Below, piece after piece: positions 1-64,000 of a stretch of DNA of 64,000 bases; the first letter of the stretch is position 1, and the number at the start of each line of letters is the position of its first letter. Source of the DNA: Nitrosopumilus sp. GTDB taxonomy: Archaea > Thermoproteota > Nitrososphaeria > Nitrososphaerales > Nitrosopumilaceae. The stretch lies in the NCBI GenBank assembly GCA_965238275.1, contig OZ250186.1, positions 640,001-704,000 of the forward strand, in the 5' to 3' direction. Below the pieces are notes generated by a model, which was not told where the DNA came from, ran no database searches, and saw only the letters and a program-made list of their open reading frames with translations. The position numbers and the translations under genes are program-made.

Positions 1-472
1 AGATCTCCGAGATAGCAGTAACCGACATCCTCTCCCATGCCCCCTCAGAGTACCTGTATGCGCCGCATCCCTTCTGTGCCACAAACAAAGTCCCTTCTGC
101 AGGCCAGCCGATTACCCCCAGCACCGGCAGCCCGTTCCTTACCAGCGCGATCATCACCGTAAACTCGCCGGTCCTGTCGACAAAATCCGAAGTCCCGTCA
201 AGTGGATCCACTATCCAGACCGTATCCTCTGAGAGCCTCTGCGGCTCATCTGCATCCTCCTCTGAAAGTATCAGGTGTCCGGTTCGCCTGAGAACCCCCT
301 TGATAATCTCATTGCTTGCAAGATCAGCCTCGGTAACCGGAGAATTATCCGCCTTTGTCGATACCGCAAAGCCCCCCCGATAGATCTCCATGATAGTACC
401 TCCTGCCCTGACTGCTGCCTCCACGGCAGCATCAAGATCCGGAACCCGGCCTGGCAGCGGCATGCCCGACAA
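1..472 (-). CDS. cysQ: 3'(2'),5'-bisphosphate nucleotidase CysQ / inositol monophosphatase family (runs off the window edge)
   Basis: Manual translation of the minus strand gives DNSPVTEADLASN...VWIVDPLDGTSDF...GEFTVMIALV; start is TTG 472 or ATG 463. Confidence 0.88.
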   Translation of the reverse strand, partial: MSGMPLPGRVPDLDAAVEAAVRAGGTIMEIYRGGFAVSTKADNSPVTEADLASNEIIKGVLRRTGHLILSEEDADEPQRLSEDTVWIVDPLDGTSDFVDRTGEFTVMIALVRNGLPVLGVIGWPAEGTLFVAQKGCGAYRYSEGAWERMSVTAISEI

Positions 473-480
473 GACCTTCC

Positions 481-687
481 CTAGGTCGTCAGTTCCGGTT
501 TTAGCGTCCATACCACTCCCAGCATGATGAACGGAATCGACATGATTCCTATGATGCCAAGTATTGTGTTAAACTGAGGCGCCGACACCTCTGGATTGTT
601 GATGATCCACGGCAACGGCAGGGTGATTATCACCCAGATGATCCCCAAAAGTATTATCAGCTTGGCCTTTGCCTTTTTGCCCTTCAC
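481..687 (-). CDS. Small two-TM hypothetical membrane protein
   Basis: ORF with two hydrophobic helices; GTG start at 687; abuts cysQ. Confidence 0.7.
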   Translation of the reverse strand: MKGKKAKAKLIILLGIIWVIITLPLPWIINNPEVSAPQFNTILGIIGIMSIPFIMLGVVWTLKPELTT

Positions 688-902
688 AGCACCCCTAGCA
701 CACAAGCTGTATTAAATTCATGTCCATTGGCAGATTTTTGGAGCCCCTGTTACAGGACGCATCTGTCAGACCCATCATCGGCTTCCTGCCATTCCGAGCG
801 ATCCTGCAATATGCGTACCATGACATGTAATTTACGCTCCATCATTTAGAAATGAACCCAAAACATCCTATAAAATTATTAAAAAATTGAAATTTATTGA
901 AC

Positions 903-916
903 TAAACCTTAAATAG
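903..916 (+). promoter_or_regulatory. BRE/TATA-like promoter (AAACCTTAAATAG) upstream of candidate ncRNA
   Basis: TTAAATA at 909-915 within an AT-rich tract, ~25 nt before the first hairpin. Confidence 0.5.
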
Positions 917-937
917 TTAAAATTCCTATACATGTTG

Positions 938-1060
938 ATGCCGATGGATGCAACTTCTATCGACTAACCCGGCGTAGCCCCGCAGAACAAAAAGGCGCTC
1001 AGAGTATCTGACAGCAAGAGGAAATCTCTTAAAGTTCTGCCGTGAAGGGGATACGCCTCT
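938..1060 (+). ncRNA. Candidate stand-alone structured RNA (5' hairpin plus three-way junction)
   Basis: Stems 942-948/956-962, 971-981/1047-1057, 982-988/1034-1040, 999-1003/1007-1011, 1016-1020/1026-1030; no downstream same-strand gene. Confidence 0.55.
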
Positions 1061-1488
1061 TATTTCTTCAAAATGTCTACAGAGACCGCGCCGTTTACGT
1101 CTCCGTTTGGATCAACGACTATTGTCATCTTCCCACCAATTGGAATCGAAACGGCCTTTTGTCCGTCATAGTCCCAGGTAAAATACTCTGAGATGCCTGT
1201 CTCCTGCAGCGTGCCCCTGAGCCTGAACTCCTCGTGGAAGTCAAGACCCTCCCCGCTTAGCGTTATCGACAGGATCTCCGGACTGCTCCCGTTTGGAACG
1301 AACCCAAAGACATACTCTCCACTGTCTGCTGTAAACGTGTTGGTGAAGACGCCGTTCTTGTACAGGCTGGGGTCTGCAAGGGTCGCATGGAACACGGCCT
1401 TGCTTTTGTCAGGCGAATCTAGCGAGCCGCCACTTACTATGGCGATTACGGCTATGGCTGCCAGCGGAATTATTATCTTCCTATCCAT
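1060..1488 (-). CDS. Hypothetical membrane-anchored/secreted protein
   Basis: MDRKIIIPLAAIAVIAIV signal/anchor followed by a beta-rich domain; the upstream ORF extension looks non-coding. Confidence 0.75.
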   Translation of the reverse strand: MDRKIIIPLAAIAVIAIVSGGSLDSPDKSKAVFHATLADPSLYKNGVFTNTFTADSGEYVFGFVPNGSSPEILSITLSGEGLDFHEEFRLRGTLQETGISEYFTWDYDGQKAVSIPIGGKMTIVVDPNGDVNGAVSVDILKK

Positions 1489-1810
1489 GGGATCAGTCAG
1501 GCGCGATATTATAAAAACGAACTTTGAATCGTTACGTACTTCCCAGTTCTGGCACCAGCCCGGAAACCCGTGTGATTCCAGACACCATGCATCCGGAAGC
1601 TCAAACCCAAACTGCCTGTTTATAACGGAACACCGCAGGGAATGCCTTGATAGATTTTCAAACCGTTCTGTGCATTTGGCCGGCGTACATGGCATGCCCA
1701 AATTACTCCCTAAACCGCAGTCTGTCATGCCGTGGCGTGTCCGTCAGGCCTGGCAAATCACCGCATACCCCAGTGATGCGGCCCATTCTTGTTAGTGAAA
1801 TTTTATGTAC

Positions 1811-1840
1811 TGTTAATCAATATTTACACCTGAAATTAAG
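1811..1840 (+). promoter_or_regulatory. Palindromic box TGTTAATCAATATTTACA plus ATTAAG TATA-like element upstream of cdvB
   Basis: 22/30 identical to the upstream region of the second cdvB (25128-25157, minus strand). Confidence 0.6.
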
Positions 1841-1856
1841 TACGAACTACACAACC

Positions 1857-2510
1857 ATGATTATGCCCAGTATGAGCGATAAGTGGTCAAAGCAACCAAA
1901 GCCAAGCATTGCTGATAAGATTAATGATACCTTAAAACCCAAAGGTGCCCTGAAACCACGGGTTCAGCGCGCAATTGGCAAGCTGCGACTGCAGACAAGG
2001 AAGCTGGATTCCATGCTTGGAAATCTGCAGGAGCGTGATGCAAAACTCTTCCAGAGAATTGTAGAGGCAACGCAAAAGCATGATGTCCAGACCAGCAGGG
2101 TTCTTGGAAACGAGCTGGCCGAGATCAGAAAGGTCACAAAGATTCTAAGCAGCGCCCGAATCGCGCTGGAGCAGATCGAACTGCGTCTTACTACCTGCCA
2201 AGATCTTGGAGACACGGTGGTGGCAATCATGCCAACAATAGGCCTTATGAAAAACCTGAAGACGTCCCTAGGAAAGGTAATGCCCGGGGCCGAACGGGAG
2301 ATTGGCCAGATGGCAGAGATGCTTGGCGGCTTCATGACTGAGAGTTTTGCAGGCGATGCCGCATTCGGACTAGACGATTCAACCAATATCGAGTCCGAAA
2401 ACATTCTCAAGGAGGCTGCCGCCGTTGCTGAAAGTTCTACCAGCCAGATGTTCCCGTCGGTTCCATCCGAAACTGCCGGCAAGGCAAACTCGCTCAATTC
2501 CAACTACTAA
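1857..2510 (+). CDS. cdvB: CdvB / ESCRT-III (Snf7) cell-division protein paralogue
   Basis: Snf7 coiled-coil LKPRVQ...ELAEIRK...LEQIELRL; paralogous to 24451-25104. Confidence 0.9.
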   Translation: MIMPSMSDKWSKQPKPSIADKINDTLKPKGALKPRVQRAIGKLRLQTRKLDSMLGNLQERDAKLFQRIVEATQKHDVQTSRVLGNELAEIRKVTKILSSARIALEQIELRLTTCQDLGDTVVAIMPTIGLMKNLKTSLGKVMPGAEREIGQMAEMLGGFMTESFAGDAAFGLDDSTNIESENILKEAAAVAESSTSQMFPSVPSETAGKANSLNSNY

Positions 2511-2578
2511 ATTCTGTCCGTGCCATACTGGTTCCTGCCGGATGTACAGACTGGCACCTGTCTGATTCATAGTTCCTA

Positions 2579-2830
2579 TAGCGGCGAGCAAAAGTTTGTG
2601 CAAACAGATCTCTCTGTAGCGTGTCCTGGTGCTCTTTCCGGCGCTCTGTCAGACCTTCCAATATTGTCGTCGTTGTCGGGTCCAAGCCGACCTGTCGAAT
2701 TGTTCATTCCAGAACCATCCGATCCGTGATCCTCGCGCCTTGTGACGACCTCGACACCTGCAATGGTGCCTCCACGATTCCCGTGGGCTTGGCCGCCAGT
2801 CTCCTCCGTATGGAGACAGTCATTATCCAA
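2579..2830 (-). ncRNA. Putative omegaRNA/reRNA scaffold overlapping the tnpB 3' tail
   Basis: Low-complexity ~80-aa tail after RuvC-III; hairpins 2799-2804/2812-2817, 2772-2776/2782-2786, 2675-2679/2687-2691, 2604-2608/2613-2617; canonical position for a TnpB guide RNA. Confidence 0.55.
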
Positions 2831-3115
2831 AATGTTTTTTGCCGCGTTCTTGTCGGCATGGTGGCACCATCCGCATGAGACGCAGACAAATGATTCGCCG
2901 TTTCTGGACTTTTTGTCCACTATCCCGCAGGCAGCGCATCTCTGGCTTGTATGTGCGGATTCCACGCGTTTTGTAATTCCGCCCCTCTTTTTCATCTGCC
3001 ATTCAACTTGGCTCCGAAACTCGCCCATTCTGGAATAGGCCATCTCGCGGTTCAACCCCGTCTTTGGGGCGGCCCCGTTGGATCTCCTCATCCTGGTCAA
3101 ATCCAGGTCTTCCAG

Positions 3116-3205
3116 AGACGTAATCCGTAATTAGTCGTTAGGCACAAAGTGGGAATAGATGCTAGGCACGAAATGACCCAAAACTGCCTATTACGGATTA
3201 TGTCT
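3116..3205. mobile_element. 90-bp MITE, copy 1
   Basis: 16-bp TIR AGACRTAATCCGTAAT; CAG duplicated at 3113-15 and 3206-08; identical inverted copy at 12695-12784. Confidence 0.92.
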
Positions 3206-4168
3206 CAGGAACAATACGGACAGTCCTTTTGTTATCCGCCTGGCAATGTCGGCCTCGTTGTGTTTTTGCCTGTTTGATATCTTTTTCAATTCATGCGTTA
3301 TCCTGCGGCCGATCTCTTTCCACCTTCTGGAGCCTGGCTGGCATCTTGATCTAAATGATTTCAGCTGATCAATCCTGTCGCCGTCATGCCTCTTGCAGCC
3401 TCCGGGGACACTGTGCAGTTTTTCATTCCCATGCTCGTCTGCGACTGCCGCAAGGTGCCTGACTCCAAGATCCAGCCCTGCCTTGCATCCGCGGCCACCG
3501 CCTGTCGTGGGTTCGGGGTCTGGGACTTCTATCTGCAAATGCAGTTTGAATTCGCGATCACCATCCCTGGTCTTGCGCGTGACCTTGCCTGTGGTGTCAA
3601 TCATCTGGAATGACACGAGCCTGCCTTCTGGAACCCTCGTGCGTGGCCTTACCTCCCCGAGTCCGGGCAGAAATACGGTGCCGTCGTCCCGCAGTTTTGG
3701 CTTTCCGCGTGAATTCAGCGAGCGCAGCCTGGTTGTTTTCCTGCCGCGCCTCATCAGGCTGGACGGCTCGGTCCACCTGTTGTGCTTGTACGTTTTCTTT
3801 TTCCCCAGCTTGATCTGTCTCTTGCGCCAGATGCGCTTGTTGTGCTTGAGCCGGTTTGCCTTGCGGAATTTGACTGCCGCCTGGAAAGCATGTTTTGAGG
3901 CGGCCTCATGCATGCGGACGCTGCTGGCCAGGTTGAATTCCCTGCGCCATCCTGTTATCAGGTTGTTGACATCAAACTGTGTGATCCGTGAGTGTGCAAG
4001 TTTCATCATGATTGTCATGTCGTAAATGATGTCTGTTTCCCGGGAGCATTTCACGATCTTGCGTGACAGTTCCCGAGATTGTGTTATCTTGATGATTTTA
4101 CTGACAATCATACCTGTAGTTGGGATTTATTTTCTTAAAAAAGGTGCCCAAAAAATTGCACGAACTTT

Positions 4169-5938
4169 GTAATTGTTTCGCTTTTTGAAGTACCCCGGAT
4201 GGCCTAGCGGGCATCCATGGCGCCGGGAATAAATCTAATGATTTCGTGCTCGGGACGACAAAGCTAGACTGTCGTGATCTAAATGTGAGTGGGTGCTAGT
4301 TCCTTCGAGATAGCAAATGAAGAAACCAGCACACCAGACATGCTTGGAGGTGGAGGAATTTAAGGCAATACACGAGCCCTCCTTACACTTACCACAAATC
4401 CTTCCTGATGCCGGGGCGTGCATGAAACCAGAATGCAGGTGTTGTCGGTTCTGGACAAGGGTGCTTGGCGATACGATCGGCTTGACAGGCAAGATCTTGG
4501 AGGCTGCTGCCGCCGAAGTTGCAGGCAGGCCAGGCGCCAACTGCAAGGAGATCGAGGACCTGCAGGCACTCGTCTCATCCCTCACAGAGGACAACAAGAG
4601 GTACGCCAAGGCCAACAGGGAGCTTAACGCCAAGGCCAACAGGATCAACATCCCCACCGTGACCAAGAAAAAGGCAGGCCCAAGGAAGGCCGGCAGGCCC
4701 AAGGGGCAAAAACCCACCATCAACTGCAGGCCAAAACGCGTCGACCGCGTCGAGGAGATCGACTGCAAGGAATGTCCCGACTGTGGCAACGACAATCTTT
4801 CGGACGTGACTGACAGGTACGATCGCATCGTGACTGTCATGCGCGTCATACTGGAAAACGTCAGGTACGTCATCAAGCGGCGCTGGTGCCGCGGGTGCAA
4901 AAAACAGGTCTCTGGAAGGGTTCCCGGCGCGGCAAAACACGCGCGCCGTTCATCAAACTTTGATGCGGCCATGACGTCCCTGAACATGAACGGTTTGTCG
5001 CATGCCAGGGCCGCAGAATTTGGCAGCGACGCGTGGGGGCACAAAATCTCGCGCCCGTCTGCATACCGCGGCAAGATCAGGCAGGCAGAGCGCATGGCAC
5101 CGGAGCGTGATTCTGTAAGAAAGCGCGTGTTAGAGGCGCCACACCTGAACGCAGACGAATTCCACTGGCCGTTGGGCGGCAAACGCGGCTACGGGATAGT
5201 GGCCCTGGCAAAAGACGCCTGCCTCGTGGAGGTGACCGGCTCGTGGGGCATCAAGACGCTTTGCCACACACTCCCGGACTACAAGGGAACCATAACGCAG
5301 GACTCGTATTCAGGATGGCTCCACGTGGGATCGTGCCGCCAGATGTGCGTGTGGCACCAGGAACGCCTGGTGCAAAAGGACGTCCTGACCAACCCCAAAG
5401 GTGACGTTCCAAAGTTTCTGGACAGGCTGTCGGCAATCCACGATAAGATTTATCGCGCATCCAGAATCGAGGACGGGCACACGAGGATCGTCGCGGCCCA
5501 CTGCATAGACGCGGAGCTGCGCGGGCTGATGAACGAACCGTTTGCAGACGATGGGCACGGCACCATCGCCAGACACAAGAAGAGGAACCCCCGGGAGGGA
5601 TACTTTATGACCACCTGCCTGCACGTGGACGGCATCGAGCCGGACAACAACGCAGTGGAGAGGGTCAACCGGAGGTTCGTGGCCATAAGGAGCGACGGGG
5701 GCGGAAACCGCTCCCAGAAGGGCATGGATGCCAACTCGATCCTGTTCACGCTGCTGGCAACTGACAGGATCAACGCGAACAGTTTCTTTGATCATCTGGT
5801 CCGCTCGTCCTCTGGAGACAGTTGAGGCATCATCTGACGGCACGTATGGTGCATCACGGGAAAAAAGATTCCACGGCAAGGGAAAGGCTGCACCTGCTCC
5901 ACTGTTAGGCAGGCCACTTCAAAAAGCGAAACTGTTAC
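4169..5938 (+). mobile_element. IS66-family element, single-ORF (ISBst12-like) organisation
   Basis: TIRs GTAATTGTTTCGCTTTTTGAAG / GTAACAGTTTCGCTTTTTGAAG; 8-bp TSD CGAACTTT at 4161-68 and 5939-46. Confidence 0.93.
4317..5825 (+). CDS. IS66 family transposase
   Basis: Coiled coil, GRPKGQK, CPDCG...CRGC zinc finger, LNADE, TQDSY, DNNAVER DDE motifs. Confidence 0.92.
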   Translation: MKKPAHQTCLEVEEFKAIHEPSLHLPQILPDAGACMKPECRCCRFWTRVLGDTIGLTGKILEAAAAEVAGRPGANCKEIEDLQALVSSLTEDNKRYAKANRELNAKANRINIPTVTKKKAGPRKAGRPKGQKPTINCRPKRVDRVEEIDCKECPDCGNDNLSDVTDRYDRIVTVMRVILENVRYVIKRRWCRGCKKQVSGRVPGAAKHARRSSNFDAAMTSLNMNGLSHARAAEFGSDAWGHKISRPSAYRGKIRQAERMAPERDSVRKRVLEAPHLNADEFHWPLGGKRGYGIVALAKDACLVEVTGSWGIKTLCHTLPDYKGTITQDSYSGWLHVGSCRQMCVWHQERLVQKDVLTNPKGDVPKFLDRLSAIHDKIYRASRIEDGHTRIVAAHCIDAELRGLMNEPFADDGHGTIARHKKRNPREGYFMTTCLHVDGIEPDNNAVERVNRRFVAIRSDGGGNRSQKGMDANSILFTLLATDRINANSFFDHLVRSSSGDS

Positions 5939-6032
5939 CGAACTTTCGCTTTTCACTATAGAATGGCCGCCCTAGCTGCTCAGGATCGGCACTATCATAA
6001 ACTTCATATACATTTTCCCAACAGCATTGAGT

Positions 6033-6227
6033 ATGGCCTCCAAGGCAATCACAGCAGGCGTGGGAATTCCAATGATTGTGGTGGGTGCGTTAATGGCTTG
6101 GCTGTGGGCACCTACAAGTGCCGACCTTCAAAACCAGGTGGAGCTTGTAGGAAGCACAATCGGAATTCTGGGAGTCGTGTTCTTCATCTCCGGACTCTTC
6201 TATTCAAAAGAACCTGTAATGCATTAG
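6033..6227 (+). CDS. Small two-TM hypothetical protein
   Basis: MASKAITAGVGIPMIVVGALMAWLW..., two hydrophobic helices. Confidence 0.7.
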   Translation: MASKAITAGVGIPMIVVGALMAWLWAPTSADLQNQVELVGSTIGILGVVFFISGLFYSKEPVMH

Positions 6228-6259
6228 GTACATAACCGAGTAGCCTTCAAACACATTAC

Positions 6260-6973
6260 TTGAATGTCAGACTGTCTGAGATATTTACATCCGTTGAAGG
6301 CGAAGGCATCCTTTACGGAACAAAGACGCTGTTTGTAAGGCTGGCCGGCTGTCCCTTTACGTGCTTTTACTGCGATACCCCTGAATCCCTTCCGCTTGAC
6401 TCGGGCACGGAGCACACAGTTGAGGAGGCATGCGGCATGATCGACTCAAGCCTGCAGAGAAAGACATTCAAGGTCAACTTTACCGGAGGCGATCCCCTGA
6501 TACAGCATCAGGCAGTGGCGCTTCTTGCACAGCATGTCCAGAAAAAAAAGATCCCCACCTATCTGGAGTCATCATGCTTTGATGTTGGCAGGTTCAACCA
6601 TGTTCTGCCATATTTTGACATAATAAAGATCGAGTTCAAGACAAGGGATTCAAATTTTGTAGACCCGCAACACCATGAACGGTTGACCGGCCATGCCATG
6701 AAATGCCTCGAGTCGGCTGCCAGAGGGGGCAAGACAACATACGTCAAGGTTGTGGCAAGCTCCAAGACAGACCCTGGTGATATTGAGGATCTGGCATCTG
6801 CAGTCTTTGGGGGCATGTCCGGACATGCCGTGTCCGGGTTTGTCATCCAGCCAACCTATGGCGTTTCTGAACCATCGCTGGAACGCCTGCTGGAACTGTA
6901 CGACGCCGTTGTTCCGTACTATGAGGATGTCCGGATAGTCCCGCAACTGCACAAGTTCATCGGGGCACCATAA
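6260..6973 (+). CDS. queE: 7-carboxy-7-deazaguanine synthase (radical SAM)
   Basis: EIFTSVEGEG, FVRLAGCPFTCFYCDT, C-terminal PQLHK. Confidence 0.92.
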   Translation: MNVRLSEIFTSVEGEGILYGTKTLFVRLAGCPFTCFYCDTPESLPLDSGTEHTVEEACGMIDSSLQRKTFKVNFTGGDPLIQHQAVALLAQHVQKKKIPTYLESSCFDVGRFNHVLPYFDIIKIEFKTRDSNFVDPQHHERLTGHAMKCLESAARGGKTTYVKVVASSKTDPGDIEDLASAVFGGMSGHAVSGFVIQPTYGVSEPSLERLLELYDAVVPYYEDVRIVPQLHKFIGAP

Positions 6974-7143
6974 GGCGCAGTACGGCCAGTCGATGTTTGC
7001 TCAATGTGGAAGGATGTGTGTCTGCGCATCGATTACGCATAAGGTCTATGAGAACTGCACGGTAAAACACCGCGCCGTGATGCAGGACAGCTGGCTGAGG
7101 TTCCGCCTAGGTTCAAATATCCGACGAATGCCGTACCTGTCAA

Positions 7144-7698
7144 ATGGATCATGAACGCGTAAAAAAACTTGTCCGGGAACTGATAATCGAAGTAGGTGAG
7201 GATCCGACACGGGAGGGACTGCGGGAGACTCCCCAGAGAATTGCCAACATGTACACTGAGATCTTTGAGGGCTACGACTCTGACTCGGAGCTGTCCGTGC
7301 AGTTCTCCGAGGACTCTGATACGGTGATTGCACGCGACATCCAGTTCTACTCCATGTGCGAGCATCACATGTTGCCATTCTACGGAAAGATCCACATAGC
7401 GTACTCGCCAAATGGCAGGGTCTTTGGCATATCCAAATTGGTCAAACTAGTAGAAAAGTACTCAAGGAGGCTGCAGATACAGGAGAGGCTTACAAAGAAC
7501 ATCGCTGACGAACTGTACGGGCAGGGGATCCGGGGCGTGGTGGTGCTGGCCGAGGCAGAACACCTATGCATGAAGATGCGGGGGGTCAGAAACGACGCCG
7601 TGCTGCTGTCCTCTGCATTCCGTGGAATCTATGAGAGTCGGGAGGAGAAGGAGAGCATCATGACCATGATTAGGCAGTGTGTACAGGACTCGCTTTGA
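7144..7698 (+). CDS. folE: GTP cyclohydrolase I
   Basis: REGLRETPQR, SMCEHHMLPF, LQIQERLT, HLCMKMRG. Confidence 0.95.
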   Translation: MDHERVKKLVRELIIEVGEDPTREGLRETPQRIANMYTEIFEGYDSDSELSVQFSEDSDTVIARDIQFYSMCEHHMLPFYGKIHIAYSPNGRVFGISKLVKLVEKYSRRLQIQERLTKNIADELYGQGIRGVVVLAEAEHLCMKMRGVRNDAVLLSSAFRGIYESREEKESIMTMIRQCVQDSL

Positions 7699-7773
7699 GG
7701 GAACCGTATTCAAAGGCGGTTTTCCAGTTTTGGTATTGGAATAATTAAATAATCAATCCTCTTGATTACCAAC

Positions 7774-8025
7774 ATGGGAGCGCACCCGAACATCCACATT
7801 CCAAAGGAATCATGGCCCAACTGGACATGGTATGCGCTGGAGGCCGGAATCGTTCTTGCAGTATCCATGCTGGTCTCACAGCAGATCACCGACTCGATTG
7901 AGGGCCTTGCAGCAGACACCCAAAACTACGTCTTCATGGGGATCGTCGGACTGATATTTCTGGCATGGTACATTGGAATCCGGGGACTCCTTCTGAAGAA
8001 GAAGATCCTCGGGAACAGCTACTAG
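7774..8025 (+). CDS. Small membrane protein, hypothetical
   Basis: MGAHPNIHIPKESWPNWTWY..., two TM helices. Confidence 0.7.
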   Translation: MGAHPNIHIPKESWPNWTWYALEAGIVLAVSMLVSQQITDSIEGLAADTQNYVFMGIVGLIFLAWYIGIRGLLLKKKILGNSY

Positions 8026-8696
8026 CGCTGCCTCAGATATCTTGTCCTGTCCGTAATGCCTGCATCCTCAAATGCAGCCTTTCTGTTGTTGCACGACTCG
8101 CAGACCCCGCAATGAAACCTCTTGTCTGCGTAGCAGCTCCACGTCTTGAAGATCAGATCCCCCAAGGCATCTGCTCCGGCTCTTAACAGATCGCTCTTTG
8201 AGAGGCCGTGTCTGTAGGGTGACCATATCTCAATCTTGTTGTGCAGCCCGGATCTGATTCCGTCGATCTCGCCCTGGTTGAACGCCGCCTCGATCTTTTC
8301 TGTGAACGCCGGTCTGCAGTCCGGGTAGTGACTGTCTCCGGTGTGCGCACCGTATCCGACTAGGGAGGCGCCAATGGCATATGCCCATGCCGAGGCAATT
8401 GAGAGGAATATCGCGTTTCTGATTGGGACTACAATCGAATACTCAAATCTTCCAGGTATGTCCTTGGTGCCTGTCAGGACATTTGCATCCCCGTACAGCT
8501 CCTTCATAAAGCCAATATCGACTACCTTGTGCTGTTTGAATCCGAGTCGCTTGGCAAAGGTTCCTGCCACGGTTACCTCCCTGTCTGCCCTCTGTCCGTA
8601 CGAAAAACTGATCCCGTACAGCTCGTATCTTGGCTTGAGAAGCAGCGCGGTGCACACCGAATCCAAACCCCCGCTGAAAACAATGACTGCCTTCAT
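8022..8696 (-). CDS. queC: 7-cyano-7-deazaguanine synthase
   Basis: FSGGLDS PP-loop, VPIRN, YPDCR, CGVCESC. Confidence 0.95.
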   Translation of the reverse strand: MKAVIVFSGGLDSVCTALLLKPRYELYGISFSYGQRADREVTVAGTFAKRLGFKQHKVVDIGFMKELYGDANVLTGTKDIPGRFEYSIVVPIRNAIFLSIASAWAYAIGASLVGYGAHTGDSHYPDCRPAFTEKIEAAFNQGEIDGIRSGLHNKIEIWSPYRHGLSKSDLLRAGADALGDLIFKTWSCYADKRFHCGVCESCNNRKAAFEDAGITDRTRYLRQR

Positions 8697-8712
8697 TGGA
8701 TCCAGTCCGGCA

Positions 8713-9630
8713 TCATCCCTTGCGTGCAGCGCCCCTGGCCGGCCTGCATATGATCGTCTGTGACTCCGTGCCGGCGGTCCTGAACCCCTCTGACATGGCC
8801 GTTCCGATCCCCTCTAGATCCGCCGTGTCGTCTGTGAATGCTATTACTGAAGGCCCAGCGCCGCTGATCGTAACGCCAAACGCCCCTGCCTTTAGGGCGT
8901 TGTGTTTGACTTGGGAGAACCCTGGAATCATGTGCTGCCTTGCAGGCTCGACTATCACATCCCTGACCGAGCTCCCGATTAGATGCGGATCCCTTCTCAT
9001 AAACCCGGCCACCATACCTGCCGCATTTGACAGGTTTAGGATGCTGTCTGAGAGGCTGACCCTCTTTGGAAGCACTCCCCTTGAGACCTTGGTCTTCTTT
9101 TCAGGAACCTTGAGTCTTGGAACCGCCACACACATCCTGAGCTTTGACGGCGGCGTTATCCTGATTACGTCCAGGGGATCGGTCCTTACAATCACGAATC
9201 CCCCCAGAACCGAGGCTGCAACGTTGTCATAGTGTACGGAACCTGCACTTGCCTTCTCCCCGGAACCTGCAAGCTCCACCAGGGAGTTTCCATCAAGATT
9301 CAGTCCAAACAGCCTGTCAAATGCCACGGCCGCCGCCGCCGCCGATGCCGCGCTGCTCCCCATTCCAAACCCTGCCGGTACCCCCTTGTTGATCCTGATC
9401 TCCACACCGCCACCGATCTCAAACCTTTCTGCCATGTTCTTGACTACCAGTCCCGCCGTGTTTCTGGCAGGCTCCGCAGGAATGTCATCATCTGTAACTA
9501 TCGTGATTCCGTCTCCGGTCTCAGTCAGGGTTACCGTGTCGTAAAACGCGTCCATTGCCAGTCCGAACACATCAAAACCCGGTCCTAGGTTCGCAGTCGA
9601 TGACGGGGACCTCACAGTCACTGATGCCAT
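8713..9630 (-). CDS. thrB: Homoserine kinase
   Basis: PSSTANLGPGFD, PAGFGMGSSAAS, HYDNVAA, ISGAGPS. Confidence 0.95.
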   Translation of the reverse strand: MASVTVRSPSSTANLGPGFDVFGLAMDAFYDTVTLTETGDGITIVTDDDIPAEPARNTAGLVVKNMAERFEIGGGVEIRINKGVPAGFGMGSSAASAAAAAVAFDRLFGLNLDGNSLVELAGSGEKASAGSVHYDNVAASVLGGFVIVRTDPLDVIRITPPSKLRMCVAVPRLKVPEKKTKVSRGVLPKRVSLSDSILNLSNAAGMVAGFMRRDPHLIGSSVRDVIVEPARQHMIPGFSQVKHNALKAGAFGVTISGAGPSVIAFTDDTADLEGIGTAMSEGFRTAGTESQTIICRPARGAARKG

Positions 9631-10389
9631 CTAGTCTTCCACCTCCTCCCCAAGGTTGAGTATCCTGCTCAGGGCGCTCTCAAGGTTGACAAGGCCCTCT
9701 TCTGTAGTATTGGAGATTGGAATCAGCCCCTGTGCAAACCCGCCCAAGTTCAGGCCGCGCAGAATGTTTATGGTAAGCGTGTAGGTCTCCCCGTCAGCCT
9801 CCCTGGACACTGCTCCCTCCAGCGCCGCCAGGCTTGTGGACCATCCGAGAATCTCCCTTAGCCGGCCCCCTATGAGATCCGTCTTTGTTATTATGTTGAC
9901 TGTGGGCAGATTCAGTCGTAGTCTTATTGACGTTGCAAGCAGCGCAATTGAGATAAAGTTTACAGGAGTGGTAATCAGAGCGCCATCAAACAGAAAGATG
10001 CTGGCCTTCTCATCAGATACGATGCTGTCCACAAGAAAACTCCCGCTGGAGCGGTATGCAGACAGTTCAATCTGGCCCGGCGTGTCTATGATGAGGTAGT
10101 CCGGATTTACCCCGTCGATCTCCCTTTGTATGTCATCGATCCTTGATGCAAGCAGATCGCTTGCCATTATCAGGGCACCGTTGGGACCTAGTTCATACTG
10201 CTGCATTATGCTCGTCATATCCACATAGTCCCTGGCATCTACATCACACGTGTATGGCAGGCTCTCCACGCCGGGATCCAGGTTCAGGACTGCTGCAAAC
10301 GCCCCGTTCCTCCTGTAGTGGTCGCACAGTTTTGATGTGAGCAGTGATTTTCCTGCGCCGGCAGTGCCCAATACAAAGATCGACTTCAA
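9631..10389 (-). CDS. GPN-loop GTPase
   Basis: GTAGAGKS, NLDPG, LGPNG, DTPGQIE, TKTD; likely TTG start at 10389. Confidence 0.92.
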   Translation of the reverse strand: MKSIFVLGTAGAGKSLLTSKLCDHYRRNGAFAAVLNLDPGVESLPYTCDVDARDYVDMTSIMQQYELGPNGALIMASDLLASRIDDIQREIDGVNPDYLIIDTPGQIELSAYRSSGSFLVDSIVSDEKASIFLFDGALITTPVNFISIALLATSIRLRLNLPTVNIITKTDLIGGRLREILGWSTSLAALEGAVSREADGETYTLTINILRGLNLGGFAQGLIPISNTTEEGLVNLESALSRILNLGEEVED

Positions 10390-10621
10390 CGGTATGATCA
10401 CTGCCTGCCCGTATTTCAAACTAGCTTGGCCCCTCACATGGGAGACAGGAAATGACGTCTGTCTTGGAACCCCTACACAGAATCATGCTCTGTTCTCTTG
10501 CAACCTGTAGGGGAATCCATTGCACATACACCATGTCCGTGGGGGTAATGGCGAATACAGGCATCAAACCTGCAAATACCTCTACCAACTTTCATATTTG
10601 ATTCCCAAAGCACACTCTTAC

Positions 10622-11638
10622 ATGAACTGGAGACTCGTCGTGATCCCCGTGACATTGATTCCAATTATGATCATTGCCATCACCTTTGATATCAAACCGG
10701 AGGACGTTCTGGCCATCGGGATTGTTCCATTTGCAGGCGCAGTAGCTGCCATGATGATAAAACTGGGCCTTCAGGGGGTCAAGTTTGCCTACATTACAAG
10801 ACGGTATGCGGGCAGCATCGATTCTGTCCTAAAGCTGAGCGGGGTTCGGGTAGGAAGCGAGTTCATCAAATTCACTACTCCGATGTTTATCGGGGCGGAG
10901 TTTATTGTAATCTATTATCTGCACAAAAAGGGCGTAAAGCCGTCCAAGGCCACATGGATAGCCATGATGGATATCGCCACCGAGGTGCTTGCAGGAGGAA
11001 TACTGTCCATGATCGCAGGAGTGATTGCATTGCTGCACGGGGCATACGCTGTAGGCATAGTCATTATGGCCACCAGCATTACTGTGACATCCCTGTGGAT
11101 GATAGTGTTCTTCCTGTCCTCCAAGCGTACATTCCAGGTTCCCGGCGTCCTGGCAAACCTTGCCCAAAGGTTTGGGAAGGAGAAGGTCAACAGATACATC
11201 GACAAGACCAACATGTGGATGGCCGAGATGTGTGAGATAAGCAGAAAGAACCTCAGGACATCTGAATCCAAAAGGGTCTTTACCGTGTCATTTCTGCTCT
11301 CGCTTGCGTCGTGGATATTCTATGGGATCTCGTTCCTGGTGATCGCACTCGGGGCCGGATACGCGATAGGAATCTTTGACTCTGTAATGGCAGTCATGGG
11401 TGCCAACGCCATCGGAAACCTGCCGATCACGGTGGGCGGGGCGGGCCTGGCCGAGTTTGGAATCGTGGCATACCTGAACAACCTGAACCCCTTTGACTTT
11501 GATCTCTCACAGGCTGGCCTTGAATGGGATGCCGTAATAGGGTGGAGGATTGCAACATACTACGTGCCGATTCTCATTACCTGGTTGCTTCTGGTAAAGC
11601 TGGCCCTGAGCAGGATATCCAGTACGCAGACTGCATAG
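10622..11638 (+). CDS. UPF0104 / lysylphosphatidylglycerol-synthase TM-region (flippase-like) membrane protein
   Basis: Multi-TM; TPMFIGAE, LPITVGGAGLAE, WRIATYY. Confidence 0.85.
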   Translation: MNWRLVVIPVTLIPIMIIAITFDIKPEDVLAIGIVPFAGAVAAMMIKLGLQGVKFAYITRRYAGSIDSVLKLSGVRVGSEFIKFTTPMFIGAEFIVIYYLHKKGVKPSKATWIAMMDIATEVLAGGILSMIAGVIALLHGAYAVGIVIMATSITVTSLWMIVFFLSSKRTFQVPGVLANLAQRFGKEKVNRYIDKTNMWMAEMCEISRKNLRTSESKRVFTVSFLLSLASWIFYGISFLVIALGAGYAIGIFDSVMAVMGANAIGNLPITVGGAGLAEFGIVAYLNNLNPFDFDLSQAGLEWDAVIGWRIATYYVPILITWLLLVKLALSRISSTQTA

Positions 11639-11665
11639 AGGCAGCCTAACACATGATTGTGGGTT

Positions 11666-12631
11666 CTATTTGAGGAACAGCGCCCCGTACTCTTTTGTCC
11701 ACGGGGACCACTCGTCTTCAGGGCGACAGTTTTCGATATTCTGAATGACTCCCTTGACCTTGGCATCCAGATTGTCGATATGGTGCAGTGCCACGGCCTC
11801 CGGGAATCTTGGAACTACAGGGGATGCCCACTCCAGCTTTCCGTGGTGGCTTAGTATCATGTGGAGGATCTTCATGGCCAAGTTCTCTGGAAACGAATCC
11901 AGTCTTCCTATTCTCCAGGCGATCATGTTGTATCCCATGGGGATGTGTCCAAGCAGGCTTCCCTTCGTGGTGTAGGTGATGCCGGTGCTTGCCTCCAACT
12001 CCTCCACCTTTCCGATATCGTGAAGAATGCATCCGCATACAAGCAGATCGCAGTCCAGTCTGCGATGGGATTGGGCCGCCATTTTGGCAAACCCGATCAT
12101 GCTGAGTACGTGCTCCAAGAGTCCGCCGATATAGTTGTGGTGGTTTGATTTGGCGGCAGGCGTCTTGGCATATCTGTCCAAAAAGTCCTCGTCATCAAAC
12201 ATATCCTTCAACAATGTCCTGATGTCCGTGTTGCCCATATCGTTAATGATATCCCGAAGCTCCCCCTTCATCTCTCCTATGTCTCTTGGCGCCGTCTTGA
12301 GAAGATCGCCTGGTTCAAAATCATCCGTCTTTGAGATTCCTCCCTGTTTGGGAGTAACTGAGATCTGTAACTTGCCCTGATAACTGCTGACGTTTCCGGA
12401 GACCCGTATGACATCCAGTTCGTCAAAGGAGGAATGAATCTGCCTTATCTGACCCTCGTTCTCATTTCCCCAGTACCTGAGTTCGGCTTCTCCTGTTCGG
12501 TCTCCCAACCTAACCCCAAAATAGAACCCCTCCTTGTTCTTGTATTTTTGAATGGACTCCTTCTTGGTTACAGCAAAGTAGGATTCTGCAGAACCCCCGT
12601 CCTTCAGATCCGTGACATACTGCTTTGCCAT
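11666..12631 (-). CDS. yhaM: YhaM-like 3'-5' exoribonuclease (OB-fold plus HD domain)
   Basis: LGDRTG OB-fold; PAAKSNHHNYIGGLLEH; LHDIGK; ILSHHG; PEAVALHHIDNLDAK. Confidence 0.88.
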   Translation of the reverse strand: MAKQYVTDLKDGGSAESYFAVTKKESIQKYKNKEGFYFGVRLGDRTGEAELRYWGNENEGQIRQIHSSFDELDVIRVSGNVSSYQGKLQISVTPKQGGISKTDDFEPGDLLKTAPRDIGEMKGELRDIINDMGNTDIRTLLKDMFDDEDFLDRYAKTPAAKSNHHNYIGGLLEHVLSMIGFAKMAAQSHRRLDCDLLVCGCILHDIGKVEELEASTGITYTTKGSLLGHIPMGYNMIAWRIGRLDSFPENLAMKILHMILSHHGKLEWASPVVPRFPEAVALHHIDNLDAKVKGVIQNIENCRPEDEWSPWTKEYGALFLK

Positions 12632-12694
12632 GAGGCTGGTTCATACTCCCTGTTTATCATAGTATCGTTGTTCTCTTGATGGTCTGCAGGCCTG

Positions 12695-12784
12695 AGACAT
12701 AATCCGTAATAGGCAGTTTTGGGTCATTTCGTGCCTAGCATCTATTCCCACTTTGTGCCTAACGACTAATTACGGATTACGTCT
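12695..12784. mobile_element. 90-bp MITE, copy 2
   Basis: Exact reverse complement of 3116-3205; CTG duplicated at 12692-94 and 12785-87. Confidence 0.92.
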
Positions 12785-12786
12785 CT

Positions 12787-13217
12787 GGTTCTGTATCCTG
12801 ACAGGATACGCCGGCGGGATATGGATAACCATTATATGAACTGGATGCCGCCGTCACAGAAAAGCACAAGGATCAGATCAACTGTGTGCAATCATGGACA
12901 GGAATGAAGAAAAACCGGCCAAGCAGAAATCGCGGCTAAAGATAACGCACGCCCAAAACGATGCCAGGTACGTGGAGATGGGCAAGCTGCTCCACCTGCA
13001 AAAGGATCCCGGCTCTGACGGAGAACTGGATCGCATGAACGCAAACAAGAACGGGCGCCCATACCAGTACCCGGACGTGGCCGTGATGGCAATTGCAGGA
13101 ATACGCTCAATCTACGGCACCCTGTCGTACCGAATGTGTCAGGGGATGGCCATGTCGGCACTTGGCCAAGAGGACGCCCCAGACCACGTCACACTGTGGA
13201 GAAGGATACGCGGCATG
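12787..13217 (+). mobile_element. Truncated IS5-family remnant (left end plus 5' part of transposase)
   Basis: NKNGRPYQYPD...LSYRMCQG...APDHVTLWRRI resembles the N-terminus of the 39158-40318 transposase; end GGTTCTGTATCCT resembles its TIR ACTCTGTTTCCT. Confidence 0.7.
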
Positions 13218-13811
13218 TTGCCGATGACTCCTTCTGAGGATGAGCAGCGACTGGCAGAACTACTAGCCGAGACTGAGGCATTCAAGTACTCCCCGGACAA
13301 ACCATTTCAGCTGGCCGCAGGCGGAACAAGCATGTACTATTTTGATCTAAGGCTTCTAAACGGCCATCCTGAGGGAGTCAACACCGTAGCCTGTGTGCTT
13401 TACGATCGCATCAGGAGGCTGGGTGCCCAGTCAATCGGCGGCTTGGAGGCAGGTTCCATTCCAATTGCGACTGCTGTCTCGCAGCTGAGCTATCTGGAAA
13501 ACAAAAGGGATCCGTCAAACCCCCTGCTGGAGTCATTCTATGTGCGCAAGAGGCCCAAGGAACACGGAACTAGGAAGATGATCGAGGGAAGAATTTCGTC
13601 ACCCGTGGTGGTGGTTGATGATGTAATTACCAGCGGCAAGTCTGCCATAACGGCCATGGACGCAGTAAGGGCCGCAGGGTATGACTGCAGATGTCTTCTA
13701 TCCATAGTGTTTCGGGGAACCCAACAGGATCTTAAAAGGATCGAAGGGCACGGCGCATTTGAGTCCGTCTTCACTGCAGATCAGCTGATAGGCCGGTTCA
13801 AGGAACCCTGA
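12894..13811 (+). CDS. pyrE: Orotate phosphoribosyltransferase with in-frame N-terminal IS5 transposase fragment (PyrE proper from ATG 13224)
   Basis: FQLAAGGTSMYYFDLR, GGLEAGSIPIA, VRKRPKEHG, VVVVDDVITSG PRPP motif. Confidence 0.85.
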   Translation: MDRNEEKPAKQKSRLKITHAQNDARYVEMGKLLHLQKDPGSDGELDRMNANKNGRPYQYPDVAVMAIAGIRSIYGTLSYRMCQGMAMSALGQEDAPDHVTLWRRIRGMLPMTPSEDEQRLAELLAETEAFKYSPDKPFQLAAGGTSMYYFDLRLLNGHPEGVNTVACVLYDRIRRLGAQSIGGLEAGSIPIATAVSQLSYLENKRDPSNPLLESFYVRKRPKEHGTRKMIEGRISSPVVVVDDVITSGKSAITAMDAVRAAGYDCRCLLSIVFRGTQQDLKRIEGHGAFESVFTADQLIGRFKEP

Positions 13812-13930
13812 ACTGCAACCTGATGCAGAGAAGATCCGCACCTACTAGGCGATGCCACGTCAAAAGATCATCTGCATGTACAGGCACCCCAATCGAAACT
13901 ACTTTATCCAAAAAACACCCCACCTGATCT

Positions 13931-14731
13931 GTGGATTTCCAAGGTAAGACTGTCCTGATTACCGGCGCATCTTCTGGCATCGGCAGGGAGGCGGCCGTCA
14001 GGTTTGCAAAACACGGTGCCAGTCTGGTTCTGGTTGCAAGAAGGGCGAACCTGCTTGAGCAGCTTGCAGAAGATCTGGAAAAGCTTAATGCAACGACGCT
14101 TGTCTGCAGGTGTGATGTCTCCAAGAGGGGGGAGGTGCAGGACATGGTCAGTACTGCCCTTGAGAGATTCGGTTCGGTTGATATCCTGGTGAACAACGCC
14201 GGATTTGCAGTGTACGGTTCGGTAAGCGATCTCTCCATTGGAGACATAGAGTCTCAGATGGAGACAAACTATCTCGGAATGATCTACTGCATAAAGAACC
14301 TTCTTCCGTCCATGATACAAAACGGCTCCGGCCACATAGTAAATGTGGCATCCGTTGCGGCAAGCTTTGGCCTTCCGGGGATCGCCCCGTACTGTGCTAC
14401 AAAGCACGCGATGCTGGGATTCTCAGAGGGCCTCAAACATGAGCTGCAAGACACCGGAGTCGGCGTTACCGTGGTTAGTCCGATAATGGTACGGACCAGC
14501 TTCTTTGACCATCCGTCCTTTGAGGGGATGCCCAAATACTCCCCGACATCACTAAGTCCTGGGGACGTGGCAGGGGCGATCCTGAGGGCTGCAGATTCGC
14601 CCCGGCTTGAGATCATAGTCCCCTCGGCCGTAAGGGTCGCAGTATGGCTCAAGCACACATTCCCCTACATCATAAATCCTATTCTTGGAAGATTCTTCAA
14701 AAGGCAGATGGATCGCGCAAGACCGAACTGA
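13931..14731 (+). CDS. Short-chain dehydrogenase/reductase
   Basis: TGASSGIG, NNAG, YCATK. Confidence 0.92.
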   Translation: MDFQGKTVLITGASSGIGREAAVRFAKHGASLVLVARRANLLEQLAEDLEKLNATTLVCRCDVSKRGEVQDMVSTALERFGSVDILVNNAGFAVYGSVSDLSIGDIESQMETNYLGMIYCIKNLLPSMIQNGSGHIVNVASVAASFGLPGIAPYCATKHAMLGFSEGLKHELQDTGVGVTVVSPIMVRTSFFDHPSFEGMPKYSPTSLSPGDVAGAILRAADSPRLEIIVPSAVRVAVWLKHTFPYIINPILGRFFKRQMDRARPN

Positions 14732-15109
14732 TTACTCTTCTGGAATCTCTGAACTTACGTCCAGCAGCTCCAACGACCTGAGTTCAAACCGGTATATGGC
14801 AGCCATGTCGATCTCTTTTTCCTCCTTGAGATACTCTGAGACCTTGCCGTTCAGAGGCGCCTTGTACTGGTCAAAGACGAACTCATAGACGATCCCCTTC
14901 TCAAGATTCTTTATCCCTTCTGGCAGATCCATCGTGACTATGTGCCTTCCATCCTCTACAGACTCGTACAGCTGCACATCCATCTTGCCGTCTGCATCGT
15001 ACATCTCCAAAATGTATCCTGTGTGTTTTTGCTCCGTAGGACTGCCAAACTCGGCATTTTGAATATCCTCTGAAACCCATTCTGGGATCTCGTCCTTCTT
15101 TTTTACCAT
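14732..15109 (-). CDS. Conserved hypothetical acidic protein
   Basis: MVKKKDEIPEWVSEDIQNA...; tightly packed with neighbours. Confidence 0.75.
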   Translation of the reverse strand: MVKKKDEIPEWVSEDIQNAEFGSPTEQKHTGYILEMYDADGKMDVQLYESVEDGRHIVTMDLPEGIKNLEKGIVYEFVFDQYKAPLNGKVSEYLKEEKEIDMAAIYRFELRSLELLDVSSEIPEE

Positions 15110-15110
15110 G

Positions 15111-15431
15111 CTATACTCTATCCTGATAATTCTGTTTCTCTTTCTTGCTCTTCTGCCACCAGTCAAGGTAGTCGTCCTGTCTGTCCTGACGCGTCTTCTC
15201 CCTCTGGTTCAGCCTGTACCTGATGTCCGATACCTGCTCCCTTGTCGCGTAAAGACCGCACCTCCTACAGATGAAGTGCTTTGTGGCCACGTCAATCTTC
15301 ATCGGAATGTCAATCTCATCAAACAGTTTGTACAGATCATCCTTGCTCCTGTCCTCTTCGGAAACCTGTGCCTCGTACCGTTCCTGGATCTTCTTTCTCT
15401 CCCTTGCAGAACATTCCGGACAGTTGGTCAC
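15111..15431 (-). CDS. Small CxxC...CxxC zinc-binding hypothetical protein
   Basis: CPEC and CRRCG motifs. Confidence 0.75.
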   Translation of the reverse strand: MTNCPECSARERKKIQERYEAQVSEEDRSKDDLYKLFDEIDIPMKIDVATKHFICRRCGLYATREQVSDIRYRLNQREKTRQDRQDDYLDWWQKSKKEKQNYQDRV

Positions 15432-15798
15432 TGTCTGTTTGGGTTAATTTTTTCCATAAAAGCCTTACCACGCCGGCATTTTGCCCACACACGATCCTGT
15501 TATCTTGGAAAGTTTCTGAGAACCGCATAGCCGTGCCGTTTTGCATTCTCGTGGTGCCACCTTGTATCATCTGCAAAATTCACATCCAGCACGTTCGACG
15601 ACCTGTCAAACGCCACCATACGAGTCTTCTGTTTACGTAAAACCTCCTTTGCCATGGCTGATTGGCATGGCACACTAATGCACAAACTAACTTGCATCTG
15701 ACACGCGGATTTCCCCTTTCATTCATCATCCCTTGCGGTCCGTTCGCCCATCGAACATCCCGCGTGCCAGACAAAAAACATCTCACAGGGGCGGCATT

Positions 15799-17040
15799 TT
15801 ATCTCTTCTCTTCAAGGGCCTGCGAGGCAATCTTGGCGGTATTCCGGGCCCCTCCGGCAACAAAATTTTTTGAAAACTCGGCCAGGTTCTCCTCAAAGAC
15901 GTTATAGTCTTCCTTGATCCTGGTAATTGCCCTGACCACCTGCTTTGTCTTTGTGGCCAGCACCCCGAGATTTCTCTCGTCTGCCCACCTGATGTTGTTG
16001 GTGTGCTCGTCATATACCGGAATTCCTATGATCGGTTTTGACTTTCCGCCCATTATCTCCCCCATCACCGTGTGCGATCCGTTGACGACGGCATACCTGC
16101 ACAGGTTTAGAACCGTATCCTTCTCCTGTTCTGAGAGGAACCCAATGTCCATCTGTATCCAGTCTATCTTCCTGTCCAGAGCCTCCCGGACAGTATGCCT
16201 TCTCCCGTCCCTTCCAATGACTGACTCTATTCCCGGTTCATCCCTTGCATGCGATATGATCCTCTTCTCGTCTTTCATCTCGTCTTGGGCAAACACCTCC
16301 TCGTACCTCTCACCTGTTCCATCGTTTGTAGACTTGTTTCCGGTACGCATCCAGTACCCAAACTCCTCGCCCCTGACCAGCTTCTCAATGTCAGACTCTC
16401 CGGTTCTCCTGATCTTGCCGCCGTCTGTAAAATGTCCCACATACTCTACCTTGCCTCTTGCCTCGTCTGTTAAATTCAGGTTGTACTCGCACATGGTGTA
16501 CGGCGGCGGCGAGTCTGCCACAAGAATTCGTGAGGCCTTGGCAATCTGTCTTGCAACAAACAACAGCGACGGATAAAGATACGATCTGGTGCTGTACAGC
16601 CTGGGCCTGAACTGGTTTGTGATGAACAGGCACGGTATGTTCCTGTTTCTTGCCAGAATGTTTGAGCCCACGTCGCCGTCGTTGATGACCAGATCAAACT
16701 TCTCAGCATCATACAGTTTTCTCTCCTCCCTGAGGTAGCTTACAACCTGCCTGACCAGCGAGGGATTCTTTGAAACCGGCAGCAGTAGATTTGCCAGCGA
16801 CATTGAGACGCTCGGACCCAGCCGTCCGTCGATGGGGGTGGGCATTAGTATCTCATGGATCCTGTCTGCCTTGTCCGGAAACCTCTTTTGCAGCTTTTCA
16901 TACACGTGTTCCTTGCTTGAAAAGTGAACGTCAGGCTCTTTTATGTAGTCGCCAAGCACATCGTTTAGCCTCATCATTCTGGAGTAGTGGCCGCTTCCCC
17001 ATGGGTAGATGAACTCTCCTATCTTGGGCACAACATCCAA
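15799..17040 (-). CDS. GT-B glycosyltransferase (GT28/MurG-like)
   Basis: WGSGHYSR N-terminal motif; VVNGSHTVMGE...IPVYDEH C-terminal motif. Confidence 0.8.
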   Translation of the reverse strand: MDVVPKIGEFIYPWGSGHYSRMMRLNDVLGDYIKEPDVHFSSKEHVYEKLQKRFPDKADRIHEILMPTPIDGRLGPSVSMSLANLLLPVSKNPSLVRQVVSYLREERKLYDAEKFDLVINDGDVGSNILARNRNIPCLFITNQFRPRLYSTRSYLYPSLLFVARQIAKASRILVADSPPPYTMCEYNLNLTDEARGKVEYVGHFTDGGKIRRTGESDIEKLVRGEEFGYWMRTGNKSTNDGTGERYEEVFAQDEMKDEKRIISHARDEPGIESVIGRDGRRHTVREALDRKIDWIQMDIGFLSEQEKDTVLNLCRYAVVNGSHTVMGEIMGGKSKPIIGIPVYDEHTNNIRWADERNLGVLATKTKQVVRAITRIKEDYNVFEENLAEFSKNFVAGGARNTAKIASQALEEKR

Positions 17041-17062
17041 TCATGTGCGCCCGTTTAAATTC

Positions 17063-18166
17063 TCAATGATCCAGCGAGTCCAGAATGTCATGGACGTTGT
17101 TGGGACCCACTACAACCTGAACCCTCCTGCGGGTCTTCAGGGCCTGGCCCACCTCCGTGTCTGCAGGGGCAGGAACCTGGCCTGACGTGATTGCAACTGT
17201 CCTTTGCAGTCTTGCAACCGCCCTCTCAAGCCCGATCTCCCTTGCATCTGCAAGCAGGTCCGTATCCACTCCTGCAAGCGGCAGAACCGGAACCCTTCCT
17301 GCCCTGAAGACCTCCCGTACCATTCCGTCTGTAAACTCTGCAGACGATACCAGCGGCGAGAGTGCCAGGGATATGCGGGCCTCAGGACCATGCAGCATTA
17401 TCTCCAGAATCGACCTGACATACACCTGGTAGTTTCTGATCCCTCTAGGCCTGATCCTCAGGTGGAACAACTCCAGTTCTATCTCGTCTTGTACCAGCCT
17501 TGGGATTATCCTGTTGATTATTCGTACCAGCCAGGTCAGCTCCGATTCCTGTCTGTAGCATACCATGATCCGGACATCATGACCCTGCCTGATGGCCTCT
17601 AGACACGACACTGCAGAGATCTCGTCATACACGGCACATGCAGTCTTTTGCTCCTGAGGCCGGTACGGCACCCCCCCGCACCCCTCGTCCAGAAAGATGC
17701 AGACATATGCGTTGTCCTTTGTAAGATACGCATACAGCATCTTGTCATGGCTCCTCTCCGTTCCCGGACGGGCGTCGGGTTTCTTCTCTATGATGCTGGA
17801 TGTTGCTGCGATCTCGACGTCCCCTGCAAGAAAACCGCTCGACGTACCCTCTACCCTTACCAGAAACCTCTCTCCCTTCAGGAGCAGGTTCCCCCCAGTG
17901 GATGTAATCTCCTTTACGATGCCGTCAAAGTCGTTTCTTACGCATCTTGCAATTGCGATCTTTTCTATGCCAAAGAGGAGCCCTATGGCCGACGAGGCAA
18001 AGACGGGATCGTTTGCGTGTACCAGAATTACGTCGCCGTCGCGCCTGACGGTTTTGAACTGCTGGCCCCTGATCCTTAGAATGTCCTTGATGTTCTTGAT
18101 CATCTGCCGGATATGCCTTCTTGAAAATATCGTTGGAAATACTACCACGTATGATACCTCATTCAT
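17063..18166 (-). CDS. THUMP-domain ThiI-like protein with degenerate adenylation domain
   Basis: N-terminal ferredoxin-like/THUMP region (FGIEKIAIA, FLVRVEG), GCGGVP linker, no SGGxDS loop. Confidence 0.7.
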   Translation of the reverse strand: MNEVSYVVVFPTIFSRRHIRQMIKNIKDILRIRGQQFKTVRRDGDVILVHANDPVFASSAIGLLFGIEKIAIARCVRNDFDGIVKEITSTGGNLLLKGERFLVRVEGTSSGFLAGDVEIAATSSIIEKKPDARPGTERSHDKMLYAYLTKDNAYVCIFLDEGCGGVPYRPQEQKTACAVYDEISAVSCLEAIRQGHDVRIMVCYRQESELTWLVRIINRIIPRLVQDEIELELFHLRIRPRGIRNYQVYVRSILEIMLHGPEARISLALSPLVSSAEFTDGMVREVFRAGRVPVLPLAGVDTDLLADAREIGLERAVARLQRTVAITSGQVPAPADTEVGQALKTRRRVQVVVGPNNVHDILDSLDH

Positions 18167-18250
18167 ACACGATACCCTGACACATGCCTGCATATAATTT
18201 AGTGCCGGATCCGCACAATCAATATAAAACTAATAGCCCAAGACACCTTC

Positions 18251-18979
18251 ATGATAAGATTTACACCCGAGCAGGTCGGCAAGCTCAACGACTCTGTGAG
18301 GACTGCCGAGGACGCACTGCGGTGGGCCTCTGAGAACCTGCACCCTAGGGTTGCCAAGGCATCGAGCTTCGGAGCCGAGGACGCAGTAATTATGGACATC
18401 ATGATGAAGATCAACCCGGAATTCAGATTATTCACGCTTGACACGGGCAGGCTGCCCCAAGAGACATATGACATCATGGAGGTGGTTCGAAGGAGATACA
18501 ACATTACCATCGAGGTACTCTTTCCCGACGCGGGAGAAGTCCAGGAGATGGTCAGGGAGAAGGGCCCAAACCTCTTCTATGACAGCGTGGAAAACAGAAA
18601 ACTCTGCTGTGGCATCCGCAAGGTCCATCCCATGAACAAGATGCTTGCAACCTTGGACGGGTGGATTACCGGGCTGAGGAGGGATCAGACTGACATACGA
18701 AGGGATGCAGCCATGTTCCAGCTGGACCACGGACACGACGGCATCCTAAAGATCAACCCCATTATTGACTGGACGTGGGAGCAGGTTCAGGACTACATCC
18801 GGAAAAACGATCTTCCATGCAACGCCCTGCTGAAGAAAGGATATCCGAGCATCGGGTGCGCGCCCTGTACCCGGCCGATAAGACCAGGCGAGGATCTTCG
18901 GGCCGGAAGGTGGTGGTGGGAGCAGAACCAGCACAAGGAGTGCGGGCTTCATATAACCCCAGGCACGGAGGAGTCATGA
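18251..18979 (+). CDS. cysH: APS/PAPS reductase (4Fe-4S type)
   Basis: [36 protein letters not shown]. Confidence 0.95.
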
Positions 18980-20118
18980 TGACGCAGGGCACAATCAGGG
19001 CACATGGAGGAGCACTGGTGGACAGAATTACCAACGCCAACCCTGCCGGCCTGTACTCTGTTGCACTCACTGATGATCTTGCAAACGATGTCGAGAATAT
19101 AGCAGACGGAATCTTCAGCCCCCTTGAGGGGTTCCTTGGAAGGCAGGACTTTGAAAGCGTCGTGTCGCGGGGAAGACTTGAAAACGATCTGGCCTGGACC
19201 ATTCCAATAACGCTTGATGTGGACGGACCGACAGGCTCCAAGATGAAGGATGCCGGGGATGTGCTGTTGCGCAATCCCAAGGGAGACGCAGTTGCGGTGA
19301 TTCATGTAGAGGAGATATTTTCATTTGACAAAAAAGAGACTGTACAGGGCGTGTATGGCACCACCGATCCGTCCCATCCTGGGGTTGCCAAGACCATGTC
19401 CATGGGCGAATACCTTGTAGGAGGATCAATTGACTACATCAAGAGACCCGAACATACTGAGATCAGAAGGAACAGGATGACCCCTGTCCAGACCCGGGAT
19501 GCCTTTGCGCAGGCAGGCTGGAAGACGATCTGTGCGTTTCAGACTAGAAATCCTCCCCACGTAGCCCACGAGATGCTGCAAAAGACGTCAATTACCACGC
19601 GGGACGGCGTATTTGTCAATCCCATTATTGGAAGGAAGAAGCCCGGCGACTTTGCCGACGAGGTTATCATAAAATGTTATGAGACCATGATAAAACTGTA
19701 CTATCCCGAAAACAGGTGCATGCTTGGAACTCTTCACACCGAGATGAAGTATGCCGGTCCCAGAGAGGCAATCCACCATGCAATCATGAGACAGAACTAT
19801 GGATGCACGCACATCATAATAGGGCGGGATCATGCAGGAGTCGGCAAGTTCTACGATCCGTTTGCCGCGCATAAGATCTTTGCAGACTATCACGATCTGG
19901 AGATCTCCCCCGTCTTCTTTCCTGCGTTCTTCTACTGCAAAAGATGCCTTACGTATACCACCCGCAAGGCATGTCCGCATGGCGATGACTCAAAGGAGCA
20001 GATCAGCGGCACAAAACTGCGGGAGATGATTCAGAACGGCCAGTCTCCGTCCGAATTCATCCTGAGACCCGAGGTGGCAAGGGTGATCCTGGATCATCCA
20101 AAACCGTTTGTAGACTAG
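18976..20118 (+). CDS. sat: Sulfate adenylyltransferase
   Basis: [37 protein letters not shown]. Confidence 0.95.
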
Positions 20119-20149
20119 ATATTTATTCAATCATGCCCTCCCATACCTC

Positions 20150-20815
20150 GTGAAGTATCTGTATGCCGTCATCCTGCTTGCGGGGTTTATAGTCGTCCCG
20201 GCATCGGCACAGGATGTAATGAACCCCTCGCTTATCAACCGGACAATCGAGATCCAAGCAGACGAGTTCAACCGGGTTCAGCGCGAAGCTCCTGTGGTGA
20301 TGCTTGACGAGGTTCATGCAGTCCACTGGCAGGTAACCATCGACAACAACCTCATATATGAAAACCCTGACGGCAACGCGGTCCTCCGGTTGTACGACCA
20401 GGAGACGCACGACGAGTTTATTGAGGTGGGCATGGGCTCTAATCCTGACAACAAGTACTGGGTTGCAGTACAGACGCCTGAAGAGGGATACATCGTGGTC
20501 CACCGGGATCTGGACAGGGGATGGTATCAGCAGGCAAAGTCCATAGTATCCTACACTGACAGGGCCGGCCTTACCGTGAATAACGGAGCCAGAATTGTGG
20601 TGACGAATCTGGACATCGGGTTGTTCATAATTGACGGCTACTCGGTACACGGGATGGACAGCTCGACTGATCCCCCTGCTGTAAACTCTGGCAGTTTGGT
20701 TGCAGAGTTTCGCTCCGGCGATCCCGCTGAGAACATTCTTGCACTGTTCCCATTCTATCTGGCAGCAGGCATCGGGGCAATAGTAGGCGCGCTGTACCTT
20801 ACCAAGAAGCGTTAA
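20150..20815 (+). CDS. Hypothetical surface protein (signal peptide plus C-terminal TM anchor)
   Basis: Signal peptide ...VPASAQ; C-terminal hydrophobic helix followed by KKR. Confidence 0.75.
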   Translation: MKYLYAVILLAGFIVVPASAQDVMNPSLINRTIEIQADEFNRVQREAPVVMLDEVHAVHWQVTIDNNLIYENPDGNAVLRLYDQETHDEFIEVGMGSNPDNKYWVAVQTPEEGYIVVHRDLDRGWYQQAKSIVSYTDRAGLTVNNGARIVVTNLDIGLFIIDGYSVHGMDSSTDPPAVNSGSLVAEFRSGDPAENILALFPFYLAAGIGAIVGALYLTKKR

Positions 20816-20878
20816 CAGTCATTCCATTGGATGCAGACTCTCGTGACATGTCCGGCGTGCGGCACCGGATGTAGGCAA

Positions 20879-21265
20879 TCATCCCTCAGACATGACCGGT
20901 TCGGCGTTGGTATCTATGCGGAGTCTCATTCCGTCCCTTATGGAGTCAAACTGTTCCCCTGACACCGTCAGAAGGGGGATGTCTGCAAGCGCACACCCTG
21001 TCACAACGGTAAGATCCGCCTTTTTACATATCATGGCAAGCGGGGCTGCGCTGTTTGACTTTATGGAGTAGATGGTGTATGCCCCCACACTGCTCCCCAC
21101 CCCTCCGGGAAACACCAGAATCGTGTCCCTGATCGACTTGCCGGACAGGTCGTGGCTGTCATCACTAATCACCCCGGTTCTCTTCTCGACGGTTCCAAGA
21201 AAGTTGATCGGATTTTCGGACTTGAGGACAACCCCCTGTGTCCTGCCCCGGACCAGAATCTTCAC
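20879..21265 (-). CDS. Aconitase X swivel subunit (DUF126; phosphomevalonate dehydratase small subunit)
   Basis: INFLG, VFPGGVGSSVG; overlaps its DUF521 partner. Confidence 0.88.
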   Translation of the reverse strand: MKILVRGRTQGVVLKSENPINFLGTVEKRTGVISDDSHDLSGKSIRDTILVFPGGVGSSVGAYTIYSIKSNSAAPLAMICKKADLTVVTGCALADIPLLTVSGEQFDSIRDGMRLRIDTNAEPVMSEG

Positions 21266-22413
21266 CGGGTCTCCTCCCGGATTATCTGTGAGAGCGGCTT
21301 CAGGTTCACATCTACCTTGTTGGAGTTTTTCAGATAGAATGCGCCCTTGACGCTGTTGGTGGTTACAGCATCGACGTTGTCATGGCTGATCAGCGGACTC
21401 AGGCATATGCAGCAGTCGGCAAGAATTTCACAGCCCGCCTTCTTTAGCATGTCTGAGTGGCCGGACTCTCCGGCCTCCTCCTTTGCCGTTCTCGGGCAGA
21501 ACACCATGCACCTCTTCTTAAACGATCTTCCCTCCAGCATGCCTGCCAGTTCTGCCATCTCCTCAAATCCAAGCTGGGGGCTTCCAAGCGCGATCATGTC
21601 CCCCTCCTCTGCAGTGTTTAACTCATCGTGGATCTTTTGTGCCTCGCTCTCGTCAAAATCCACACTCTCACCTTGGATCTCCTCCTCGTCAAAGACAAAC
21701 TTGGCACACGTGCCGGACGTTCCCATTCCCCCGCACATTGCCTTGCACTGCCGCCTGTCCATTCTGCCCAGCCCGCATATGTTTACAGAATCATCACCCA
21801 TCCTACCTGAAAAGAATCCAAGCATTCCGTACGTCAGCTCGTCTGGTTCCTTTACCTTCATCCGGATCGACATGCCGGACGCATCATCCCTGCGCAATGC
21901 AGAGTACGGACTCTTTCCGGTGATTGCGCTTGCCAGTGCGCTAAACGCACTTTCCTTGTTTGTCCTCAGGCTGTCGTACGAGTTTGCATGTATTGCAGCA
22001 TTGCTTTCGGCAAACGCCACCTGCGTGCCGGGTTCAGGAATATCAAATATCTCGTACGGTATGCACGAGAATGACGGTATTACGCCCATGGCCTCGTATG
22101 ATGACCTAATTGAGAGCTGTTTTGAGACAAAGTTCTCATCCAGTCCGTAATTATCCACACTGTCAATATCAAACCCCATGGGATTCAGGGTCGTCTTTAC
22201 GCTGACCCGGGCATTCCTGATGCTGGAGAGGAACTCCTCGCCTGCATCGCCTATCGTGTTGTAGTTGACCCCGGACAGATGCGCCCATCTTATGGGAACC
22301 AGCCTCTCTGCGTCCGTGGCCTCGCCTGTGGCAGCCAGAATCCTGTATGCCACCTGCATTATCTCCCCATGTTCCCCGTCAAGCGCGGCCTTCTCCGAGT
22401 CCGTAAGCTCCAT
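21262..22413 (-). CDS. Aconitase X catalytic subunit (DUF521; phosphomevalonate dehydratase large subunit)
   Basis: AHLSGVNYNTIGDAG, TTLNP, SCIPY, AESNA, DCCICLSP, TNSVKG. Confidence 0.9.
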   Translation of the reverse strand: MELTDSEKAALDGEHGEIMQVAYRILAATGEATDAERLVPIRWAHLSGVNYNTIGDAGEEFLSSIRNARVSVKTTLNPMGFDIDSVDNYGLDENFVSKQLSIRSSYEAMGVIPSFSCIPYEIFDIPEPGTQVAFAESNAAIHANSYDSLRTNKESAFSALASAITGKSPYSALRRDDASGMSIRMKVKEPDELTYGMLGFFSGRMGDDSVNICGLGRMDRRQCKAMCGGMGTSGTCAKFVFDEEEIQGESVDFDESEAQKIHDELNTAEEGDMIALGSPQLGFEEMAELAGMLEGRSFKKRCMVFCPRTAKEEAGESGHSDMLKKAGCEILADCCICLSPLISHDNVDAVTTNSVKGAFYLKNSNKVDVNLKPLSQIIREETR

Positions 22414-22468
22414 GATATCATTGCTGGTGGGATCTACAGATATAACACTTCGTTGCACCCCCAATGAC

Positions 22469-23116
22469 ATGAAGAGAATTCTGTCCGGAATGCGGGACAC
22501 GATGAACTCCGTCAAGCCTCCTAGAATGACTGCGCTGCGGGAGCTGCACGATGCAGAGAGAGGCGGCCCGTTCAGCATCCTGATAGGAACCATCCTGTCT
22601 GCCAGAACAAAGGACGAGAACACGGCCAAGGTGGTAAAATCACTGTTCTCCATATACAGTAACGCCGAGGAGCTTGCATGTGCAAGACTTGAGGATGTCG
22701 AGGAGATAATCCACTCCATCGGATTCTATCACGTCAAGGCCAGACGAATAATCGACGTTGCAAGAATCATACACACCCAGTACAAGGGATTGGTCCCTGA
22801 CAGTCTGGAGAAGCTTGTAGAGTTGCCGGGGGTGGGGAGAAAGACAGCAAACTGTGTGCTGGTCTATGCGTATGAAAAGCCGGCAATACCTGTAGATATT
22901 CATGTCCACAGAATCTCAAACAGGCTTGGGCTGGTAAAGACAAAAACGCCCGAGGAGACTGAACAGGAGCTCATGAAGAAGATTCCAAAAGAGCTCTGGC
23001 TTGACATTAATGACACCTTTGTAATGTACGGGCAGAACATCTGCAAGCCTGTATCCCCCATGTGCGGCGTCTGCAAAATCCGAAGGAGGTGCAGCTTTTA
23101 CAACTCCCTGTCATGA
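22469..23116 (+). CDS. nth: Endonuclease III
   Basis: LSARTKD, HhH LPGVGRKTA, VDIHVHR, C-terminal 4Fe-4S CKPVSPMCGVCKIRRRC. Confidence 0.95.
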   Translation: MKRILSGMRDTMNSVKPPRMTALRELHDAERGGPFSILIGTILSARTKDENTAKVVKSLFSIYSNAEELACARLEDVEEIIHSIGFYHVKARRIIDVARIIHTQYKGLVPDSLEKLVELPGVGRKTANCVLVYAYEKPAIPVDIHVHRISNRLGLVKTKTPEETEQELMKKIPKELWLDINDTFVMYGQNICKPVSPMCGVCKIRRRCSFYNSLS

Positions 23117-23261
23117 CTCAAGACAGTCCTGCCTGCGCATCCGTCTCATATCCCGCCGTCACGCCTGGGCAGTCGCGACACTTTGTGAAGAAAAGATTAC
23201 CCACGCATGAAATTTGTTATAGACTAATATTCAATTACCACCTCGTATGGTTGAAAGGCGT

Positions 23262-24413
23262 ATGATTGCAAACAATCCCCAGCTCTCGATAATTCTTCCC
23301 ACATACAACGAGTCCCAGAACATACTGGGAATCCTCAAGTCCATTCGCGAGAACATTCCAAAGGGAATCCGCTCAGAGACCATAGTGGTCGACGACAATT
23401 CGCCGGACGGAACAGGAAGGATAGTCGAGGACTACATCTCAGGCATCAGAAGGATGGCAGGGGACACGATTGACGTGATCCACAGAAGGACAAAGAACGG
23501 ACTCTCTTCTGCAATCCTCAACGGAATCCAGAACGCAAGGGGAGACATGATAGTGATTATGGACTCGGACTTTTCACACCCGCCGCAGATCATCCCCAAG
23601 ATGATCGAGGCCTTCAGGCACCACCGGTGCGATCTTGTAGTGGCGTCAAGGTACATCACAGGGGGCCGCATTCGGGGCTGGACTGCCAAGAGGCGGCTCA
23701 TGAGCAAGACTGCGACCGTGATTGCAAAGAAGGGCCTGGGTGTTCAGATAAAGGATCCAATGTCGGGCTTCTTTGCCTTCCGGAAGAGCATCATCAAGGG
23801 GATGAACTTTGACGCGCTGGGCTACAAGTTTCTGCTGGAACTGCTGGTAAAGACCAAGGGAATCAGCGTAAGGGAGATTCCATACACGTTTGAGAACAGA
23901 AAGCTTGGCTCAAGCAAGCTTGACGGGGCGACGGTGGTAGGCTATCTCAGATCCGTCTGGCGGCTGTACAGGAAAGGAAGACGGGATGCCGGCGAGAGGC
24001 GCAGCTCCGTGCGCTTCCTGTCCAAGGCTGCACGGTTCTTTACAGTCGGGGCATCCGGCTTTGTTGTAAACTATGTGGTCTCGATGCTCTTTACGTCGGG
24101 ACTTGCCGAGATGTGGTATCTTCATGCCAACATAGTTGGAATAATGGCATCCATATCGACCAACTTCATACTCAACAAGATCTGGACATTCGAGGACCGG
24201 GACTTTTCAAAGTGGAGGACGCTGACCCAGTATGGCAAGTTTGGCCTGTTCAGCTCGCTGGGCGCACTGGTGCAGCTTGGAATGGTGTTCTGGCTTATAG
24301 ACACGCATGATGTAGTGTATCCGCTCGCGCTGATCCTGGGAATATCATCTGCAGCATTTGGCAACTTCCTCCTCAACAAGAAGCTGACCTTCAAAGAGAA
24401 GCTCTGGGGCTAA
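23262..24413 (+). CDS. Dolichol-phosphate glycosyltransferase (GT2) fused to a GtrA-like TM domain
   Basis: LPTYNE, VDDNSPDGTG, MDSDFSH, DPMSGFF, C-terminal GtrA helices. Confidence 0.9.
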   Translation: MIANNPQLSIILPTYNESQNILGILKSIRENIPKGIRSETIVVDDNSPDGTGRIVEDYISGIRRMAGDTIDVIHRRTKNGLSSAILNGIQNARGDMIVIMDSDFSHPPQIIPKMIEAFRHHRCDLVVASRYITGGRIRGWTAKRRLMSKTATVIAKKGLGVQIKDPMSGFFAFRKSIIKGMNFDALGYKFLLELLVKTKGISVREIPYTFENRKLGSSKLDGATVVGYLRSVWRLYRKGRRDAGERRSSVRFLSKAARFFTVGASGFVVNYVVSMLFTSGLAEMWYLHANIVGIMASISTNFILNKIWTFEDRDFSKWRTLTQYGKFGLFSSLGALVQLGMVFWLIDTHDVVYPLALILGISSAAFGNFLLNKKLTFKEKLWG

Positions 24414-24450
24414 TCTCTAATTAAAACAAAAAGAAGGGCCTGTTCGTCTT

Positions 24451-25104
24451 CTACTCGAAACTGGAAGTAGTTGTTTTGGACGAAAGTCCGATTGAAGCTG
24501 GTGCGGATGGGAATTTTTCTCCTATCTGCTGCTCGGCAACTGCCGCTGCCTCCTGAATGATCTTCTCTGTCTCCTCGTTTGAGAGGTCGGAGTCCATGTT
24601 GCCGAATGAATCTCCTGCGAGCGAGTCGACCATGAGCCCGTTGAGCGTCTGGGTCATCGCATTCAGTTCCGAGTCTGCCTCTGGCATGAATCTTCCGAGC
24701 GAGGATTTCAATCCCTTCATGGTTGACATTGCTGGCCCTATTGCCACCATGGCATCACCAAGATCATGAATGGTTGTTAGTCTTAGTTGAACTTGTTCCA
24801 GTGATACCCTTGCGTTACTTAGCATCTTTGTAACCTTGCGGATCTCTGCTAGTTCGTTGGACAGGACTCTGCTTGTGCCGATGTCGTGCTGCTGCATGGC
24901 AGTTACGACCCTCTTGAAGAGATGCGCATCCCTTTCATGCAGCTTGTTTAGCATAGAGTCCATCTTTGAGACCTGGACTTGTAGCTTGTTCACAGCAGTC
25001 TGGATTCGTGGCTTCAAGGCTCCCTGAGGCTTTATAGCATCATGGAGTTTGTCGCTCATGCTTCCTGTTTCCTGTTTAGACCAAGTTTTGTTGAAGTTTG
25101 GCAT
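24451..25104 (-). CDS. cdvB: CdvB / ESCRT-III paralogue
   Basis: Snf7 fold; high similarity to 1857-2510. Confidence 0.9.
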   Translation of the reverse strand: MPNFNKTWSKQETGSMSDKLHDAIKPQGALKPRIQTAVNKLQVQVSKMDSMLNKLHERDAHLFKRVVTAMQQHDIGTSRVLSNELAEIRKVTKMLSNARVSLEQVQLRLTTIHDLGDAMVAIGPAMSTMKGLKSSLGRFMPEADSELNAMTQTLNGLMVDSLAGDSFGNMDSDLSNEETEKIIQEAAAVAEQQIGEKFPSAPASIGLSSKTTTSSFE

Positions 25105-25127
25105 GACTGCTGGTTTAGGAATTTAGT

Positions 25128-25157
25128 CTTAATGTATCGTGTATATTTAGATCAACA
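25128..25157 (-). promoter_or_regulatory. Palindromic box TGTTGATCTAAATATACA plus ATTAAG upstream of the second cdvB
   Basis: Same motif and same box-to-TATA spacing as at 1811-1840. Confidence 0.6.
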
Positions 25158-25247
25158 TCGGGCTAAATTTAGCTGACAATATTCCATCCGCGGCAGACAC
25201 GATCCAACGTAGTCACTCCAACGAAGCCGCCCTGAAGGCATACTATT

Positions 25248-26027
25248 ATGACAGAATCGCCTCCAAAATGCGTGGCAAGGATTGCCGTCTTTGATTCGGG
25301 TCTGGGATCGCTTTCAGTCATACTGGCAATCCGGAGTGTGATGAAGGCAGACATTGTGTATTTTGCAGACCAGCAGAACTTTCCCTACGGACTCAAGTCA
25401 CATTCACAACTCAGGTCCATAATTACTAGAACCATCCGGATGCTTGAGGAGAGGTTCTCCCCGGATGGCATCGTAATGGCATCAAACACACCCAGCCTCA
25501 TGCTGGACATTCACAATCCGAAGGTGATCGGCGTGAGGCCTCCGCTGGCCGAGGCCTGCAAGGCCTCCAGGTCAGGTGGGATTGGAATTCTTGCAACCCG
25601 GTCGGCGGTAAGAAGCAGGGGTCTTTCAAGGTACATCAAACAGAATGCCCCAGAACAGTGCAGAATTCACAGGATTGACGGCTCCGGGCTTGTAGATCTG
25701 GTAGAGTCCGGGCGGTTCCTAACAGACAGGAGTCTGTGCAGGAAGGCAATACGGGAGAGTCTGGAGGATACAATATCCAGAAACTCCATTGACACTGTCA
25801 CCCTCTCCAGCACACACCTTCCCTTCCTGCAGGACATGCTGGATGGCGAGTTTCCCCAAGTCAGGTTCATTGATCCGGGCAGAATGGTGGCCTCGGTTCT
25901 CTCAAGGCGGCACGGCAGTTCTCCAAGAAACTCACTGAGAATCTTTACCTCGGCAGAACCCGGGAACCTTCAGGAGAGCCTGACGGGTCTGGGGATCAAA
26001 AACAGGGTTTTGCGCCTGTCTATCTGA
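25248..26027 (+). CDS. Glutamate racemase (MurI)-like protein with Ser at both catalytic positions
   Basis: VFDSGLGSLSV, FPYG, ASNTPS (canonical ACNTA), LSSTHLP (canonical LGCTHYP). Confidence 0.85.
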   Translation: MTESPPKCVARIAVFDSGLGSLSVILAIRSVMKADIVYFADQQNFPYGLKSHSQLRSIITRTIRMLEERFSPDGIVMASNTPSLMLDIHNPKVIGVRPPLAEACKASRSGGIGILATRSAVRSRGLSRYIKQNAPEQCRIHRIDGSGLVDLVESGRFLTDRSLCRKAIRESLEDTISRNSIDTVTLSSTHLPFLQDMLDGEFPQVRFIDPGRMVASVLSRRHGSSPRNSLRIFTSAEPGNLQESLTGLGIKNRVLRLSI

Positions 26028-26784
26028 CTTTGGCCCTTCTGTAACCGTGGCTGAACTCCTTGTCATACAGCTTGGAGTATTCGTATGACTCTGGCTCTAT
26101 GACATCGCCGATAATTATGATGGCAGTCCTTGTAATCCCTGCGTCCCTTGTCTTTTTTGCAATGTCCTCCAGCGTCCCCTTCAGGATCGTCTGATCCTTC
26201 CAGCTTGCCCTGTATACGACTGCAGCAGGCGTGGTCTCCTTGTAGCCTCCGGCCACTGCCTCCCTGACAAGCCCTGCGATCAGCTGTGCGCTGAGATAAA
26301 AGATCATCGTTGCCCCGTGCCCTGCAAGCTCGGATATTCTCTCCCTGTCTGGAACCTTGGTTCTTGATTCTGCCCTTGTAATGATTATCGTCTGGGTGAC
26401 TCCCGGCAGGGTAAGCTGTGTTCCCAGCGCGGCAGCCGAGGCAAGAAACGCAGTGACCCCAGGCACGACTGTGGATTCTATCCCCTTTGCCTTGAGATTG
26501 TCGATCTGCTCCCTTATCGCGCCATATATGGACGGATCTCCGTCATGAAGTCTGACCACCCGTCTGTTCTCCCTTGCGTTCTGGTACAGCAGATCGAATA
26601 TCTCCTCCCTGACAAGCCCTGATGCGTCATGCAGCTCCCCGTTCCTGCACAGCTTCAGGATGGGTTCGGGAATCAGGGATCCTGAGTATACCACCACATC
26701 TGCCTCCTGAATCAGCCTGCTGGCCTTGACTGTAATGAGTTCGGGATCGCCTGGTCCGCATCCCACAAAGAAGACTTTAGACAC
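26020..26784 (-). CDS. cbiF: Cobalt-precorrin-4 C11-methyltransferase
   Basis: GCGPGDPELITVK, RLHDGDPSIYGAIREQ, LTLPGVTQT. Confidence 0.93.
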   Translation of the reverse strand: MSKVFFVGCGPGDPELITVKASRLIQEADVVVYSGSLIPEPILKLCRNGELHDASGLVREEIFDLLYQNARENRRVVRLHDGDPSIYGAIREQIDNLKAKGIESTVVPGVTAFLASAAALGTQLTLPGVTQTIIITRAESRTKVPDRERISELAGHGATMIFYLSAQLIAGLVREAVAGGYKETTPAAVVYRASWKDQTILKGTLEDIAKKTRDAGITRTAIIIIGDVIEPESYEYSKLYDKEFSHGYRRAKVR

Positions 26785-27499
26785 GCTTTACCACCAGTAT
26801 TGAAAAGTATTTGGTCGTCAGGGTACTGTCATTTACCTCACCAAGCGTCATCTTTCTGACGATCTCCTTGTCGGTACCAAGATCCTGTCCTATTGCAAAG
26901 ATGGAATCTGCAGGGAACCCGGACTCCCTTAGCACGTCTATCACCTGATCAAAATACCTCCCGTCCTTGAGAAAGACCATGGTCTCAGAGTTTTTTGCAA
27001 TCTCCCTGACGCTGGACAGGTCATAGCATGATGGAATTATTGCAACCTTCTCTGCCCCCTCTGCAATACTTACGCCTACCTTTGAGGCAAACGTGAATAT
27101 CGAGACGATTCCGGGTATCACGCTTATGTCCATGTCCGGATGGTTTTCTGTAAGATCCCTGTGCATGTAGATCCACGTGCTGTACAGGTATGGATCCCCT
27201 ACAGTGATATACACGATGTTCTTCCCTGACAGGACTCTTTCTGCCATGATTTTGGCATTTCTCTTCCATGTCTGCTCAAGAACCGCCCTGTCCTTTGTCA
27301 TCGGAAAGATCAGTTTTACAACCTCCTGGCCTGCCGACTTGTCGATTAATTGTGATATTATTGAGAATGCTATACTCGGCCTGTCCTCTCCTGATGCCGG
27401 GCACATTATGATATCTGCATTCTGGATTGTCCTTACGGCCTTAACCGTAAGCAGATCGGGATCCCCCGGACCCACCCCTATTGCAGTCAGACCAGGCAT
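26777..27499 (-). CDS. cbiL: Cobalt-precorrin-2 C20-methyltransferase
   Basis: GVGPGDPDLLTVKA, FPMTKD, GDPYLYST. Confidence 0.92.
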   Translation of the reverse strand: MPGLTAIGVGPGDPDLLTVKAVRTIQNADIIMCPASGEDRPSIAFSIISQLIDKSAGQEVVKLIFPMTKDRAVLEQTWKRNAKIMAERVLSGKNIVYITVGDPYLYSTWIYMHRDLTENHPDMDISVIPGIVSIFTFASKVGVSIAEGAEKVAIIPSCYDLSSVREIAKNSETMVFLKDGRYFDQVIDVLRESGFPADSIFAIGQDLGTDKEIVRKMTLGEVNDSTLTTKYFSILVVKRV

Positions 27500-27672
27500 G
27501 CGGGTTTTTGGACAGCCCCAATTAAAAATCTAGGTTAGCGTCCCGGCCCATTGCAGGTACTGAACCTGGTGTTTCGGCCAGTCTGCAAAATGCGTGGTGT
27601 CCTGACAGCGTATCCTGCCGACTACGGATCAGCACCACTCTTTTATAAAAACGACATGATCATAATATTACC

Positions 27673-29568
27673 TTGGTTGACGTTAGTTGGATGATTGGCG
27701 GACCTCAAGGAACCGGCGTCGACTCGGGCGCGTCCGTATTCATGAAGGTCCTGGCGCGGTACGGTTACCATGTGTTTGGCACCAGAGAGTTTTTTACCAA
27801 TATCAAGGGGGAACACAGCCACTTTGTGGTCCGGATCTCAGACGAGCCCATCAACTCCACCGTCGAGGGGATGGACCTGCTTGCCGCCTTTGACGCAGAG
27901 ACCGTTCTGAGGCATTTTCACGATGTCTCTGGGGGAATCATATACAACTCTGATGTGGAAGGAACCAAGATGGAGGATATTCCAACCATCGACGAGACAG
28001 ACAAGAAAAGTATTGCAGGGCGCCTTTCATCCCAAGACAAGCAGCCGACCATGGCAGGAGCACTGGAGGCGGCCAAGGAGCGAGGCGTCCGGCTGTACCC
28101 GGTATCGTTCAACGGACTGCTTGACGACCTTGCAGAAAAGACCAACAATCCAAGAATGCGCGGCCTCTTGAGGATGCACAACACGATGGCAGTGGCGCTG
28201 TCACTCGGACTGCTCGGGGTGCCGCCCGAACCGATGCTTGAGGCGATCGGAAAGGTGTTTGAGAAGAATGCCCGGGCAGCCGGCGTAGTCAAGCAGACCG
28301 CGGAACACGCCTACAGTCACGCGGTAGCCGAATTCGACTATGCCGCCACCCTACCGCCTGTGGAGAAACAGCCGAGGACCATACTGGCAAACGGCTTCCA
28401 CGGGACAGCCCTTGGAAAGATAGCGTGCGGCTGCAGGCTCCAAGCCTACTACCCAATTACCCCGGCCACCGACGAGTCGTTCTATCTAGAGTCCAACGCG
28501 GTCTTCGACGTGGTGGACTCGCGGCCCGGTTCCATTGCCGTGGTGCAGACCGAAGACGAGCTGTCTGCAATCGGAGTGGCCGTGGGAGGATCGCTGACCG
28601 GAGTCCGTTCGTCTGTGGCCACGTCCGGCCCGGGACTGTGCCTGATGGTGGAGATCCTGGGATGGGCTGCAATCAGCGAGACGCCGTTGGTGATAACTGA
28701 CTACCAGAGGTCGGGGCCGTCATCCGGCATTGCCACAAAGCACGGACAAGACGATCTGGTCTTTTCGATATCCGCCGGACACGGGGACCTGGCAAAGATC
28801 GTGTATGCCTCCGGAACCATAGGGGAGAGCTTTTACGATACCGGAAACTGCTTCAACTACGCCGACATCTTCCAGGTTCCGGTGATACACCTGATGGACA
28901 GGTTCCTCGTGACATCCGTAACCACGTGCAAGCGGTTTGAGCCCCGGCTGGTCAGGATCAAGCGCGGAAAGATGCCAGACAGCGTGGGAAAAGACTACCG
29001 GAGATTCGAGATTACAGAGGACGGCATATCCCCGCGTTCGAGGCTGGGACTGGACGACGGAATATTCTGGACGACGGGGACAGAGTCCAACGAGTCCGGC
29101 CATTTTGACGAGAACCCCGCAATGCGCATGAAGATGATGCACAAGAGGATGTCCCGCCTTGGCCTGATACTCAAGGGCATCCCGGAAAAAGAGCAGGTAA
29201 CATCCTTCGGCGTCCGGGAATATACCGTGGTCTCGTGGGGCTCTACCAAGGGGCCGATAATCGATGCAATCAAGATGCTCAAGCGTGACGGGATCGACAT
29301 CGGATTCGTGCAGATAAAGCTGCTGCATCCGTTCCCGGCGGATCTTGTAACCTCCCTGCTCAAGGACGCCCGGGTGATAATAGACGTGGAGGCCAACTAT
29401 TCAGCCCAGCTTGCAAGCGTCCTAAAGCAGAACACGAGGATGGACTTTGACTACCACATCCTAAAGTACAACGGACGGGCCATGACGTGCACCGAAGTTT
29501 ACAGCACCCTCAAGAAAGTGGTCCGGAACGAGGCAGAGCAAAGGGAGATCCTGACTTATGACACATAA
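27673..29568 (+). CDS. 2-oxoacid:ferredoxin oxidoreductase alpha subunit (gamma-alpha fusion)
   Basis: IGGPQGTGV, YYPITPA, QTEDE, TSGPG, QRSGPS, WGSTKG. Confidence 0.92.
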   Translation: MVDVSWMIGGPQGTGVDSGASVFMKVLARYGYHVFGTREFFTNIKGEHSHFVVRISDEPINSTVEGMDLLAAFDAETVLRHFHDVSGGIIYNSDVEGTKMEDIPTIDETDKKSIAGRLSSQDKQPTMAGALEAAKERGVRLYPVSFNGLLDDLAEKTNNPRMRGLLRMHNTMAVALSLGLLGVPPEPMLEAIGKVFEKNARAAGVVKQTAEHAYSHAVAEFDYAATLPPVEKQPRTILANGFHGTALGKIACGCRLQAYYPITPATDESFYLESNAVFDVVDSRPGSIAVVQTEDELSAIGVAVGGSLTGVRSSVATSGPGLCLMVEILGWAAISETPLVITDYQRSGPSSGIATKHGQDDLVFSISAGHGDLAKIVYASGTIGESFYDTGNCFNYADIFQVPVIHLMDRFLVTSVTTCKRFEPRLVRIKRGKMPDSVGKDYRRFEITEDGISPRSRLGLDDGIFWTTGTESNESGHFDENPAMRMKMMHKRMSRLGLILKGIPEKEQVTSFGVREYTVVSWGSTKGPIIDAIKMLKRDGIDIGFVQIKLLHPFPADLVTSLLKDARVIIDVEANYSAQLASVLKQNTRMDFDYHILKYNGRAMTCTEVYSTLKKVVRNEAEQREILTYDT

Positions 29569-30520
29569 GGCGGCGGACTTTAGGACGGACGTCCACAACG
29601 ACTGGTGCCCGGGATGCGGCGACTTTGGAATACTCAATGCCATCCAGATGGCCCTGGCCGAGACCGGAATCCGCAGGGACAAGACGGCGATATTTGCCGG
29701 AATAGGGTGCTCCGGCAAGACGTACAGCTTTGTCAACACGTACGGCATCAACACCCTCCACGGCAGGGTGCTTCCGTTTGCCCAGGGGGCCAAGATCGCA
29801 AACAACGATCTTACGGTACTCGCAATCGGCGGGGACGGCGACGGGCTGGGAATCGGTGCCGGCCACTTCGTCGCGGCAGGCAGGAGGAACGTGGACATGA
29901 CCTACATCATATTTGACAACGGCGTGTACGGCCTGACAAAGGGGCAGGCCTCCCCCACCATGAGGCTCGGGGAGAAGCCAAAGTCACTGGCCACGCCAAA
30001 CAAGAACGACAACGTCAACCCGCTCGCGCTGGCAGTCACAAGCGGCTTTACGTTCATCGCGCGCGGCTACTCCTATGACGTCCGGCACCTGAAGGATCTG
30101 ATAATCCAAGCGATATACCACAAGGGGCTCTCCTTCCTGGACGTCTTGCAGCCGTGCCCGACGTACAACGACATCAACACCCACGACTGGTACGCCGGGG
30201 AGGATATGGCAGGCGAGTCCATGGAACGACACTCTAGGATATACAAGCTGGAGGACACCGGATACGATCCGATGGTCCACTACGACACCGGGGAGGAGAT
30301 AAACGAAAAGATGACGCAGGCACTGATAAAGTCCATGGAGTGGAACGACAAGATACCCACAGGCGTCTTTTACGTGAATGGCATATCGACGCCCTACAAC
30401 GAGAGGATGCTAGACGACATACCCAACTACATAGAGAACCCTCCGGCACGGCAGGAGATCTCCAACCTAGGCGTCTCGAATGTGGACATTACGCCCATGC
30501 TGGACTCTCTGGATGTATAG
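29558..30520 (+). CDS. 2-oxoacid:ferredoxin oxidoreductase beta subunit
   Basis: WCPGCGDFG, GIGCS, LHGR, GGDGDG TPP motif, QPCPTYN. Confidence 0.94.
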   Translation: MTHKAADFRTDVHNDWCPGCGDFGILNAIQMALAETGIRRDKTAIFAGIGCSGKTYSFVNTYGINTLHGRVLPFAQGAKIANNDLTVLAIGGDGDGLGIGAGHFVAAGRRNVDMTYIIFDNGVYGLTKGQASPTMRLGEKPKSLATPNKNDNVNPLALAVTSGFTFIARGYSYDVRHLKDLIIQAIYHKGLSFLDVLQPCPTYNDINTHDWYAGEDMAGESMERHSRIYKLEDTGYDPMVHYDTGEEINEKMTQALIKSMEWNDKIPTGVFYVNGISTPYNERMLDDIPNYIENPPARQEISNLGVSNVDITPMLDSLDV

Positions 30521-30597
30521 GGTAGGATCACTACTGGATGCTGGCCGGGCAAAAGAAAAAACGGATCCATGGGTAAAAAAACGCCGCAGTGTGAACG

Positions 30598-31299
30598 TCA
30601 TTCGTCAAGCAGTTCGAGGGCGACGGTCCTGCCCACCACCATCCCATCCTTATCAGTCTCGTTGGTCGCGCTAAGGAGTGTCGGAAACTGGCTCCCGTCC
30701 TTTCGGAGCATCCATATCTTGGACTTGTCGCGGCGCCCGTGCCTCCAGTTCTCCATGTTTGCGTGCAGGTTGCCCTTGCTTCTCGGGGCGGTGTGCTCGT
30801 AGAGACTGATTCCGACGACCTCGTCTTTTATGTATCCCAGGTTGTCCAGATATGACTGGCTGCAGTCAACTATCGTGCCTATATAGTCGACTGACCTGCG
30901 CATGACTTTGGGATCCTCGTAGCCCTCCTTGGCACCAACATTGTACATATCCTGCATCGCCTTGATGTCGGACATCACCCTCATGTTGATGCTTGCCCCG
31001 ATCACCTTTCCGTTTTCGTACACGTTCCTGATCGTCCGTATCACGTCCACAACTTCCCCGTCCCTTGTCTGCAGCTGGATCCTGTTAGAGACGTTTGTCG
31101 CAAACGTATTCTTCCAGGCGAGGTACACGCGCCATATATGATCGCGGAGATCGTCTGGCACATGATCCAAAATGGACGTGCCTATCACCTCATCAACCGT
31201 ATACCCCAACCTCTCAGCATAAAGCTGGTTGCAGTCCGTGATTATGCCGTCGGGAGTGACGTACCGGTATAGCACCGGTATTGATGCATGTACTGACAT
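30598..31299 (-). CDS. Stand-alone tandem PAS-PAS protein
   Basis: Two repeats: DGIITDCNQLYAERLGYTVDEVIG and GTIVDCSQSYLDNLGYIKDEVVG; RDGE/RKDGS PAC motifs. Confidence 0.85.
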   Translation of the reverse strand: MSVHASIPVLYRYVTPDGIITDCNQLYAERLGYTVDEVIGTSILDHVPDDLRDHIWRVYLAWKNTFATNVSNRIQLQTRDGEVVDVIRTIRNVYENGKVIGASINMRVMSDIKAMQDMYNVGAKEGYEDPKVMRRSVDYIGTIVDCSQSYLDNLGYIKDEVVGISLYEHTAPRSKGNLHANMENWRHGRRDKSKIWMLRKDGSQFPTLLSATNETDKDGMVVGRTVALELLDE

Positions 31300-31486
31300 T
31301 ACTAAAGGGTGACCAGCCTATTTTATAAGAAAATCTACGGCGCCAAGTGGTGGTGGGGAAGTCTTTCAGGTGTGGTTTCAAGCTGAACAACCGGTGTCTG
31401 TATACAACCTAGATGGAAAAATGAGCGAAACAATGTGTCCAACACCGCATAAGGTCTAATTAATACAATTGGCAAGTACGGTATGT

Positions 31487-32569
31487 ATGGACAGGAAGGA
31501 TAATCTCAGAACCGGCTACACCACGGGAAGTTCGGCCACGGCAGCTTCCAAGGCCGCACTGCTGGCAATACTCGGCCAGCAGGACATATCCAGCGTAGAG
31601 ATCCAGCTGCCCAAGGGCAACTGCATACAGATTCCGGTAATCTCCTGTAGACATTGGTCCGATAGGGCAAGGTGCACTGTAGTCAAGGACGGGGGGGACG
31701 ATCCCGACGTGACCCACGGCGCTGAGATCATAGTGGATCTGTCCCTTACTGATGCGGTAGGAAAAATAGACATAGACGGGGGCCAAGGTATTGGAATAGT
31801 CACAAAGCCTGGTCTGGGACTGGAGATAAACAAACCCGCCATCAATCCGGTGCCCAAAAAGATGATTACCAAGAACCTGCAGGATGCCGGAGGGCAGATA
31901 CTTGACAAACACGGGATCCGGGTGGTGATCTCGGTTCCCAAAGGCACCGAGCTTGGTCCAAAGACTGACAATCCGAGAATAGGCATCAAGGGCGGCATCT
32001 CGATTCTGGGCACAAGCGGAATCGTCATTCCGTTTTCTACGGCATCATACGCTGCATCAATTCGGCAGAATCTGGATGTTGCAGTGGCCATGGGTAATGA
32101 TACCGTGGTGTTGACGACTGGAGGACGAAGCGAGGAGATGGCAAAGAAGATAGTGAGTCTTCCCGAGCACTGTTTTATACAGATGGGCGACTTTTCCGGA
32201 TACACCATACAACAGTGTGGCAGAAAGGGAATCAAAAAGGCATACATCGTGGGATTCATCGGAAAACTTGCAAAGATGGCAGCAGGAGTCAAGCAGACCC
32301 ATGTCAAGGGATCCAAGGTGGACATGAGGTTTCTTGCGGGACTGGCAGAACAGTCCGGTGCCGATGCAGACACTGTCAGAGAGATAAGGAGGGCAAACAC
32401 TGCAAGGCATGTCTCTGAGATTGTTCAGGGTAACGGAACCCGCGGGTTCTTTGATCTGATATGCAACCATACATACGAACACATGAGAAGGCACTGCAAC
32501 GGTTCGGTTCCAATTGAGGTTGTGCTATTTGACTTTGACGGAAGCATTCTGGCCCAGTCAAGCCGGTAG
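31487..32569 (+). CDS. cbiD: Cobalt-precorrin-5B C1-methyltransferase
   Basis: LRTGYTTGSSA, KDGGDDPDVTHG, AINPVP, GGISILGTSGIV. Confidence 0.95.
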   Translation: MDRKDNLRTGYTTGSSATAASKAALLAILGQQDISSVEIQLPKGNCIQIPVISCRHWSDRARCTVVKDGGDDPDVTHGAEIIVDLSLTDAVGKIDIDGGQGIGIVTKPGLGLEINKPAINPVPKKMITKNLQDAGGQILDKHGIRVVISVPKGTELGPKTDNPRIGIKGGISILGTSGIVIPFSTASYAASIRQNLDVAVAMGNDTVVLTTGGRSEEMAKKIVSLPEHCFIQMGDFSGYTIQQCGRKGIKKAYIVGFIGKLAKMAAGVKQTHVKGSKVDMRFLAGLAEQSGADADTVREIRRANTARHVSEIVQGNGTRGFFDLICNHTYEHMRRHCNGSVPIEVVLFDFDGSILAQSSR

Positions 32570-32577
32570 TGTTGGTT

Positions 32578-32618
32578 CTGGTAAATCTTCATGATCTGAT
32601 CACCGAAATCTGCCAGAG
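32578..32618. repeat. 41-bp palindromic direct repeat, copy 1
   Basis: CTGGTAAATCTTCATGATCTGATCACCGAAATCTGCCAGAG; 34/41 identical to 33482-33522. Confidence 0.85.
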
Positions 32619-32644
32619 CCAGAGGCCCTTGTCAACCCGTTTGG

Positions 32645-32850
32645 ATCCTACTCGATAGGATACGTGGTTGGAATCCTGGTCCTACCGTTTGCGATTGGTT
32701 GACTCCAGAAGGACATCCTGGTCGCAAACCTCGCCGTGGCGCTGATTTACAGCATGGTATCGTTTGTGAGGGCGTACTTGGGCGCGTGTTTGATAAACTT
32801 GCCTGATGACAATTTCATAAAACTTGGCAGGAGACTTTGTGAGAAGATTG
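32645..32850 (+). pseudogene. Degraded small membrane-protein gene
   Basis: Frame reads YSIGYVVGILVLPFAIG*LQKDILVANLAVALIYSMVSFVRAYL with an internal stop and later frame disruptions. Confidence 0.4.
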
Positions 32851-32872
32851 GGGCGTAACTTTCTTTTCAGAG

Positions 32873-33124
32873 ATGTGTAATAATGCAACTGGCATTAGTG
32901 AAAAATACATGGAAGATGAAATAGAAACTGAACTAATGCATAAAAAACGGGAAAAAGGATTTGCTAAATTGGAAAAGGATTTAGATGATTTTAGAGAATA
33001 TTTCAACAGTACAAAAAATGCAGATGTGATATTGACGTATGCAAACATTATGAGGATGCAAGAAACAAAGTTTTTCATCTACCACATGATTCAAAAAATA
33101 ACACTAAATCAAATTCAGGATTAA
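32873..33124 (+). CDS. AT-rich hypothetical protein
   Basis: 83-aa ORF in a low-GC island; no recognisable motif. Confidence 0.4.
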   Translation: MCNNATGISEKYMEDEIETELMHKKREKGFAKLEKDLDDFREYFNSTKNADVILTYANIMRMQETKFFIYHMIQKITLNQIQD

Positions 33125-33129
33125 ATGAA

Positions 33130-33411
33130 ATGGGTATGTTTGATAACAATAATGAAATGCACATTACTGTATTTAGGTTAAAAAAAGGCATTATACCAGT
33201 TATAGTTAAGATTCCAAAAACTAATGCAAATGGCATTAAAATGAGATATAATAGTTTCATATTAAAAAAAGAAAAAAGATATTATTATACCTTGGATGTA
33301 TCCTGCAACTCTATTATTCCATATGCCTTGACAGTAACCGGAACTGGCGAGATTGATTGTGCCTACGCTGAGAATGCCGGCTGTGGAATTAAGATCACTT
33401 TTAAGATGTGA
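33130..33411 (+). CDS. AT-rich hypothetical protein
   Basis: 93-aa ORF 5 bp after the previous one. Confidence 0.4.
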   Translation: MGMFDNNNEMHITVFRLKKGIIPVIVKIPKTNANGIKMRYNSFILKKEKRYYYTLDVSCNSIIPYALTVTGTGEIDCAYAENAGCGIKITFKM

Positions 33412-33481
33412 TTCTGATGTTTCTCAAGCATTTGAAACGAGTGTGACCAGATCCATTCCAAGTTTCTTTATGGACTGGATC

Positions 33482-33522
33482 CTGGTAAATTCTGGTGATC
33501 TGATCACTGAAATTTACCAGAG
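33482..33522. repeat. 41-bp palindromic direct repeat, copy 2
   Basis: CTGGTAAATT-CTG-GTGATC-T-GATCAC-TGA-AATTTACCAG, perfect 10-bp and 6-bp arms. Confidence 0.85.
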
Positions 33523-33655
33523 TTGTAGTGTCTGCAAACCTGGTGGCTGATCGATTCTCCGTGGATGAATGCCGCAAGTATTCAAGGGACACACGCAAAA
33601 AATCTCAAAAGGACACAACGGTTCCCAACGTGACATGTACATGATCAGGACAAAA

Positions 33656-33779
33656 GACTATTCTTTTATCTTTAACGCGCCTGACGGGCATTCCTTGACT
33701 GTTCTTCTTATCTCCTCGACTATTCTTTTATCTTTAACGCGCCTGACGGGCATTCCTTGACTGTTCTTCTTATCTCCTC
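33656..33779. repeat. Exact 62-bp tandem duplication (2 copies)
   Basis: 33656-33717 is identical to 33718-33779; covers the 3' end of the ferredoxin gene. Confidence 0.95.
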
Positions 33780-33896
33780 AGGAGCACCATCCTGTATTAT
33801 GACAAATTTGTCATTCTGTTTTGTAAACACGGAGGGGAGATTCTTTACGCACTTGCCTGAATGAATACAGACGTTCTCATCCCAACTAACTTCCAT
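33720..33896 (-). CDS. Divergent 4Fe-4S mono-cluster ferredoxin (YjdI/Fer4_19-like), 58 aa, absent from the ORF track
   Basis: MEVSWDENVCIHSGKCVKNLPSVF...VKECPSGALKIKE: CxHxxxC...CPSGAL signature. Confidence 0.85.
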   Translation of the reverse strand: MEVSWDENVCIHSGKCVKNLPSVFTKQNDKFVIIQDGAPEEIRRTVKECPSGALKIKE

Positions 33897-34029
33897 GCGT
33901 CTGTTCTAGCATGCTGTTACAAAAACCTATTGTTGCATCCGGAATGATTCACCCTCCATACCCGGATTCTCCTGAAATGTAGCGTGACAATTGCAAAGAT
34001 ATTTTATCAAAGTAACCAATTCCTTGTTT

Positions 34030-35082
34030 ATGGAAAATGTGTCTGTTCTTGTCATTACCAAGAACGGGGTAAGAATGGGGGCAGACCTCAAGAAAATGTT
34101 CCCGGACTGGCATGTCCTTGCGCCTGAAAAACTCTCCAACGGAAGCGACGCAATAACCTGGTACCCTGAATCCACCACCCAGAAGATAGTCCAGTTGTTT
34201 CAGAACAGTGATGCGCTGGTCTGCATCTTCTCTCTGGGGGCCGTAATCAGACTGATCGCGCCGCACCTGAAGAGCAAGAAGACGGATCCGGCCGTGGTGG
34301 TAATTGATGATCAAGGGGGCTTTGTAATCAGCACGCTGTCCGGACACCTTGGAGGTGCCAACGAACTGACCCTGGAGATTGCAGACCGGATGGGGGCCAC
34401 GCCTGTCATCACCACTGCTGCAGACGTGAACAAGACGATATCCGTAGACCTGATAGGGAGGAATCTGGGATGGCAGATTGAGGATGACTCTGCTGTTACT
34501 AGGGTCAGCGCCCACATGGTAAACGGGGAGGCCATCGGCGTCTTTCAGGATGCCGGCAGCAGGGAATGGTACACAAAACTACCGCACAACGTCACCATGT
34601 ACCATGACATGAACTCCCTGAGGGGATCCGGCTCCAAAGGACACATTATAATCTCGGATCGGACAATTAGCGGCATGATGCCTGCGGATTCCGTGGTGTA
34701 CAGACCCCCGAGTCTGGTGGTGGGCGTGGGGCTGCACTGGGACACCCACAAGGATACCATCAAAGCCGGGATTGCAGACACCCTTGAGAGGTTCGGCCTC
34801 AGCCCAATCTCGGTATCAGGACTGGCATCGATAAGGAAGCCGCAGGACATACCCGGGCTGATACAGGCTGCACAGGAGATGGACGTACCGGTAGAGTATG
34901 TGGATCGGGAAGAACTGGCCCGAATCCAGACCCCGAACCCCTCAGACACTGTAAGGTCCTTTGAGGGAACTGCAAGCGTCTCAGAGGCTGCTGCCATGAT
35001 ATCTGCTAGCGGTAACCTGGTTGTAGAAAAACAGAAATTCCCACCGAATCTGACCATAGCCATAGCACGGAGAATGAATTGA
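34030..35082 (+). CDS. cbiG: Cobalt-precorrin-5A hydrolase
   Basis: KKTDPAVVVID, LSGHLGGAN, ITTAAD, SVSEAAA. Confidence 0.93.
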   Translation: MENVSVLVITKNGVRMGADLKKMFPDWHVLAPEKLSNGSDAITWYPESTTQKIVQLFQNSDALVCIFSLGAVIRLIAPHLKSKKTDPAVVVIDDQGGFVISTLSGHLGGANELTLEIADRMGATPVITTAADVNKTISVDLIGRNLGWQIEDDSAVTRVSAHMVNGEAIGVFQDAGSREWYTKLPHNVTMYHDMNSLRGSGSKGHIIISDRTISGMMPADSVVYRPPSLVVGVGLHWDTHKDTIKAGIADTLERFGLSPISVSGLASIRKPQDIPGLIQAAQEMDVPVEYVDREELARIQTPNPSDTVRSFEGTASVSEAAAMISASGNLVVEKQKFPPNLTIAIARRMN

Positions 35083-35831
35083 GGCGCGGACTGTTACTCA
35101 TAGACAGGGGAAGCCGGCAGAGGGAGGCATCTGAGGAACTTGAGACGATCTGCTCGGAGATAATGTCACGGGATCGATATGCCTTTGTCGATTTCTGCTT
35201 TCTGGAAGTTGAGCCGCCATACATAGAGGACGGAATTGCAAGATGTCTCAGGCAGGATATCGACTCGCTAACAATTGTGCCGTACTTTCTGTACCCCGGA
35301 AGAAAGGTCAAATGTGCCGTCACTGATGTCATGAAGTTTCAAAAGGATACGGAGGTAAAGTTTGTCGTTACAAAACCCATGAGCATGCACAAGACCCTGG
35401 TAAGCCTAGTCCGGAATAGGATAACTACCACCATGGAGGAGAACCACGTGACCCTTCCGGAGAAGGACGTGGATGTCATGCTTATTGGGCACGGAAGCAA
35501 AGACTCCAACGCGCGTCTGTCCTTGGATTACATTGTAAACGAATTGCAGGACTCGTACCGGAACGTAAGCCGGTGCTGGCTGGAGATAGAGCAGCCGGAC
35601 ATATTCCAAGGAGTCAAGAAATGCTCAGATGACAAGCCCCGGGTGCTGATGGTGGTGTTTTACTTTCTGCACGAGGGTGCACACGTAAAGACTGACATCA
35701 ACAACGATCTGATGCCTGCCCTTGCCGACTCTGGAATCAAGACATTCTACATAACAAAACATCTGGGTACCGACCCAAAGATGATCGACCTGATCATGGA
35801 GAGGGCAGGGGACGTGGAAAATGCAGACTGA
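35079..35831 (+). CDS. cbiX: Sirohydrochlorin cobaltochelatase, two-domain
   Basis: DRGS...FLEVEPP; IGHGS...FLHEGAHVKTDI. Confidence 0.88.
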   Translation: MRRGLLLIDRGSRQREASEELETICSEIMSRDRYAFVDFCFLEVEPPYIEDGIARCLRQDIDSLTIVPYFLYPGRKVKCAVTDVMKFQKDTEVKFVVTKPMSMHKTLVSLVRNRITTTMEENHVTLPEKDVDVMLIGHGSKDSNARLSLDYIVNELQDSYRNVSRCWLEIEQPDIFQGVKKCSDDKPRVLMVVFYFLHEGAHVKTDINNDLMPALADSGIKTFYITKHLGTDPKMIDLIMERAGDVENAD

Positions 35832-36456
35832 GAAAGGACAGTCCATAGAGGACGCAAGCATGCAGGTCATCGACGATGAGATCGGATCACATCACTACGA
35901 CGAGATGGAATGGCCCATCGTCAGGAGGGTGATTCATTCCACTGCAGATTTTGATTTTGCAGGAAAAAACAGGATAATCTTCTGCAACAACGCCATCCGG
36001 AGTGGTATGAATGCGCTGAGGAACGGCTGCAGCATAGTCGTGGATGTTAACGGCGTTCTGGGAGGCCTCAACAAACAGAACCTCAGGGAATTTGGCAACA
36101 AGACTGTCTGCAACATCTCGGATCCGGCCGTCATGGAGGCTGCAAAAAGGCAGGGAACGACGCGTTCCAGGGTCTCCATGCGAATGGCAGCCGGACAGAT
36201 CGATGGCGGTGTGGTGGTAGTTGGCAACGCACCTACTGCGCTGCAGGAGGTGGTTCAGATGACCGCGGAGGGCACGGCCAGCCCCGCACTGATAATAGGA
36301 ATTCCTGTGGGATTCATATGTGCTGCAGAATCAAAAGAGGAACTCTCAAAATCTGCAGCACCGCACATCACCAACCTAGGCCGGAAGGGCGGCAGCCCGT
36401 CGGCCTCTGCAATAACCAACGCACTCTTCAAACTGATCCGGGCAGAATCCCCCTGA
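35821..36456 (+). CDS. cbiC: Precorrin-8X methylmutase
   Basis: RRVIHSTAD, GNAPTAL, PVGFICAAESK, GRKGGS. Confidence 0.95.
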   Translation: MQTEKGQSIEDASMQVIDDEIGSHHYDEMEWPIVRRVIHSTADFDFAGKNRIIFCNNAIRSGMNALRNGCSIVVDVNGVLGGLNKQNLREFGNKTVCNISDPAVMEAAKRQGTTRSRVSMRMAAGQIDGGVVVVGNAPTALQEVVQMTAEGTASPALIIGIPVGFICAAESKEELSKSAAPHITNLGRKGGSPSASAITNALFKLIRAESP

Positions 36457-36464
36457 TTGGCACC

Positions 36465-37820
36465 CTACCCTTTTGAGTATCTGGCGCAGTTCCTGACAAA
36501 CGTCTCTGCGTAATCCGAGCTGTCAAAATACAGATGCCCGTATGAGGCAAGCGTGTCATACTCAATCATGCCGTCCCTGCTGCCGTCAATTCCCCTGCCG
36601 ACATCCATCTTGTATGCAAATCTGGAATCCTGTGAGACTGAGCCTATGCGGGAGTAGTGAAACTCGTGCCCGCGAAAGATGCTCGGTTCTGAAGATACGG
36701 GGGTGCCGGCAGCCATGTTCCCTCTGGTGTAGCCAAGTGTCATCTGTCCTGTCATCTCCGTCTCTGCATCAAATATGCCGACCATCCTGTGTCTTTTGCC
36801 ACCTGACGTGATCTGTCTTGTAAGATACATCAGTCCCCCGCATTCGGCATAGATTGGAAGGCCGTCCTCTGAAAGACGTTTGATGGTCTCCTGCATGGGA
36901 CGGTTCCCTGCAAGCCTGTCTCCAAGAACCTCTGGAAACCCGCCTCCGATGTAGAGCCCGTTGCAGTCAGGCGGCCCGGCATCTGTGACTGGACTGAAGA
37001 ACTCCAGCGATGCGCCGCAGCGCCGCAGCGCCTCTAGGTTGTCCTGATAGTAAAAGTTGAACGACGCGTCAAGGGCCACTGCTATCTTGGTCTTGGGCTC
37101 CTCGTATGCCGCCCTTGCCATGTCTGGCAGGGGGGCAGCACCATGTGCAATCTGTGCCATCCTGTCAATATCTAGGTGCTGTGACATGGTCTGCGCCACT
37201 TTGCTGATCTTGGCGTACAGGGCATCCCTGTCCAGCGTGGAGACAAGCCCCAGATGACGGGATTCCATTTCCAGCTCCGGATCCCTTGGAATGGTTCCAA
37301 GCACTGGAATGCCTGTCTCTTCCAATGCCGTTCTGCATGCCTGCCCGTGCCTGTCACTGCCAACCCTGTTGAGAATTACTCCTGCGATCCTAGACTCCTT
37401 GTGAAACACCTTAAAACCTGTGGCAGTTGCTGCAATGGAGCGGGCCGTCTTGGATGCATCCAGGATCAGAACCACCGGGGATCTGGTTATGGATGCTGCA
37501 TGATGGGTGCTTGCATAGTTTGAGTCCCCCCCAAAGCCGTCATAGTAGCCCATTACACCCTCGACTACGGATACATCCGATGCAGAGTTGCAGATGAAGC
37601 TCTCCAGCAGACGATCCTCGCCCATCAACCAGGCATCAAGGTTGCATGCGTCCTGCCCTGAGATGCTTGAGAGGTAGCCTGGGTCGATATAGTCGGGGCC
37701 CACCTTGAATGGCCTGACCGAGTAGCCCTTCCTCTGGAGCGCATAAATTATTGAGCATGTGACTGACGTCTTTCCGACCCCGCTGCTTGTGCCTGCCAGG
37801 ACGATTCTGGGAATTTTCAA
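36465..37820 (-). CDS. cbiA: Cobyrinate a,c-diamide synthase
   Basis: SGVGKT, KVGPDYIDP, EGVMGYYDG, AECGGLMYL, GHEFHYS. Confidence 0.95.
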   Translation of the reverse strand: MKIPRIVLAGTSSGVGKTSVTCSIIYALQRKGYSVRPFKVGPDYIDPGYLSSISGQDACNLDAWLMGEDRLLESFICNSASDVSVVEGVMGYYDGFGGDSNYASTHHAASITRSPVVLILDASKTARSIAATATGFKVFHKESRIAGVILNRVGSDRHGQACRTALEETGIPVLGTIPRDPELEMESRHLGLVSTLDRDALYAKISKVAQTMSQHLDIDRMAQIAHGAAPLPDMARAAYEEPKTKIAVALDASFNFYYQDNLEALRRCGASLEFFSPVTDAGPPDCNGLYIGGGFPEVLGDRLAGNRPMQETIKRLSEDGLPIYAECGGLMYLTRQITSGGKRHRMVGIFDAETEMTGQMTLGYTRGNMAAGTPVSSEPSIFRGHEFHYSRIGSVSQDSRFAYKMDVGRGIDGSRDGMIEYDTLASYGHLYFDSSDYAETFVRNCARYSKG

Positions 37821-38175
37821 TCCGTGTGACTAGGTTCGTTTTTTATTTAAACCACATGAATGGCATCTCCCGCTTTTGCACAAATCCTCAAGATCATGGC
37901 ATGCTATGGGACAGGCGTTCCCTCGTTTGGATGCTGGTCATTCCCTGTCAGCAGTACATACAGATGATACAGAACCTGCACCAACGCCCATCAGAAATGT
38001 CTGCAGATACGGCATGGTGCCAGAAAAAAGATCATCCATACTGCAACAACGCAGGAATGATGCAGACGACTGGGCATATGGCAGATTCCCCCAACACCTG
38101 CATTCTGGATGGAACCATGGATGATGCAGCCCTGAATTCCCAATCTTTTTAGCAAGACCCATCAAGGGTGATATC

Positions 38176-38709
38176 ATGGAACCAAACGGCATAACCATAG
38201 TATACACCGGAAAGGGCAAGGGAAAGACAACTGCGGCACTGGGAATAGTGTTGCGGGCATCCGGATATGGAAAAAAAACCTGCATGATCCAGTTCATTAA
38301 GGGATCTTGGCATTATGGCGAGATCGATTCTGCCAAGAGGCTCAAGCCGGAGTTTGAGATGATCCGGGCAGGCAGCGGGTTTGTCGGTATTATAGATGAC
38401 AAGAGCCCCCGGGAGGTTCACGAGATGACTGCAAGACATGCAGTCCGGACCAGCAGGGAGAAGATCCAGTCTGGGGAATACGACATTGTCATACTTGATG
38501 AGATAAACTATGCCGTGAACCTCGGACTGGTCAGCCTTGAGGACGTTCTGGAATTAATCAGCACAAAGCCTGCACGGCTTGATCTGATACTGACGGGGAA
38601 TTATGCCCGGGACGAGGTTCTGGAGGTTGCGGATCTGGTTACCGAGATGAGGGAGATAAAGCATCCGTTTCAGCGCGGCATAAAGGCAAAAAAGGGAATC
38701 GATTTTTAA
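38176..38709 (+). CDS. cobO: Cob(I)yrinate a,c-diamide adenosyltransferase
   Basis: YTGKGKGKTTAALG, QFIKG, ILDEI, KHPF. Confidence 0.95.
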   Translation: MEPNGITIVYTGKGKGKTTAALGIVLRASGYGKKTCMIQFIKGSWHYGEIDSAKRLKPEFEMIRAGSGFVGIIDDKSPREVHEMTARHAVRTSREKIQSGEYDIVILDEINYAVNLGLVSLEDVLELISTKPARLDLILTGNYARDEVLEVADLVTEMREIKHPFQRGIKAKKGIDF

Positions 38710-39106
38710 CGGGAGCCGCGTGATCCTCGGAAATCACATATGGGACTGCTGCCAATCCCATGCGGTTTGTCCTGTATGGGTGCGAAACCCGCTAGAGTGT
38801 CCTGATGCCTGCACCTGATGACTGCCCCGGTAGCGAATCCCAAAGAATTCTGCATAAAACAACGAATCAAACAACTGACAATGCAGCCATACCCGACAAC
38901 GTCACCATCAGACTGCAGCGCATAATCCTGAATAAAAGAGGATTAAATCTAGAGTGAGTTGATCACGTCTTCGAATCCGGAGCTTGGTTTTTCGATGAGG
39001 CTTGGCCTGTGGTCTTCAATCAGCCTGTCCACCATATCCCTCGTTTTGATGTAATATTTCTTCTTCAGGTCTACAAACCTAATTTCAACCAGCTTGTCAG
39101 AAACCA

Positions 39107-40458
39107 ACTCTGTTTCCTAATTACGCTCGACACAGATACTCGTCTGTGCAATTCTGCCTACGTCGTCGTCTTGCCCCCTTCCCTTGCAGTCCTTGGGCCG
39201 GGCTTGTAGGCTTGCACGATCCTTGGCGTGCCGTACCCGTTGTCGATTGCAGTATCGATCATCTGGTTGTACAGCTGCACCTTTCCGTATATCTCGGCCT
39301 TGACGTTCTCCCACTTGCGCGCGCTTATGCACTCGCCCAACACCCGCTTGAACGTGGAAAATACAATCTCGACTGACCACCGGTCGTTGTACCCTGACTC
39401 CCTGCGCCACGCCTTCTGGAATTCCCTCTTTTGTTCGCGCGTGAGGCCTGCAAACTTGCGTTCTGCCGTCTTGTCCATGCAGTCCAGGTCCCCCAGCTGC
39501 CTGAATCCTGCCTCCTTGCGGGGCATGCACCCGTTCGCCTTTCCGGCAAAGTCGATGCGGACGGGAATCAGCGGCTCGATTCCCTGCTCGTCGCAGTACC
39601 TGCGGATCTTCTGGGTGTCGTACGCGCCGTCGGCTGCCGCCTTGGTGCCTGCAGAAGTGTCTGAGTTTGGTGATTTTTTTGCATTTGCAAGGGCCTGCCC
39701 CACCAGTTCCTCAAACTGCGGAGAGTCCCCGCACTTGTCGTCGGTTATGGCCACGGCGTAGATCTTTTTGGTTTTGGCATCCACCCCGACGTGCAGCTTT
39801 ATGAAGCCCCGCCTGGTCCCCCACTTTTCTGTCATCCAGTCGCCGCGGTTTGTGGGCTTGAGTCCAGTGGAGTCGAAGGCAAACAGCTTGATCTCGGCCC
39901 GGGTGCCGCCGTCTGAGAACCACGCAGAAGCCGTGCCGCTACCATCATCATTGTCTGCAACAGTGCAGCCAAGCTTGGTCATCCTCTTCTGGAACGCCGA
40001 GTACGTGGGCGCGTTTTCCTTGCCGACTATCGTCTCTGCCAGACCCTGGAGCTGCCTGTACCTTATGCCGGTGGCGTTTTTGAACAGGGATGCTGCTGCA
40101 AAGCACGCGTTTGAAAATACGTACGGGCGGCCTACCTTCCCGCAGTTTAGCTTCTCGACTCCCTGAGTCAGGATCTCCGGGCTTATCTGGAGCGTCCACA
40201 ACTGGCCGCGGTCTATGTACCTGCGGTCATCGTACTGGAACCGGCGTTCTTTGGATTTGAAAGATTTTTTAGCCTCATGCGTGCCCGTTTTGTCTGGAGA
40301 GGATGTGTTTTCAGTCATGGCGATAACCTGACTGTCTGCACACCTCTCTGATCAATACGGTTTTCTATTGAAGATGTTTGATATTATGTTCAAATTCAAC
40401 TGATCTGGCCTAATTCTGAACCTGTTGGGTGTGACTGGCGATAATTAGGAAACAGAGT
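39107..40458 (-). mobile_element. IS5-family element
   Basis: Perfect TIR ACTCTGTTTCCTAATTA; flanking direct repeat TCAGAAACCA (8-10 bp depending on end assignment). Confidence 0.92.
39158..40318 (-). CDS. IS5 family transposase
   Basis: FDSTGLK, FIKLHVGVD, ADGAYD, YNDRWSVEIVFSTFK. Confidence 0.93.
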   Translation of the reverse strand: MTENTSSPDKTGTHEAKKSFKSKERRFQYDDRRYIDRGQLWTLQISPEILTQGVEKLNCGKVGRPYVFSNACFAAASLFKNATGIRYRQLQGLAETIVGKENAPTYSAFQKRMTKLGCTVADNDDGSGTASAWFSDGGTRAEIKLFAFDSTGLKPTNRGDWMTEKWGTRRGFIKLHVGVDAKTKKIYAVAITDDKCGDSPQFEELVGQALANAKKSPNSDTSAGTKAAADGAYDTQKIRRYCDEQGIEPLIPVRIDFAGKANGCMPRKEAGFRQLGDLDCMDKTAERKFAGLTREQKREFQKAWRRESGYNDRWSVEIVFSTFKRVLGECISARKWENVKAEIYGKVQLYNQMIDTAIDNGYGTPRIVQAYKPGPRTAREGGKTTT

Positions 40459-40803
40459 TCAGAAACCATCTGGGATAAATATACCGAAACCGTTGATGGT
40501 GATTTTCCAACAGCACCTACAATCTCCTTGAACCCCAACCCGCTGTTTTCTATTAATGCAAGCAGTATGTCCCGCGGAGTCTGTCTCCTTAATGTCCTGA
40601 TTACTCTGGACTCCTCTTCTGAAATCTGCGGCGGATAGAATCCTGTCCGTCTCGTGGTCCTCATGACCTTGACTACGCCGTTTTTTTCGAATTTTTTAAG
40701 ATAATGACTCAAAACTCCGTTTTTCAACCCGGACATCCTCATAATTTCCCTGAACTGAATTCCGGGATTGTTCTGGATAATCTCCATCAGCAGTAAATTC
40801 CTG

Positions 40804-41196
40804 TCAGTCATTTCTGAACACCCCCACTGCCAGCAGTCCCAGCGTACCAAATACCAACAGATGTCCTATCTCGCCTAGGGGCACATCTCCCAGATCATAA
40901 CTGTAGGGCCATGTTGCATCAACCAGCAAAACAACCTCTGCCCCAATAAAACATGCAAAGGCAATCGCACCTAGCATCAGCCTTTTTGTTTTTACCTTGC
41001 AGTATGCCAGACAGGCCAAGGCTGTAATGAACACTGCAAGAACCAATCCCCCAACGTGCAAAAGTATGTGGGCTATGTGGAATCCGTGCAAGAGATGGGG
41101 AATAATCACCGGCAGGGCCAGTACTGCAACAACTGCGGCAACTATGACTGAAAACAGTGTTGATTTCCTTTCAAATATGACCTGTGGTCTAAACAC
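40804..41196 (-). CDS. Four-TM membrane protein upstream of the regulator
   Basis: Hydrophobic ORF with His residues; overlaps the regulator start by 8 bp. Confidence 0.75.
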   Translation of the reverse strand: MFRPQVIFERKSTLFSVIVAAVVAVLALPVIIPHLLHGFHIAHILLHVGGLVLAVFITALACLAYCKVKTKRLMLGAIAFACFIGAEVVLLVDATWPYSYDLGDVPLGEIGHLLVFGTLGLLAVGVFRND

Positions 41197-41876
41197 AGCA
41201 AGAATCTAAATTTTTTATATTTAAATAAACTGGTTCAATTTTCGAACATGATTCATGATCTGTTCTGCGCCATAATCATTCAACTTGATCCTTCAAAATG
41301 TAATTGTTTTGTGACACAGGCCGTACAAACCCGCATCTGCCATCCGTTCAGGTGCCTGCCTGTGATTCCCTCCGACTGATGTCTCCGCATATACGGGGGT
41401 TTGCCCATCTCAGATCCTTTTTTGGTTTGTTGATCCCATGATATTTTATAGCATGTCCTGCACAGGATCTCCATATTCCTGCATCGTTTGTTCTGTCATT
41501 GGCAAGCGGAATCTTGTGATTTGCTGAAAGATCATCTTTCTTGTCGCACGTTTTACATCTGCATCAGCTGCCTTGGTATTGCCGTAAAGGAAGGCTCTCT
41601 TGCCATAACTTCTTATTATTTCTCTAACACCTGTGTGTTCTCCTGACATCTAATCATCCTGACACATGCAGGCTGGTAGGGACACCCTGGCATATCCCAC
41701 ACCCTAGCAAAAAGATCGCACCTGATATGGCCAGGCAGGCAATTTCAGTGCATGCAGGCAGCATAATGCAATACTGCATGGATTCCCGGTTACACCGCCT
41801 GTTCTGGACATGTCTGGTACGCAGGCTGAAATCCGGCTAGCAACATTAATTTACACACGGTGGATCTCTAGAAGAA

Positions 41877-42674
41877 ATGCCTGCCGAAACCCATGAACTT
41901 CCGGAACAAGGCGAGATAGTGCTTGCCACCGTTACCCGGGTGATGGACCACGGCGCATACGTAACGCTTGACGAATATGACGAGATTCAGGGATTCCTGC
42001 ACATCTCGGAGATCGCACCAGGATGGATCAGGGCCATAAACAGGTTTGTCCGGGACGGGGACAAGAAGGTGCTGCTTGTAAAGAAGGTCAATCCAAAACG
42101 GGGCGACATTGACCTGTCCCTAAAGCAGGTATCAAACGACCAGAGAAAGCAGAAGCTCAAGGAGGTCAAGAAGTTTGAGAAGGGAAGGACGCTGCTCCAG
42201 AATGTGCAGGAGAAGGCAGGTCTGACAGATGCCCAGGTTGAAAGTCTGGAGGACAAGATATACTCAAAGTTTGACTCTGTGTATGACGCATTTGTAAGGA
42301 TTGGAAGGAATGGGATAGGGGCAGTCAGCGATCTGGACATTACCGAGAGAACCGCAGGCGTCATAGGGGAGATCGCATCCAAGATGAAGCTGCCCTCAGT
42401 CGAGATCAGGGGCATCATGGAGATTACCAGCGAGAGACCCGACGGGGTGGAGATTATAAAAAAGACGCTGCTGGATGTACTGGGACGGGATCCTACCATC
42501 CGCATTACCTACCTGGGAGCCCCCAAGTACCGGCTCTCGATAGTCTCAGAGGACTTCAAATCCGCTGAAAAGTCCTTAAAACCGATAATAAACGAGATCC
42601 AGACCGGGATAACCAAAAAGAAGGGCATGTTCAAGTTTACCCGGGAAGAGTCAAAAAAGACGAGGGAGAACTAG
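41877..42674 (+). CDS. eif2a: Translation initiation factor 2 alpha
   Basis: S1 domain LPEQGEIV...LHISEI...IDLSLK; YLGAPKYR. Confidence 0.95.
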   Translation: MPAETHELPEQGEIVLATVTRVMDHGAYVTLDEYDEIQGFLHISEIAPGWIRAINRFVRDGDKKVLLVKKVNPKRGDIDLSLKQVSNDQRKQKLKEVKKFEKGRTLLQNVQEKAGLTDAQVESLEDKIYSKFDSVYDAFVRIGRNGIGAVSDLDITERTAGVIGEIASKMKLPSVEIRGIMEITSERPDGVEIIKKTLLDVLGRDPTIRITYLGAPKYRLSIVSEDFKSAEKSLKPIINEIQTGITKKKGMFKFTREESKKTREN

Positions 42675-42830
42675 ATGCGCTTCCAGATGAGGCGGTGTTC
42701 TGCATGCAACCGGTACACCCTGAAGGCAAGATGCCAGGAGTGCGACTCTGAGACTGTCTCTGTGCACCCGGCCAGGTTCTCGCCTGATGACAAATACATG
42801 CGATACAGGCTGCCTGAAAGATACGGCTAG
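42675..42830 (+). CDS. nop10: H/ACA RNP protein Nop10 (absent from the ORF track)
   Basis: [23 protein letters not shown]...[15 protein letters not shown]; conserved position after aIF2 alpha. Confidence 0.93.
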
Positions 42831-44962
42831 GGGCTCTGCCCGTACTCGTCATTGACCTCGTATACGAATACCCCGATCACCGCAGTACCCCGTTTGTCTA
42901 CAAAACTCTGGGAGGCATAGGCCAGTCTGAGCGGGCCGTCCCCGTCGGCAGGATACTTTATGTTCTCGGCATAAATTGGAATCATTCCGTTTACAAACAC
43001 CGGCGACTGCTGCGCAGGATTGTTCGGGTTGATATACACTACGGGAGTAAACGGGAACATGTCTCCAAGGATGGTCTCGTTCCAGAAGTGATCCGTGCCG
43101 CTTACGCCGTCTGCATGCAGGTACTTGGAGAGGTCCTGGCCTGCTATCCGTATAAACCAGTGTCTCTTTGAATCATCGCCCCCGTAATTCAGGGTGTACA
43201 GCGGCTCTCCGGTGTCCGAGGGCAGCCTCTGCGCTGCCACAAAGACAAGTACATAGTCTGCCCCCATCTCCTGCAGGGCATTCCATGCCTGGTCAGGCGT
43301 ACTCAGAAACATCTTGGCGATGTTTTCAATCACGACAGTGCTTATGGTAGCGTTGTCAGCTATACTTGCCCTCTCCCCCACCGTGGATATCCAGTATCCG
43401 TAGTCCCACCATGACGCAATTACGGCATCCTCCGGCGTATTGGCTCTTATCCATTCCAGCGCACCCAGCCAGTCATTGGTGGCAATTGGAAAGTATGACG
43501 CACCATTGAGGATTGGGGGCGGCTGGCTCGTGGCTGCAAACACCTGTGAATCCCCCCCCGCATACACCATGGGAATTGTCAGAAGGATTATGATTCCTGC
43601 CACATACGGCAGCCTTATGCGGTTCCCCATGGGGCTCTCAATGTTCGGTCTCTTCCTGAAGAACTCCCTTGTCAGGACGGACAGCCCGATGGCGGCCAGG
43701 GCGATCACTCCCACGCCTGCAAAGACCTCCAGTCTGACAAAGGCGGAGCTGATGTATACTCCTGCCATCCCAAGTATCAGTACGAATGCCAGCATGTCGT
43801 GCCTGATCGGTACCGGATTTCCCGAACCGATATTCTTGAGTATGAGCCAGACTCCGGTGCCGGCAAATATCATCAGAACCGAATGAAACACAAACGACTG
43901 GGTGATTGTGGTGGTTGCATGTTCTGAGACCGAATCCACCAGGGGTTCTGTCGTGGTCAGGAACGGGTTGATGGCGTTGAGGTACCTGAAGGACGGGTTT
44001 GGTATAATCTCTACCTCTGCATTCACCGCCAGCAGGCCTGCCCCGACTATGACAAAGGCGGCCAGCAACAGCAGGCCGTTTCTGGTCTTGTGCCTGCCGC
44101 TTCTGGACTGGAGCATGATGCAGGAGACCAGGAATATAGTTGGAACAATCAGCGCGATTCCCTCCATGGAGACAGGAGACAGTCCCCGCGCGAATCCGAC
44201 TGAGGCCAGAAACGAGACGGCAGTGTATACCGGGATGGCCCATACAAGAAACCTGTGGTTGCTGCGCACAAACGGCAGTATTAGGATAAAGACCCCCACA
44301 GGTATTATGAAGAACTGGTTTCCGCCCCATGCTGACATGGCAAACGCCGTGAATATACCGCCTCCTACAATTCTGGCCATGCCCTCCATCCTGTTTCCTG
44401 CGCCTATTCCGCTTAGGAGGAGATAGATTCCTAATATGCCATAGAACAGTCCCAGGGGTTCGGACTTGAACCATCCCAGAGGACCCCTGACTATTATGGG
44501 CAGTGATACAGAGTAGAGTATGGCAGCAAAGAGCCCCGCAGTCGTTCCGCCTATGACCCTGACCAGGGCAAACAAAACCACCGCAGTCAGCGAGCCGATG
44601 ACTGCAGGAAAGACTATCGTAAAGTCGTAAAGGCTGGATCCTCCGCCAAACGCCTGGTAAGTTGCAGCCGCCGTCAGGTGGAGCATAACTTGGGACGTGT
44701 CTGATATGTCCCTGCCTGTGGGATGCCAGCTCAGATCATCGTGCCACTCGTAGTATTGGACGATTCCATTCTCTACCATGTACTGTGTGGCCCGGTAGTT
44801 GTAGAAGGGATCAAACTCGTTGAGCTCAAAGCCAAACTCTGCAGGCTGGGAACGAATAAGCATCGACATAGTAAATGACAGGGCAAGGACGCCGATTATC
44901 AGAAGATGGCTGTACCTTAGGTTAAAAGAGCCGACGGATATGAGAGATGGATTTGCTTTCAA
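42827..44962 (-). CDS. aglB: Oligosaccharyltransferase STT3/AglB
   Basis: [20 protein letters not shown]. Confidence 0.93.
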
Positions 44963-44999
44963 TTACACTCTTTCTTACCCTTTGCATATTATTCTTTAC

Positions 45000-45458
45000 C
45001 TATCCTGGTGAGTATCTTCCTTCCAGTCTGGCCTCTGCAAGAATGTGACCGCGCATTGCATCCTCGATCTTGGCCTTGGTGGAGTCCTTCCCGCACTCCA
45101 GCATGGAATCCAGCGCATACAGTTTGAAGACATATGTGTGCTCCCTGTCCGGAGGGGCCGGACCGCCATACCCCGTGTTACCAAAGTCCGTCATGCCCTG
45201 AAGGCACCCGGGCGGGACAGAGTCCTCCCCAATTCCGGTGGTGGCAGGATCAATATTCCACACAACCCAGTGCACCCAGACCTTTCCTACTGCACCCATG
45301 GCATCCGGGTCGTCCATTATCAGCGCAAGGGATGCCGTTCCTGCTGGGATCTGACTTATCTCCAGCGGAGGGCTGTGGTTTCCATTCTTGTACCCGTATC
45401 TTCTTGGAATGACGCTGCCGTTCTCAAAGGCGGCACTTCTTATGGCAAGGTTTCCCAT
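45000..45458 (-). CDS. YbhB/YbcL (PEBP/RKIP-like) protein
   Basis: MDDPDA, WVHW, YGGPAPP, HTYVFKLYALD. Confidence 0.92.
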   Translation of the reverse strand: MGNLAIRSAAFENGSVIPRRYGYKNGNHSPPLEISQIPAGTASLALIMDDPDAMGAVGKVWVHWVVWNIDPATTGIGEDSVPPGCLQGMTDFGNTGYGGPAPPDREHTYVFKLYALDSMLECGKDSTKAKIEDAMRGHILAEARLEGRYSPG

Positions 45459-45492
45459 GAATGGATTTGTAAAGGCTCAAAGTTAAATTTTT

Positions 45493-45861
45493 CTAAGATT
45501 CCAGTATTATCATATTCCTTGAGAAGGACATTACCGTGCCTCCGCGCTCCTTTATCCCTCTCTTCAGACCCGCGTCCATCGTGGCAACAATTCCCCCGTG
45601 CCCTGAGACATACCTTAGAAGCTCCCTGTCGGCAAACGCACCCGTGATGGGAACCATCTTGAGATTCTTGGCATACTCTAGAGTTTCCAGAGCGTCCCTA
45701 CTCTTTGATGGATCCTCTGCCAGCCTGGACAGCTCAGTCTTTACCACATGGGGAACGACAAACGTTATTTCCCCTATCTCCACATCAAGCCTGTCGATGT
45801 TCTTGATACGCCGGGTTGCAAGATGAATCAAAAAGCTTGTATCACAGATGACCTCAACCAA
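45493..45861 (-). CDS. PIN-domain protein (Fcf1/Utp24-like)
   Basis: ICDTSFL, VKTEL, ADRELL, VATMD; typical position after aIF2 gamma. Confidence 0.88.
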   Translation of the reverse strand: MVEVICDTSFLIHLATRRIKNIDRLDVEIGEITFVVPHVVKTELSRLAEDPSKSRDALETLEYAKNLKMVPITGAFADRELLRYVSGHGGIVATMDAGLKRGIKERGGTVMSFSRNMIILES

Positions 45862-47116
45862 CTATTCCTGCACCAATCAGTCTCCATCTCTCGGCAATCC
45901 TTCTGCTGATAGCCACATACCCGCCCTCAAAGATGCAGGCAGGCCTTCCCAGTTCGACTTCAATGCTGTCTGAGACCATCTTGGAGACCTTGCCTAGTAC
46001 GGGAGCGGTTCCTATGTTCAGTCGGAGCATCTCGCCGGACTGTATGGGCTGCACCTTGACATCCTGCGTGGTTCCCACGGCTGAGTCAAACAGGTTTACA
46101 TCAAGCTTTAGCGTTGTGGAGTTATCCGGAATGGTGCCCGGCCTCCCAATGACTGAGCCGATAAAGGAGTCGCTTCTGGTCATGGACGGATCCAGTTTTG
46201 TCCCTATGGCGACTAGGCCGCCTGGCTTTACCGAATTGACGATTCCTGCTGCGGTTCCAAGCGATGTAATCTCAGTTGTCAGTGGTCGGTATGATTTTTT
46301 CTTCTCACTCATGATGCCGGGTTTTATCTCGATCTCGTCGCCCACGTTAAAGACTCCCTGGGTCAGGCTTCCGCCTACAACCCCACCCTTGATGTTCTTG
46401 AGTTTGGTACTGGGTCTGTTGACATCAAACGAGCGCAACACATGCATGACTGCATCCTTCTTCTCGTCCCTTGCAGGCGTCTTTATGGTGGACTCTATGC
46501 AACCGATCAGCGCATCAATGTTCAGTCCCGACTGAGCCGAGATTGGAACCACAGGTGCCCCTGCCGCATGTGTCCCCTCTACAAACTTTGAGATGTCACG
46601 ATAATTGTCAAGCGCCTCCTGGTATGAGAGCAGGTCCACCTTGTTTTGCACCATTACAATCTGCCGTATGTTAAGAGTCTGAAGTGCCAAAAGATGCTCC
46701 TTTGTCTGCGGTTTTGGAACCTTCTCGTTTGCTGCAACCAGTAGCAGCGCACCATCCATCAATGCAGAGCCGGACAGCATGTTTGCCATCAGGCTCTCGT
46801 GTCCGGGACTATCTACAAAACTCACCACCCTGGACAGCTGGCTCTCTCCTCCGCAGTTGTTGCACTTTGGGACAGTCGAGTATCCCAAGGGTTCCTCACA
46901 GCTGCTGCACTTGTAGAATGCCGCATCAGAATAGCCTACGCGGATAGTGATTCCGCGCTTGAGTTCTTGGCTGTGGACGCTGGTCCAGGAGCCTGTAAGT
47001 GCCTGGATGAGGGTCGTTTTTCCATGATCCACATGGCCTGCGGTTCCGATGTTTACGCATGGTTGATACCCGTATTTTTCAATGTACCATTCTGGCAGTG
47101 TCTCTCTCCAGTGCAT
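45854..47116 (-). CDS. eif2g: Translation initiation factor 2 gamma
   Basis: GHVDHGKTT, RGITIRVGY, DSPGHE, QNKVD, WRLIG. Confidence 0.96.
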   Translation of the reverse strand: MHWRETLPEWYIEKYGYQPCVNIGTAGHVDHGKTTLIQALTGSWTSVHSQELKRGITIRVGYSDAAFYKCSSCEEPLGYSTVPKCNNCGGESQLSRVVSFVDSPGHESLMANMLSGSALMDGALLLVAANEKVPKPQTKEHLLALQTLNIRQIVMVQNKVDLLSYQEALDNYRDISKFVEGTHAAGAPVVPISAQSGLNIDALIGCIESTIKTPARDEKKDAVMHVLRSFDVNRPSTKLKNIKGGVVGGSLTQGVFNVGDEIEIKPGIMSEKKKSYRPLTTEITSLGTAAGIVNSVKPGGLVAIGTKLDPSMTRSDSFIGSVIGRPGTIPDNSTTLKLDVNLFDSAVGTTQDVKVQPIQSGEMLRLNIGTAPVLGKVSKMVSDSIEVELGRPACIFEGGYVAISRRIAERWRLIGAGIVG

Positions 47117-47328
47117 AAAATAAGGTCTTCAGCCGGTATATGTTAAGTTATTCCTTTCAAGCGGTTCCTCTATTGTACCGAAATTAGGTCGTCCTAATTT
47201 TAGACGTACTGCAAAGGAATACTTTGTCCTTTATCGGTCAAGAAAACCGTTGATAAAACGCCTGACTGCAAAGACAATCAGATACGCAGTCACACAGTGC
47301 AGGAAAGGCCAAAAGACGTCCCAGATTG

Positions 47329-48762
47329 TGTGGGATCCCGAAAGTAGTTCGCCCCCCTCCAAGACTTGGAGGTACTTGCATGTTTGATGTTGCCGGTCGT
47401 TGCATAATTGTCTTACGTCGGATCCTGCGGCCCGGATCACGAATTTTCTTCATTTCCACTCCACGCATGAGATCTTTTCAAAAAATTATGCGCAGTATCC
47501 CCTGTAGATTGCACGAGGCCTGACCGTGTCGGATCGCTGCTATTCTGCGCGGTACTCTTGTCCTGTCTGGCCGTCCACTACCGTCTCCCCAGCCGGGGAC
47601 ATCTTTCTTTTAAACGCCTGCGCCGGTGTCTCAAGGTTGTCCCAGTCAAGGGACATGTGCGGTCGGTCGTGATTGTACCACTCCATGAAACGCTCCACTG
47701 GATCCTTTGATGGTGCGGCGCAAAACGGCCCGCCCACGTGAGAATTCTTTGACGCGCCGCGTCTGATCTTGGAAGATGATGCTGCTGCCTCGAAGCGGTG
47801 CAGCTTGCGTTGCATCTCCCCGTGCAGGCGTTCCAGCTTGCCGTTTGTCTGCGGATGCCTCACGCGGGCCAGGATGTGTTTGATGTCAAGCTCAACTAGC
47901 CTCTGCTCAAACTTGGAGGCTCCCTTCTTCTTGGCCTCTGACTCGGTGGCATAGAACTGGGTGCCGCGGTCCGTCAGGATTGACGCCGGCTTGCCGTGGT
48001 TTTTTATGGCCTCGTCAAGCACCTTCAGGGCGTTTTCGGTGGTCGCCTCCTGGAATACCCCAAAGCCAGTCACGAAGCGCGAGGCGTCGTCCTCGTAGCA
48101 CAAGAACCACCTGCCGTCGTCAAGCTGCTTGTAGTCGGTGTGCCACATCGAGTTGGAGTGCTCGCGCTCGTAGCGGATCCACTTGCGGCGCTGGCTCTTC
48201 TTTGGCTGTGTGTCTGCAAAACCGGCATCCTTCAATATTTTGTGCAGGGTGTTGTGCGGGATATGTATTCCGGCAAGCGACTTTATGATGCGCTCCAAGG
48301 ATGCTGCCCCTTGGACCTCGTTTGATGCCGCCGAGAGGACCGCAGAATGATCCCGTCGTCCGGGCGCGCACTTTTTGGGCCTGCCCATAGGGGCAGGATA
48401 TGCGATTTTGTCCTCGTCTCTGTACCTCTTCCACAGCTTTTGGATCCAGCGGACCGACACCCCCGTGCTTGCAGCAATCTCCTTGTTGCGCGTATTCTTG
48501 CGTTTCTCTCGTATGATCCATTCGACCTTGGCCTGATCCAGCTTTTTCATTACTCGCACTCTCCGTCTTCCTATATGACGCCACACCGCCGAACGTATTC
48601 TCTGACGGACCCACACACCACCGTTTCCAGTAATGGTCATGCTGACTGCACTTCCCATGGATTTCACGTGGGATGCCACGCCGTGGATGATGTCCTTCAT
48701 CGGGAATGTCCACCCGGGGCTCGAGTCTCATGTGGGGGGTGAACTACTTTTGGGACAATACA
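47329..48762 (-). mobile_element. IS481-family element A, copy 1 (1434 bp)
   Basis: TGT...ACA ends with ~28-bp imperfect TIRs; 15-bp TSD AGACGTCCCAGATTG at 47314-28 and 48763-77. Confidence 0.93.
47540..48550 (-). CDS. IS481 transposase A
   Basis: MKKLDQAK HTH; WHTDYK, LTDRG, TNGKLERLH. Confidence 0.92.
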   Translation of the reverse strand: MKKLDQAKVEWIIREKRKNTRNKEIAASTGVSVRWIQKLWKRYRDEDKIAYPAPMGRPKKCAPGRRDHSAVLSAASNEVQGAASLERIIKSLAGIHIPHNTLHKILKDAGFADTQPKKSQRRKWIRYEREHSNSMWHTDYKQLDDGRWFLCYEDDASRFVTGFGVFQEATTENALKVLDEAIKNHGKPASILTDRGTQFYATESEAKKKGASKFEQRLVELDIKHILARVRHPQTNGKLERLHGEMQRKLHRFEAAASSSKIRRGASKNSHVGGPFCAAPSKDPVERFMEWYNHDRPHMSLDWDNLETPAQAFKRKMSPAGETVVDGQTGQEYRAE

Positions 48763-49694
48763 AGACGTCCCAGATTGCCAAAGAGATAGGAGTCTCACAA
48801 AGGCACGTTCAGCGACTGTACGCCCGGTTCTGCAGGACAGAATCCCACCACGTTCCAATGCCAGCGGGAAGAAAGCCCATACGGGCCACCGAAGACGAGA
48901 TACGGCGGGTTCTGGACATGCACGCACGGGAACCGGTAGGCGTGCTGCGCACGGTAGGAAATCTCAAAACAGACTGCGATATAAGCTACAGACGGGCATA
49001 CAGGATCATGAAAGAGCATGGTTTGGTAACGCCCTCGGCTGCAAAGTCAAAGAAGAGAAAGTGGGTCCGTTTTGAGAGGAAATACTCGAACGCAATGTGG
49101 CATGTGGACTGGCACGTCATGAAGGATCCGCGCTTCAGGGGCCTCAACCTGATAACGTACCTGGATGACTCATCCAGATGCATAGCAGCAGCACAGATGT
49201 TCACCGAGGCCACCTCTGAGAACGCGGTGGCCGTGCTGCGAAAGGCGATCGAGACGTTTGGAACACCTGCCACCATACTGTCTGACAACGGCTCATGCTT
49301 TGTAGGCGCGGCAGGCAGGCACAAGAAAGGAAAAGATGGCCGGAGAAGGAAGGCAGCTGCAGGATCATGGCAGCCCACCGCCTTTGAGGCCGAGCTGCTG
49401 GACCGCGGAATTGAACTGATAAACACCCGGCCGTACCATCCACAGACCAACGGAAAGCTGGAGCGGTTCCACCGCAACATAGAGGAAGAGATTTACCATT
49501 ACGAGTCGCTGTCCGACTATGTCCAATACTATAATGAGCGAAGGCTGCACTTTTCACTTGACATGGCAAACCGTGAGACACCGCTCAGAGCGTTTTCCGC
49601 AAGAAAGGCCACAGATGAGATCAGAAAAGACAACCCCCAATGGATGGAGGTAGACACTGATGAGTAGGCGACATTATTTCGGTATACTACACTT

Positions 49695-50069
49695 TCAAGC
49701 GGTTCCTGCATCTGGGGCCTCTACCGGAAGTTCACCGTCAAGCCTGCAGTTAATTTGATAAATCTCCTCTGATATGGTGTTCCCACGCATTAGTTTTCTT
49801 ATCCTCTGGCCCGACTCTGCATCCTGAAGGCCGACTCCCTTGGAGAGCAGGACATGCTTTCTTGCCGCACCGTGAATGTCACTCCGCATCGGAACGCCTG
49901 ATTTGTCAGAACCGCCTGTAATCTTCAGCCTGCCGGGAAACCCCACAACTGACGCATCCGTCTCGTCACCCACCTGCAGGCCAAGCAGGGGGCTTGCATC
50001 GCTGTCCTTGAGCTCCTTTGAGACTGCCTTTCCTTTAGTGTCTGATATCGTTATCTTGAAGTTTACCAA
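49695..50069 (-). CDS. rps6e: 30S ribosomal protein S6e
   Basis: LKITGGSDKSGVPMR, RIRKLMRGN. Confidence 0.95.
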   Translation of the reverse strand: MVNFKITISDTKGKAVSKELKDSDASPLLGLQVGDETDASVVGFPGRLKITGGSDKSGVPMRSDIHGAARKHVLLSKGVGLQDAESGQRIRKLMRGNTISEEIYQINCRLDGELPVEAPDAGTA

Positions 50070-50123
50070 GCATTCCCAAAAAAAATTGCACGACTAATTA
50101 ATCTTTGGAACATTGTTCCGGAT

Positions 50124-51179
50124 TGTATTGTAACGAAATTATGTCCACCTATTCTTCGACGCACCCTGCATGACTTCATTAGGCTGCACCGATCAGGACG
50201 ACCAATGCCGACCAAACTTGATGATGCCAAAATCAAGTACGTCATCCGCGAGAAGAAGAAAGGGACATCCAACACAAAGATAGCAGACGGTGTGAGGATA
50301 AGCACCCGTCATGTGCGCCGCCTCTGGTCCCTGTACGAGGCGACAGGATCATTACCTGTCATCAAGAGCGCAGGCAGACCAGCTGCCAAGATATCCGATG
50401 AGGATGTCAGGCGGGTGCTGGATGCGTATGGGAACGAGGGTGCTGGTGTGGGACGTGTTGCCAAGGCACTGAGGCATCAAAACATAAGCGGGCGGACCGT
50501 ATACAAGGTGATGAAGGAACACGGGTTGGTGGAACCGTGCCCCACCAAATCAAAGAAACGCAAGTGGGTAAGGTACGAACGCCTTCACTCAAACTCCATG
50601 TGGCACACGGACTGGCACGTGATGAAAGACTACCGCATGAAGGATCTGAGCCTGATCACGTACTTGGACGACGCCTCAAGATGCGTGACAGGGTTTGGCC
50701 TGTTTGATGAGGCTACCGGCCAGAACGCCGTGCAGGTGCTCAGGCAGGCCGTCCAAGCATTTGGCGTCCCGTCATCCATCCTGTCCGATAACGGTTCGTG
50801 TTTTGTGGGAGTTCGAAGGGGCACGCCAAAGGGATCCTGGAGACCCACCATCTTTGAAAACGAGCTGTTGGATCTTGACATACACCTAATCAACTCCAGG
50901 CCATACCACCCCCAGACCAACGGCAAGCTAGAGCGGTTCCACCGAACCATTGAGGACGAGGTAGGACGGCACGACAGCTTGGAAGATTTCATCACATTCT
51001 ACAACGAGAGACGATTGCACTGGTCACTTGACATAGATAATTGCCAGACGCCTCTCAAGGCGTTCCATGACAAGGCAGCAGACGAATCCACAAGAGCTAC
51101 CAACCCAAACTGGATGGAGGCGGATGTCCATGGATAAACAGCCACCAAATGGGGGCGGACATAATTTCGTTACAATACA
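50124..51179 (+). mobile_element. IS481-family element C
   Basis: Perfect 23-bp TIR TGTATTGTAACGAAATTATGTCC; 15-bp TSD AACATTGTTCCGGAT at 50109-23 and 51180-94. Confidence 0.92.
50205..51137 (+). CDS. IS481 transposase C
   Basis: WHTDWH, LSDNG, TNGKLERFH. Confidence 0.92.
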   Translation: MPTKLDDAKIKYVIREKKKGTSNTKIADGVRISTRHVRRLWSLYEATGSLPVIKSAGRPAAKISDEDVRRVLDAYGNEGAGVGRVAKALRHQNISGRTVYKVMKEHGLVEPCPTKSKKRKWVRYERLHSNSMWHTDWHVMKDYRMKDLSLITYLDDASRCVTGFGLFDEATGQNAVQVLRQAVQAFGVPSSILSDNGSCFVGVRRGTPKGSWRPTIFENELLDLDIHLINSRPYHPQTNGKLERFHRTIEDEVGRHDSLEDFITFYNERRLHWSLDIDNCQTPLKAFHDKAADESTRATNPNWMEADVHG

Positions 51180-51193
51180 AACATTGTTCCGGA

Positions 51194-52627
51194 TGTATTG
51201 TCCCAAAAGTAGTTCACCCCCCACATGAGACTCGAGCCCCGGGTGGACATTCCCGATGAAGGACATCATCCACGGCGTGGCATCCCACGTGAAATCCATG
51301 GGAAGTGCAGTCAGCATGACCATTACTGGAAACGGTGGTGTGTGGGTCCGTCAGAGAATACGTTCGGCGGTGTGGCGTCATATAGGAAGACGGAGAGTGC
51401 GAGTAATGAAAAAGCTGGATCAGGCCAAGGTCGAATGGATCATACGAGAGAAACGCAAGAATACGCGCAACAAGGAGATTGCTGCAAGCACGGGGGTGTC
51501 GGTCCGCTGGATCCAAAAGCTGTGGAAGAGGTACAGAGACGAGGACAAAATCGCATATCCTGCCCCTATGGGCAGGCCCAAAAAGTGCGCGCCCGGACGA
51601 CGGGATCATTCTGCGGTCCTCTCGGCGGCATCAAACGAGGTCCAAGGGGCAGCATCCTTGGAGCGCATCATAAAGTCGCTTGCCGGAATACATATCCCGC
51701 ACAACACCCTGCACAAAATATTGAAGGATGCCGGTTTTGCAGACACACAGCCAAAGAAGAGCCAGCGCCGCAAGTGGATCCGCTACGAGCGCGAGCACTC
51801 CAACTCGATGTGGCACACCGACTACAAGCAGCTTGACGACGGCAGGTGGTTCTTGTGCTACGAGGACGACGCCTCGCGCTTCGTGACTGGCTTTGGGGTA
51901 TTCCAGGAGGCGACCACCGAAAACGCCCTGAAGGTGCTTGACGAGGCCATAAAAAACCACGGCAAGCCGGCGTCAATCCTGACGGACCGCGGCACCCAGT
52001 TCTATGCCACCGAGTCAGAGGCCAAGAAGAAGGGAGCCTCCAAGTTTGAGCAGAGGCTAGTTGAGCTTGACATCAAACACATCCTGGCCCGCGTGAGGCA
52101 TCCGCAGACAAACGGCAAGCTGGAACGCCTGCACGGGGAGATGCAACGCAAGCTGCACCGCTTCGAGGCAGCAGCATCATCTTCCAAGATCAGACGCGGC
52201 GCGTCAAAGAATTCTCACGTGGGCGGGCCGTTTTGCGCCGCACCATCAAAGGATCCAGTGGAGCGTTTCATGGAGTGGTACAATCACGACCGACCGCACA
52301 TGTCCCTTGACTGGGACAACCTTGAGACACCGGCGCAGGCGTTTAAAAGAAAGATGTCCCCGGCTGGGGAGACGGTAGTGGACGGCCAGACAGGACAAGA
52401 GTACCGCGCAGAATAGCAGCGATCCGACACGGTCAGGCCTCGTGCAATCTACAGGGGATACTGCGCATAATTTTTTGAAAAGATCTCATGCGTGGAGTGG
52501 AAATGAAGAAAATTCGTGATCCGGGCCGCAGGATCCGACGTAAGACAATTATGCAACGACCGGCAACATCAAACATGCAAGTACCTCCAAGTCTTGGAGG
52601 GGGGCGAACTACTTTCGGGATCCCACA
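51194..52627 (+). mobile_element. IS481-family element A, copy 2 (1434 bp, inverted relative to copy 1)
   Basis: Same length and identical translations to copy 1; flanked by AACATTGTTCCGG at 51180-92 and 52628-40. Confidence 0.93.
51406..52416 (+). CDS. IS481 transposase A
   Basis: Identical translation to 47540-48550. Confidence 0.92.
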   Translation: MKKLDQAKVEWIIREKRKNTRNKEIAASTGVSVRWIQKLWKRYRDEDKIAYPAPMGRPKKCAPGRRDHSAVLSAASNEVQGAASLERIIKSLAGIHIPHNTLHKILKDAGFADTQPKKSQRRKWIRYEREHSNSMWHTDYKQLDDGRWFLCYEDDASRFVTGFGVFQEATTENALKVLDEAIKNHGKPASILTDRGTQFYATESEAKKKGASKFEQRLVELDIKHILARVRHPQTNGKLERLHGEMQRKLHRFEAAASSSKIRRGASKNSHVGGPFCAAPSKDPVERFMEWYNHDRPHMSLDWDNLETPAQAFKRKMSPAGETVVDGQTGQEYRAE

Positions 52628-52715
52628 AACATTGTTCCGGTAAGTGGTTGGGTTTACGTCTAATTCCACAATGTTGCAGACATCGAACCTAAACAGTTAG
52701 GGGTTCTGCCCGAAC

Positions 52716-52889
52716 CTACAGTCCTGACCTGTCAGGAATATAGTCCGTGGCCATGTTCACTGCCTGGTCCTTCATGATCTCGATATAGTCGTCATACTCT
52801 GCCTCAAAGTTGCAGTGGGGGCAACTTACCTTCGTAATCTCGTCGTCTAGGACCGCGACTTTTTCGCACTCCGGACACCTTGCATCCAT
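52716..52889 (-). CDS. Small zinc-ribbon protein, 57 aa (absent from the ORF track)
   Basis: MDARCPECEKVAVLDDEITKVSCPHCNFEAEYDDYIEIMKDQA... Confidence 0.8.
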   Translation of the reverse strand: MDARCPECEKVAVLDDEITKVSCPHCNFEAEYDDYIEIMKDQAVNMATDYIPDRSGL

Positions 52890-52941
52890 ACCGTATCATG
52901 TTTCCCAAGATATTTAATCATACTTGACATAGACCCCGCAC

Positions 52942-53015
52942 GCGGAGTTAGTTTAGCCCGGTATGACGTCAGCTTCCCAAGCTGAAGGCCGCGGGTTCAA
53001 ATCCCGCACTCCGCA
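52942..53015 (+). tRNA. tRNA-Gly (anticodon CCC), no intron, CCA not encoded
   Basis: Acceptor GCGGAGT/ACTCCGC; anticodon arm TCAGC-TTCCCAA-GCTGA; T-arm GCGGG-TTCAAAT-CCCGC. Confidence 0.96.
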
Positions 53016-53969
53016 TCACAACTCCCTGATTGCCTGCTCGATGACTCCTCTGTCTGGTGCGCGCGGAAGATGCCTCAGATACCTCTTGAGATCATCCCTT
53101 GCCTTTGGGCCGTCCCCCTGCTGCTGCATCAGATAGGCCCTGTTCTTGTAGATTCTGGCCGATCTCTTCGGGTTGATTCCGATGGCCTTTGTATAGTATG
53201 ACCCTGCCTTTCCAAACTGTTTTGTCTTGAGGTAGTAATTTCCAAGACCGTTGCATGCAAGGTACGCCCTGTCGTTGATCTCCAGGCACCTCTGATAGAA
53301 CTTTACGCATTCAGGCAGGTTCTGCTCGTTCATCATTCCGCCAAGCATCTGTTGTGCAGTCGGGTTGTCCGGATCCTGCCTTGCAGCCTCCTTCAGCGAT
53401 GTCACTGCCCCGGCGCGGTCCCCCAGTATGGACTGCCTCTCTGCTTCCAGGCATAGCCGGTTTGACCTGCTGCCTGACTCGTTTTCGGGCCTTGCACCCG
53501 ACAGGACATCCGGCGGGGCCAGCAGAATCAGTAGCCGTCCGTCCTCGGACCACTCCTGTTCAAAGACACCCCGGGGTATTGCACCCTCCTGCTGTTCTCC
53601 CTCTGCAGTGCCTGTCTGGATGTAGTGTAGTATGCTCTCCTCGTCATAACCCGTAATTACTGAGGCGTGGTGGGTGATCTCCGGGATTCCCGGCAGGATG
53701 ACTATCGGGGGAATCCCCAGATCGATAACCCTCTTCAGTTCCCGCACTGATGAGCGTACCATCATGCATTCAAGGCCGTGCCGTTCTGCCATCTCTATTC
53801 CCTCAATCAGGACACTTCCATCAAACCCCTGGTATCTTTTTGCCGTCCTGGCTGCCTCTTCTATGGGCAGGTTGACATTCCAGTATCTCGACACTACGTT
53901 GATTGGCAGCGGAAGACAGATGTTCTCCCTGTCCACCAACGGCAGGATGAGCTCGTTGCTGTCTTCCAT
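53016..53969 (-). CDS. Peptidase C39-like domain plus TPR repeats
   Basis: ENICLP (Cys), HHASVITGYD (His/Asp), C-terminal TPRs. Confidence 0.8.
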   Translation of the reverse strand: MEDSNELILPLVDRENICLPLPINVVSRYWNVNLPIEEAARTAKRYQGFDGSVLIEGIEMAERHGLECMMVRSSVRELKRVIDLGIPPIVILPGIPEITHHASVITGYDEESILHYIQTGTAEGEQQEGAIPRGVFEQEWSEDGRLLILLAPPDVLSGARPENESGSRSNRLCLEAERQSILGDRAGAVTSLKEAARQDPDNPTAQQMLGGMMNEQNLPECVKFYQRCLEINDRAYLACNGLGNYYLKTKQFGKAGSYYTKAIGINPKRSARIYKNRAYLMQQQGDGPKARDDLKRYLRHLPRAPDRGVIEQAIREL

Positions 53970-53999
53970 GGGACTGGTGAATCATACGAGTTATTAAAA

Positions 54000-54542
54000 T
54001 CATAGCAGACAGAATCTTCTTATGAGATCGCAGCCGTCTGTGCTCATCTCGGGATGGAACTGCGTTCCAAAGATGTCTCCCTTCTGGTGCATGATGATCT
54101 CATACCTGCCACCAGCAGACTCTGCAACCGGCACCAACGTTCCGGGCAGCCTGGATATCTCATACCCGTGACTCTCATAGACGTTCATGATGCCTTCTGA
54201 TATGGGATTCTCCATCGTGGTCATGACTGCCTGCCTGCCCTTCTGCAGTCTGTCTGTTCTCCTTATGGTTCCGCCCAGAGTCAGTGCCAGAATCTCTGCA
54301 CCATAACAGATTCCCAGCAGCTTTGCACCGCTCCCTATGGCATGTGTGATGACCCTTGAGTTGATCTCGTTGATACGCCTCTCGTTTCTCCTCCTTCCTG
54401 AGAGGATTACCGAGTCAAAATCTCCAAGGGAGTCCTGCCTGAGATCATACGGAGCCTGCGTCTGGAACCGAACCCCCGCATCCTCCAGCAGGCAGGTCAG
54501 ATTCTCTGTGTATATGGAGCCGTTGTCGACTACCAGTAGCAA
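54000..54542 (-). CDS. Class I glutamine amidotransferase (GMP synthase subunit A-like)
   Basis: VVDNGS, LGICYG, QFHPE. Confidence 0.88.
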   Translation of the reverse strand: MLLVVDNGSIYTENLTCLLEDAGVRFQTQAPYDLRQDSLGDFDSVILSGRRRNERRINEINSRVITHAIGSGAKLLGICYGAEILALTLGGTIRRTDRLQKGRQAVMTTMENPISEGIMNVYESHGYEISRLPGTLVPVAESAGGRYEIIMHQKGDIFGTQFHPEMSTDGCDLIRRFCLL

Positions 54543-57401
54543 CTAATTGCCTACCTCGATGGTGACAAAGTGCATCTCTGGTACGTCGTCCCTCACTATT
54601 ATGGTCCCGATATTGAAGTTGTTGTCGTCATCCCACACAAAGACCCGCTCGCTGCGCGGCGTGACAAAGTCGTCAATGAAGCCCAGCAGAAGCTCCTCTA
54701 CGTCTTCACGCTCGTCCTCTGTAAAGAAGAATATCTCTCCTTGGTTGAATTCAAGCGGAACCCGTATCGATGTCGGCTCTGCAACCATTATCTCGTTCTC
54801 CTCGAATACGGCCTTTATGATGTCGACTCTGGCGGCCCTGTCAAGCTCTATGAAGCCCTCGTCGGCTGCCACCGCGGTAGCAACTCCTGAGACCTTCTTG
54901 AGGTATGCCTCAAAGGCTTCTTGCTGGGTGTCGCCAAGTCCTACAAAGTATTCGCCGTTGAAGGCAGCGCCCACGGCTGCAATGGTTCCCAGCTGGGCTA
55001 CCACGCCTCCGGCTCCTGCCGTATACACCGGAATGAAGTAGATGTCCTGATCGCCTACCCGGTACAGGATGTTGTCACCAATTCTGGGGTTTCTCAGCAG
55101 CGTGTTTAGCTGCGCAAACTCGGGATCCCTGTCAAGTGCCTCCCGGACCGCAGTAGGACCGATCAGCTTGGTGGTGGAGTTGAGCGGAACCTCGTAGAAC
55201 TGCAGGTCTCCCAGGTTGGCAAGATCGTTTTCTACCACCATGTATCCTGCAAGGTTCCGGCCCTGCGAGCCCCTCAACTCAAGCGAGAGCAGTCCTAGGA
55301 ACTCTGTGCGCTCAAACCCTGGCGGCTTTGCCTCTACATAGTAAGTGTCAAGTCCGCGCGGAATCTCATAGAACTCGTTTGCCTGGATGAACGTATCGAT
55401 GCTGGTCACGTGATAGATGTTGTACATCTCAGTCTTCCAGTTGAAGAGCTCCGCCGGATACCTGATCTGCTCCTCAAGCCATGCAGGCATAGGCTGGAAC
55501 TGTTCTTCGTACTGTTCATAGAATATCTCTGTGAAAAAGTCATCACCGGTCTTGAGCAACTGGATGTTGCCATCGTACGAATCCACCAGGGCATATCCCA
55601 CAAGCCGCAGGTACGGATTGCCTACGGACCAGGGGACATTGTGGGTGTCAAATCCGATTATCAGCGGGATCAGCCAGTATGAGTTTGTTCCGTCAGTAAC
55701 AGGAAGCGAGTCCAGCTCCGTCCCAAACAGGTTGTAAAGGAAGTAAGGGTACAGCGTGGACATTCTGTCATTGACGTCCTTGTACCTCATGATATGCACC
55801 GCGTCAGCAGGATACGAAAGCAGGAAGTTTGGCTCAAATATCCAGCTTAGCGGAGGCGGAACATCCAGCCCTCCTATGCCAGAATAGAATGCGTTGCCCA
55901 GCTCGTCAGTCTCCGCGCCGCGGGACGTGGGGTATCCCGACCATTTCGTCTCAAACAGTCCGCCCTCCCCATAGTAGATCTCCCTCTGCTGGAAGAACTG
56001 GCTACTGTCGACAATCTGGCCTTCGGTTGCCTCAAGAGTGAGAAATCCGTTGGGAACGTGGGTGTATACGAGGTGCTCGTTATACCACAGGTTGTCTGCC
56101 GCCACCGATGAGGGTATGACGGGTTTCATCGACGCAGTCCAGTACAGCGTGTCGTTGAATCGAAGAATGTCGTTGTCCTCAAAGTCCACGTACGGGATGA
56201 GTCCTATCTCCGGCTTCAGCTTGGCAAATGCCGCCTGCCAGTCCCAGATCCGGATGACATCCAGTACGTCGCTGTTCTGTTCTACGTAGTTGTCTATGTT
56301 GTTGGGCGATACCGATGTAATCTGGACATCGTGGGTGTTCTCCTGGATATCGTTTAGTTGGCCAAGATACCTGTTCACTCCTATCTGCTGGGCCGTGTAC
56401 GGACCAAGATACTCTATCTTCTTTGCGTCTGCTATGCTGTCGTTTACTGTAATGACTACGAGGATGGCTATGGCAATCGCAACTGTGGTTAGGAATCTGA
56501 TGTATACGTCCCGCTTGAACATGTGCGTCAGCACGCGCGCCCGTATCCTGTCAATGATTGAAAAGACGATTAGTGCCGCCCCGATGAGCAGCGTCCCCCC
56601 GACGACATACTTTGTGTTGTAATCAATCTGGTCTACAAAGAAGGAGTTCATTCCCGCCCAGAGCACGGCAATCCCGGCAATCCCCTCGATAGTCGAGACA
56701 TAGTTGAGGTATCTTGGCTTTCCATCCACCGAGTCCCTGATGTATGATGTAATTACATCGATGATCCTGTGAACCCCGACGTAGAGGACTATGCGCAGGC
56801 CTGCTGCTGCAAGGACTGCTGGAATCAGTATCACCAGAGCCGGAATCATCGGCACCACATTCTCTACGGCATAACTTGGCTCCGTACCCGGGTTTACAAA
56901 CGGCAGCGCGAAGATCTCTGGAATGTTCTCTATTCCAAGCGTGTTCCCCTCAAAGAACGCGACTGCGGCAAACCCGAACATGATGTTTGAAAAGAACGCA
57001 CCAAACAGCAGAATCTTGGTGACCTGCCAGATGCCAAACTGCACCGGCGAGAGCTTGTACTCCTTGAACCTCGCTATGCTTGACGCAAGAGGCTGCTGTC
57101 CTCCCTTGCCAAGGTGCCCTATGGTGGTGTTGACTATATACCAGAAGATCGACGCCCTGCCTGCAACATTTACACGTACAAGGGCAATTGCGGCAAGAAT
57201 GATGGTGGAGACAAGCGTGTAGTAGAGCGGCTTGCTGAACTGCTCGCCAAACTCTGTAAAGTTCATCGACAGTATGACTGCCTGGTTTCCCACCATTGCA
57301 AAGATCGCAACTGCGATGATTGCTACTATGATCAGCCTGAGATACCTGCCAGTATCCGGTGGCGGGGTCTGCTTGTCTGTAGCGGCGCTATACAAAATCA
57401 A
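54543..57401 (-). CDS. UPF0182 family membrane protein
   Basis: N-terminal multi-TM; IRIWD, HLVYTH, IYYGE, LVDSYDG, IRYP, RNLAG. Confidence 0.85.
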   Translation of the reverse strand: MILYSAATDKQTPPPDTGRYLRLIIVAIIAVAIFAMVGNQAVILSMNFTEFGEQFSKPLYYTLVSTIILAAIALVRVNVAGRASIFWYIVNTTIGHLGKGGQQPLASSIARFKEYKLSPVQFGIWQVTKILLFGAFFSNIMFGFAAVAFFEGNTLGIENIPEIFALPFVNPGTEPSYAVENVVPMIPALVILIPAVLAAAGLRIVLYVGVHRIIDVITSYIRDSVDGKPRYLNYVSTIEGIAGIAVLWAGMNSFFVDQIDYNTKYVVGGTLLIGAALIVFSIIDRIRARVLTHMFKRDVYIRFLTTVAIAIAILVVITVNDSIADAKKIEYLGPYTAQQIGVNRYLGQLNDIQENTHDVQITSVSPNNIDNYVEQNSDVLDVIRIWDWQAAFAKLKPEIGLIPYVDFEDNDILRFNDTLYWTASMKPVIPSSVAADNLWYNEHLVYTHVPNGFLTLEATEGQIVDSSQFFQQREIYYGEGGLFETKWSGYPTSRGAETDELGNAFYSGIGGLDVPPPLSWIFEPNFLLSYPADAVHIMRYKDVNDRMSTLYPYFLYNLFGTELDSLPVTDGTNSYWLIPLIIGFDTHNVPWSVGNPYLRLVGYALVDSYDGNIQLLKTGDDFFTEIFYEQYEEQFQPMPAWLEEQIRYPAELFNWKTEMYNIYHVTSIDTFIQANEFYEIPRGLDTYYVEAKPPGFERTEFLGLLSLELRGSQGRNLAGYMVVENDLANLGDLQFYEVPLNSTTKLIGPTAVREALDRDPEFAQLNTLLRNPRIGDNILYRVGDQDIYFIPVYTAGAGGVVAQLGTIAAVGAAFNGEYFVGLGDTQQEAFEAYLKKVSGVATAVAADEGFIELDRAARVDIIKAVFEENEIMVAEPTSIRVPLEFNQGEIFFFTEDEREDVEELLLGFIDDFVTPRSERVFVWDDDNNFNIGTIIVRDDVPEMHFVTIEVGN

Positions 57402-57476
57402 CCTCTATTGCCGCATGGTAAATTAATGTCTTACCAGCGTCGTGTGGAGTGGTGGCATATGTGCCCTGCCTGACAT

Positions 57477-58595
57477 TCATCCCGCACTTGCCACTCCCTT
57501 GCATATCATATATACTGCAGCGTACATGGGGACGCTCACCTTCTCATTGGGGTACGGGCCAAACCATCTGTTGCGCAGCTGGAACCGCACCGGGCAGTCT
57601 GCCCGAACCTCCGTCGTATCGTCATCAAGAAGGGACGCTGCAGTGTACGGGTTGAACTCTGCCGGATTCCTGCAGCGGATCTTTACAAGCCCGCTCTTGC
57701 TGTTGATGGAGCCGGGCAGTCTGAAGATCCTGTGGATGTCAGTTGTTACGTTGGGATCTATTCTGACCCCGATCCTGCCTGAGGCGTCTCCAAGAACCCC
57801 CTGGAATGAGGCGGGGCCGCCTGCAAACAGTCCCTTGATGGTCTTGACCCTTGCAGATTTTGAGCCGATTACGGATCTTGCAAATCTCCCGCGCCATCCC
57901 TTCTCATCCATGCCTGGAAAATCCTTCTGGTCAGGCTTGTTCCTCATACCAAACGATCTGGGGATCGCCCCCTTGAACATAATATAGTCTGCAAGCTCTA
58001 CCCGCTCTCTGGATCCTGCCTTCTGAAACTGCGAGCCGTGCACATGGACATGAAACCCCTCGTTTCCAGAAAAATAGATCCGGATACCGCTTCTCTCCAC
58101 ACCAAGATCGTCTGTCAGTACCCGGCACAGTCTGTCAACCTGCCCCCCTGCCCCCCCAATACACTTCCTGCACGGCAGGGACTTTGCCTTCAGCCTCTTG
58201 GAACCGCATGCAGTGCAGTCCTGCCCCTGCCCGGCCCTGCCGCACTCTGTGCATACTGATACCGTGTGCTCCTTCCTGCACGGCAGGCCGAGATCCTTGG
58301 CATCGATGTCAAAGATCAGCTCTGCCTCCTTCCAGATCTTCTCGGGCATGGGCAGGTTGGGAAAGTGGTAGCATGCATTTGAGCAGTAGACGTCCGACGG
58401 CACGTTCTGCAGGAGCAGGAGGCGCAGCTCCCCGTCGTTCCTTACTGATATGTGACGGATCATGCCAGAATCAAACTTCTGGTACCCAAACTCCCTTTCA
58501 GGCGCACGCTCCGGCGTCTCAACCAGTCCTGAGTGCTCAAAGTAGTACCTCTTGAAGGCCCCCTTCAGGATCTCCATGTCTGCCTCGTGCATCAT
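57477..58595 (-). CDS. priS: DNA primase small subunit
   Basis: REFG, ELIFDIDAKD, FSGNEGFHVH, IDPNVTTDIHRIFRLPGS. Confidence 0.95.
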   Translation of the reverse strand: MMHEADMEILKGAFKRYYFEHSGLVETPERAPEREFGYQKFDSGMIRHISVRNDGELRLLLLQNVPSDVYCSNACYHFPNLPMPEKIWKEAELIFDIDAKDLGLPCRKEHTVSVCTECGRAGQGQDCTACGSKRLKAKSLPCRKCIGGAGGQVDRLCRVLTDDLGVERSGIRIYFSGNEGFHVHVHGSQFQKAGSRERVELADYIMFKGAIPRSFGMRNKPDQKDFPGMDEKGWRGRFARSVIGSKSARVKTIKGLFAGGPASFQGVLGDASGRIGVRIDPNVTTDIHRIFRLPGSINSKSGLVKIRCRNPAEFNPYTAASLLDDDTTEVRADCPVRFQLRNRWFGPYPNEKVSVPMYAAVYMICKGVASAG

Positions 58596-60442
58596 CTTCT
58601 CTTACCAAACTGCATGGGGTTGATGATGTTGTCGCACTCGGGTGTGGCAAAGCATAGATCCTGCGTCCTGATCTTGTCACATGACGGACAGGCGTACTGC
58701 GTGCCGCCGCCGCCGCTTCCTGCAAGGTGGTTCAGTTGGTATGTTGTTATCTTCTCGTTGTAGTCCGGGGCGTTCTTGAACAGCGGTGCGATCTGCTTGA
58801 CTGACTGACCCCTTGCCAGCAGGAACGTGGCCAGCATGAAGCGCCCCGAGTGTGGAAGATTCTCCCCCTTCTCCAGCACATCTATTGCATGTTTTATACA
58901 CGGAGGATACTCCCCGGTATCGACTGTGGGAACCACAAACTGCCTTGAGATCTCGACCAACTTCTCCTTGTATCCTTCAAAACCCGGAATCATCTCCGGG
59001 GTCTTGGCCTCTGTAATCTTTGTGGTGATGTGCTGTACCAGCTCGTGCCTGATCAACCTCACTGTTTCATGGGAGGTAATGTGGACTCCGCCGTCCCAGA
59101 CCCGCCTGTTGATAAGCTTCCACTCCCTTTCATGAAAGTGGACCGAATACCGTATGTAGTCTGATACGGGAATTACATAGTAGTTATCCCCTCTTCTGAC
59201 CTGGATTGAGAAGAGCTCGTAGAGTATTCTTGTTGCCAGTCTCTGTCTTGAATCATCCGTGCCGGCCAGATCGCCTTCAAGATACTTTTCTGCGCGTCTT
59301 GCCTCTCCCAGCGCAAACCTCCTGACCATGCTCTGGCTGCCGCACAGCTTTAGCATGATGATTGCCAGAAGGAACGAAAAGACCTCAGTCGGCAGTGCTG
59401 CCTCGTCTGACAGATTCTCTGACCTGTAGACCCCGCCCCCGACGCCGGTCCTGACCCTCTCAAAAGATTTCTTCATTATGTGTGCAAGATCCGGATCTGT
59501 GCCAAACTCCTCAGGCGTGAACTTTTTGTCCCTGAGATATTGTCCGGCATCTGCCAGAAACGGATACTTGGCCATCTCTTTCTCCCCCAATGCATGCATG
59601 CCTGTCTGCGCCACACCACCCGTGCTGTTCTGGGGGCCGATCCCTCTTCTGACAAACCTGATAATCTGGCTGATGGCGCCGTCCCCGTAGTCCTTCATTA
59701 TTCCCTGATTCCTAAACGATTCAGGATCAAGCGCTCCTGCAGAATCCGTCTCCAACCTCTCAAGTAGCCCGTCCCGCAGCCTCTCACACATCTCACGTGT
59801 CGTCTTACCGGAGGCGGCCCGCTTTTGGAGATCTAGGCCTGCCTGGTCAGGTCCGCTGTTGTGAACCAGCATGTGTCGCAAGCATCTTATTGCCTCGGCC
59901 GTCTCTTCATCCAGTATGCGCGCGGTTCTGTCCTCCCCTGCCGCAAGCCATATGTTTGTGATGAAACCGCTAATGTCGTTACCTGCCCTTGCCTTCTTTG
60001 CGTCATCGGCAAACGGGAGCAGGGCTGACAGCTCCCTGCCTGCCCTCATCCTTAACAGCTCCCTGGACAGGCTCTTGCGTCTCTGGTCTTCGGCGCCGTG
60101 CGCAGCATCCTGTGCATGAATCGGCCTGCCTGACGGATCAGCCTTCTGTGTTGTGCCTGCCTGCCTGCACTCCAAGACATCTCCGGTAAGAACAGTCATC
60201 CACTGTGTCCACATCAGGGCCATCTCCGTGGCCTTCTCCTCGGCCCTGCCCATGGTCGTGATGCCATCTGCGCTCCCCAGCATGATCCTAAACCCGGTAA
60301 TGCCGTGCGGCTCCTCTTCGTCCCTGACAAACTCGATAATATCGTCGTCTGCAATGTCATCAGTAATGATCCTCCCAGACAGATCAAATGCAGTCTCCCA
60401 TGTCTCTGGCATCACATCCGCTGTACTGTGGGGTTCTGGCAT
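58592..60442 (-). CDS. priL: DNA primase large subunit (from ATG 59599) with an in-frame 281-aa N-terminal HEPN-like extension
   Basis: KYPFL, PPCI, NLPHSGRF, APDYNEKITTYQ, YACPSC...C; the extension contains LRHMLVH. Confidence 0.88.
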   Translation of the reverse strand: MPEPHSTADVMPETWETAFDLSGRIITDDIADDDIIEFVRDEEEPHGITGFRIMLGSADGITTMGRAEEKATEMALMWTQWMTVLTGDVLECRQAGTTQKADPSGRPIHAQDAAHGAEDQRRKSLSRELLRMRAGRELSALLPFADDAKKARAGNDISGFITNIWLAAGEDRTARILDEETAEAIRCLRHMLVHNSGPDQAGLDLQKRAASGKTTREMCERLRDGLLERLETDSAGALDPESFRNQGIMKDYGDGAISQIIRFVRRGIGPQNSTGGVAQTGMHALGEKEMAKYPFLADAGQYLRDKKFTPEEFGTDPDLAHIMKKSFERVRTGVGGGVYRSENLSDEAALPTEVFSFLLAIIMLKLCGSQSMVRRFALGEARRAEKYLEGDLAGTDDSRQRLATRILYELFSIQVRRGDNYYVIPVSDYIRYSVHFHEREWKLINRRVWDGGVHITSHETVRLIRHELVQHITTKITEAKTPEMIPGFEGYKEKLVEISRQFVVPTVDTGEYPPCIKHAIDVLEKGENLPHSGRFMLATFLLARGQSVKQIAPLFKNAPDYNEKITTYQLNHLAGSGGGGTQYACPSCDKIRTQDLCFATPECDNIINPMQFGKRR

Positions 60443-60578
60443 CTACCCTACATTGGAACTATCATCTAAAAGAAGTATCTCTTCTGAAGGCATGGTTCCG
60501 CACCGGCCAGGCTGAACCTGCTGGATGCAGGCACGTTCTGGACACGGGTTTAAATTATGTTCAAGGCAGCCTGAAGAC

Positions 60579-61418
60579 ATGCAGGTAGGATGCCATGTCT
60601 CAATATCTGGTTCCATTGACATGGCAGTAGACAACGCAGTCCGGAGAGAGTGCTCTGCCTTTCAGATATTTACCCGAAACCCGAGGGGCTGGCACGCAAA
60701 ACCCCTGACGGATCAGGACATTTCCAGATTCAGGTCAAAAATGGAGGCAAGCCGGATAGACAGGTTTGCGACATGCGCGCACATGCCGTACCTGCCAAAT
60801 CTTGCGACCCCCAAGGACGACGGCCTTGCAAGGTCAGTAAAGACCCTGATTGGCGAGGCCGGGCGGTGCGCACAGCTTGGAATACCATACCTTGTGACAC
60901 ACCTTGGAAGCCATCTGGGCACAGGCGAGGAAGCCGGGATGCGGAGGCTGGTAAGCGGCCTGAGCGAGGCCGGACGTACCGACCATGATGTCATGATACT
61001 CCTGGAGAACACCGCAGGCCAGAAGAACTCCGTGGGGTCTGACTTTGAACAGCTCGGGGAGCTCTTCGGACAGCTGAAACCTGCTGAAAGGTTCGGGGTA
61101 TGCCTTGACACGTGCCATGCATTTGTGGCAGGTTATGACCTTCGGACAGAAGAGAACGTAGAGAAGACCTTTGAAGAGTTTGATCGGCATGTGGGGTTGG
61201 AGCATCTGAAGATCATCCACCTGAACGATGCCAAGGGAGAGATGGGATGCAATCTTGACAGGCACTACCATCTGGGCCTGGGAGGCATCGGGGAGGACGG
61301 GATATCTGCCGTGGTACGGCTTGCCAACAGGAGAAAGATCCCGATTATTCTGGAGACGCCCATTGACGATGTCCGGGACGACTTTGCAAACATCAGAAAA
61401 GCAAAGGAGCTTGCGTAG
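60579..61418 (+). CDS. nfo: Endonuclease IV
   Basis: GCHVSISG, HMPYLPNL, LENTAGQ, CLDTCH, HLND, DRH, ILETP. Confidence 0.95.
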   Translation: MQVGCHVSISGSIDMAVDNAVRRECSAFQIFTRNPRGWHAKPLTDQDISRFRSKMEASRIDRFATCAHMPYLPNLATPKDDGLARSVKTLIGEAGRCAQLGIPYLVTHLGSHLGTGEEAGMRRLVSGLSEAGRTDHDVMILLENTAGQKNSVGSDFEQLGELFGQLKPAERFGVCLDTCHAFVAGYDLRTEENVEKTFEEFDRHVGLEHLKIIHLNDAKGEMGCNLDRHYHLGLGGIGEDGISAVVRLANRRKIPIILETPIDDVRDDFANIRKAKELA

Positions 61419-61448
61419 GAATTTATTCAACGGCAGAGCCCCCAAGAC

Positions 61449-62906
61449 ATGAATTACGACGCAGTCATGAAGCTGGCCCTTGAGCGCGGGTTCTACTTTC
61501 CAAGCTGCGAGGTGTACGGGGATGCGCCTGCCGGATTCTGGGAGTATGGCCCTTCCGGCGTCGGCCTGAAGAACAAGTTTCTCGAACTGTGGAGGAGAGA
61601 GCTTGTCAGGAGGGACGGAATGCTTGAGATTGACGGATCCCAGATAATGTCAAGGTCAGTCTTTGAGGCATCAGGACACCTTGGAAACTTTGCCGATCCC
61701 ATAACGCGATGCACCAAGTGCGGCTCCACGTTCAGGGCCGACAAGATGATTGCAGATGCCGCACAGATCGAGATTCCCGAGAGTGCAGACCTTGAGGAGT
61801 TTGACGGGGCTATACTGCAAAACAACATAACGTGCCCAAGATGCAAGGGCGCACTTGCCAAGACAAGAAACTTTAACATGATGTTCGGGGTGGGCATTGG
61901 CCCTGACGCCGAGGAGGCATACCTGAGGCCTGAGACGTGCCAGTCAATCTTTGTTGATTTTCCCAGACTCTACAAGACCATGAGGGGAAGACTGCCGCTG
62001 GGAGTGGCACAGGTGGGAAAGAGTTTCAGAAACGAGATAGCCCCAAGACAGAGCCTGCTCCGTCTTCGGGAGTTCTATCAGGCAGAGATCGAGGTGTTCT
62101 GCAATCCGTCAAGACTGGATGACGTGGACGGATTCGGCCAGGTACAGGACACCGTGCTCCGGATTCAGACTGACTCTGAGCCGGTCTCTATGACATGCCA
62201 GGAGGCAGTAGACTCGGGAATGATTCCAAACAGGCTTGTCGCATACTATCTGGGATTGCTGACTGAGTTCTATGAAAAGACAGGCATTAACATCAAAAGA
62301 AGCAGGTTCAGAAGACTGGGCCCAAAGGAGAAGGCGTTCTATGCAGAGACGGCATTTGACTTTGAGGTGGAGACTGCAACGGGGTGGCTGGAGCTGGTGG
62401 CATGCAACTACAGATCCGACTACGACCTGTCATGCCATGCCAAAAAGAGCAAGGAGAAGTTTGAGGTAATGGATGGCACCGAGAAGGTGCTGCCGCACGT
62501 CTTTGAGATATCCATGGGAATCGACAGAAGCCTGTACACCATACTGGAGCACAGCCTCAACGAGGATGCAGAACACGAAAGGACGGTCCTGTCACTGCGA
62601 CCGTACCTGTCCCCGGTACATGTGGGGGTACTGTCCCTTGTCAAGAAGGACGGGCTAAAAGAGAAGACAGACGAGATCTACCTTCAAATCAAGAGGAGGT
62701 GCGATGCGTTTCTGGATCACTCCGGGGCGATAGGGAGAAGGTACAGGCGCCTTGACGAGGTAGGTTCCCCGTTTGCCATAACCGTCGATCATCAGACCCT
62801 GGAGGATGACACAGTTACAATCAGGGAGAGGGACAGCATGCAGCAGACAAGAATCGGCCTTCAGGAACTTGATGCAGTCATTGCAGACTCCATAGCATAC
62901 CCGTAG
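61449..62906 (+). CDS. glyS: Glycine--tRNA ligase (archaeal/eukaryotic type)
   Basis: SGHLGNFAD, YLRPETCQ, GKSFRNEIAPR, REFYQAE, IGRRYRR. Confidence 0.95.
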   Translation: MNYDAVMKLALERGFYFPSCEVYGDAPAGFWEYGPSGVGLKNKFLELWRRELVRRDGMLEIDGSQIMSRSVFEASGHLGNFADPITRCTKCGSTFRADKMIADAAQIEIPESADLEEFDGAILQNNITCPRCKGALAKTRNFNMMFGVGIGPDAEEAYLRPETCQSIFVDFPRLYKTMRGRLPLGVAQVGKSFRNEIAPRQSLLRLREFYQAEIEVFCNPSRLDDVDGFGQVQDTVLRIQTDSEPVSMTCQEAVDSGMIPNRLVAYYLGLLTEFYEKTGINIKRSRFRRLGPKEKAFYAETAFDFEVETATGWLELVACNYRSDYDLSCHAKKSKEKFEVMDGTEKVLPHVFEISMGIDRSLYTILEHSLNEDAEHERTVLSLRPYLSPVHVGVLSLVKKDGLKEKTDEIYLQIKRRCDAFLDHSGAIGRRYRRLDEVGSPFAITVDHQTLEDDTVTIRERDSMQQTRIGLQELDAVIADSIAYP

Positions 62907-62969
62907 CCGTACGTGCTGGAACCGTCCATCTTCATGGAATGCACCTCATGTGAGAATGCATGGTCCGGC

Positions 62970-64000
62970 TCAGGCCACCTTCTGATACGCCTCAGATTCC
63001 CCATAACCGACATCCTTGATCTGGCTCTTTCCTGCAGGAAGCGCGCGCACAAAGTCGTCAATGCTGATACCCCTTGTAATGTCCTCTTCCAGTCTGGTAA
63101 ACTCGATCCTGATCCTCTTTGCAGCCTCGGCCATCTCTTGACCGTGCGGCTCGATTATTGCATAGCAGACTGAATACCTCTTGATTGGTTCTGTCGGACC
63201 GCACGCCAGGGCGTGACCGTCCCCCTGTGGGATTATCCCGACTGCCAGCTTGAGGGTCTGCGGCTTGATAAAGTTCCTCTGTCCCTCGATGGTAAAGGAT
63301 CCCCTTGGCAGAAACTGTCCGGTGGGTGCCGACTTCTTTACCTGGTGCGGCATCACCCAGTATGCGCTCATCCCGTACATGCCCTCCCTCCAGGCCCTGC
63401 TGAAGCAGACTGTTGCATGTGCGACCTCGTTCATGCTGTCTGCCGGGGTGCCTGCTGCATCCTTTAGTATGAAGAACGGGGATCCGTTTACCTCTGCATG
63501 AAATATCCTGTCATTGTTCTGCATCTGTTTTCTTACCACCGCAGAGTTTGAGGCAACATCCCTTCCGCCCACTGCAAGCAGTCCGTCTGATGTGGGAAAC
63601 CACCTGTAACGCTCATACCAGCTCTTTCTCCTGATCTCCGAGGCCGTGACTGCACCCTTTTCTGATTCGCTTCTGTTCTGGAGATTGTCGATCTTCTGTC
63701 TTGTCTTGACCATGATCCTCTCGATTGACGGAACGGCTCTTGACTGGTGCTTTGCCTCGTCAAACAGGACGGATGCAATCGAGTGCAGCGGTGATTCGGG
63801 GTTTATCATGATCTTCTGGTCTGCAACTACCACCTGTGGGATCCCCTTCTCGCTTCCAAGCTCTGCATCATTCCCGGACAGGATCTGCCGGGCCCTGTCA
63901 TCCCGGATTGTGGTGATCCCCTGCGAGATCATTCCGAGCATGGAGTTTGCCACCGCCGTTATCGTCTTGGATCTCTCCTTTACGGTGTCGACTGCCTTCT
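62970..64000 (-). CDS. rqc2: Rqc2/NEMF (NFACT) ribosome quality-control protein, C-terminal part
   Basis: WYERYRWF, VGGRD, FHAEVNGSP, GSFTIEG; start lies beyond the window. Confidence 0.9.
   Translation of the reverse strand, partial: KAVDTVKERSKTITAVANSMLGMISQGITTIRDDRARQILSGNDAELGSEKGIPQVVVADQKIMINPESPLHSIASVLFDEAKHQSRAVPSIERIMVKTRQKIDNLQNRSESEKGAVTASEIRRKSWYERYRWFPTSDGLLAVGGRDVASNSAVVRKQMQNNDRIFHAEVNGSPFFILKDAAGTPADSMNEVAHATVCFSRAWREGMYGMSAYWVMPHQVKKSAPTGQFLPRGSFTIEGQRNFIKPQTLKLAVGIIPQGDGHALACGPTEPIKRYSVCYAIIEPHGQEMAEAAKRIRIEFTRLEEDITRGISIDDFVRALPAGKSQIKDVGYGESEAYQKVA

What the first reader, a model, noticed from the sequence alone, without database searches (positions are those of the whole stretch)
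903..1066. Unannotated ~120-nt structured RNA with its own promoter
Seen: a TATA-like TTAAATA (909-915) lies ~25 nt upstream of a hairpin CGATGGA/TCTATCG. Next come an 11-bp stem GGCGTAGCCCC/GGGGATACGCC (one G.A mismatch) and a 7-bp stem GCAGAAC/GTTCTGC separated by a 6-nt bulge. These close a three-way junction with hairpins TCAGA-GTA-TCTGA and AAGAG-GAAAT-CTCTT, followed by a pyrimidine-rich tail. Almost every base from 971 to 1057 is paired or junctional, and no same-strand gene follows. Inference: a trans-acting sRNA rather than a riboswitch. It matches no tRNA, 5S, SRP, RNase P or riboswitch consensus I recognise.
Basis: partly seen in the sequence, partly recalled or inferred. Interest (0 to 1): 0.7.

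Follow-up and report, generated by a model that had tools for sequence, protein, structure and literature searches.

The report
Conserved archaeal small RNA with mini-ORF
This is a previously undescribed gene for a structured RNA of about 130 bases, shared by almost all ammonia-oxidising archaea of one family, and it begins with a tiny nine-codon reading frame that may tie the RNA's folding to the ribosome.

Summary

- **Not a known family:** no Rfam, tRNA or tmRNA match.
- **Not a repeat:** one full copy plus one degenerate paralog in the genome.
- **Distribution:** a covariance model finds it in 135 of 151 genomes of the window's family (25 of 27 genera) and in 0 of 127 genomes of 19 sister families. 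Public records that match are Nitrosopumilus, Nitrosarchaeum and kin.
- **Structure support:** across 91 homologs 94% of cells pair, against 34-49% when partners are slid. 28 of 35 pairs show compensatory changes.
- **Strand:** G.U outnumbers A.C about 4:1, which points to the + strand.
- **Own transcription signals:** an NTTAAATA box sits at a fixed distance upstream and a U-rich tail follows.

New here: the TATA spacing puts the transcript start at an AUG. That AUG opens exactly 8 sense codons plus a stop in 86 of 91 and 71 of 77 homologs. All three stop codons are used. The peptide is not conserved.

Best reading: a stand-alone, family-specific structured RNA that works as RNA, probably protein-bound and engaged by ribosomes. 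Its function is unproven.

The parts
908..915 (+). Archaeal TATA box (CTTAAATA), at -30..-23 relative to the A of ATG 938
   Evidence: Sequence. An NTTAAATA-type box at the same spacing occurs in 83 of 86 (A2) and 70 of 70 (A3) ORF-bearing homologs. The SRP RNA gene of the same genome has its TATA box at -31..-24 from the start of the Rfam match to the SRP RNA gene.
937..938 (+). Predicted transcription start (G937 or A938). This is inferred, not measured.
   Evidence: Inferred from TATA spacing. GeneMarkS-2 paper (PMC6028130, passages read): the promoter box lies about 26 nt before leaderless starts in archaea, and Thaumarchaeota were 11 of 11 in the leaderless group.
938..967 (+). Leaderless micro-ORF: ATG + 8 sense codons + TAA (MPMDATSID*)
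   Evidence: The same 30-nt frame is present in 86 of 91, 71 of 77 and 10 of 13 divergent members. The peptide is not conserved.
942..962 (+). 5' hairpin (942-948 pairs with 956-962), lying inside the micro-ORF
   Evidence: Fold. Helix 1: all 6 pairs show compensatory changes and 84% of cells are paired.
971..981 (+). P1 5' strand (GGCGTAGCCCC)
   Evidence: Helix 2: 98.9% of cells paired, 6 of 9 pairs with compensatory changes.
982..988 (+). P2 5' strand (GCAGAAC)
   Evidence: Helix 3: 97.9% paired, 6 of 7 pairs with compensatory changes.
989..998 (+). A-rich junction strand J2/3 (AAAAAGGCGC). On the minus strand it reads as a T5 run.
   Evidence: Its sequence varies between genera.
999..1011 (+). 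P3 hairpin. It is short here (5 bp) and about 8 bp in most relatives.
   Evidence: Helix 4: all 8 pairs show compensatory changes.
1016..1030 (+). P4 hairpin (AAGAG-GAAAT-CTCTT), the most conserved element
   Evidence: Helix 5: 98.2% paired. The core GAG/CUC pairs are invariant or near-invariant.
1034..1040 (+). P2 3' strand (GTTCTGC)
1041..1046 (+). 6-nt one-sided bulge (CGTGAA) between P2 and P1
   Evidence: A bulge of 4-7 nt is present at this place throughout A2.
1047..1057 (+). P1 3' strand (GGGGATACGCC)
1058..1070 (+). U-rich tail, the presumed archaeal terminator. It overlaps the stop codon and the last codons of the convergent gene.
   Evidence: A T-run of 4 or more within 25 nt after P1 occurs in 65 of 91 (A2) and 52 of 75 (A3) homologs.
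1060..1491 (-). Convergent neighbour 'c0': a 143-aa protein with a hydrophobic N-terminus and no Pfam family. It is listed as context, not as part of the RNA.
   Evidence: It abuts the RNA in 69 of 91 loci. It is found in 22 of 23 family genomes and 0 of 127 genomes of other families.

Best explanation
Window ~938-1068 (+) is the gene for a stand-alone structured RNA of about 130 nt. It belongs to a new RNA family that was found only in the window's own archaeal family. Public records that match are named Nitrosopumilus, Nitrosarchaeum and other Nitrosopumilaceae.

**Shown or strongly supported**
- It has its own TATA box and a U-rich terminator.
- It folds into a 5' hairpin plus a long helix (P1, a one-sided bulge, P2) that closes a three-way junction with hairpins P3 and P4.
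- It works through the RNA and not through an encoded peptide.

**Inferred**
- The transcript begins at an AUG that opens a 9-codon frame. In an organism that translates leaderless mRNAs this should load a ribosome.
- The stop codon lies 3-5 nt before P1. A terminating ribosome would therefore have to open the base of P1.
- I therefore think the RNA is most likely a protein-bound regulatory or scaffold RNA acting in trans. Its conformation or lifetime would be coupled to translation through the mini-ORF.

**My odds**
- About 0.9 that it is a genuine conserved RNA gene.
- About 0.6 that it acts as a free-standing RNA in trans.
- About 0.3 for the ribosome-coupling step.
For: **Structure**
- 13 of 14 diverse homologs have z <= -2.87, and 10 of 14 reproduce the P1-bulge-P2 three-way fold on their own.

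**Covariation**
- A1 (21 sequences): 93.4% of cells paired against 33-48% when slid; 9 of 35 pairs compensatory.
- A2 (91 sequences, about 25 genera): 94.3% against 34-49%; 28 of 35 pairs and 274 cells compensatory; 0 of 500 shuffles reach any of the five measures.
- In MI-APC the top 10 column pairs all lie in the model helices.

**Strand**
- G.U 174 against A.C 40 in A2, and 128 against 31 in A3.

**Distribution**
- 23 of 24 same-genus genomes by BLAST.
- 135 of 151 family genomes and 25 of 27 genera with model R1. That count includes the unpublished genomes G117, G132 and G133, each with a match; without them it is 132 of 148.
- 0 of 127 genomes of 19 other families with R1 and with R2.
- 0 of 36 in each of two sister families at E<=1.
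- An exact-pattern scan of 185,579 species genomes gave 119 or more stretches. The 80 listed are all Nitrosopumilaceae or Thaumarchaeota-labelled records, apart from three with broader or odd labels.
- 0 matches in viral contigs.

**Independent gene**
- A TATA box at -30..-23 in 83 of 86 and 70 of 70 homologs.
- A U-rich tail.
- It occurs next to unrelated genes: an unknown protein, a DUF1246/DUF1297 protein, a TFB-like gene and an aroA-like gene on the convergent strand, and other genes on the same strand.

**Mini-ORF**
- ATG + 8 sense codons + stop in 86 of 91, 71 of 77 and 10 of 13 divergent copies.
- TAA, TAG and TGA are all used.
- Two paralogs are shorter by exactly 3 nt.
- The frame is kept even in a paralog type whose inner domain is different (L110, L243, L245, L246).
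- The phylum is leaderless-prone (PMC6028130, passages).
Against: - I saw no transcript, 5'-end or 3'-end data. The transcription start and the terminator are inferred from sequence only.
- No partner protein and no RNA target was identified. A scan of the own genome for complements of four conserved segments gave nothing beyond chance.
- The mini-ORF may be a by-product of conserved RNA motifs. The peptide is not conserved: 55 peptides among 60 distinct ORF sequences, with the second codon position the most variable (entropy 0.99, against 0.71 at position 1 and 0.84 at position 3).
- The weakly matching copies of one genus (g29; L108, L109) have neither the AUG nor the stop. One copy (L242) has a stop right after the AUG, and one (L078) has ACG in place of ATG.
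- The A2 and A3 alignments were fitted to the model, which favours the structure. The sequences are related, so the shuffle controls overstate significance.
- The RNA and the abutting gene c0 share the same family-restricted distribution. A cis link to c0 is therefore not excluded.
Confidence: 0.6

Rival explanations
1. It is a small-protein gene. The product is the 9-aa peptide, and the downstream structure is only a stabilising 3' UTR and terminator.
For: - A TATA box about 26-30 nt before an ATG is the geometry of leaderless genes in this phylum.
- The frame length and the stop are kept in 86 of 91, 71 of 77 and 10 of 13 homologs.
- Indels are in-frame in L086 and L087.
Against: - There are 55 different peptides among 60 distinct ORF sequences.
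- The second codon position is the most variable.
- Changes that keep the hairpin paired cause radical residue changes, for example K to L and I to N or G.
- The roughly 95-nt 3' domain is far more conserved than the ORF and shows covariation.
- g29 copies lack the ORF.
Confidence: 0.07
2. It is a cis element of the convergent gene c0. Either it is the 3' UTR and terminator structure of the c0 mRNA (minus strand), or it is a cis-antisense RNA whose job is to control c0.
For: - c0's stop codon lies 2 nt from P1, and c0 abuts the RNA in 69 of 91 loci.
- Both are limited to the same family: c0 is in 22 of 23 family genomes and 0 of 127 others.
- Neither was found in genus g21.
- J2/3 reads as a T5 run on the minus strand, about 65 nt after the c0 stop.
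- The minus strand also folds, z = -2.29.
Against: - G.U against A.C at about 4:1 favours the + strand.
- A conserved + strand TATA box sits at fixed spacing.
- The RNA occurs without c0 in g27 and is separated from c0 in g18 and g23.
- Paralogs sit next to unrelated genes, some of them co-directional.
Confidence: 0.1
3. It is a classical base-pairing sRNA. A single-stranded seed, for example the near-invariant CUAUCGACUAA or the A-rich junction, pairs with mRNAs.
For: - It is a stand-alone gene with a U-rich 3' tail.
- The 3' half of the 5' hairpin plus the linker is more conserved than its pairing partner.
Against: - The most conserved parts are helices (P1, P2, P4), not loops.
- Complements of four conserved segments in the own genome are at or below chance: 1 found against about 0.9 expected, and 15 against about 31 with one mismatch.
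- The junction strands vary between genera.
Confidence: 0.15
4. It is a diverged member of a known RNA class: tRNA-like or tmRNA-like, C/D or H/ACA guide, 5S, SRP or RNase P RNA, a ribozyme or a riboswitch.
For: - The size of about 120-130 nt and the three-way junction recall 5S rRNA or a tRNA-like fold.
- UGAUGC near the 5' end and CUGA in P3 recall C and D boxes in this genome.
Against: - No Rfam match even at E<=10.
- ARAGORN finds nothing.
- Canonical 5S, SRP and RNase P RNAs are found elsewhere in the genome above their cut-offs.
- The C-like and D-like motifs are not conserved across homologs. Most have UAAUGY, and the CUGA covaries as a stem.
- There is no ACA box after the helix and no tandem G.A for a K-turn.
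- No co-directional downstream gene is present in most contexts.
Confidence: 0.03

Closest known systems
Dual-function (coding) small RNAs such as SgrS/SgrT, RNAIII/delta-haemolysin and SR1/SR1P
   Same: A short stand-alone transcript that carries both a small ORF and a structured RNA part.
   Different: In those, the peptide is conserved and functional and the RNA part pairs with mRNAs. Here the peptide is not conserved, the ORF is leaderless and only 9 codons long, no target was found, and the organism is an archaeon.
Leaderless short-ORF attenuators of mycobacteria (bioRxiv 10.1101/834739; only the search listing and the start of the abstract were seen) and classical leader-peptide attenuators (recalled)
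   Same: A very short ORF at the 5' end of a transcript, starting at the transcription start. Its translation, and not its peptide, is thought to act on a downstream RNA structure followed by a U-tract.
   Different: Those regulate a downstream gene on the same strand. Here most copies have a convergent gene downstream. An alternative pairing of the terminator strand was tested and was inconclusive.
tmRNA (recalled; searched for with ARAGORN)
   Same: A stable structured RNA that carries a roughly 10-codon frame ending in a stop and that engages ribosomes. Archaea have no known equivalent.
   Different: ARAGORN finds none. The frame here starts with AUG at the 5' end instead of an internal resume codon. 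No tRNA-like acceptor/T-arm, no G3.U70 and no conserved tag sequence are present.
Tan1, 'Thalassoarchaea ncRNA 1' of marine group II archaea (PMC5069720, passages read)
   Same: An orphan, lineage-restricted structured ncRNA of abundant marine planktonic archaea, recognised from conservation and predicted structure, with unknown function.
   Different: It comes from a different lineage, has a different size (229 nt) and has no reported mini-ORF. Tan1 has transcript evidence, and this RNA has none yet.
Archaeal C/D-box and H/ACA guide RNAs and K-turn RNPs (recalled definitions)
   Same: Small, promoter-driven archaeal RNAs with conserved helices interrupted by asymmetric loops that bind proteins.
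   Different: The defining boxes and the tandem G.A pairs are absent or not conserved. No Rfam hit.

Membership tests
Any Rfam 15 family | Covariance-model match at the gathering score, or at least E<=10 | tested here: not met
   The only gathering hit in the window is a tRNA at 52942-53015. There are 0 matches at E<=10 in 700-1300 on both strands.
tRNA / tmRNA | Cloverleaf or tRNA-like domain detectable by ARAGORN | tested here: not met
   0 genes found in 700-1300.
5S rRNA / SRP RNA / RNase P RNA | This locus would be the genome's copy of that RNA | tested here: not met
   Canonical copies above the cut-off lie elsewhere in the genome: 5S at 194567-194686, SRP at 504754-505065 and RNase P at 1581920-1582198.
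C/D-box sRNA | Conserved C box (RUGAUGA) near the 5' end and D box (CUGA) near the 3' end, forming a K-turn | tested here: not met
   The 5' motif is UAAUGY in most homologs. The only CUGA lies in P3 and covaries as a stem. Box definitions are recalled.
H/ACA sRNA | ACA box just 3' of the hairpin, and a pseudouridylation pocket with a K-turn or K-loop | tested here: not met
   The tail after P1 is CC + U-rich and has no conserved ACA. The internal loop is one-sided. Definition recalled.
K-turn RNA | 3-nt bulge followed by tandem sheared G.A/A.G pairs, with unpaired partners on the other strand | tested here: not met
   The bulge consensus is A-R-U-N-N-A on the 3' strand only. The opposite strand has no unpaired bases.
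Riboswitch / cis-regulatory leader | Lies upstream of a co-directional regulated gene, with junction nucleotides the most conserved | tested here: not met
   The downstream gene is convergent in most loci (c0 in 69 of 91). Junction strands vary between genera while the helices are conserved.
MITE / repeat element | Many copies per genome | tested here: not met
   One full-length BLAST match in the own genome. One match with R1. One extra degenerate copy with R2. Relatives have 1-4 copies per genome.
Leaderless protein-coding gene | TATA box about 26 nt upstream of an AUG at the transcript start | tested here: met
   TATA at -30..-23 in 83 of 86 and 70 of 70 homologs. This is the same spacing as the SRP RNA promoter relative to the start of the Rfam match to the SRP RNA gene. 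The actual 5' end was not measured.
Leaderless protein-coding gene | Purifying selection on the encoded protein | tested here: not met
   55 peptides among 60 distinct ORF sequences. Codon-position entropies are 0.71, 0.99 and 0.84.
Leader-peptide attenuator | Mutually exclusive terminator and anti-terminator pairings | tested here: inconclusive
   Duplexes between J2/3 and the 3' strand plus tail are more stable when matched than when permuted (-5.71 against -4.89 kcal/mol, 0 of 5000). The effect is weak in the non-AAGG subset (309 of 5000). By fixed columns, 62.6% of cells pair against 34-54% when slid, with no excess covariation.
Leader-peptide attenuator | A regulated gene downstream on the same strand | tested here: not met
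   The downstream neighbour is convergent in most loci. Only some paralogs have a co-directional gene.
Dual-function sRNA | A conserved functional peptide plus an mRNA-pairing region | tested here: not met
   The peptide is not conserved. No complementary sites above chance. Pairing with mRNAs in vivo cannot be tested with these tools.

The most novel reading that the evidence does not exclude
This would be a new kind of ribosome-engaging RNA in archaea. The transcript mimics a leaderless mRNA and loads a ribosome at its 5' AUG. Exactly nine codons later the ribosome is brought against a very stable bulged helix. Translation would then open the helix, and the folded RNP would in turn hold or release ribosomes. 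The RNA would read out, or set, the cell's translational status. Examples would be a ribosome-parking or translation-sensing RNA in slow-growing, nutrient-limited ammonia oxidisers. That is a role with no known archaeal RNA.
Probability: 0.2. Interest if true: 0.85.

Novelty: new variant of a known kind. Interest (0 to 1): 0.66.

Why it matters
Nitrosopumilaceae are among the most abundant microbes in the ocean, and they drive marine nitrification. Almost nothing is known about RNA-based regulation in them.

This is a promoter-driven, covariation-supported RNA. It is present in nearly every genome of the family, was found in none of the sister-family genomes searched, and matches no Rfam family. 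It is therefore a strong candidate for a lineage-defining regulator or RNP.

It also gives a concrete object to look for in marine metatranscriptomes, where such reads would now go unassigned.

The conserved leaderless nine-codon frame, kept in length but not in sequence, is unusual. It offers a directly testable case of translation acting on a structured RNA in an archaeon that uses leaderless initiation.

Tried and rejected
- **Pseudoknot or alternative helix between the A-rich junction J2/3 and the P1 3' strand plus U-tail.** The permutation test was positive overall but weak in the informative subset. The fixed-column count was no better than the slid controls in covariation. The geometry also conflicts with P1-P2. 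Left as inconclusive.
- **Extension of P1 by pairing the linker and stop codon with the U-tail.** 43% of cells paired, the same as the shuffles. Rejected.
- **MI-APC search for further long-range pairs.** Only the known helices and alternative registers inside the 5' hairpin were found.
- **Target scan of the own genome for complements of four conserved segments.** At or below chance. The repeated 11-mer TTAGTCGTTAG belongs to a multi-copy sequence and has one mismatch.
- **Scan for other P4-like hairpins in the genome.** The five hits whose context I read look like chance matches, four of them in open reading frames; the rest of the listed hits were not examined.
- **Riboswitch, C/D, H/ACA, K-turn, tRNA/tmRNA, 5S, SRP and RNase P readings.** See the membership tests.
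- **Bulge-helix-bulge splicing motif.** Rejected by inspection. In other genera P1 is a perfect 10-bp helix with no bulge on the 5' strand.
- **Programmed read-through of the stop into the structure.** Rejected by inspection. P3 length changes are not multiples of three.
- **Viral carriage.** 0 matches in viral contigs.
- **Literature.** Nine full-text searches found no description of this RNA. Passages read in PMC5069720 and PMC13475601 concern other RNAs. Shi et al. 2009 (marine 'psRNAs', recalled only) is not in the searchable library and may hold related environmental reads. The supplements of PMC5069720, which list Thaumarchaeota start sites, were not opened.
Full report
**1.

- TTAAATA at 909-915.
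- A hairpin, 942-948 with 956-962.
- An 11-bp stem, 971-981 with 1047-1057, with a G977.A1051 mismatch.
- A 7-bp stem, 982-988 with 1034-1040.
- A one-sided 6-nt bulge at 1041-1046.
- Hairpins at 999-1011 and 1016-1030.
- A pyrimidine-rich tail from 1058.

RNAfold gives exactly this structure as MFE and centroid: -44.5 kcal/mol, against a shuffle mean of -31.9, z = -3.33, with 0 of 200 shuffles as good. The reverse strand folds less well, z = -2.29.

**2. It is not a known RNA and not a repeat**

- Rfam 15 at gathering thresholds finds only a tRNA at 52942-53015 in the whole window.
- A permissive scan at E<=10 of 700-1300 finds nothing.
- ARAGORN finds no tRNA or tmRNA.
- The genome has ordinary 5S, SRP and RNase P RNA genes elsewhere, all above their cut-offs.
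- BLAST of the 141-nt stretch against the window's own 2.2-Mb genome finds only itself plus four 17-19-nt chance matches.

**3. It is conserved across one archaeal family**

- BLAST found clear homologs in 23 of 24 genomes of the same genus, often two per genome. It found only short chance matches in 16 genomes of other families.
- I aligned 21 homologs (A1), wrote the structure by hand and built covariance model R1.
- R1 matches 135 of 151 genomes sampled from the family, 107 of 115 high-quality genomes, and 25 of 27 genera. This count includes three unpublished genomes (G117, G132, G133), each with a match. Without them it is 132 of 148.
- Two genera gave no match with R1: g21 (0 of 4) and g29 (0 of 5).
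- In a sample of the order, R1 matched 22 of 23 family genomes and 0 of 127 genomes of 19 other families.
- A broader model R2, built from 91 sequences, matched 23 of 23 and again 0 of 127.
- R2 found weak copies in g29 (2 of 2 genomes) but none in g21 (0 of 2).
- R2 found nothing in 36 genomes each of two sister families at E<=1.
- An exact gapped pattern from P2 and P4 hit 119 or more stretches among 185,579 species genomes. The 80 listed are titled Nitrosopumilus, Nitrosarchaeum, Nitrosopumilaceae, marine group I or Thaumarchaeota. Three have broader or odd labels: 'Nitrososphaeraceae archaeon SCK_bin.6' and two plain 'archaeon' records.
- The same pattern hit no viral contig.

**4. The structure is supported by covariation, on the + strand**

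- On A1, 93.4% of cells pair against 33-48% when partners are slid by 1-3 columns. 9 of 35 pairs show compensatory changes.
- On A2 (91 sequences from about 25 genera), 94.3% pair against 34-49%. 28 of 35 pairs and 274 cells are compensatory. No shuffle out of 500 reaches any of the five measures.
- All five helices contribute. P3 varies most (8 of 8 pairs compensatory). P4 and the ends of P1 are nearly invariant.
- A mutual-information scan with APC correction puts its ten best column pairs all inside these helices and reveals no pseudoknot.
- In the 35 pairs, G.U or U.G cells outnumber A.C or C.A cells 174 to 40 in A2 and 128 to 31 in A3. This is what a + strand RNA predicts and the opposite of what a minus-strand RNA predicts.
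- Folded alone, 13 of 14 diverse homologs have z <= -2.87, and 10 of 14 give the same P1-bulge-P2 three-way fold as MFE.
- Caveats: A2 and A3 were aligned to the model, and the sequences are related. The controls are therefore indicative and are not probabilities.

**5. It looks like an independent gene**

- An NTTAAATA box lies at -30..-23 from the conserved ATG in 83 of 86 (A2) and 70 of 70 (A3) homologs that carry the ORF.
- The SRP RNA gene of the same genome has its TATA box at -31..-24 from the start of the Rfam match to the SRP RNA gene.
- After P1 comes a U-rich tract. A T-run of 4 or more occurs within 25 nt in 65 of 91 and 52 of 75 homologs.
- From ATG to the end of P1 the median length is 128 nt.
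- The neighbours differ between copies:
  - In 69 of 91 loci the convergent gene c0 abuts the 3' end.
  - Other copies converge on a DUF1246/DUF1297 gene, a TFB-like gene or, for the window genome's second copy, an aroA-like gene.
  - Some are followed by a co-directional gene.
- This variety argues against a cis element of one particular gene.

**6. New finding: a conserved leaderless mini-ORF**

- The TATA spacing puts the transcription start at or 1-2 nt before an ATG (938-940 in the window).
- From it runs a frame of exactly 8 further sense codons and a stop (938-967, MPMDATSID*).
- The same 30-nt frame is present in:
  - 86 of 91 sequences of A2;
  - 71 of 77 sequences with an intact 5' side among named public genomes (of the 6 exceptions, five have TTG one codon later in frame and one is masked by N);
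  - 10 of 13 of the most divergent copies.
- All three stop codons are used: TAA 55, TAG 13 and TGA 3.
- Two paralogs are shorter by exactly three bases.
- The frame survives in a paralog type whose inner domain is quite different (L110, L243, L245, L246).
- According to the GeneMarkS-2 paper (PMC6028130; I read the passages found), all 11 Thaumarchaeota analysed fall in the group with prevalent leaderless transcription, with a promoter box about 26 nt before the start codon. A transcript that begins with AUG should therefore be taken up by ribosomes in these organisms.

Results against a coding role:
- The peptide is not conserved. There are 55 peptides among 60 distinct ORF sequences, and the second codon position is the most variable (entropies 0.71, 0.99 and 0.84).
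- Substitutions follow the hairpin pairing rather than amino-acid similarity.
- The g29 copies have neither the AUG nor the stop. One copy (L242) has a stop right after the AUG, and one (L078) has ACG in place of ATG.

So the frame's start, length and stop are conserved, but its sequence is not.

**7. How it most likely works**

Shown:
- A conserved, + strand, promoter-bearing structured RNA.
- The sequence conservation sits in helices P1, P2 and P4 and in the presence of the one-sided bulge. The junction strands and P3 vary.

This pattern fits recognition by a protein, or a tertiary contact, better than a ligand pocket or an mRNA-pairing seed. That reading is an inference.

Also inferred:
- The stop codon lies only 3-5 nt before P1.
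- A ribosome covers roughly 12-15 nt downstream of its P site (established knowledge, recalled).
- A ribosome finishing the mini-ORF would therefore have to open the lower part of P1.
- I propose that the RNA acts in trans as an RNP, and that ribosome loading at the 5' AUG couples its fold or its lifetime to translational activity.

I give about 0.9 to 'genuine conserved RNA gene', about 0.6 to 'free-standing, trans-acting RNA', and about 0.3 to the ribosome-coupling step.

**8. Rivals**

- **Small-protein gene (0.07).** It fits the start, stop and length conservation. It fails on peptide conservation and does not explain the far better conserved 3' domain.
- **Cis element or antisense partner of c0 (0.10).**
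  - For: the abutting arrangement; the shared family-restricted distribution of c0 (22 of 23 against 0 of 127); and neither c0 nor the RNA being found in g21.
  - Against: the strand asymmetry; the element's own promoter; the RNA being present without c0 in g27; and copies in unrelated contexts.
- **Classical base-pairing sRNA (0.15).** Not excluded, but no complementary sites above chance were found in the own genome.
- **Diverged known class (0.03).** Fails every membership test run.

**9. Things tried that led nowhere**

- Complementarity between J2/3 and the P1 3' strand plus tail is better for matched than for permuted pairs (-5.71 against -4.89 kcal/mol, 0 of 5000). It is weak in the informative subset (309 of 5000) and is not supported column by column.
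- An extension of P1 by the linker and the tail is not supported.
- Scans for P4-like hairpins and for complements of conserved segments in the own genome gave nothing that stood out.
- Nine literature searches found no description of this RNA.
- The marine 'psRNA' study of Shi et al. 2009 is only recalled and could not be checked.
- The supplements of PMC5069720, which list start sites on Thaumarchaeota contigs, were not opened and may bear on whether the RNA is expressed.

**10. Verdict**

It is a new RNA family restricted to Nitrosopumilaceae-type archaea, with good comparative support and a conserved leaderless nine-codon frame of unknown purpose.

It is a new family, not a new member of a described one. 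I cannot show that its mechanism is new, so I rate it 'new variant of a known kind', with interest 0.66.

The decisive evidence is experimental: transcript ends, ribosome occupancy and bound proteins.

Noticed in passing
window 1060-1491 (-): The convergent gene 'c0' encodes a 143-aa protein with a hydrophobic N-terminus and no Pfam family. With this query it is found in 22 of 23 genomes of the family and in 0 of 127 genomes of other families. It abuts the RNA in 69 of 91 loci. Its function is unknown.
   Followed up: partly
G000:C1:1549761-1549897 (-) = L110:1501-1637 (-), outside the window: This is a second, degenerate paralog of the RNA in the same genome (R2, 35.7 bits). It keeps the TATA box, ATG + 8 codons + TAA (MAKRVNFMA) and a perfect P1, but has a different inner domain. 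It lies between an aroA-like gene (convergent) and an aroC-like gene; those two names come from my reading of the translations, not from a tool. A partial tandem duplicate of its promoter and 5' part lies just upstream, at L110 ~1640-1740. The same paralog type occurs in three other genomes (L243, L245, L246).
   Followed up: partly
window 2576-3100 (-) and 3191-4111 (-): A TnpB / IS605 OrfB-like gene is split into two ORFs. Pfam gives Cas12f1-like_TNB at 1.6e-17 and OrfB_IS605 at 5.4e-11. An 11-mer at window 3131-3141, in the gap between the two TnpB-like ORFs, recurs identically at 7 or more other genome sites. This suggests a multi-copy insertion sequence.
   Followed up: no
window 989-998 (+), read on the minus strand: The A-rich junction strand is a T5 run on the minus strand, about 65 nt downstream of the c0 stop codon. 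It could serve as the terminator of c0, so that the c0 3' UTR would be antisense to the 3' half of the RNA. This was not tested.
   Followed up: no
L108:1501-1640 and L109:1501-1636 (genus g29): These are GC-rich (about 61%) weak homologs, in the same place relative to a c0-like gene end. They keep the hairpin, P1, P3 and P4, but have neither the AUG nor the in-frame stop.
   Followed up: partly
The upstream partial ORF at 2-511 (-) matches the inositol monophosphatase family (9e-32), consistent with 'cysQ-like'.
   Followed up: no
L103:1501-1647, L094:1501-1651 and L095:1501-1651: In some genera a paralog of the RNA is followed by a co-directional gene, 17 nt later in L103 and 78-85 nt later in L094 and L095. 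From the N-terminal residues I read these as a superoxide-dismutase-like gene and a CorA-like gene, but no family search was run on them.
   Followed up: no
window 52942-53015 (+): An ordinary tRNA gene. It is the only Rfam gathering-level match in the window (68.1 bits).
   Followed up: no

Follow-up and report, generated by a model that had tools for sequence, protein, structure and literature searches.

A tnpB-only element with IS630-type inverted repeats in a Nitrosopumilaceae archaeon, probably an OMEGA element moved in trans

An ammonia-oxidising archaeon of the Nitrosopumilaceae carries an element whose only gene is tnpB and whose ends are inverted repeats of the IS630 type. We consider it, with a probability of about 0.85, to be a non-autonomous 1.5-kb OMEGA element, in which tnpB and an omega-RNA lie between IS630-type terminal inverted repeats (TIRs) and would be moved in trans, with guide-directed homing. 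This reading is based on the ends of the element, the TA duplication around it, a matching IS630 and no other transposases of the types searched, the movement of a tnpB-null copy, the covariation of the RNA and an asymmetry in the flanks, from which we infer the acting transposase, the TAM, the guide and the homing. The element was found in the window, that is, the whole 64,000-nucleotide stretch analysed, and was followed in the genome of the window (G000, 99.9% complete and in one contig) and in four further carriers of the same tnpB clade (G017, G169, G056 and G213).

Ends, copies and target duplication

The copy in the window spans from 2579 (TAGCGGCGAGCAAAAGTTTGTGCAA) to 5958 (...CGCTTTTCACTA), and it measures 1506 bp once a MITE and an IS66-family IS are removed, slightly less than the ~1509 bp of the initial annotation (Table 1). 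As had been read there, the two ends are 25-bp inverted repeats with TA on either side, which match at 19 of 25 positions in this copy and at 21 of 25 in the family consensus, whereas at least 19 matches in 25 would arise by chance with a probability of ~1e-7. The IS66-family IS, 1770 bp long and located within the tnpB-5' terminal repeat, has 23-nt TIRs and an 8-bp duplication (CGAACTTT, at 4161-68 and 5939-46), so that its removal together with one copy of the duplication restores that repeat as TAGTGAAAAGCGAAAGTTCGTGCAA; eight further copies of this IS show 95-100% identity. The MITE has 22-nt inverted repeats and 13 matches in the genome, with 3-bp direct repeats around them, and it cuts tnpB into two ORFs, 3191-4111 and 2576-3100, both on the minus strand. 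MITE-free metatranscriptome contigs link position 3114 directly to 3209. With its gene split by the MITE and its 5' TIR by the IS66-family IS, the window copy is a dead end; its RNA part is intact, being identical there to an intact copy at 255 of 260 positions.

Table 1. Coordinates of the tnpB element and its secondary insertions in the window
Feature	Position	Strand	Basis or remark
Predicted guide template	2555..2576	-	Flank read outward on the tnpB strand, GGAACTATGAATCAGACAGG...; geometry only
TA target-site duplication, tnpB-3' side	2577..2578		Copies and empty sites
25-bp terminal inverted repeat, tnpB-3' end	2579..2603		End position common to all copies
Predicted omega-RNA scaffold, ~240 nt, 10 helices	2579..2817	-	Covariation columns mapped to the window
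tnpB C-terminal piece: RuvC-II/III, C4 zinc finger, tail	2576..3100	-	ORF; Pfam Cas12f1-like_TNB, E 1.6e-17
93-bp MITE inside tnpB	3116..3208		CAG 3-bp duplication at 3113-15 and 3209-11
tnpB N-terminal piece: WED/REC, RuvC-I; ATG at 4111	3212..4111	-	ORF 3191-4111; Pfam OrfB_IS605, E 5.4e-11
68-nt leader region with A/T-rich TATA-like stretch, and inner 13 nt of tnpB-5' TIR (4156-4168)	4112..4168	-	Read from sequence
Single-ORF IS66-family IS inserted in the TIR; transposase 4317-5825	4169..5938	+	Pfam DDE_Tnp_IS66, E 3.5e-14
Outer 12 nt of tnpB-5' TIR	5947..5958		With 4156-4168 rebuilds the 25-bp TIR that is uninterrupted in other copies
TA duplication, tnpB-5' side (5959-60), and G	5959..5961		On the tnpB strand 5'-CTA, predicted TAM

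A search for other copies with these ends, as the initial annotation had proposed, returned ~20 in the genome of the window (18 of them scored at both ends), with the same end positions and identical terminal bases throughout. Of 21 copies, 20 have TA at either end, and the remaining one is bordered by CA at both. The TA duplication that had been annotated is borne out by a paralogous and an orthologous empty site. At the former, GCGACAGC-CA-GTACC corresponds to GCGACAGC-TA[el]TA-GTACC in the filled state. The latter comes from G169, where the flanks are 93% identical, and has GATCC-TG-GTGGCC in place of the filled GATCC-TA[el]TA-GTAGCC. Since both hold a single dinucleotide and the element has TG..TG around it in one copy, the 2-bp target duplication is real. 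The window locus itself is also empty in G017, with 109 nt where the joined flanks amount to 105 nt, and its junction is too diverged to tell 2 from 4 bp. Two solo TIR-like matches in the genome of the window, at 1974603 and 1872997, were set aside as remnants lacking a partner end.

Empty sites alone fit a 2-bp duplication and a shared 2-bp crossover core equally well, so an IS607-type element had to be weighed, in which a serine recombinase crosses over at a shared TA core and likewise leaves TA on both sides and one TA when empty; moreover, tnpB is commonly carried by IS607 elements (PMC13565253). The TG..TG copy, however, indicates that the flanking pair follows the target, and IS607 elements, as that review describes them, are without TIRs, whereas the ends here match at 19-21 of 25 positions and also match those of an IS630 family. 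In addition, the Resolvase profile (PF00239) gave 0 matches in the genome of the window and in 0 of the 4 other carriers, and it was positive in 12 of 14 controls. We thus find an IS607-type origin very unlikely.

An ordinary IS200/IS605 element of the IS1341 type is likewise very unlikely. Such a tnpB element would insert 3' of CTA and its inverted repeat would be incidental, in keeping with the invariant C-TA before the tnpB-5' end, which resembles an IS605 target or TAM. Nevertheless, insertion of the element adds 2 bp, and IS605 is not known to duplicate its target. The ends are 25-bp inverted repeats in common with the IS630 subfamily described below, instead of dissimilar hairpins, and match far beyond chance. 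Although tnpB-only IS605 derivatives are, as reported in PMC10691335, very common in archaea, the Y1 transposase (Y1_Tnp, PF01797) is found in 0 of the 5 genomes, that is, 0 matches in the genome of the window and 0 of 4 in the other carriers, with 6 of 14 controls positive.

The movement of the element by an enzyme supplied from elsewhere agrees with one particular copy. Over 1592 nt that take in the MITE, the sequence at 614931-616532 and the window copy are 100% identical, and their flanks differ. As the MITE-bearing sequence sits at this second site, the tnpB-broken copy has transposed, which fits mobilisation in trans.

A candidate mobiliser and the spread of the packaging

IS630-family elements have TIRs, duplicate TA and prefer CTAG, and some of their ORFs are closed by the target, as in IS870. 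The tnpB element has the TIRs, the TA duplication, the CTAG preference and a frame extending through the TIR, and differs in having no transposase gene and an RNA-guided nuclease as cargo. In this regard, the genome of the window gives 34 DDE_3 matches, and all five genomes with this tnpB clade also hold an IS630 subfamily, here named D. IS630-D elements are ~1.1 kb long, with the transposase as sole gene and no tnpB, and copies D1 and D3 encode intact 337-aa transposases (HTH and DDE_3) between TA-flanked TIRs. Their TIRs agree with those of the tnpB element at 15-22 of 25 positions, against 4-14 for IS630 families A, B and C, and the tnpB-3' TIR of the window copy matches the 3' TIR of D1 at 21 of 25. 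The two proteins also end alike, the IS630-D transposases in ...CKNF* within the TIR and TnpB in ...CTNFRSPL*, in the same frame.

None of the 34 copies scored at both ends encodes a transposase or a separate HTH protein, tnpB standing alone in ~1.5 kb. Because the element is tnpB-only, yet has IS630 ends and a TA duplication, it most likely uses an IS630 transposase to move. The initial annotation had proposed just such a non-autonomous, DDE-mobilised element moved in trans, and the ends, the TA duplication, IS630-D, the lack of Y1 and serine enzymes in the five genomes and the moved tnpB-null copy all support it. It had also anticipated an IS630 element with the same TIR, for which the outcome was partial: a matching subfamily occurs in the same genomes, but among the IS630-D copies of the genome of the window no TIR is identical to that of the tnpB element, the best agreeing at 21 of 25. 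The sole exact match in that genome is a decayed remnant at 1082172, where a TnpB-type TIR (21 nt) is fused to an IS630-D subterminal motif (18/18), and for this reason the true IS630 partner may be extinct there.

The same packaging is found in G017 as two further subfamilies, with 6-7 and 9-10 copies, each paired with IS630-D in that genome, and in G169 as one copy, again with IS630-D. Among 81 genomes of the genus, the tnpB clade occurs in 3, all of them among the 8 with an IS630-D-like gene, a co-occurrence with a hypergeometric probability of 7e-4 computed over related, and hence not independent, genomes. A sister TnpB clade is packaged differently, between 12-bp TIRs that are unrelated to these and show 8-bp duplications. 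Beside one solo TIR of this second type there is an IS1595-type zinc-ribbon remnant (E 3.7e-5, below the Pfam cut-off), and IS1595 DDE genes are present in G056 and G213; no intact IS1595 copy with matching paired TIRs was found as its autonomous partner. A search of viral contigs with the TnpB alignment found no relative. A Dehalococcoidia locus (L109, 28% identity), with a frameshifted tnpB beside an IS66 transposase, was discarded, as it is single copy and its ends are thus not definable.

The nuclease, its RNA and the predicted TAM

Intact copies encode a protein of 481 aa, and at least 12 of the ORFs are intact. The residues D215, E304 (nearly invariant) and D390, together with C362/C365/C380/C383, are conserved in 15 of 15 aligned homologues (alignment A1), so the TnpB looks functional. 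Homologues with 46-97% protein identity retain the triad and the zinc finger as well as the structure of the RNA. The nearest fold is that of ISDra2 TnpB (8h1j, E 4.5e-15), the best PDB matches are ISDra2 TnpB and Cas12f, bacterial TnpB and Cas12f also lead the sequence matches, and the mimivirus Fanzor2 appears at rank 15; no Fanzor1 title is found among 23 sequence matches or the 50 fold matches listed. By sequence and fold match the protein is a TnpB, not a Fanzor, and the description of the element as Fanzor1-like holds for its packaging but not for its protein.

The tnpB frame crosses the TIR, and in the window copy its stop is a TAG formed by the TA and the flanking G, as had been annotated. 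This is not a designed feature across copies. The base after the TA in 18 copies of the genome of the window is G in 9 and A (giving TAA) in 2, and in 7 of 18 the frame continues into the flank, whereas the two G017 subfamilies stop ~33 nt inside the element end. The tail of the ORF lacks the third-position excess seen in the core, and residues 403-479 have an AlphaFold pLDDT <50. Such read-through, internal stops and unconstrained tail led us to reject a functional stop supplied by the flank.

This tail overlaps a conserved RNA. Compensatory changes support 22 of the 56 pairs in the final ~240 nt of the element (8 sequences, 4 lineages), 96.2% of the cells are paired against 30-48% when the partners are slid, and the observed score was matched by 0 of 500 shuffles. 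The covarying RNA, which shares part of its sequence with the tnpB tail and terminates within the TIR, is likely the omega-RNA. It is not a curated family, since Rfam has no match for three element loci at E up to 1. Metatranscriptome contigs from 4 runs of 2 studies cover MITE-free element sequence, in a form that shows neither strand, ends nor RNA origin. One of them continues 16 nt into the 3' flank of a copy, as an assembled contig in which RNA and DNA origin are indistinguishable. Poly-A/T loose ends were seen in one metatranscriptome run (X1).

The flanks are asymmetric. On the tnpB-5' side, every insertion examined (34 of 34, four subfamilies) has a C before the TA. At tnpB-3' ends such a C is present in 16 of 35 cases (Fisher 1e-7), and at IS630-D ends in 18 of 27 (Fisher 3e-4). 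Among sites with C on one side only, the TnpB elements show an orientation of 18:0, compared with 3:4 in IS630-D (p 0.003), the latter being a small baseline of 14 elements from three related genomes. This C, invariant on the tnpB-5' side and not at the other ends, points to 5'-CTA as the predicted TAM; of the (T)CTA suggested at first, the C-TA part agrees with these flanks and the T is not conserved. The guide would be taken from the 3' flank beyond the RNA scaffold and the TA.

It could be argued that IS630-D moves the element while the nuclease and its RNA are carried along passively, or act in regulation or defence, so that the 5' C would come from a bias of transposase or insertion and there would be no TAM. 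The preference of IS630-D itself for C-TA-G and the transposition of a tnpB-null copy would agree with this, and the benefit of homing for a cut-and-paste element is debated in the review PMC13565253. On the other hand, the triad, zinc finger and RNA structure have been conserved over the protein divergence given above, the C bias is oriented where a palindromic transposase preference predicts no orientation, and the C sits exactly at the position of an IS605-type TAM relative to the guide. We regard passive carriage as unlikely, and prefer a guided nuclease that contributes to persistence of the element.

Proposed mechanism and related systems

In the mechanism that we propose, the IS630-D transposase (HTH and DDE_3, 337 aa), encoded elsewhere in the genome, would bind the 25-bp TIRs and cut and paste the element at TA dinucleotides, duplicating the TA. 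The short A/T-rich leader, a putative promoter judging from its composition, would drive tnpB transcription, and the final ~240 nt, comprising the TIR and overlapping the unconstrained C-terminal ORF tail, would fold as the omega-RNA scaffold. The transcript would continue past the TIR, so that the flank becomes the guide. The TnpB-RNA complex could then recognise its own site when unoccupied, as 5'-C-TA followed by the 3' flank, and would cut it, after which the element would be reinstalled or retained through recombination between this site and an occupied one, the same role that TnpB plays in IS605. As in the IS200/IS605 systems (ISDra2; Meers et al. 2023 preprint), the tnpB 3' end harbours the RNA, the right-end flank would supply the guide and the TAM would lie beside the left end, so that the RNP would target the empty site. 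The archaeal element differs from them in its inverted-repeat ends, its 2-bp duplication and its lack of a Y1 TnpA, the mobilising enzyme being probably a DDE transposase.

Fanzor1 was reportedly described by Bao and Jurka in 2013 in Tc1/mariner-type eukaryotic transposons. With Fanzor1 the archaeal element shares a TnpB-family nuclease inside TIRs with TA duplication and an RNA running through the TIR; it differs in its prokaryotic host and in its protein, a TnpB of ordinary size (481 aa) with a canonical D/E/D triad. In Fanzor systems, as reviewed in PMC13565253, the TAM takes in the 5' TSD, and the 3' TSD borders on the scaffold, an arrangement that would also apply here.

The premise of the initial annotation that IS200/IS605 and IS607 are the usual carriers of prokaryotic tnpB is outdated, given the IS630-linked and the solo, trans-moved TnpBs presented in PMC10691335. 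IS630-linked TnpBs with symmetric ends were already described there as the 'DDE-6' branch (Altae-Tran et al. 2023, PNAS), together with solo TnpBs whose ends are like those of transposase-bearing systems and which were read as moved in trans. Like that branch, the archaeal family has a prokaryotic TnpB in IS630-family symmetric ends with tnpB <250 bp from an end. In contrast, DDE-6, compared here by its published description, co-encodes an IS630 DDE transposase and a separate HTH protein, whereas the archaeal copies encode neither and their partner IS630-D is without tnpB; the host is also different, a Nitrosopumilaceae archaeon, and the main text of PMC10691335 contains neither 'Thaumarch' nor 'Nitroso' (0 occurrences). 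We rate the archaeal family as a purely non-autonomous variant of IS630-linked TnpB, in which the variant is new and the class known. Published surveys find OMEGA nucleases only rarely paired with DDE transposases in prokaryotes. Current understanding is not overturned: a known but thinly documented class is extended to archaea and to a purely hitch-hiking form.

A 2026 review (PMC13565253) asks what a homing nuclease offers to a transposon that already leaves a double-strand break, and because cut-and-paste excision does so, the benefit is less obvious than for IS605. The archaeal family offers a clean natural case for this question, since its recent copies are numerous, the two partners can be identified within one small genome and the RNA is supported by covariation. 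It also supplies a TnpB of compact size (481 aa) whose predicted TAM is short. The invariant C-TA on the side of the predicted TAM would be difficult to account for if the nuclease had no influence on which insertions are retained. More tentatively, and with the odds somewhat against it, this TnpB lineage may be a dedicated passenger of DDE transposons that arose at least twice (with IS630 ends and TA, and with 12-bp TIRs and an 8-bp TSD), its TAM tuned to the transposase target C-TA and its nuclease reinstalling or retaining an element moved by a different protein. If true, it would provide a tractable prokaryotic model of the Fanzor1/mariner arrangement, possibly an intermediate of the kind that gave rise to such arrangements.

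The element, its nested insertions and its copies in the genome

As read from the sequence, three mobile elements are nested in the region occupied by the tnpB element (see table). The MITE is inserted in tnpB, which is therefore split in two in this copy, whilst the IS66-family insertion sequence interrupts the tnpB-5' terminal repeat. Once both insertions are removed, the element measures 1506 bp and its 25-bp ends match at 19 positions, with a TA on each side; at least 19 matches in 25 are expected by chance with a computed probability of ~1e-7. The anatomy proposed in the initial annotation, with terminal inverted repeats (TIRs), TA flanks and nested IS66 and MITE, was right throughout.

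Coordinates of the tnpB element of the window, of its parts and of the loci of the sister TnpB clade
Feature	Position	Strand	Details
Outer tnpB element	2579-5958	tnpB on minus	sequence inspection
tnpB piece with OrfB_IS605 domain	ORF 3191-4111	minus	Pfam E 5.4e-11
tnpB piece with Cas12f1-like TNB domain	ORF 2576-3100	minus	Pfam E 1.6e-17
MITE, 93 bp	3116-3208		22-nt inverted repeats, 3-bp duplication CAG
IS66-family insertion sequence, single ORF, 1770 bp	4169-5938		DDE_Tnp_IS66 E 3.5e-14, 23-nt TIRs, 8-bp duplication CGAACTTT
Predicted RNA	~2579-2817	minus	255/260 identical to intact copy
Sister-clade loci, genome G056	L099-L113 and L126
Sister-clade locus, genome G213	L123:1543-2892

The element sits in a 105-nt spacer, with an ORF at 1647-2510 that gives a weak Snf7/CdvB-like match (E 0.003, under the Pfam cut-off) on one side and a radical-SAM, QueE-like gene at 6260-6973 on the other. 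Both neighbours are syntenic in G017, a genome of the same genus, where the spacer lacks the element. The IS66-family sequence occurs in 9 copies with 95-100% identity, three of them 100% identical to the one in the window, and it has therefore been recently active. The MITE family (93 bp, ends AGACGTAATCCGTAAT...) gave 13 BLAST matches in the genome, with 3-bp duplications of CAG, CTG, AAG and CAT, and a further copy is found at window positions 12691-12788 (652691-652788 of the genome). MITEs have struck tnpB elements at least two times at different positions, in the window copy and its twin and in copy 1821561.

The host genome (G000) is a single contig of 2.217 Mb, 99.9% complete, where a search with window positions 2540-4200 returned 66 matches and BLAST with an intact 1506-bp copy 35 segments. 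Further copies with the same ends and TA duplication, as well as empty alleles, had been suggested as checks in the initial annotation, and both were found. Besides the window's, 20 copies are listed in G000 and, wherever an end survives, they begin and finish at identical bases. The tnpB-3' side carries TA in 20 of the 21 copies, and the exception shows CA there and on its other side too, so a non-TA target was duplicated. For copy 708710, two empty paralogues of its flanks show GCGACAGC-CA-GTACC, versus GCGACAGC-TA[element]TA-GTACC in the filled site. Likewise, the orthologue of the 316711 site in G169, another genome with this tnpB clade, is empty (93% flank identity) and reads GATCC-TG-GTGGCC, versus GATCC-TA[element]TA-GTAGCC. 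Each of these sites, one paralogous and one orthologous, holds a single dinucleotide, and therefore insertion brings in two bases on top of the element itself. The window's own site is also empty in G017, where it is too diverged to tell the duplication size.

Two copies (828591-830104 and 2146756-2148266) have the outer tnpB-5' TIR replaced by unrelated sequence (...GAACT/CCCATGTGTTACGG...). The replacement is common to both and the sequence beyond it is identical, which may reflect a segmental duplication, or the insertion of another insertion sequence at a single position of the TIR.

An IS630 subfamily as the candidate mobiliser

Profile searches of the whole G000 genome, with control genomes positive, found neither a Y1 transposase (PF01797) nor a serine recombinase (PF00239), and returned 34 IS630-type DDE_3 matches. 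The IS630 copies sort into four families by their ends, one of which is IS630-D (1092-1100 bp); its copies D1 and D3 each encode an intact transposase of 337 aa that has HTH and DDE_3 domains. Its TA-flanked TIRs (of the form TAGTGACGCGCAAAAGTT... and TAGTGGCGATCAAAAGTTCTTGCAA) match those of the tnpB element at 15-22 of 25 positions, versus 4-14 of 25 for the other families, A, B and C; past ~26 nt, the tnpB element and IS630-D have no sequence in common. A chimeric, decayed remnant at 1082172-1082260 of G000 starts with 21 nt that are the exact tnpB-element 5' TIR, and its nucleotides 43-60 are the subterminal motif of IS630-D1 (18/18). An IS630-D variant with exactly the ends of the tnpB element therefore once existed, and the remnant probably descends from the cognate autonomous IS630. 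IS630 elements with the same TIR, suggested as a check in the initial annotation, are found as close matches in IS630-D, with the exact 21-nt 5' TIR only on this remnant.

The copy at 614931-616532 has different flanks, yet over 1592 nt that take in the MITE it shows 100% identity with that of the window. A MITE-bearing identical copy at a second site means that an element whose tnpB was already broken has moved, which fits mobilisation in trans; the IS66-family insertion in the window copy postdates that move. Altogether, an IS630-packaged tnpB element is confirmed as an observation, and its interpretation in the initial annotation as a non-autonomous element moved in trans by an IS630 transposase is supported by the matching TIRs of IS630-D, the zero count of Y1 and serine enzymes and the movement of a tnpB-broken copy.

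Other IS630 copies showed target particularities. Family A copies (at 85k, 566k, 889k, 1462k and others in G000) occupy the palindrome TGCA-TA-TGCA, a preference far longer than the usual CTAG, and IS630-D1 lies at 1873220-1874360 (L064) within a (GTA)n microsatellite, a repeat that offers TA targets in a G-TA-G context.

The nuclease, its candidate TAM and a putative omega-RNA

Intact tnpB copies encode 481 aa, and at least 12 copies in G000 have intact reading frames; the RuvC D, E and D residues and the four zinc-finger cysteines are kept across 15 aligned homologues. In sequence, its closest matches among solved proteins are a TnpB-like nuclease designed by AI, and ISDra2 TnpB. An AlphaFold model (pLDDT 67.7) matched best ISDra2 TnpB and then Cas12f, with the Mimivirus Fanzor2 at rank 15 and no Fanzor1 title among the 50 fold matches listed.

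Read along the tnpB strand, 34/34 insertions have a C immediately ahead of the 5' TA (18 from G000, 6 and 9 from two G017 subfamilies and 1 from G169). The mirror position at the tnpB-3' end is C in 16/35 cases (Fisher, 1e-7), and the equivalent position of IS630-D ends in 18/27 (9/14 and 9/13; Fisher, 3e-4). Moreover, sites with a one-sided C are oriented 18:0 for tnpB elements versus 3:4 for IS630-D (p 0.003). These counts argue that the transposase prefers the palindrome CTAG, and that a factor tied to tnpB orientation demands the C on the tnpB-5' side. With the guide taken from the 3' flank, the invariant C sits exactly where IS605-type elements have their TAM, and an unoccupied site would be 5'-C-TA-[3' flank]. 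In its treatment of Fanzors, a 2026 review (PMC13565253) places the 5' target-site duplication (TSD) in the TAM and the 3' one in the RNA scaffold, and on this layout we predict a 5'-CTA TAM and a guide beginning at the TA or just after. For the window copy the predicted guide would be GGAACTATGAATCAGACA..., in agreement with the one initially annotated. As to the TAM first proposed, (T)CTA, its C finds support in the insertions and its T does not, as no base preference appears further upstream of C-TA.

The final ~240 nt of the element are predicted to fold into ten helices over eight sequences from four subfamilies, the last helix falling within the TIR. Compensatory changes occur in 22 of 56 pairs, paired cells reach 96.2% versus 30-48% with partners slid 1-3 columns, and 0 of 500 shuffles attained the observed score. 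Unlike the ORF core, the ORF tail overlapping this RNA shows no third-codon-position excess and is predicted to be disordered, which argues that it is conserved as RNA and not as protein. The frame of the window copy does continue across the TIR and ends at a stop formed by the TA plus a G, as initially described. The base after the TA in G000 copies is G in 9/18 and A in 2/18, the remaining 7 reading on into the flank, and in the G017 subfamilies the stop lies ~33 nt inside the element end; the TA-plus-G stop is a by-product and no designed feature.

MITE-free element sequence is represented among contigs assembled from the metatranscriptome libraries of two studies, one contig extending past the 3' end of copy 1724459 by 16 nt of flank; since assembled contigs prove neither transcription, strand nor ends, this coverage was given no weight. 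In run X1, RNA-library contigs break at window positions 2544, 2687 and 2778, and their loose ends are rich in A or T. The breaks may be artefacts of assembly at places where copies differ, or may mark tailed RNA ends within the predicted omega-RNA, two readings that contigs cannot discriminate.

Relatives, previous knowledge and a second packaging type

A search of 5.8 billion proteins delimited a narrow TnpB clade of 23 clusters at ≥44% identity, followed by a fall to ~30%. G017 holds two further subfamilies with ~56% and ~47% protein identity (6-7 and 9 copies scored, respectively), each TA-flanked and with IS630-D-type TIRs, and G169 one copy with 73% identity and the same ends. IS630-D is present in both, and no Y1 or serine transposases were found in either of them, nor in two further carrier genomes, G056 and G213. 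Among 81 genomes of the genus, the tnpB clade occurs in 3, all within the 8 with an IS630-D-like gene, a co-occurrence that is only supportive since the genomes are related and not independent.

The study by Altae-Tran et al. (2023, PMC10691335) reports in its main text a 'DDE-6' TnpB branch associated with IS630 transposases and a separate HTH protein, symmetric ends, inverted repeats in all six DDE-associated groups, solo TnpBs with the same ends suggesting mobilisation in trans, and a possible link to Fanzors. DDE-OMEGA pairings are called rare in prokaryotes where the review discusses them (PMC13565253). IS630-linked TnpBs with symmetric ends and solo copies being already published, the kind is known, and the element is a well-documented variant of that class with a testable TAM prediction. 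That main text mentions neither Thaumarchaeota, Nitroso- nor TSD, although its supplements may list some such loci; our literature search found no paper on TnpB in Nitrosopumilus and nothing closer on TnpB with IS630, or with DDE and TSD. What may be new is the archaeal lineage, the strictly hitch-hiking architecture (tnpB never with a transposase, the partner insertion sequence without tnpB), the demonstrated TA duplication and the orientation-specific C-TA.

The sister clade, with 28-39% identity to that of the window, counts 14 copies in the Cenarchaeum-labelled G056 and one in G213. Its elements are tnpB-only, 1.4-2.7 kb long, with 12-nt TIRs (GGGAATTATATA), a motif that occurs 28 times in G056 versus 0 for the reversed control. 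Of the 14 G056 copies, 9 are flanked by exact 8-bp direct repeats; in another 2, as in the single G213 copy, the repeats match at 7/8 positions. The only lead to a partner transposase is an IS1595-type zinc-ribbon remnant adjoining one solo end (L131). These elements are a second, non-IS630 packaging of TnpB with TIRs and TSDs in the same archaeal family, which suggests more than one capture of the TnpB lineage by DDE transposons.
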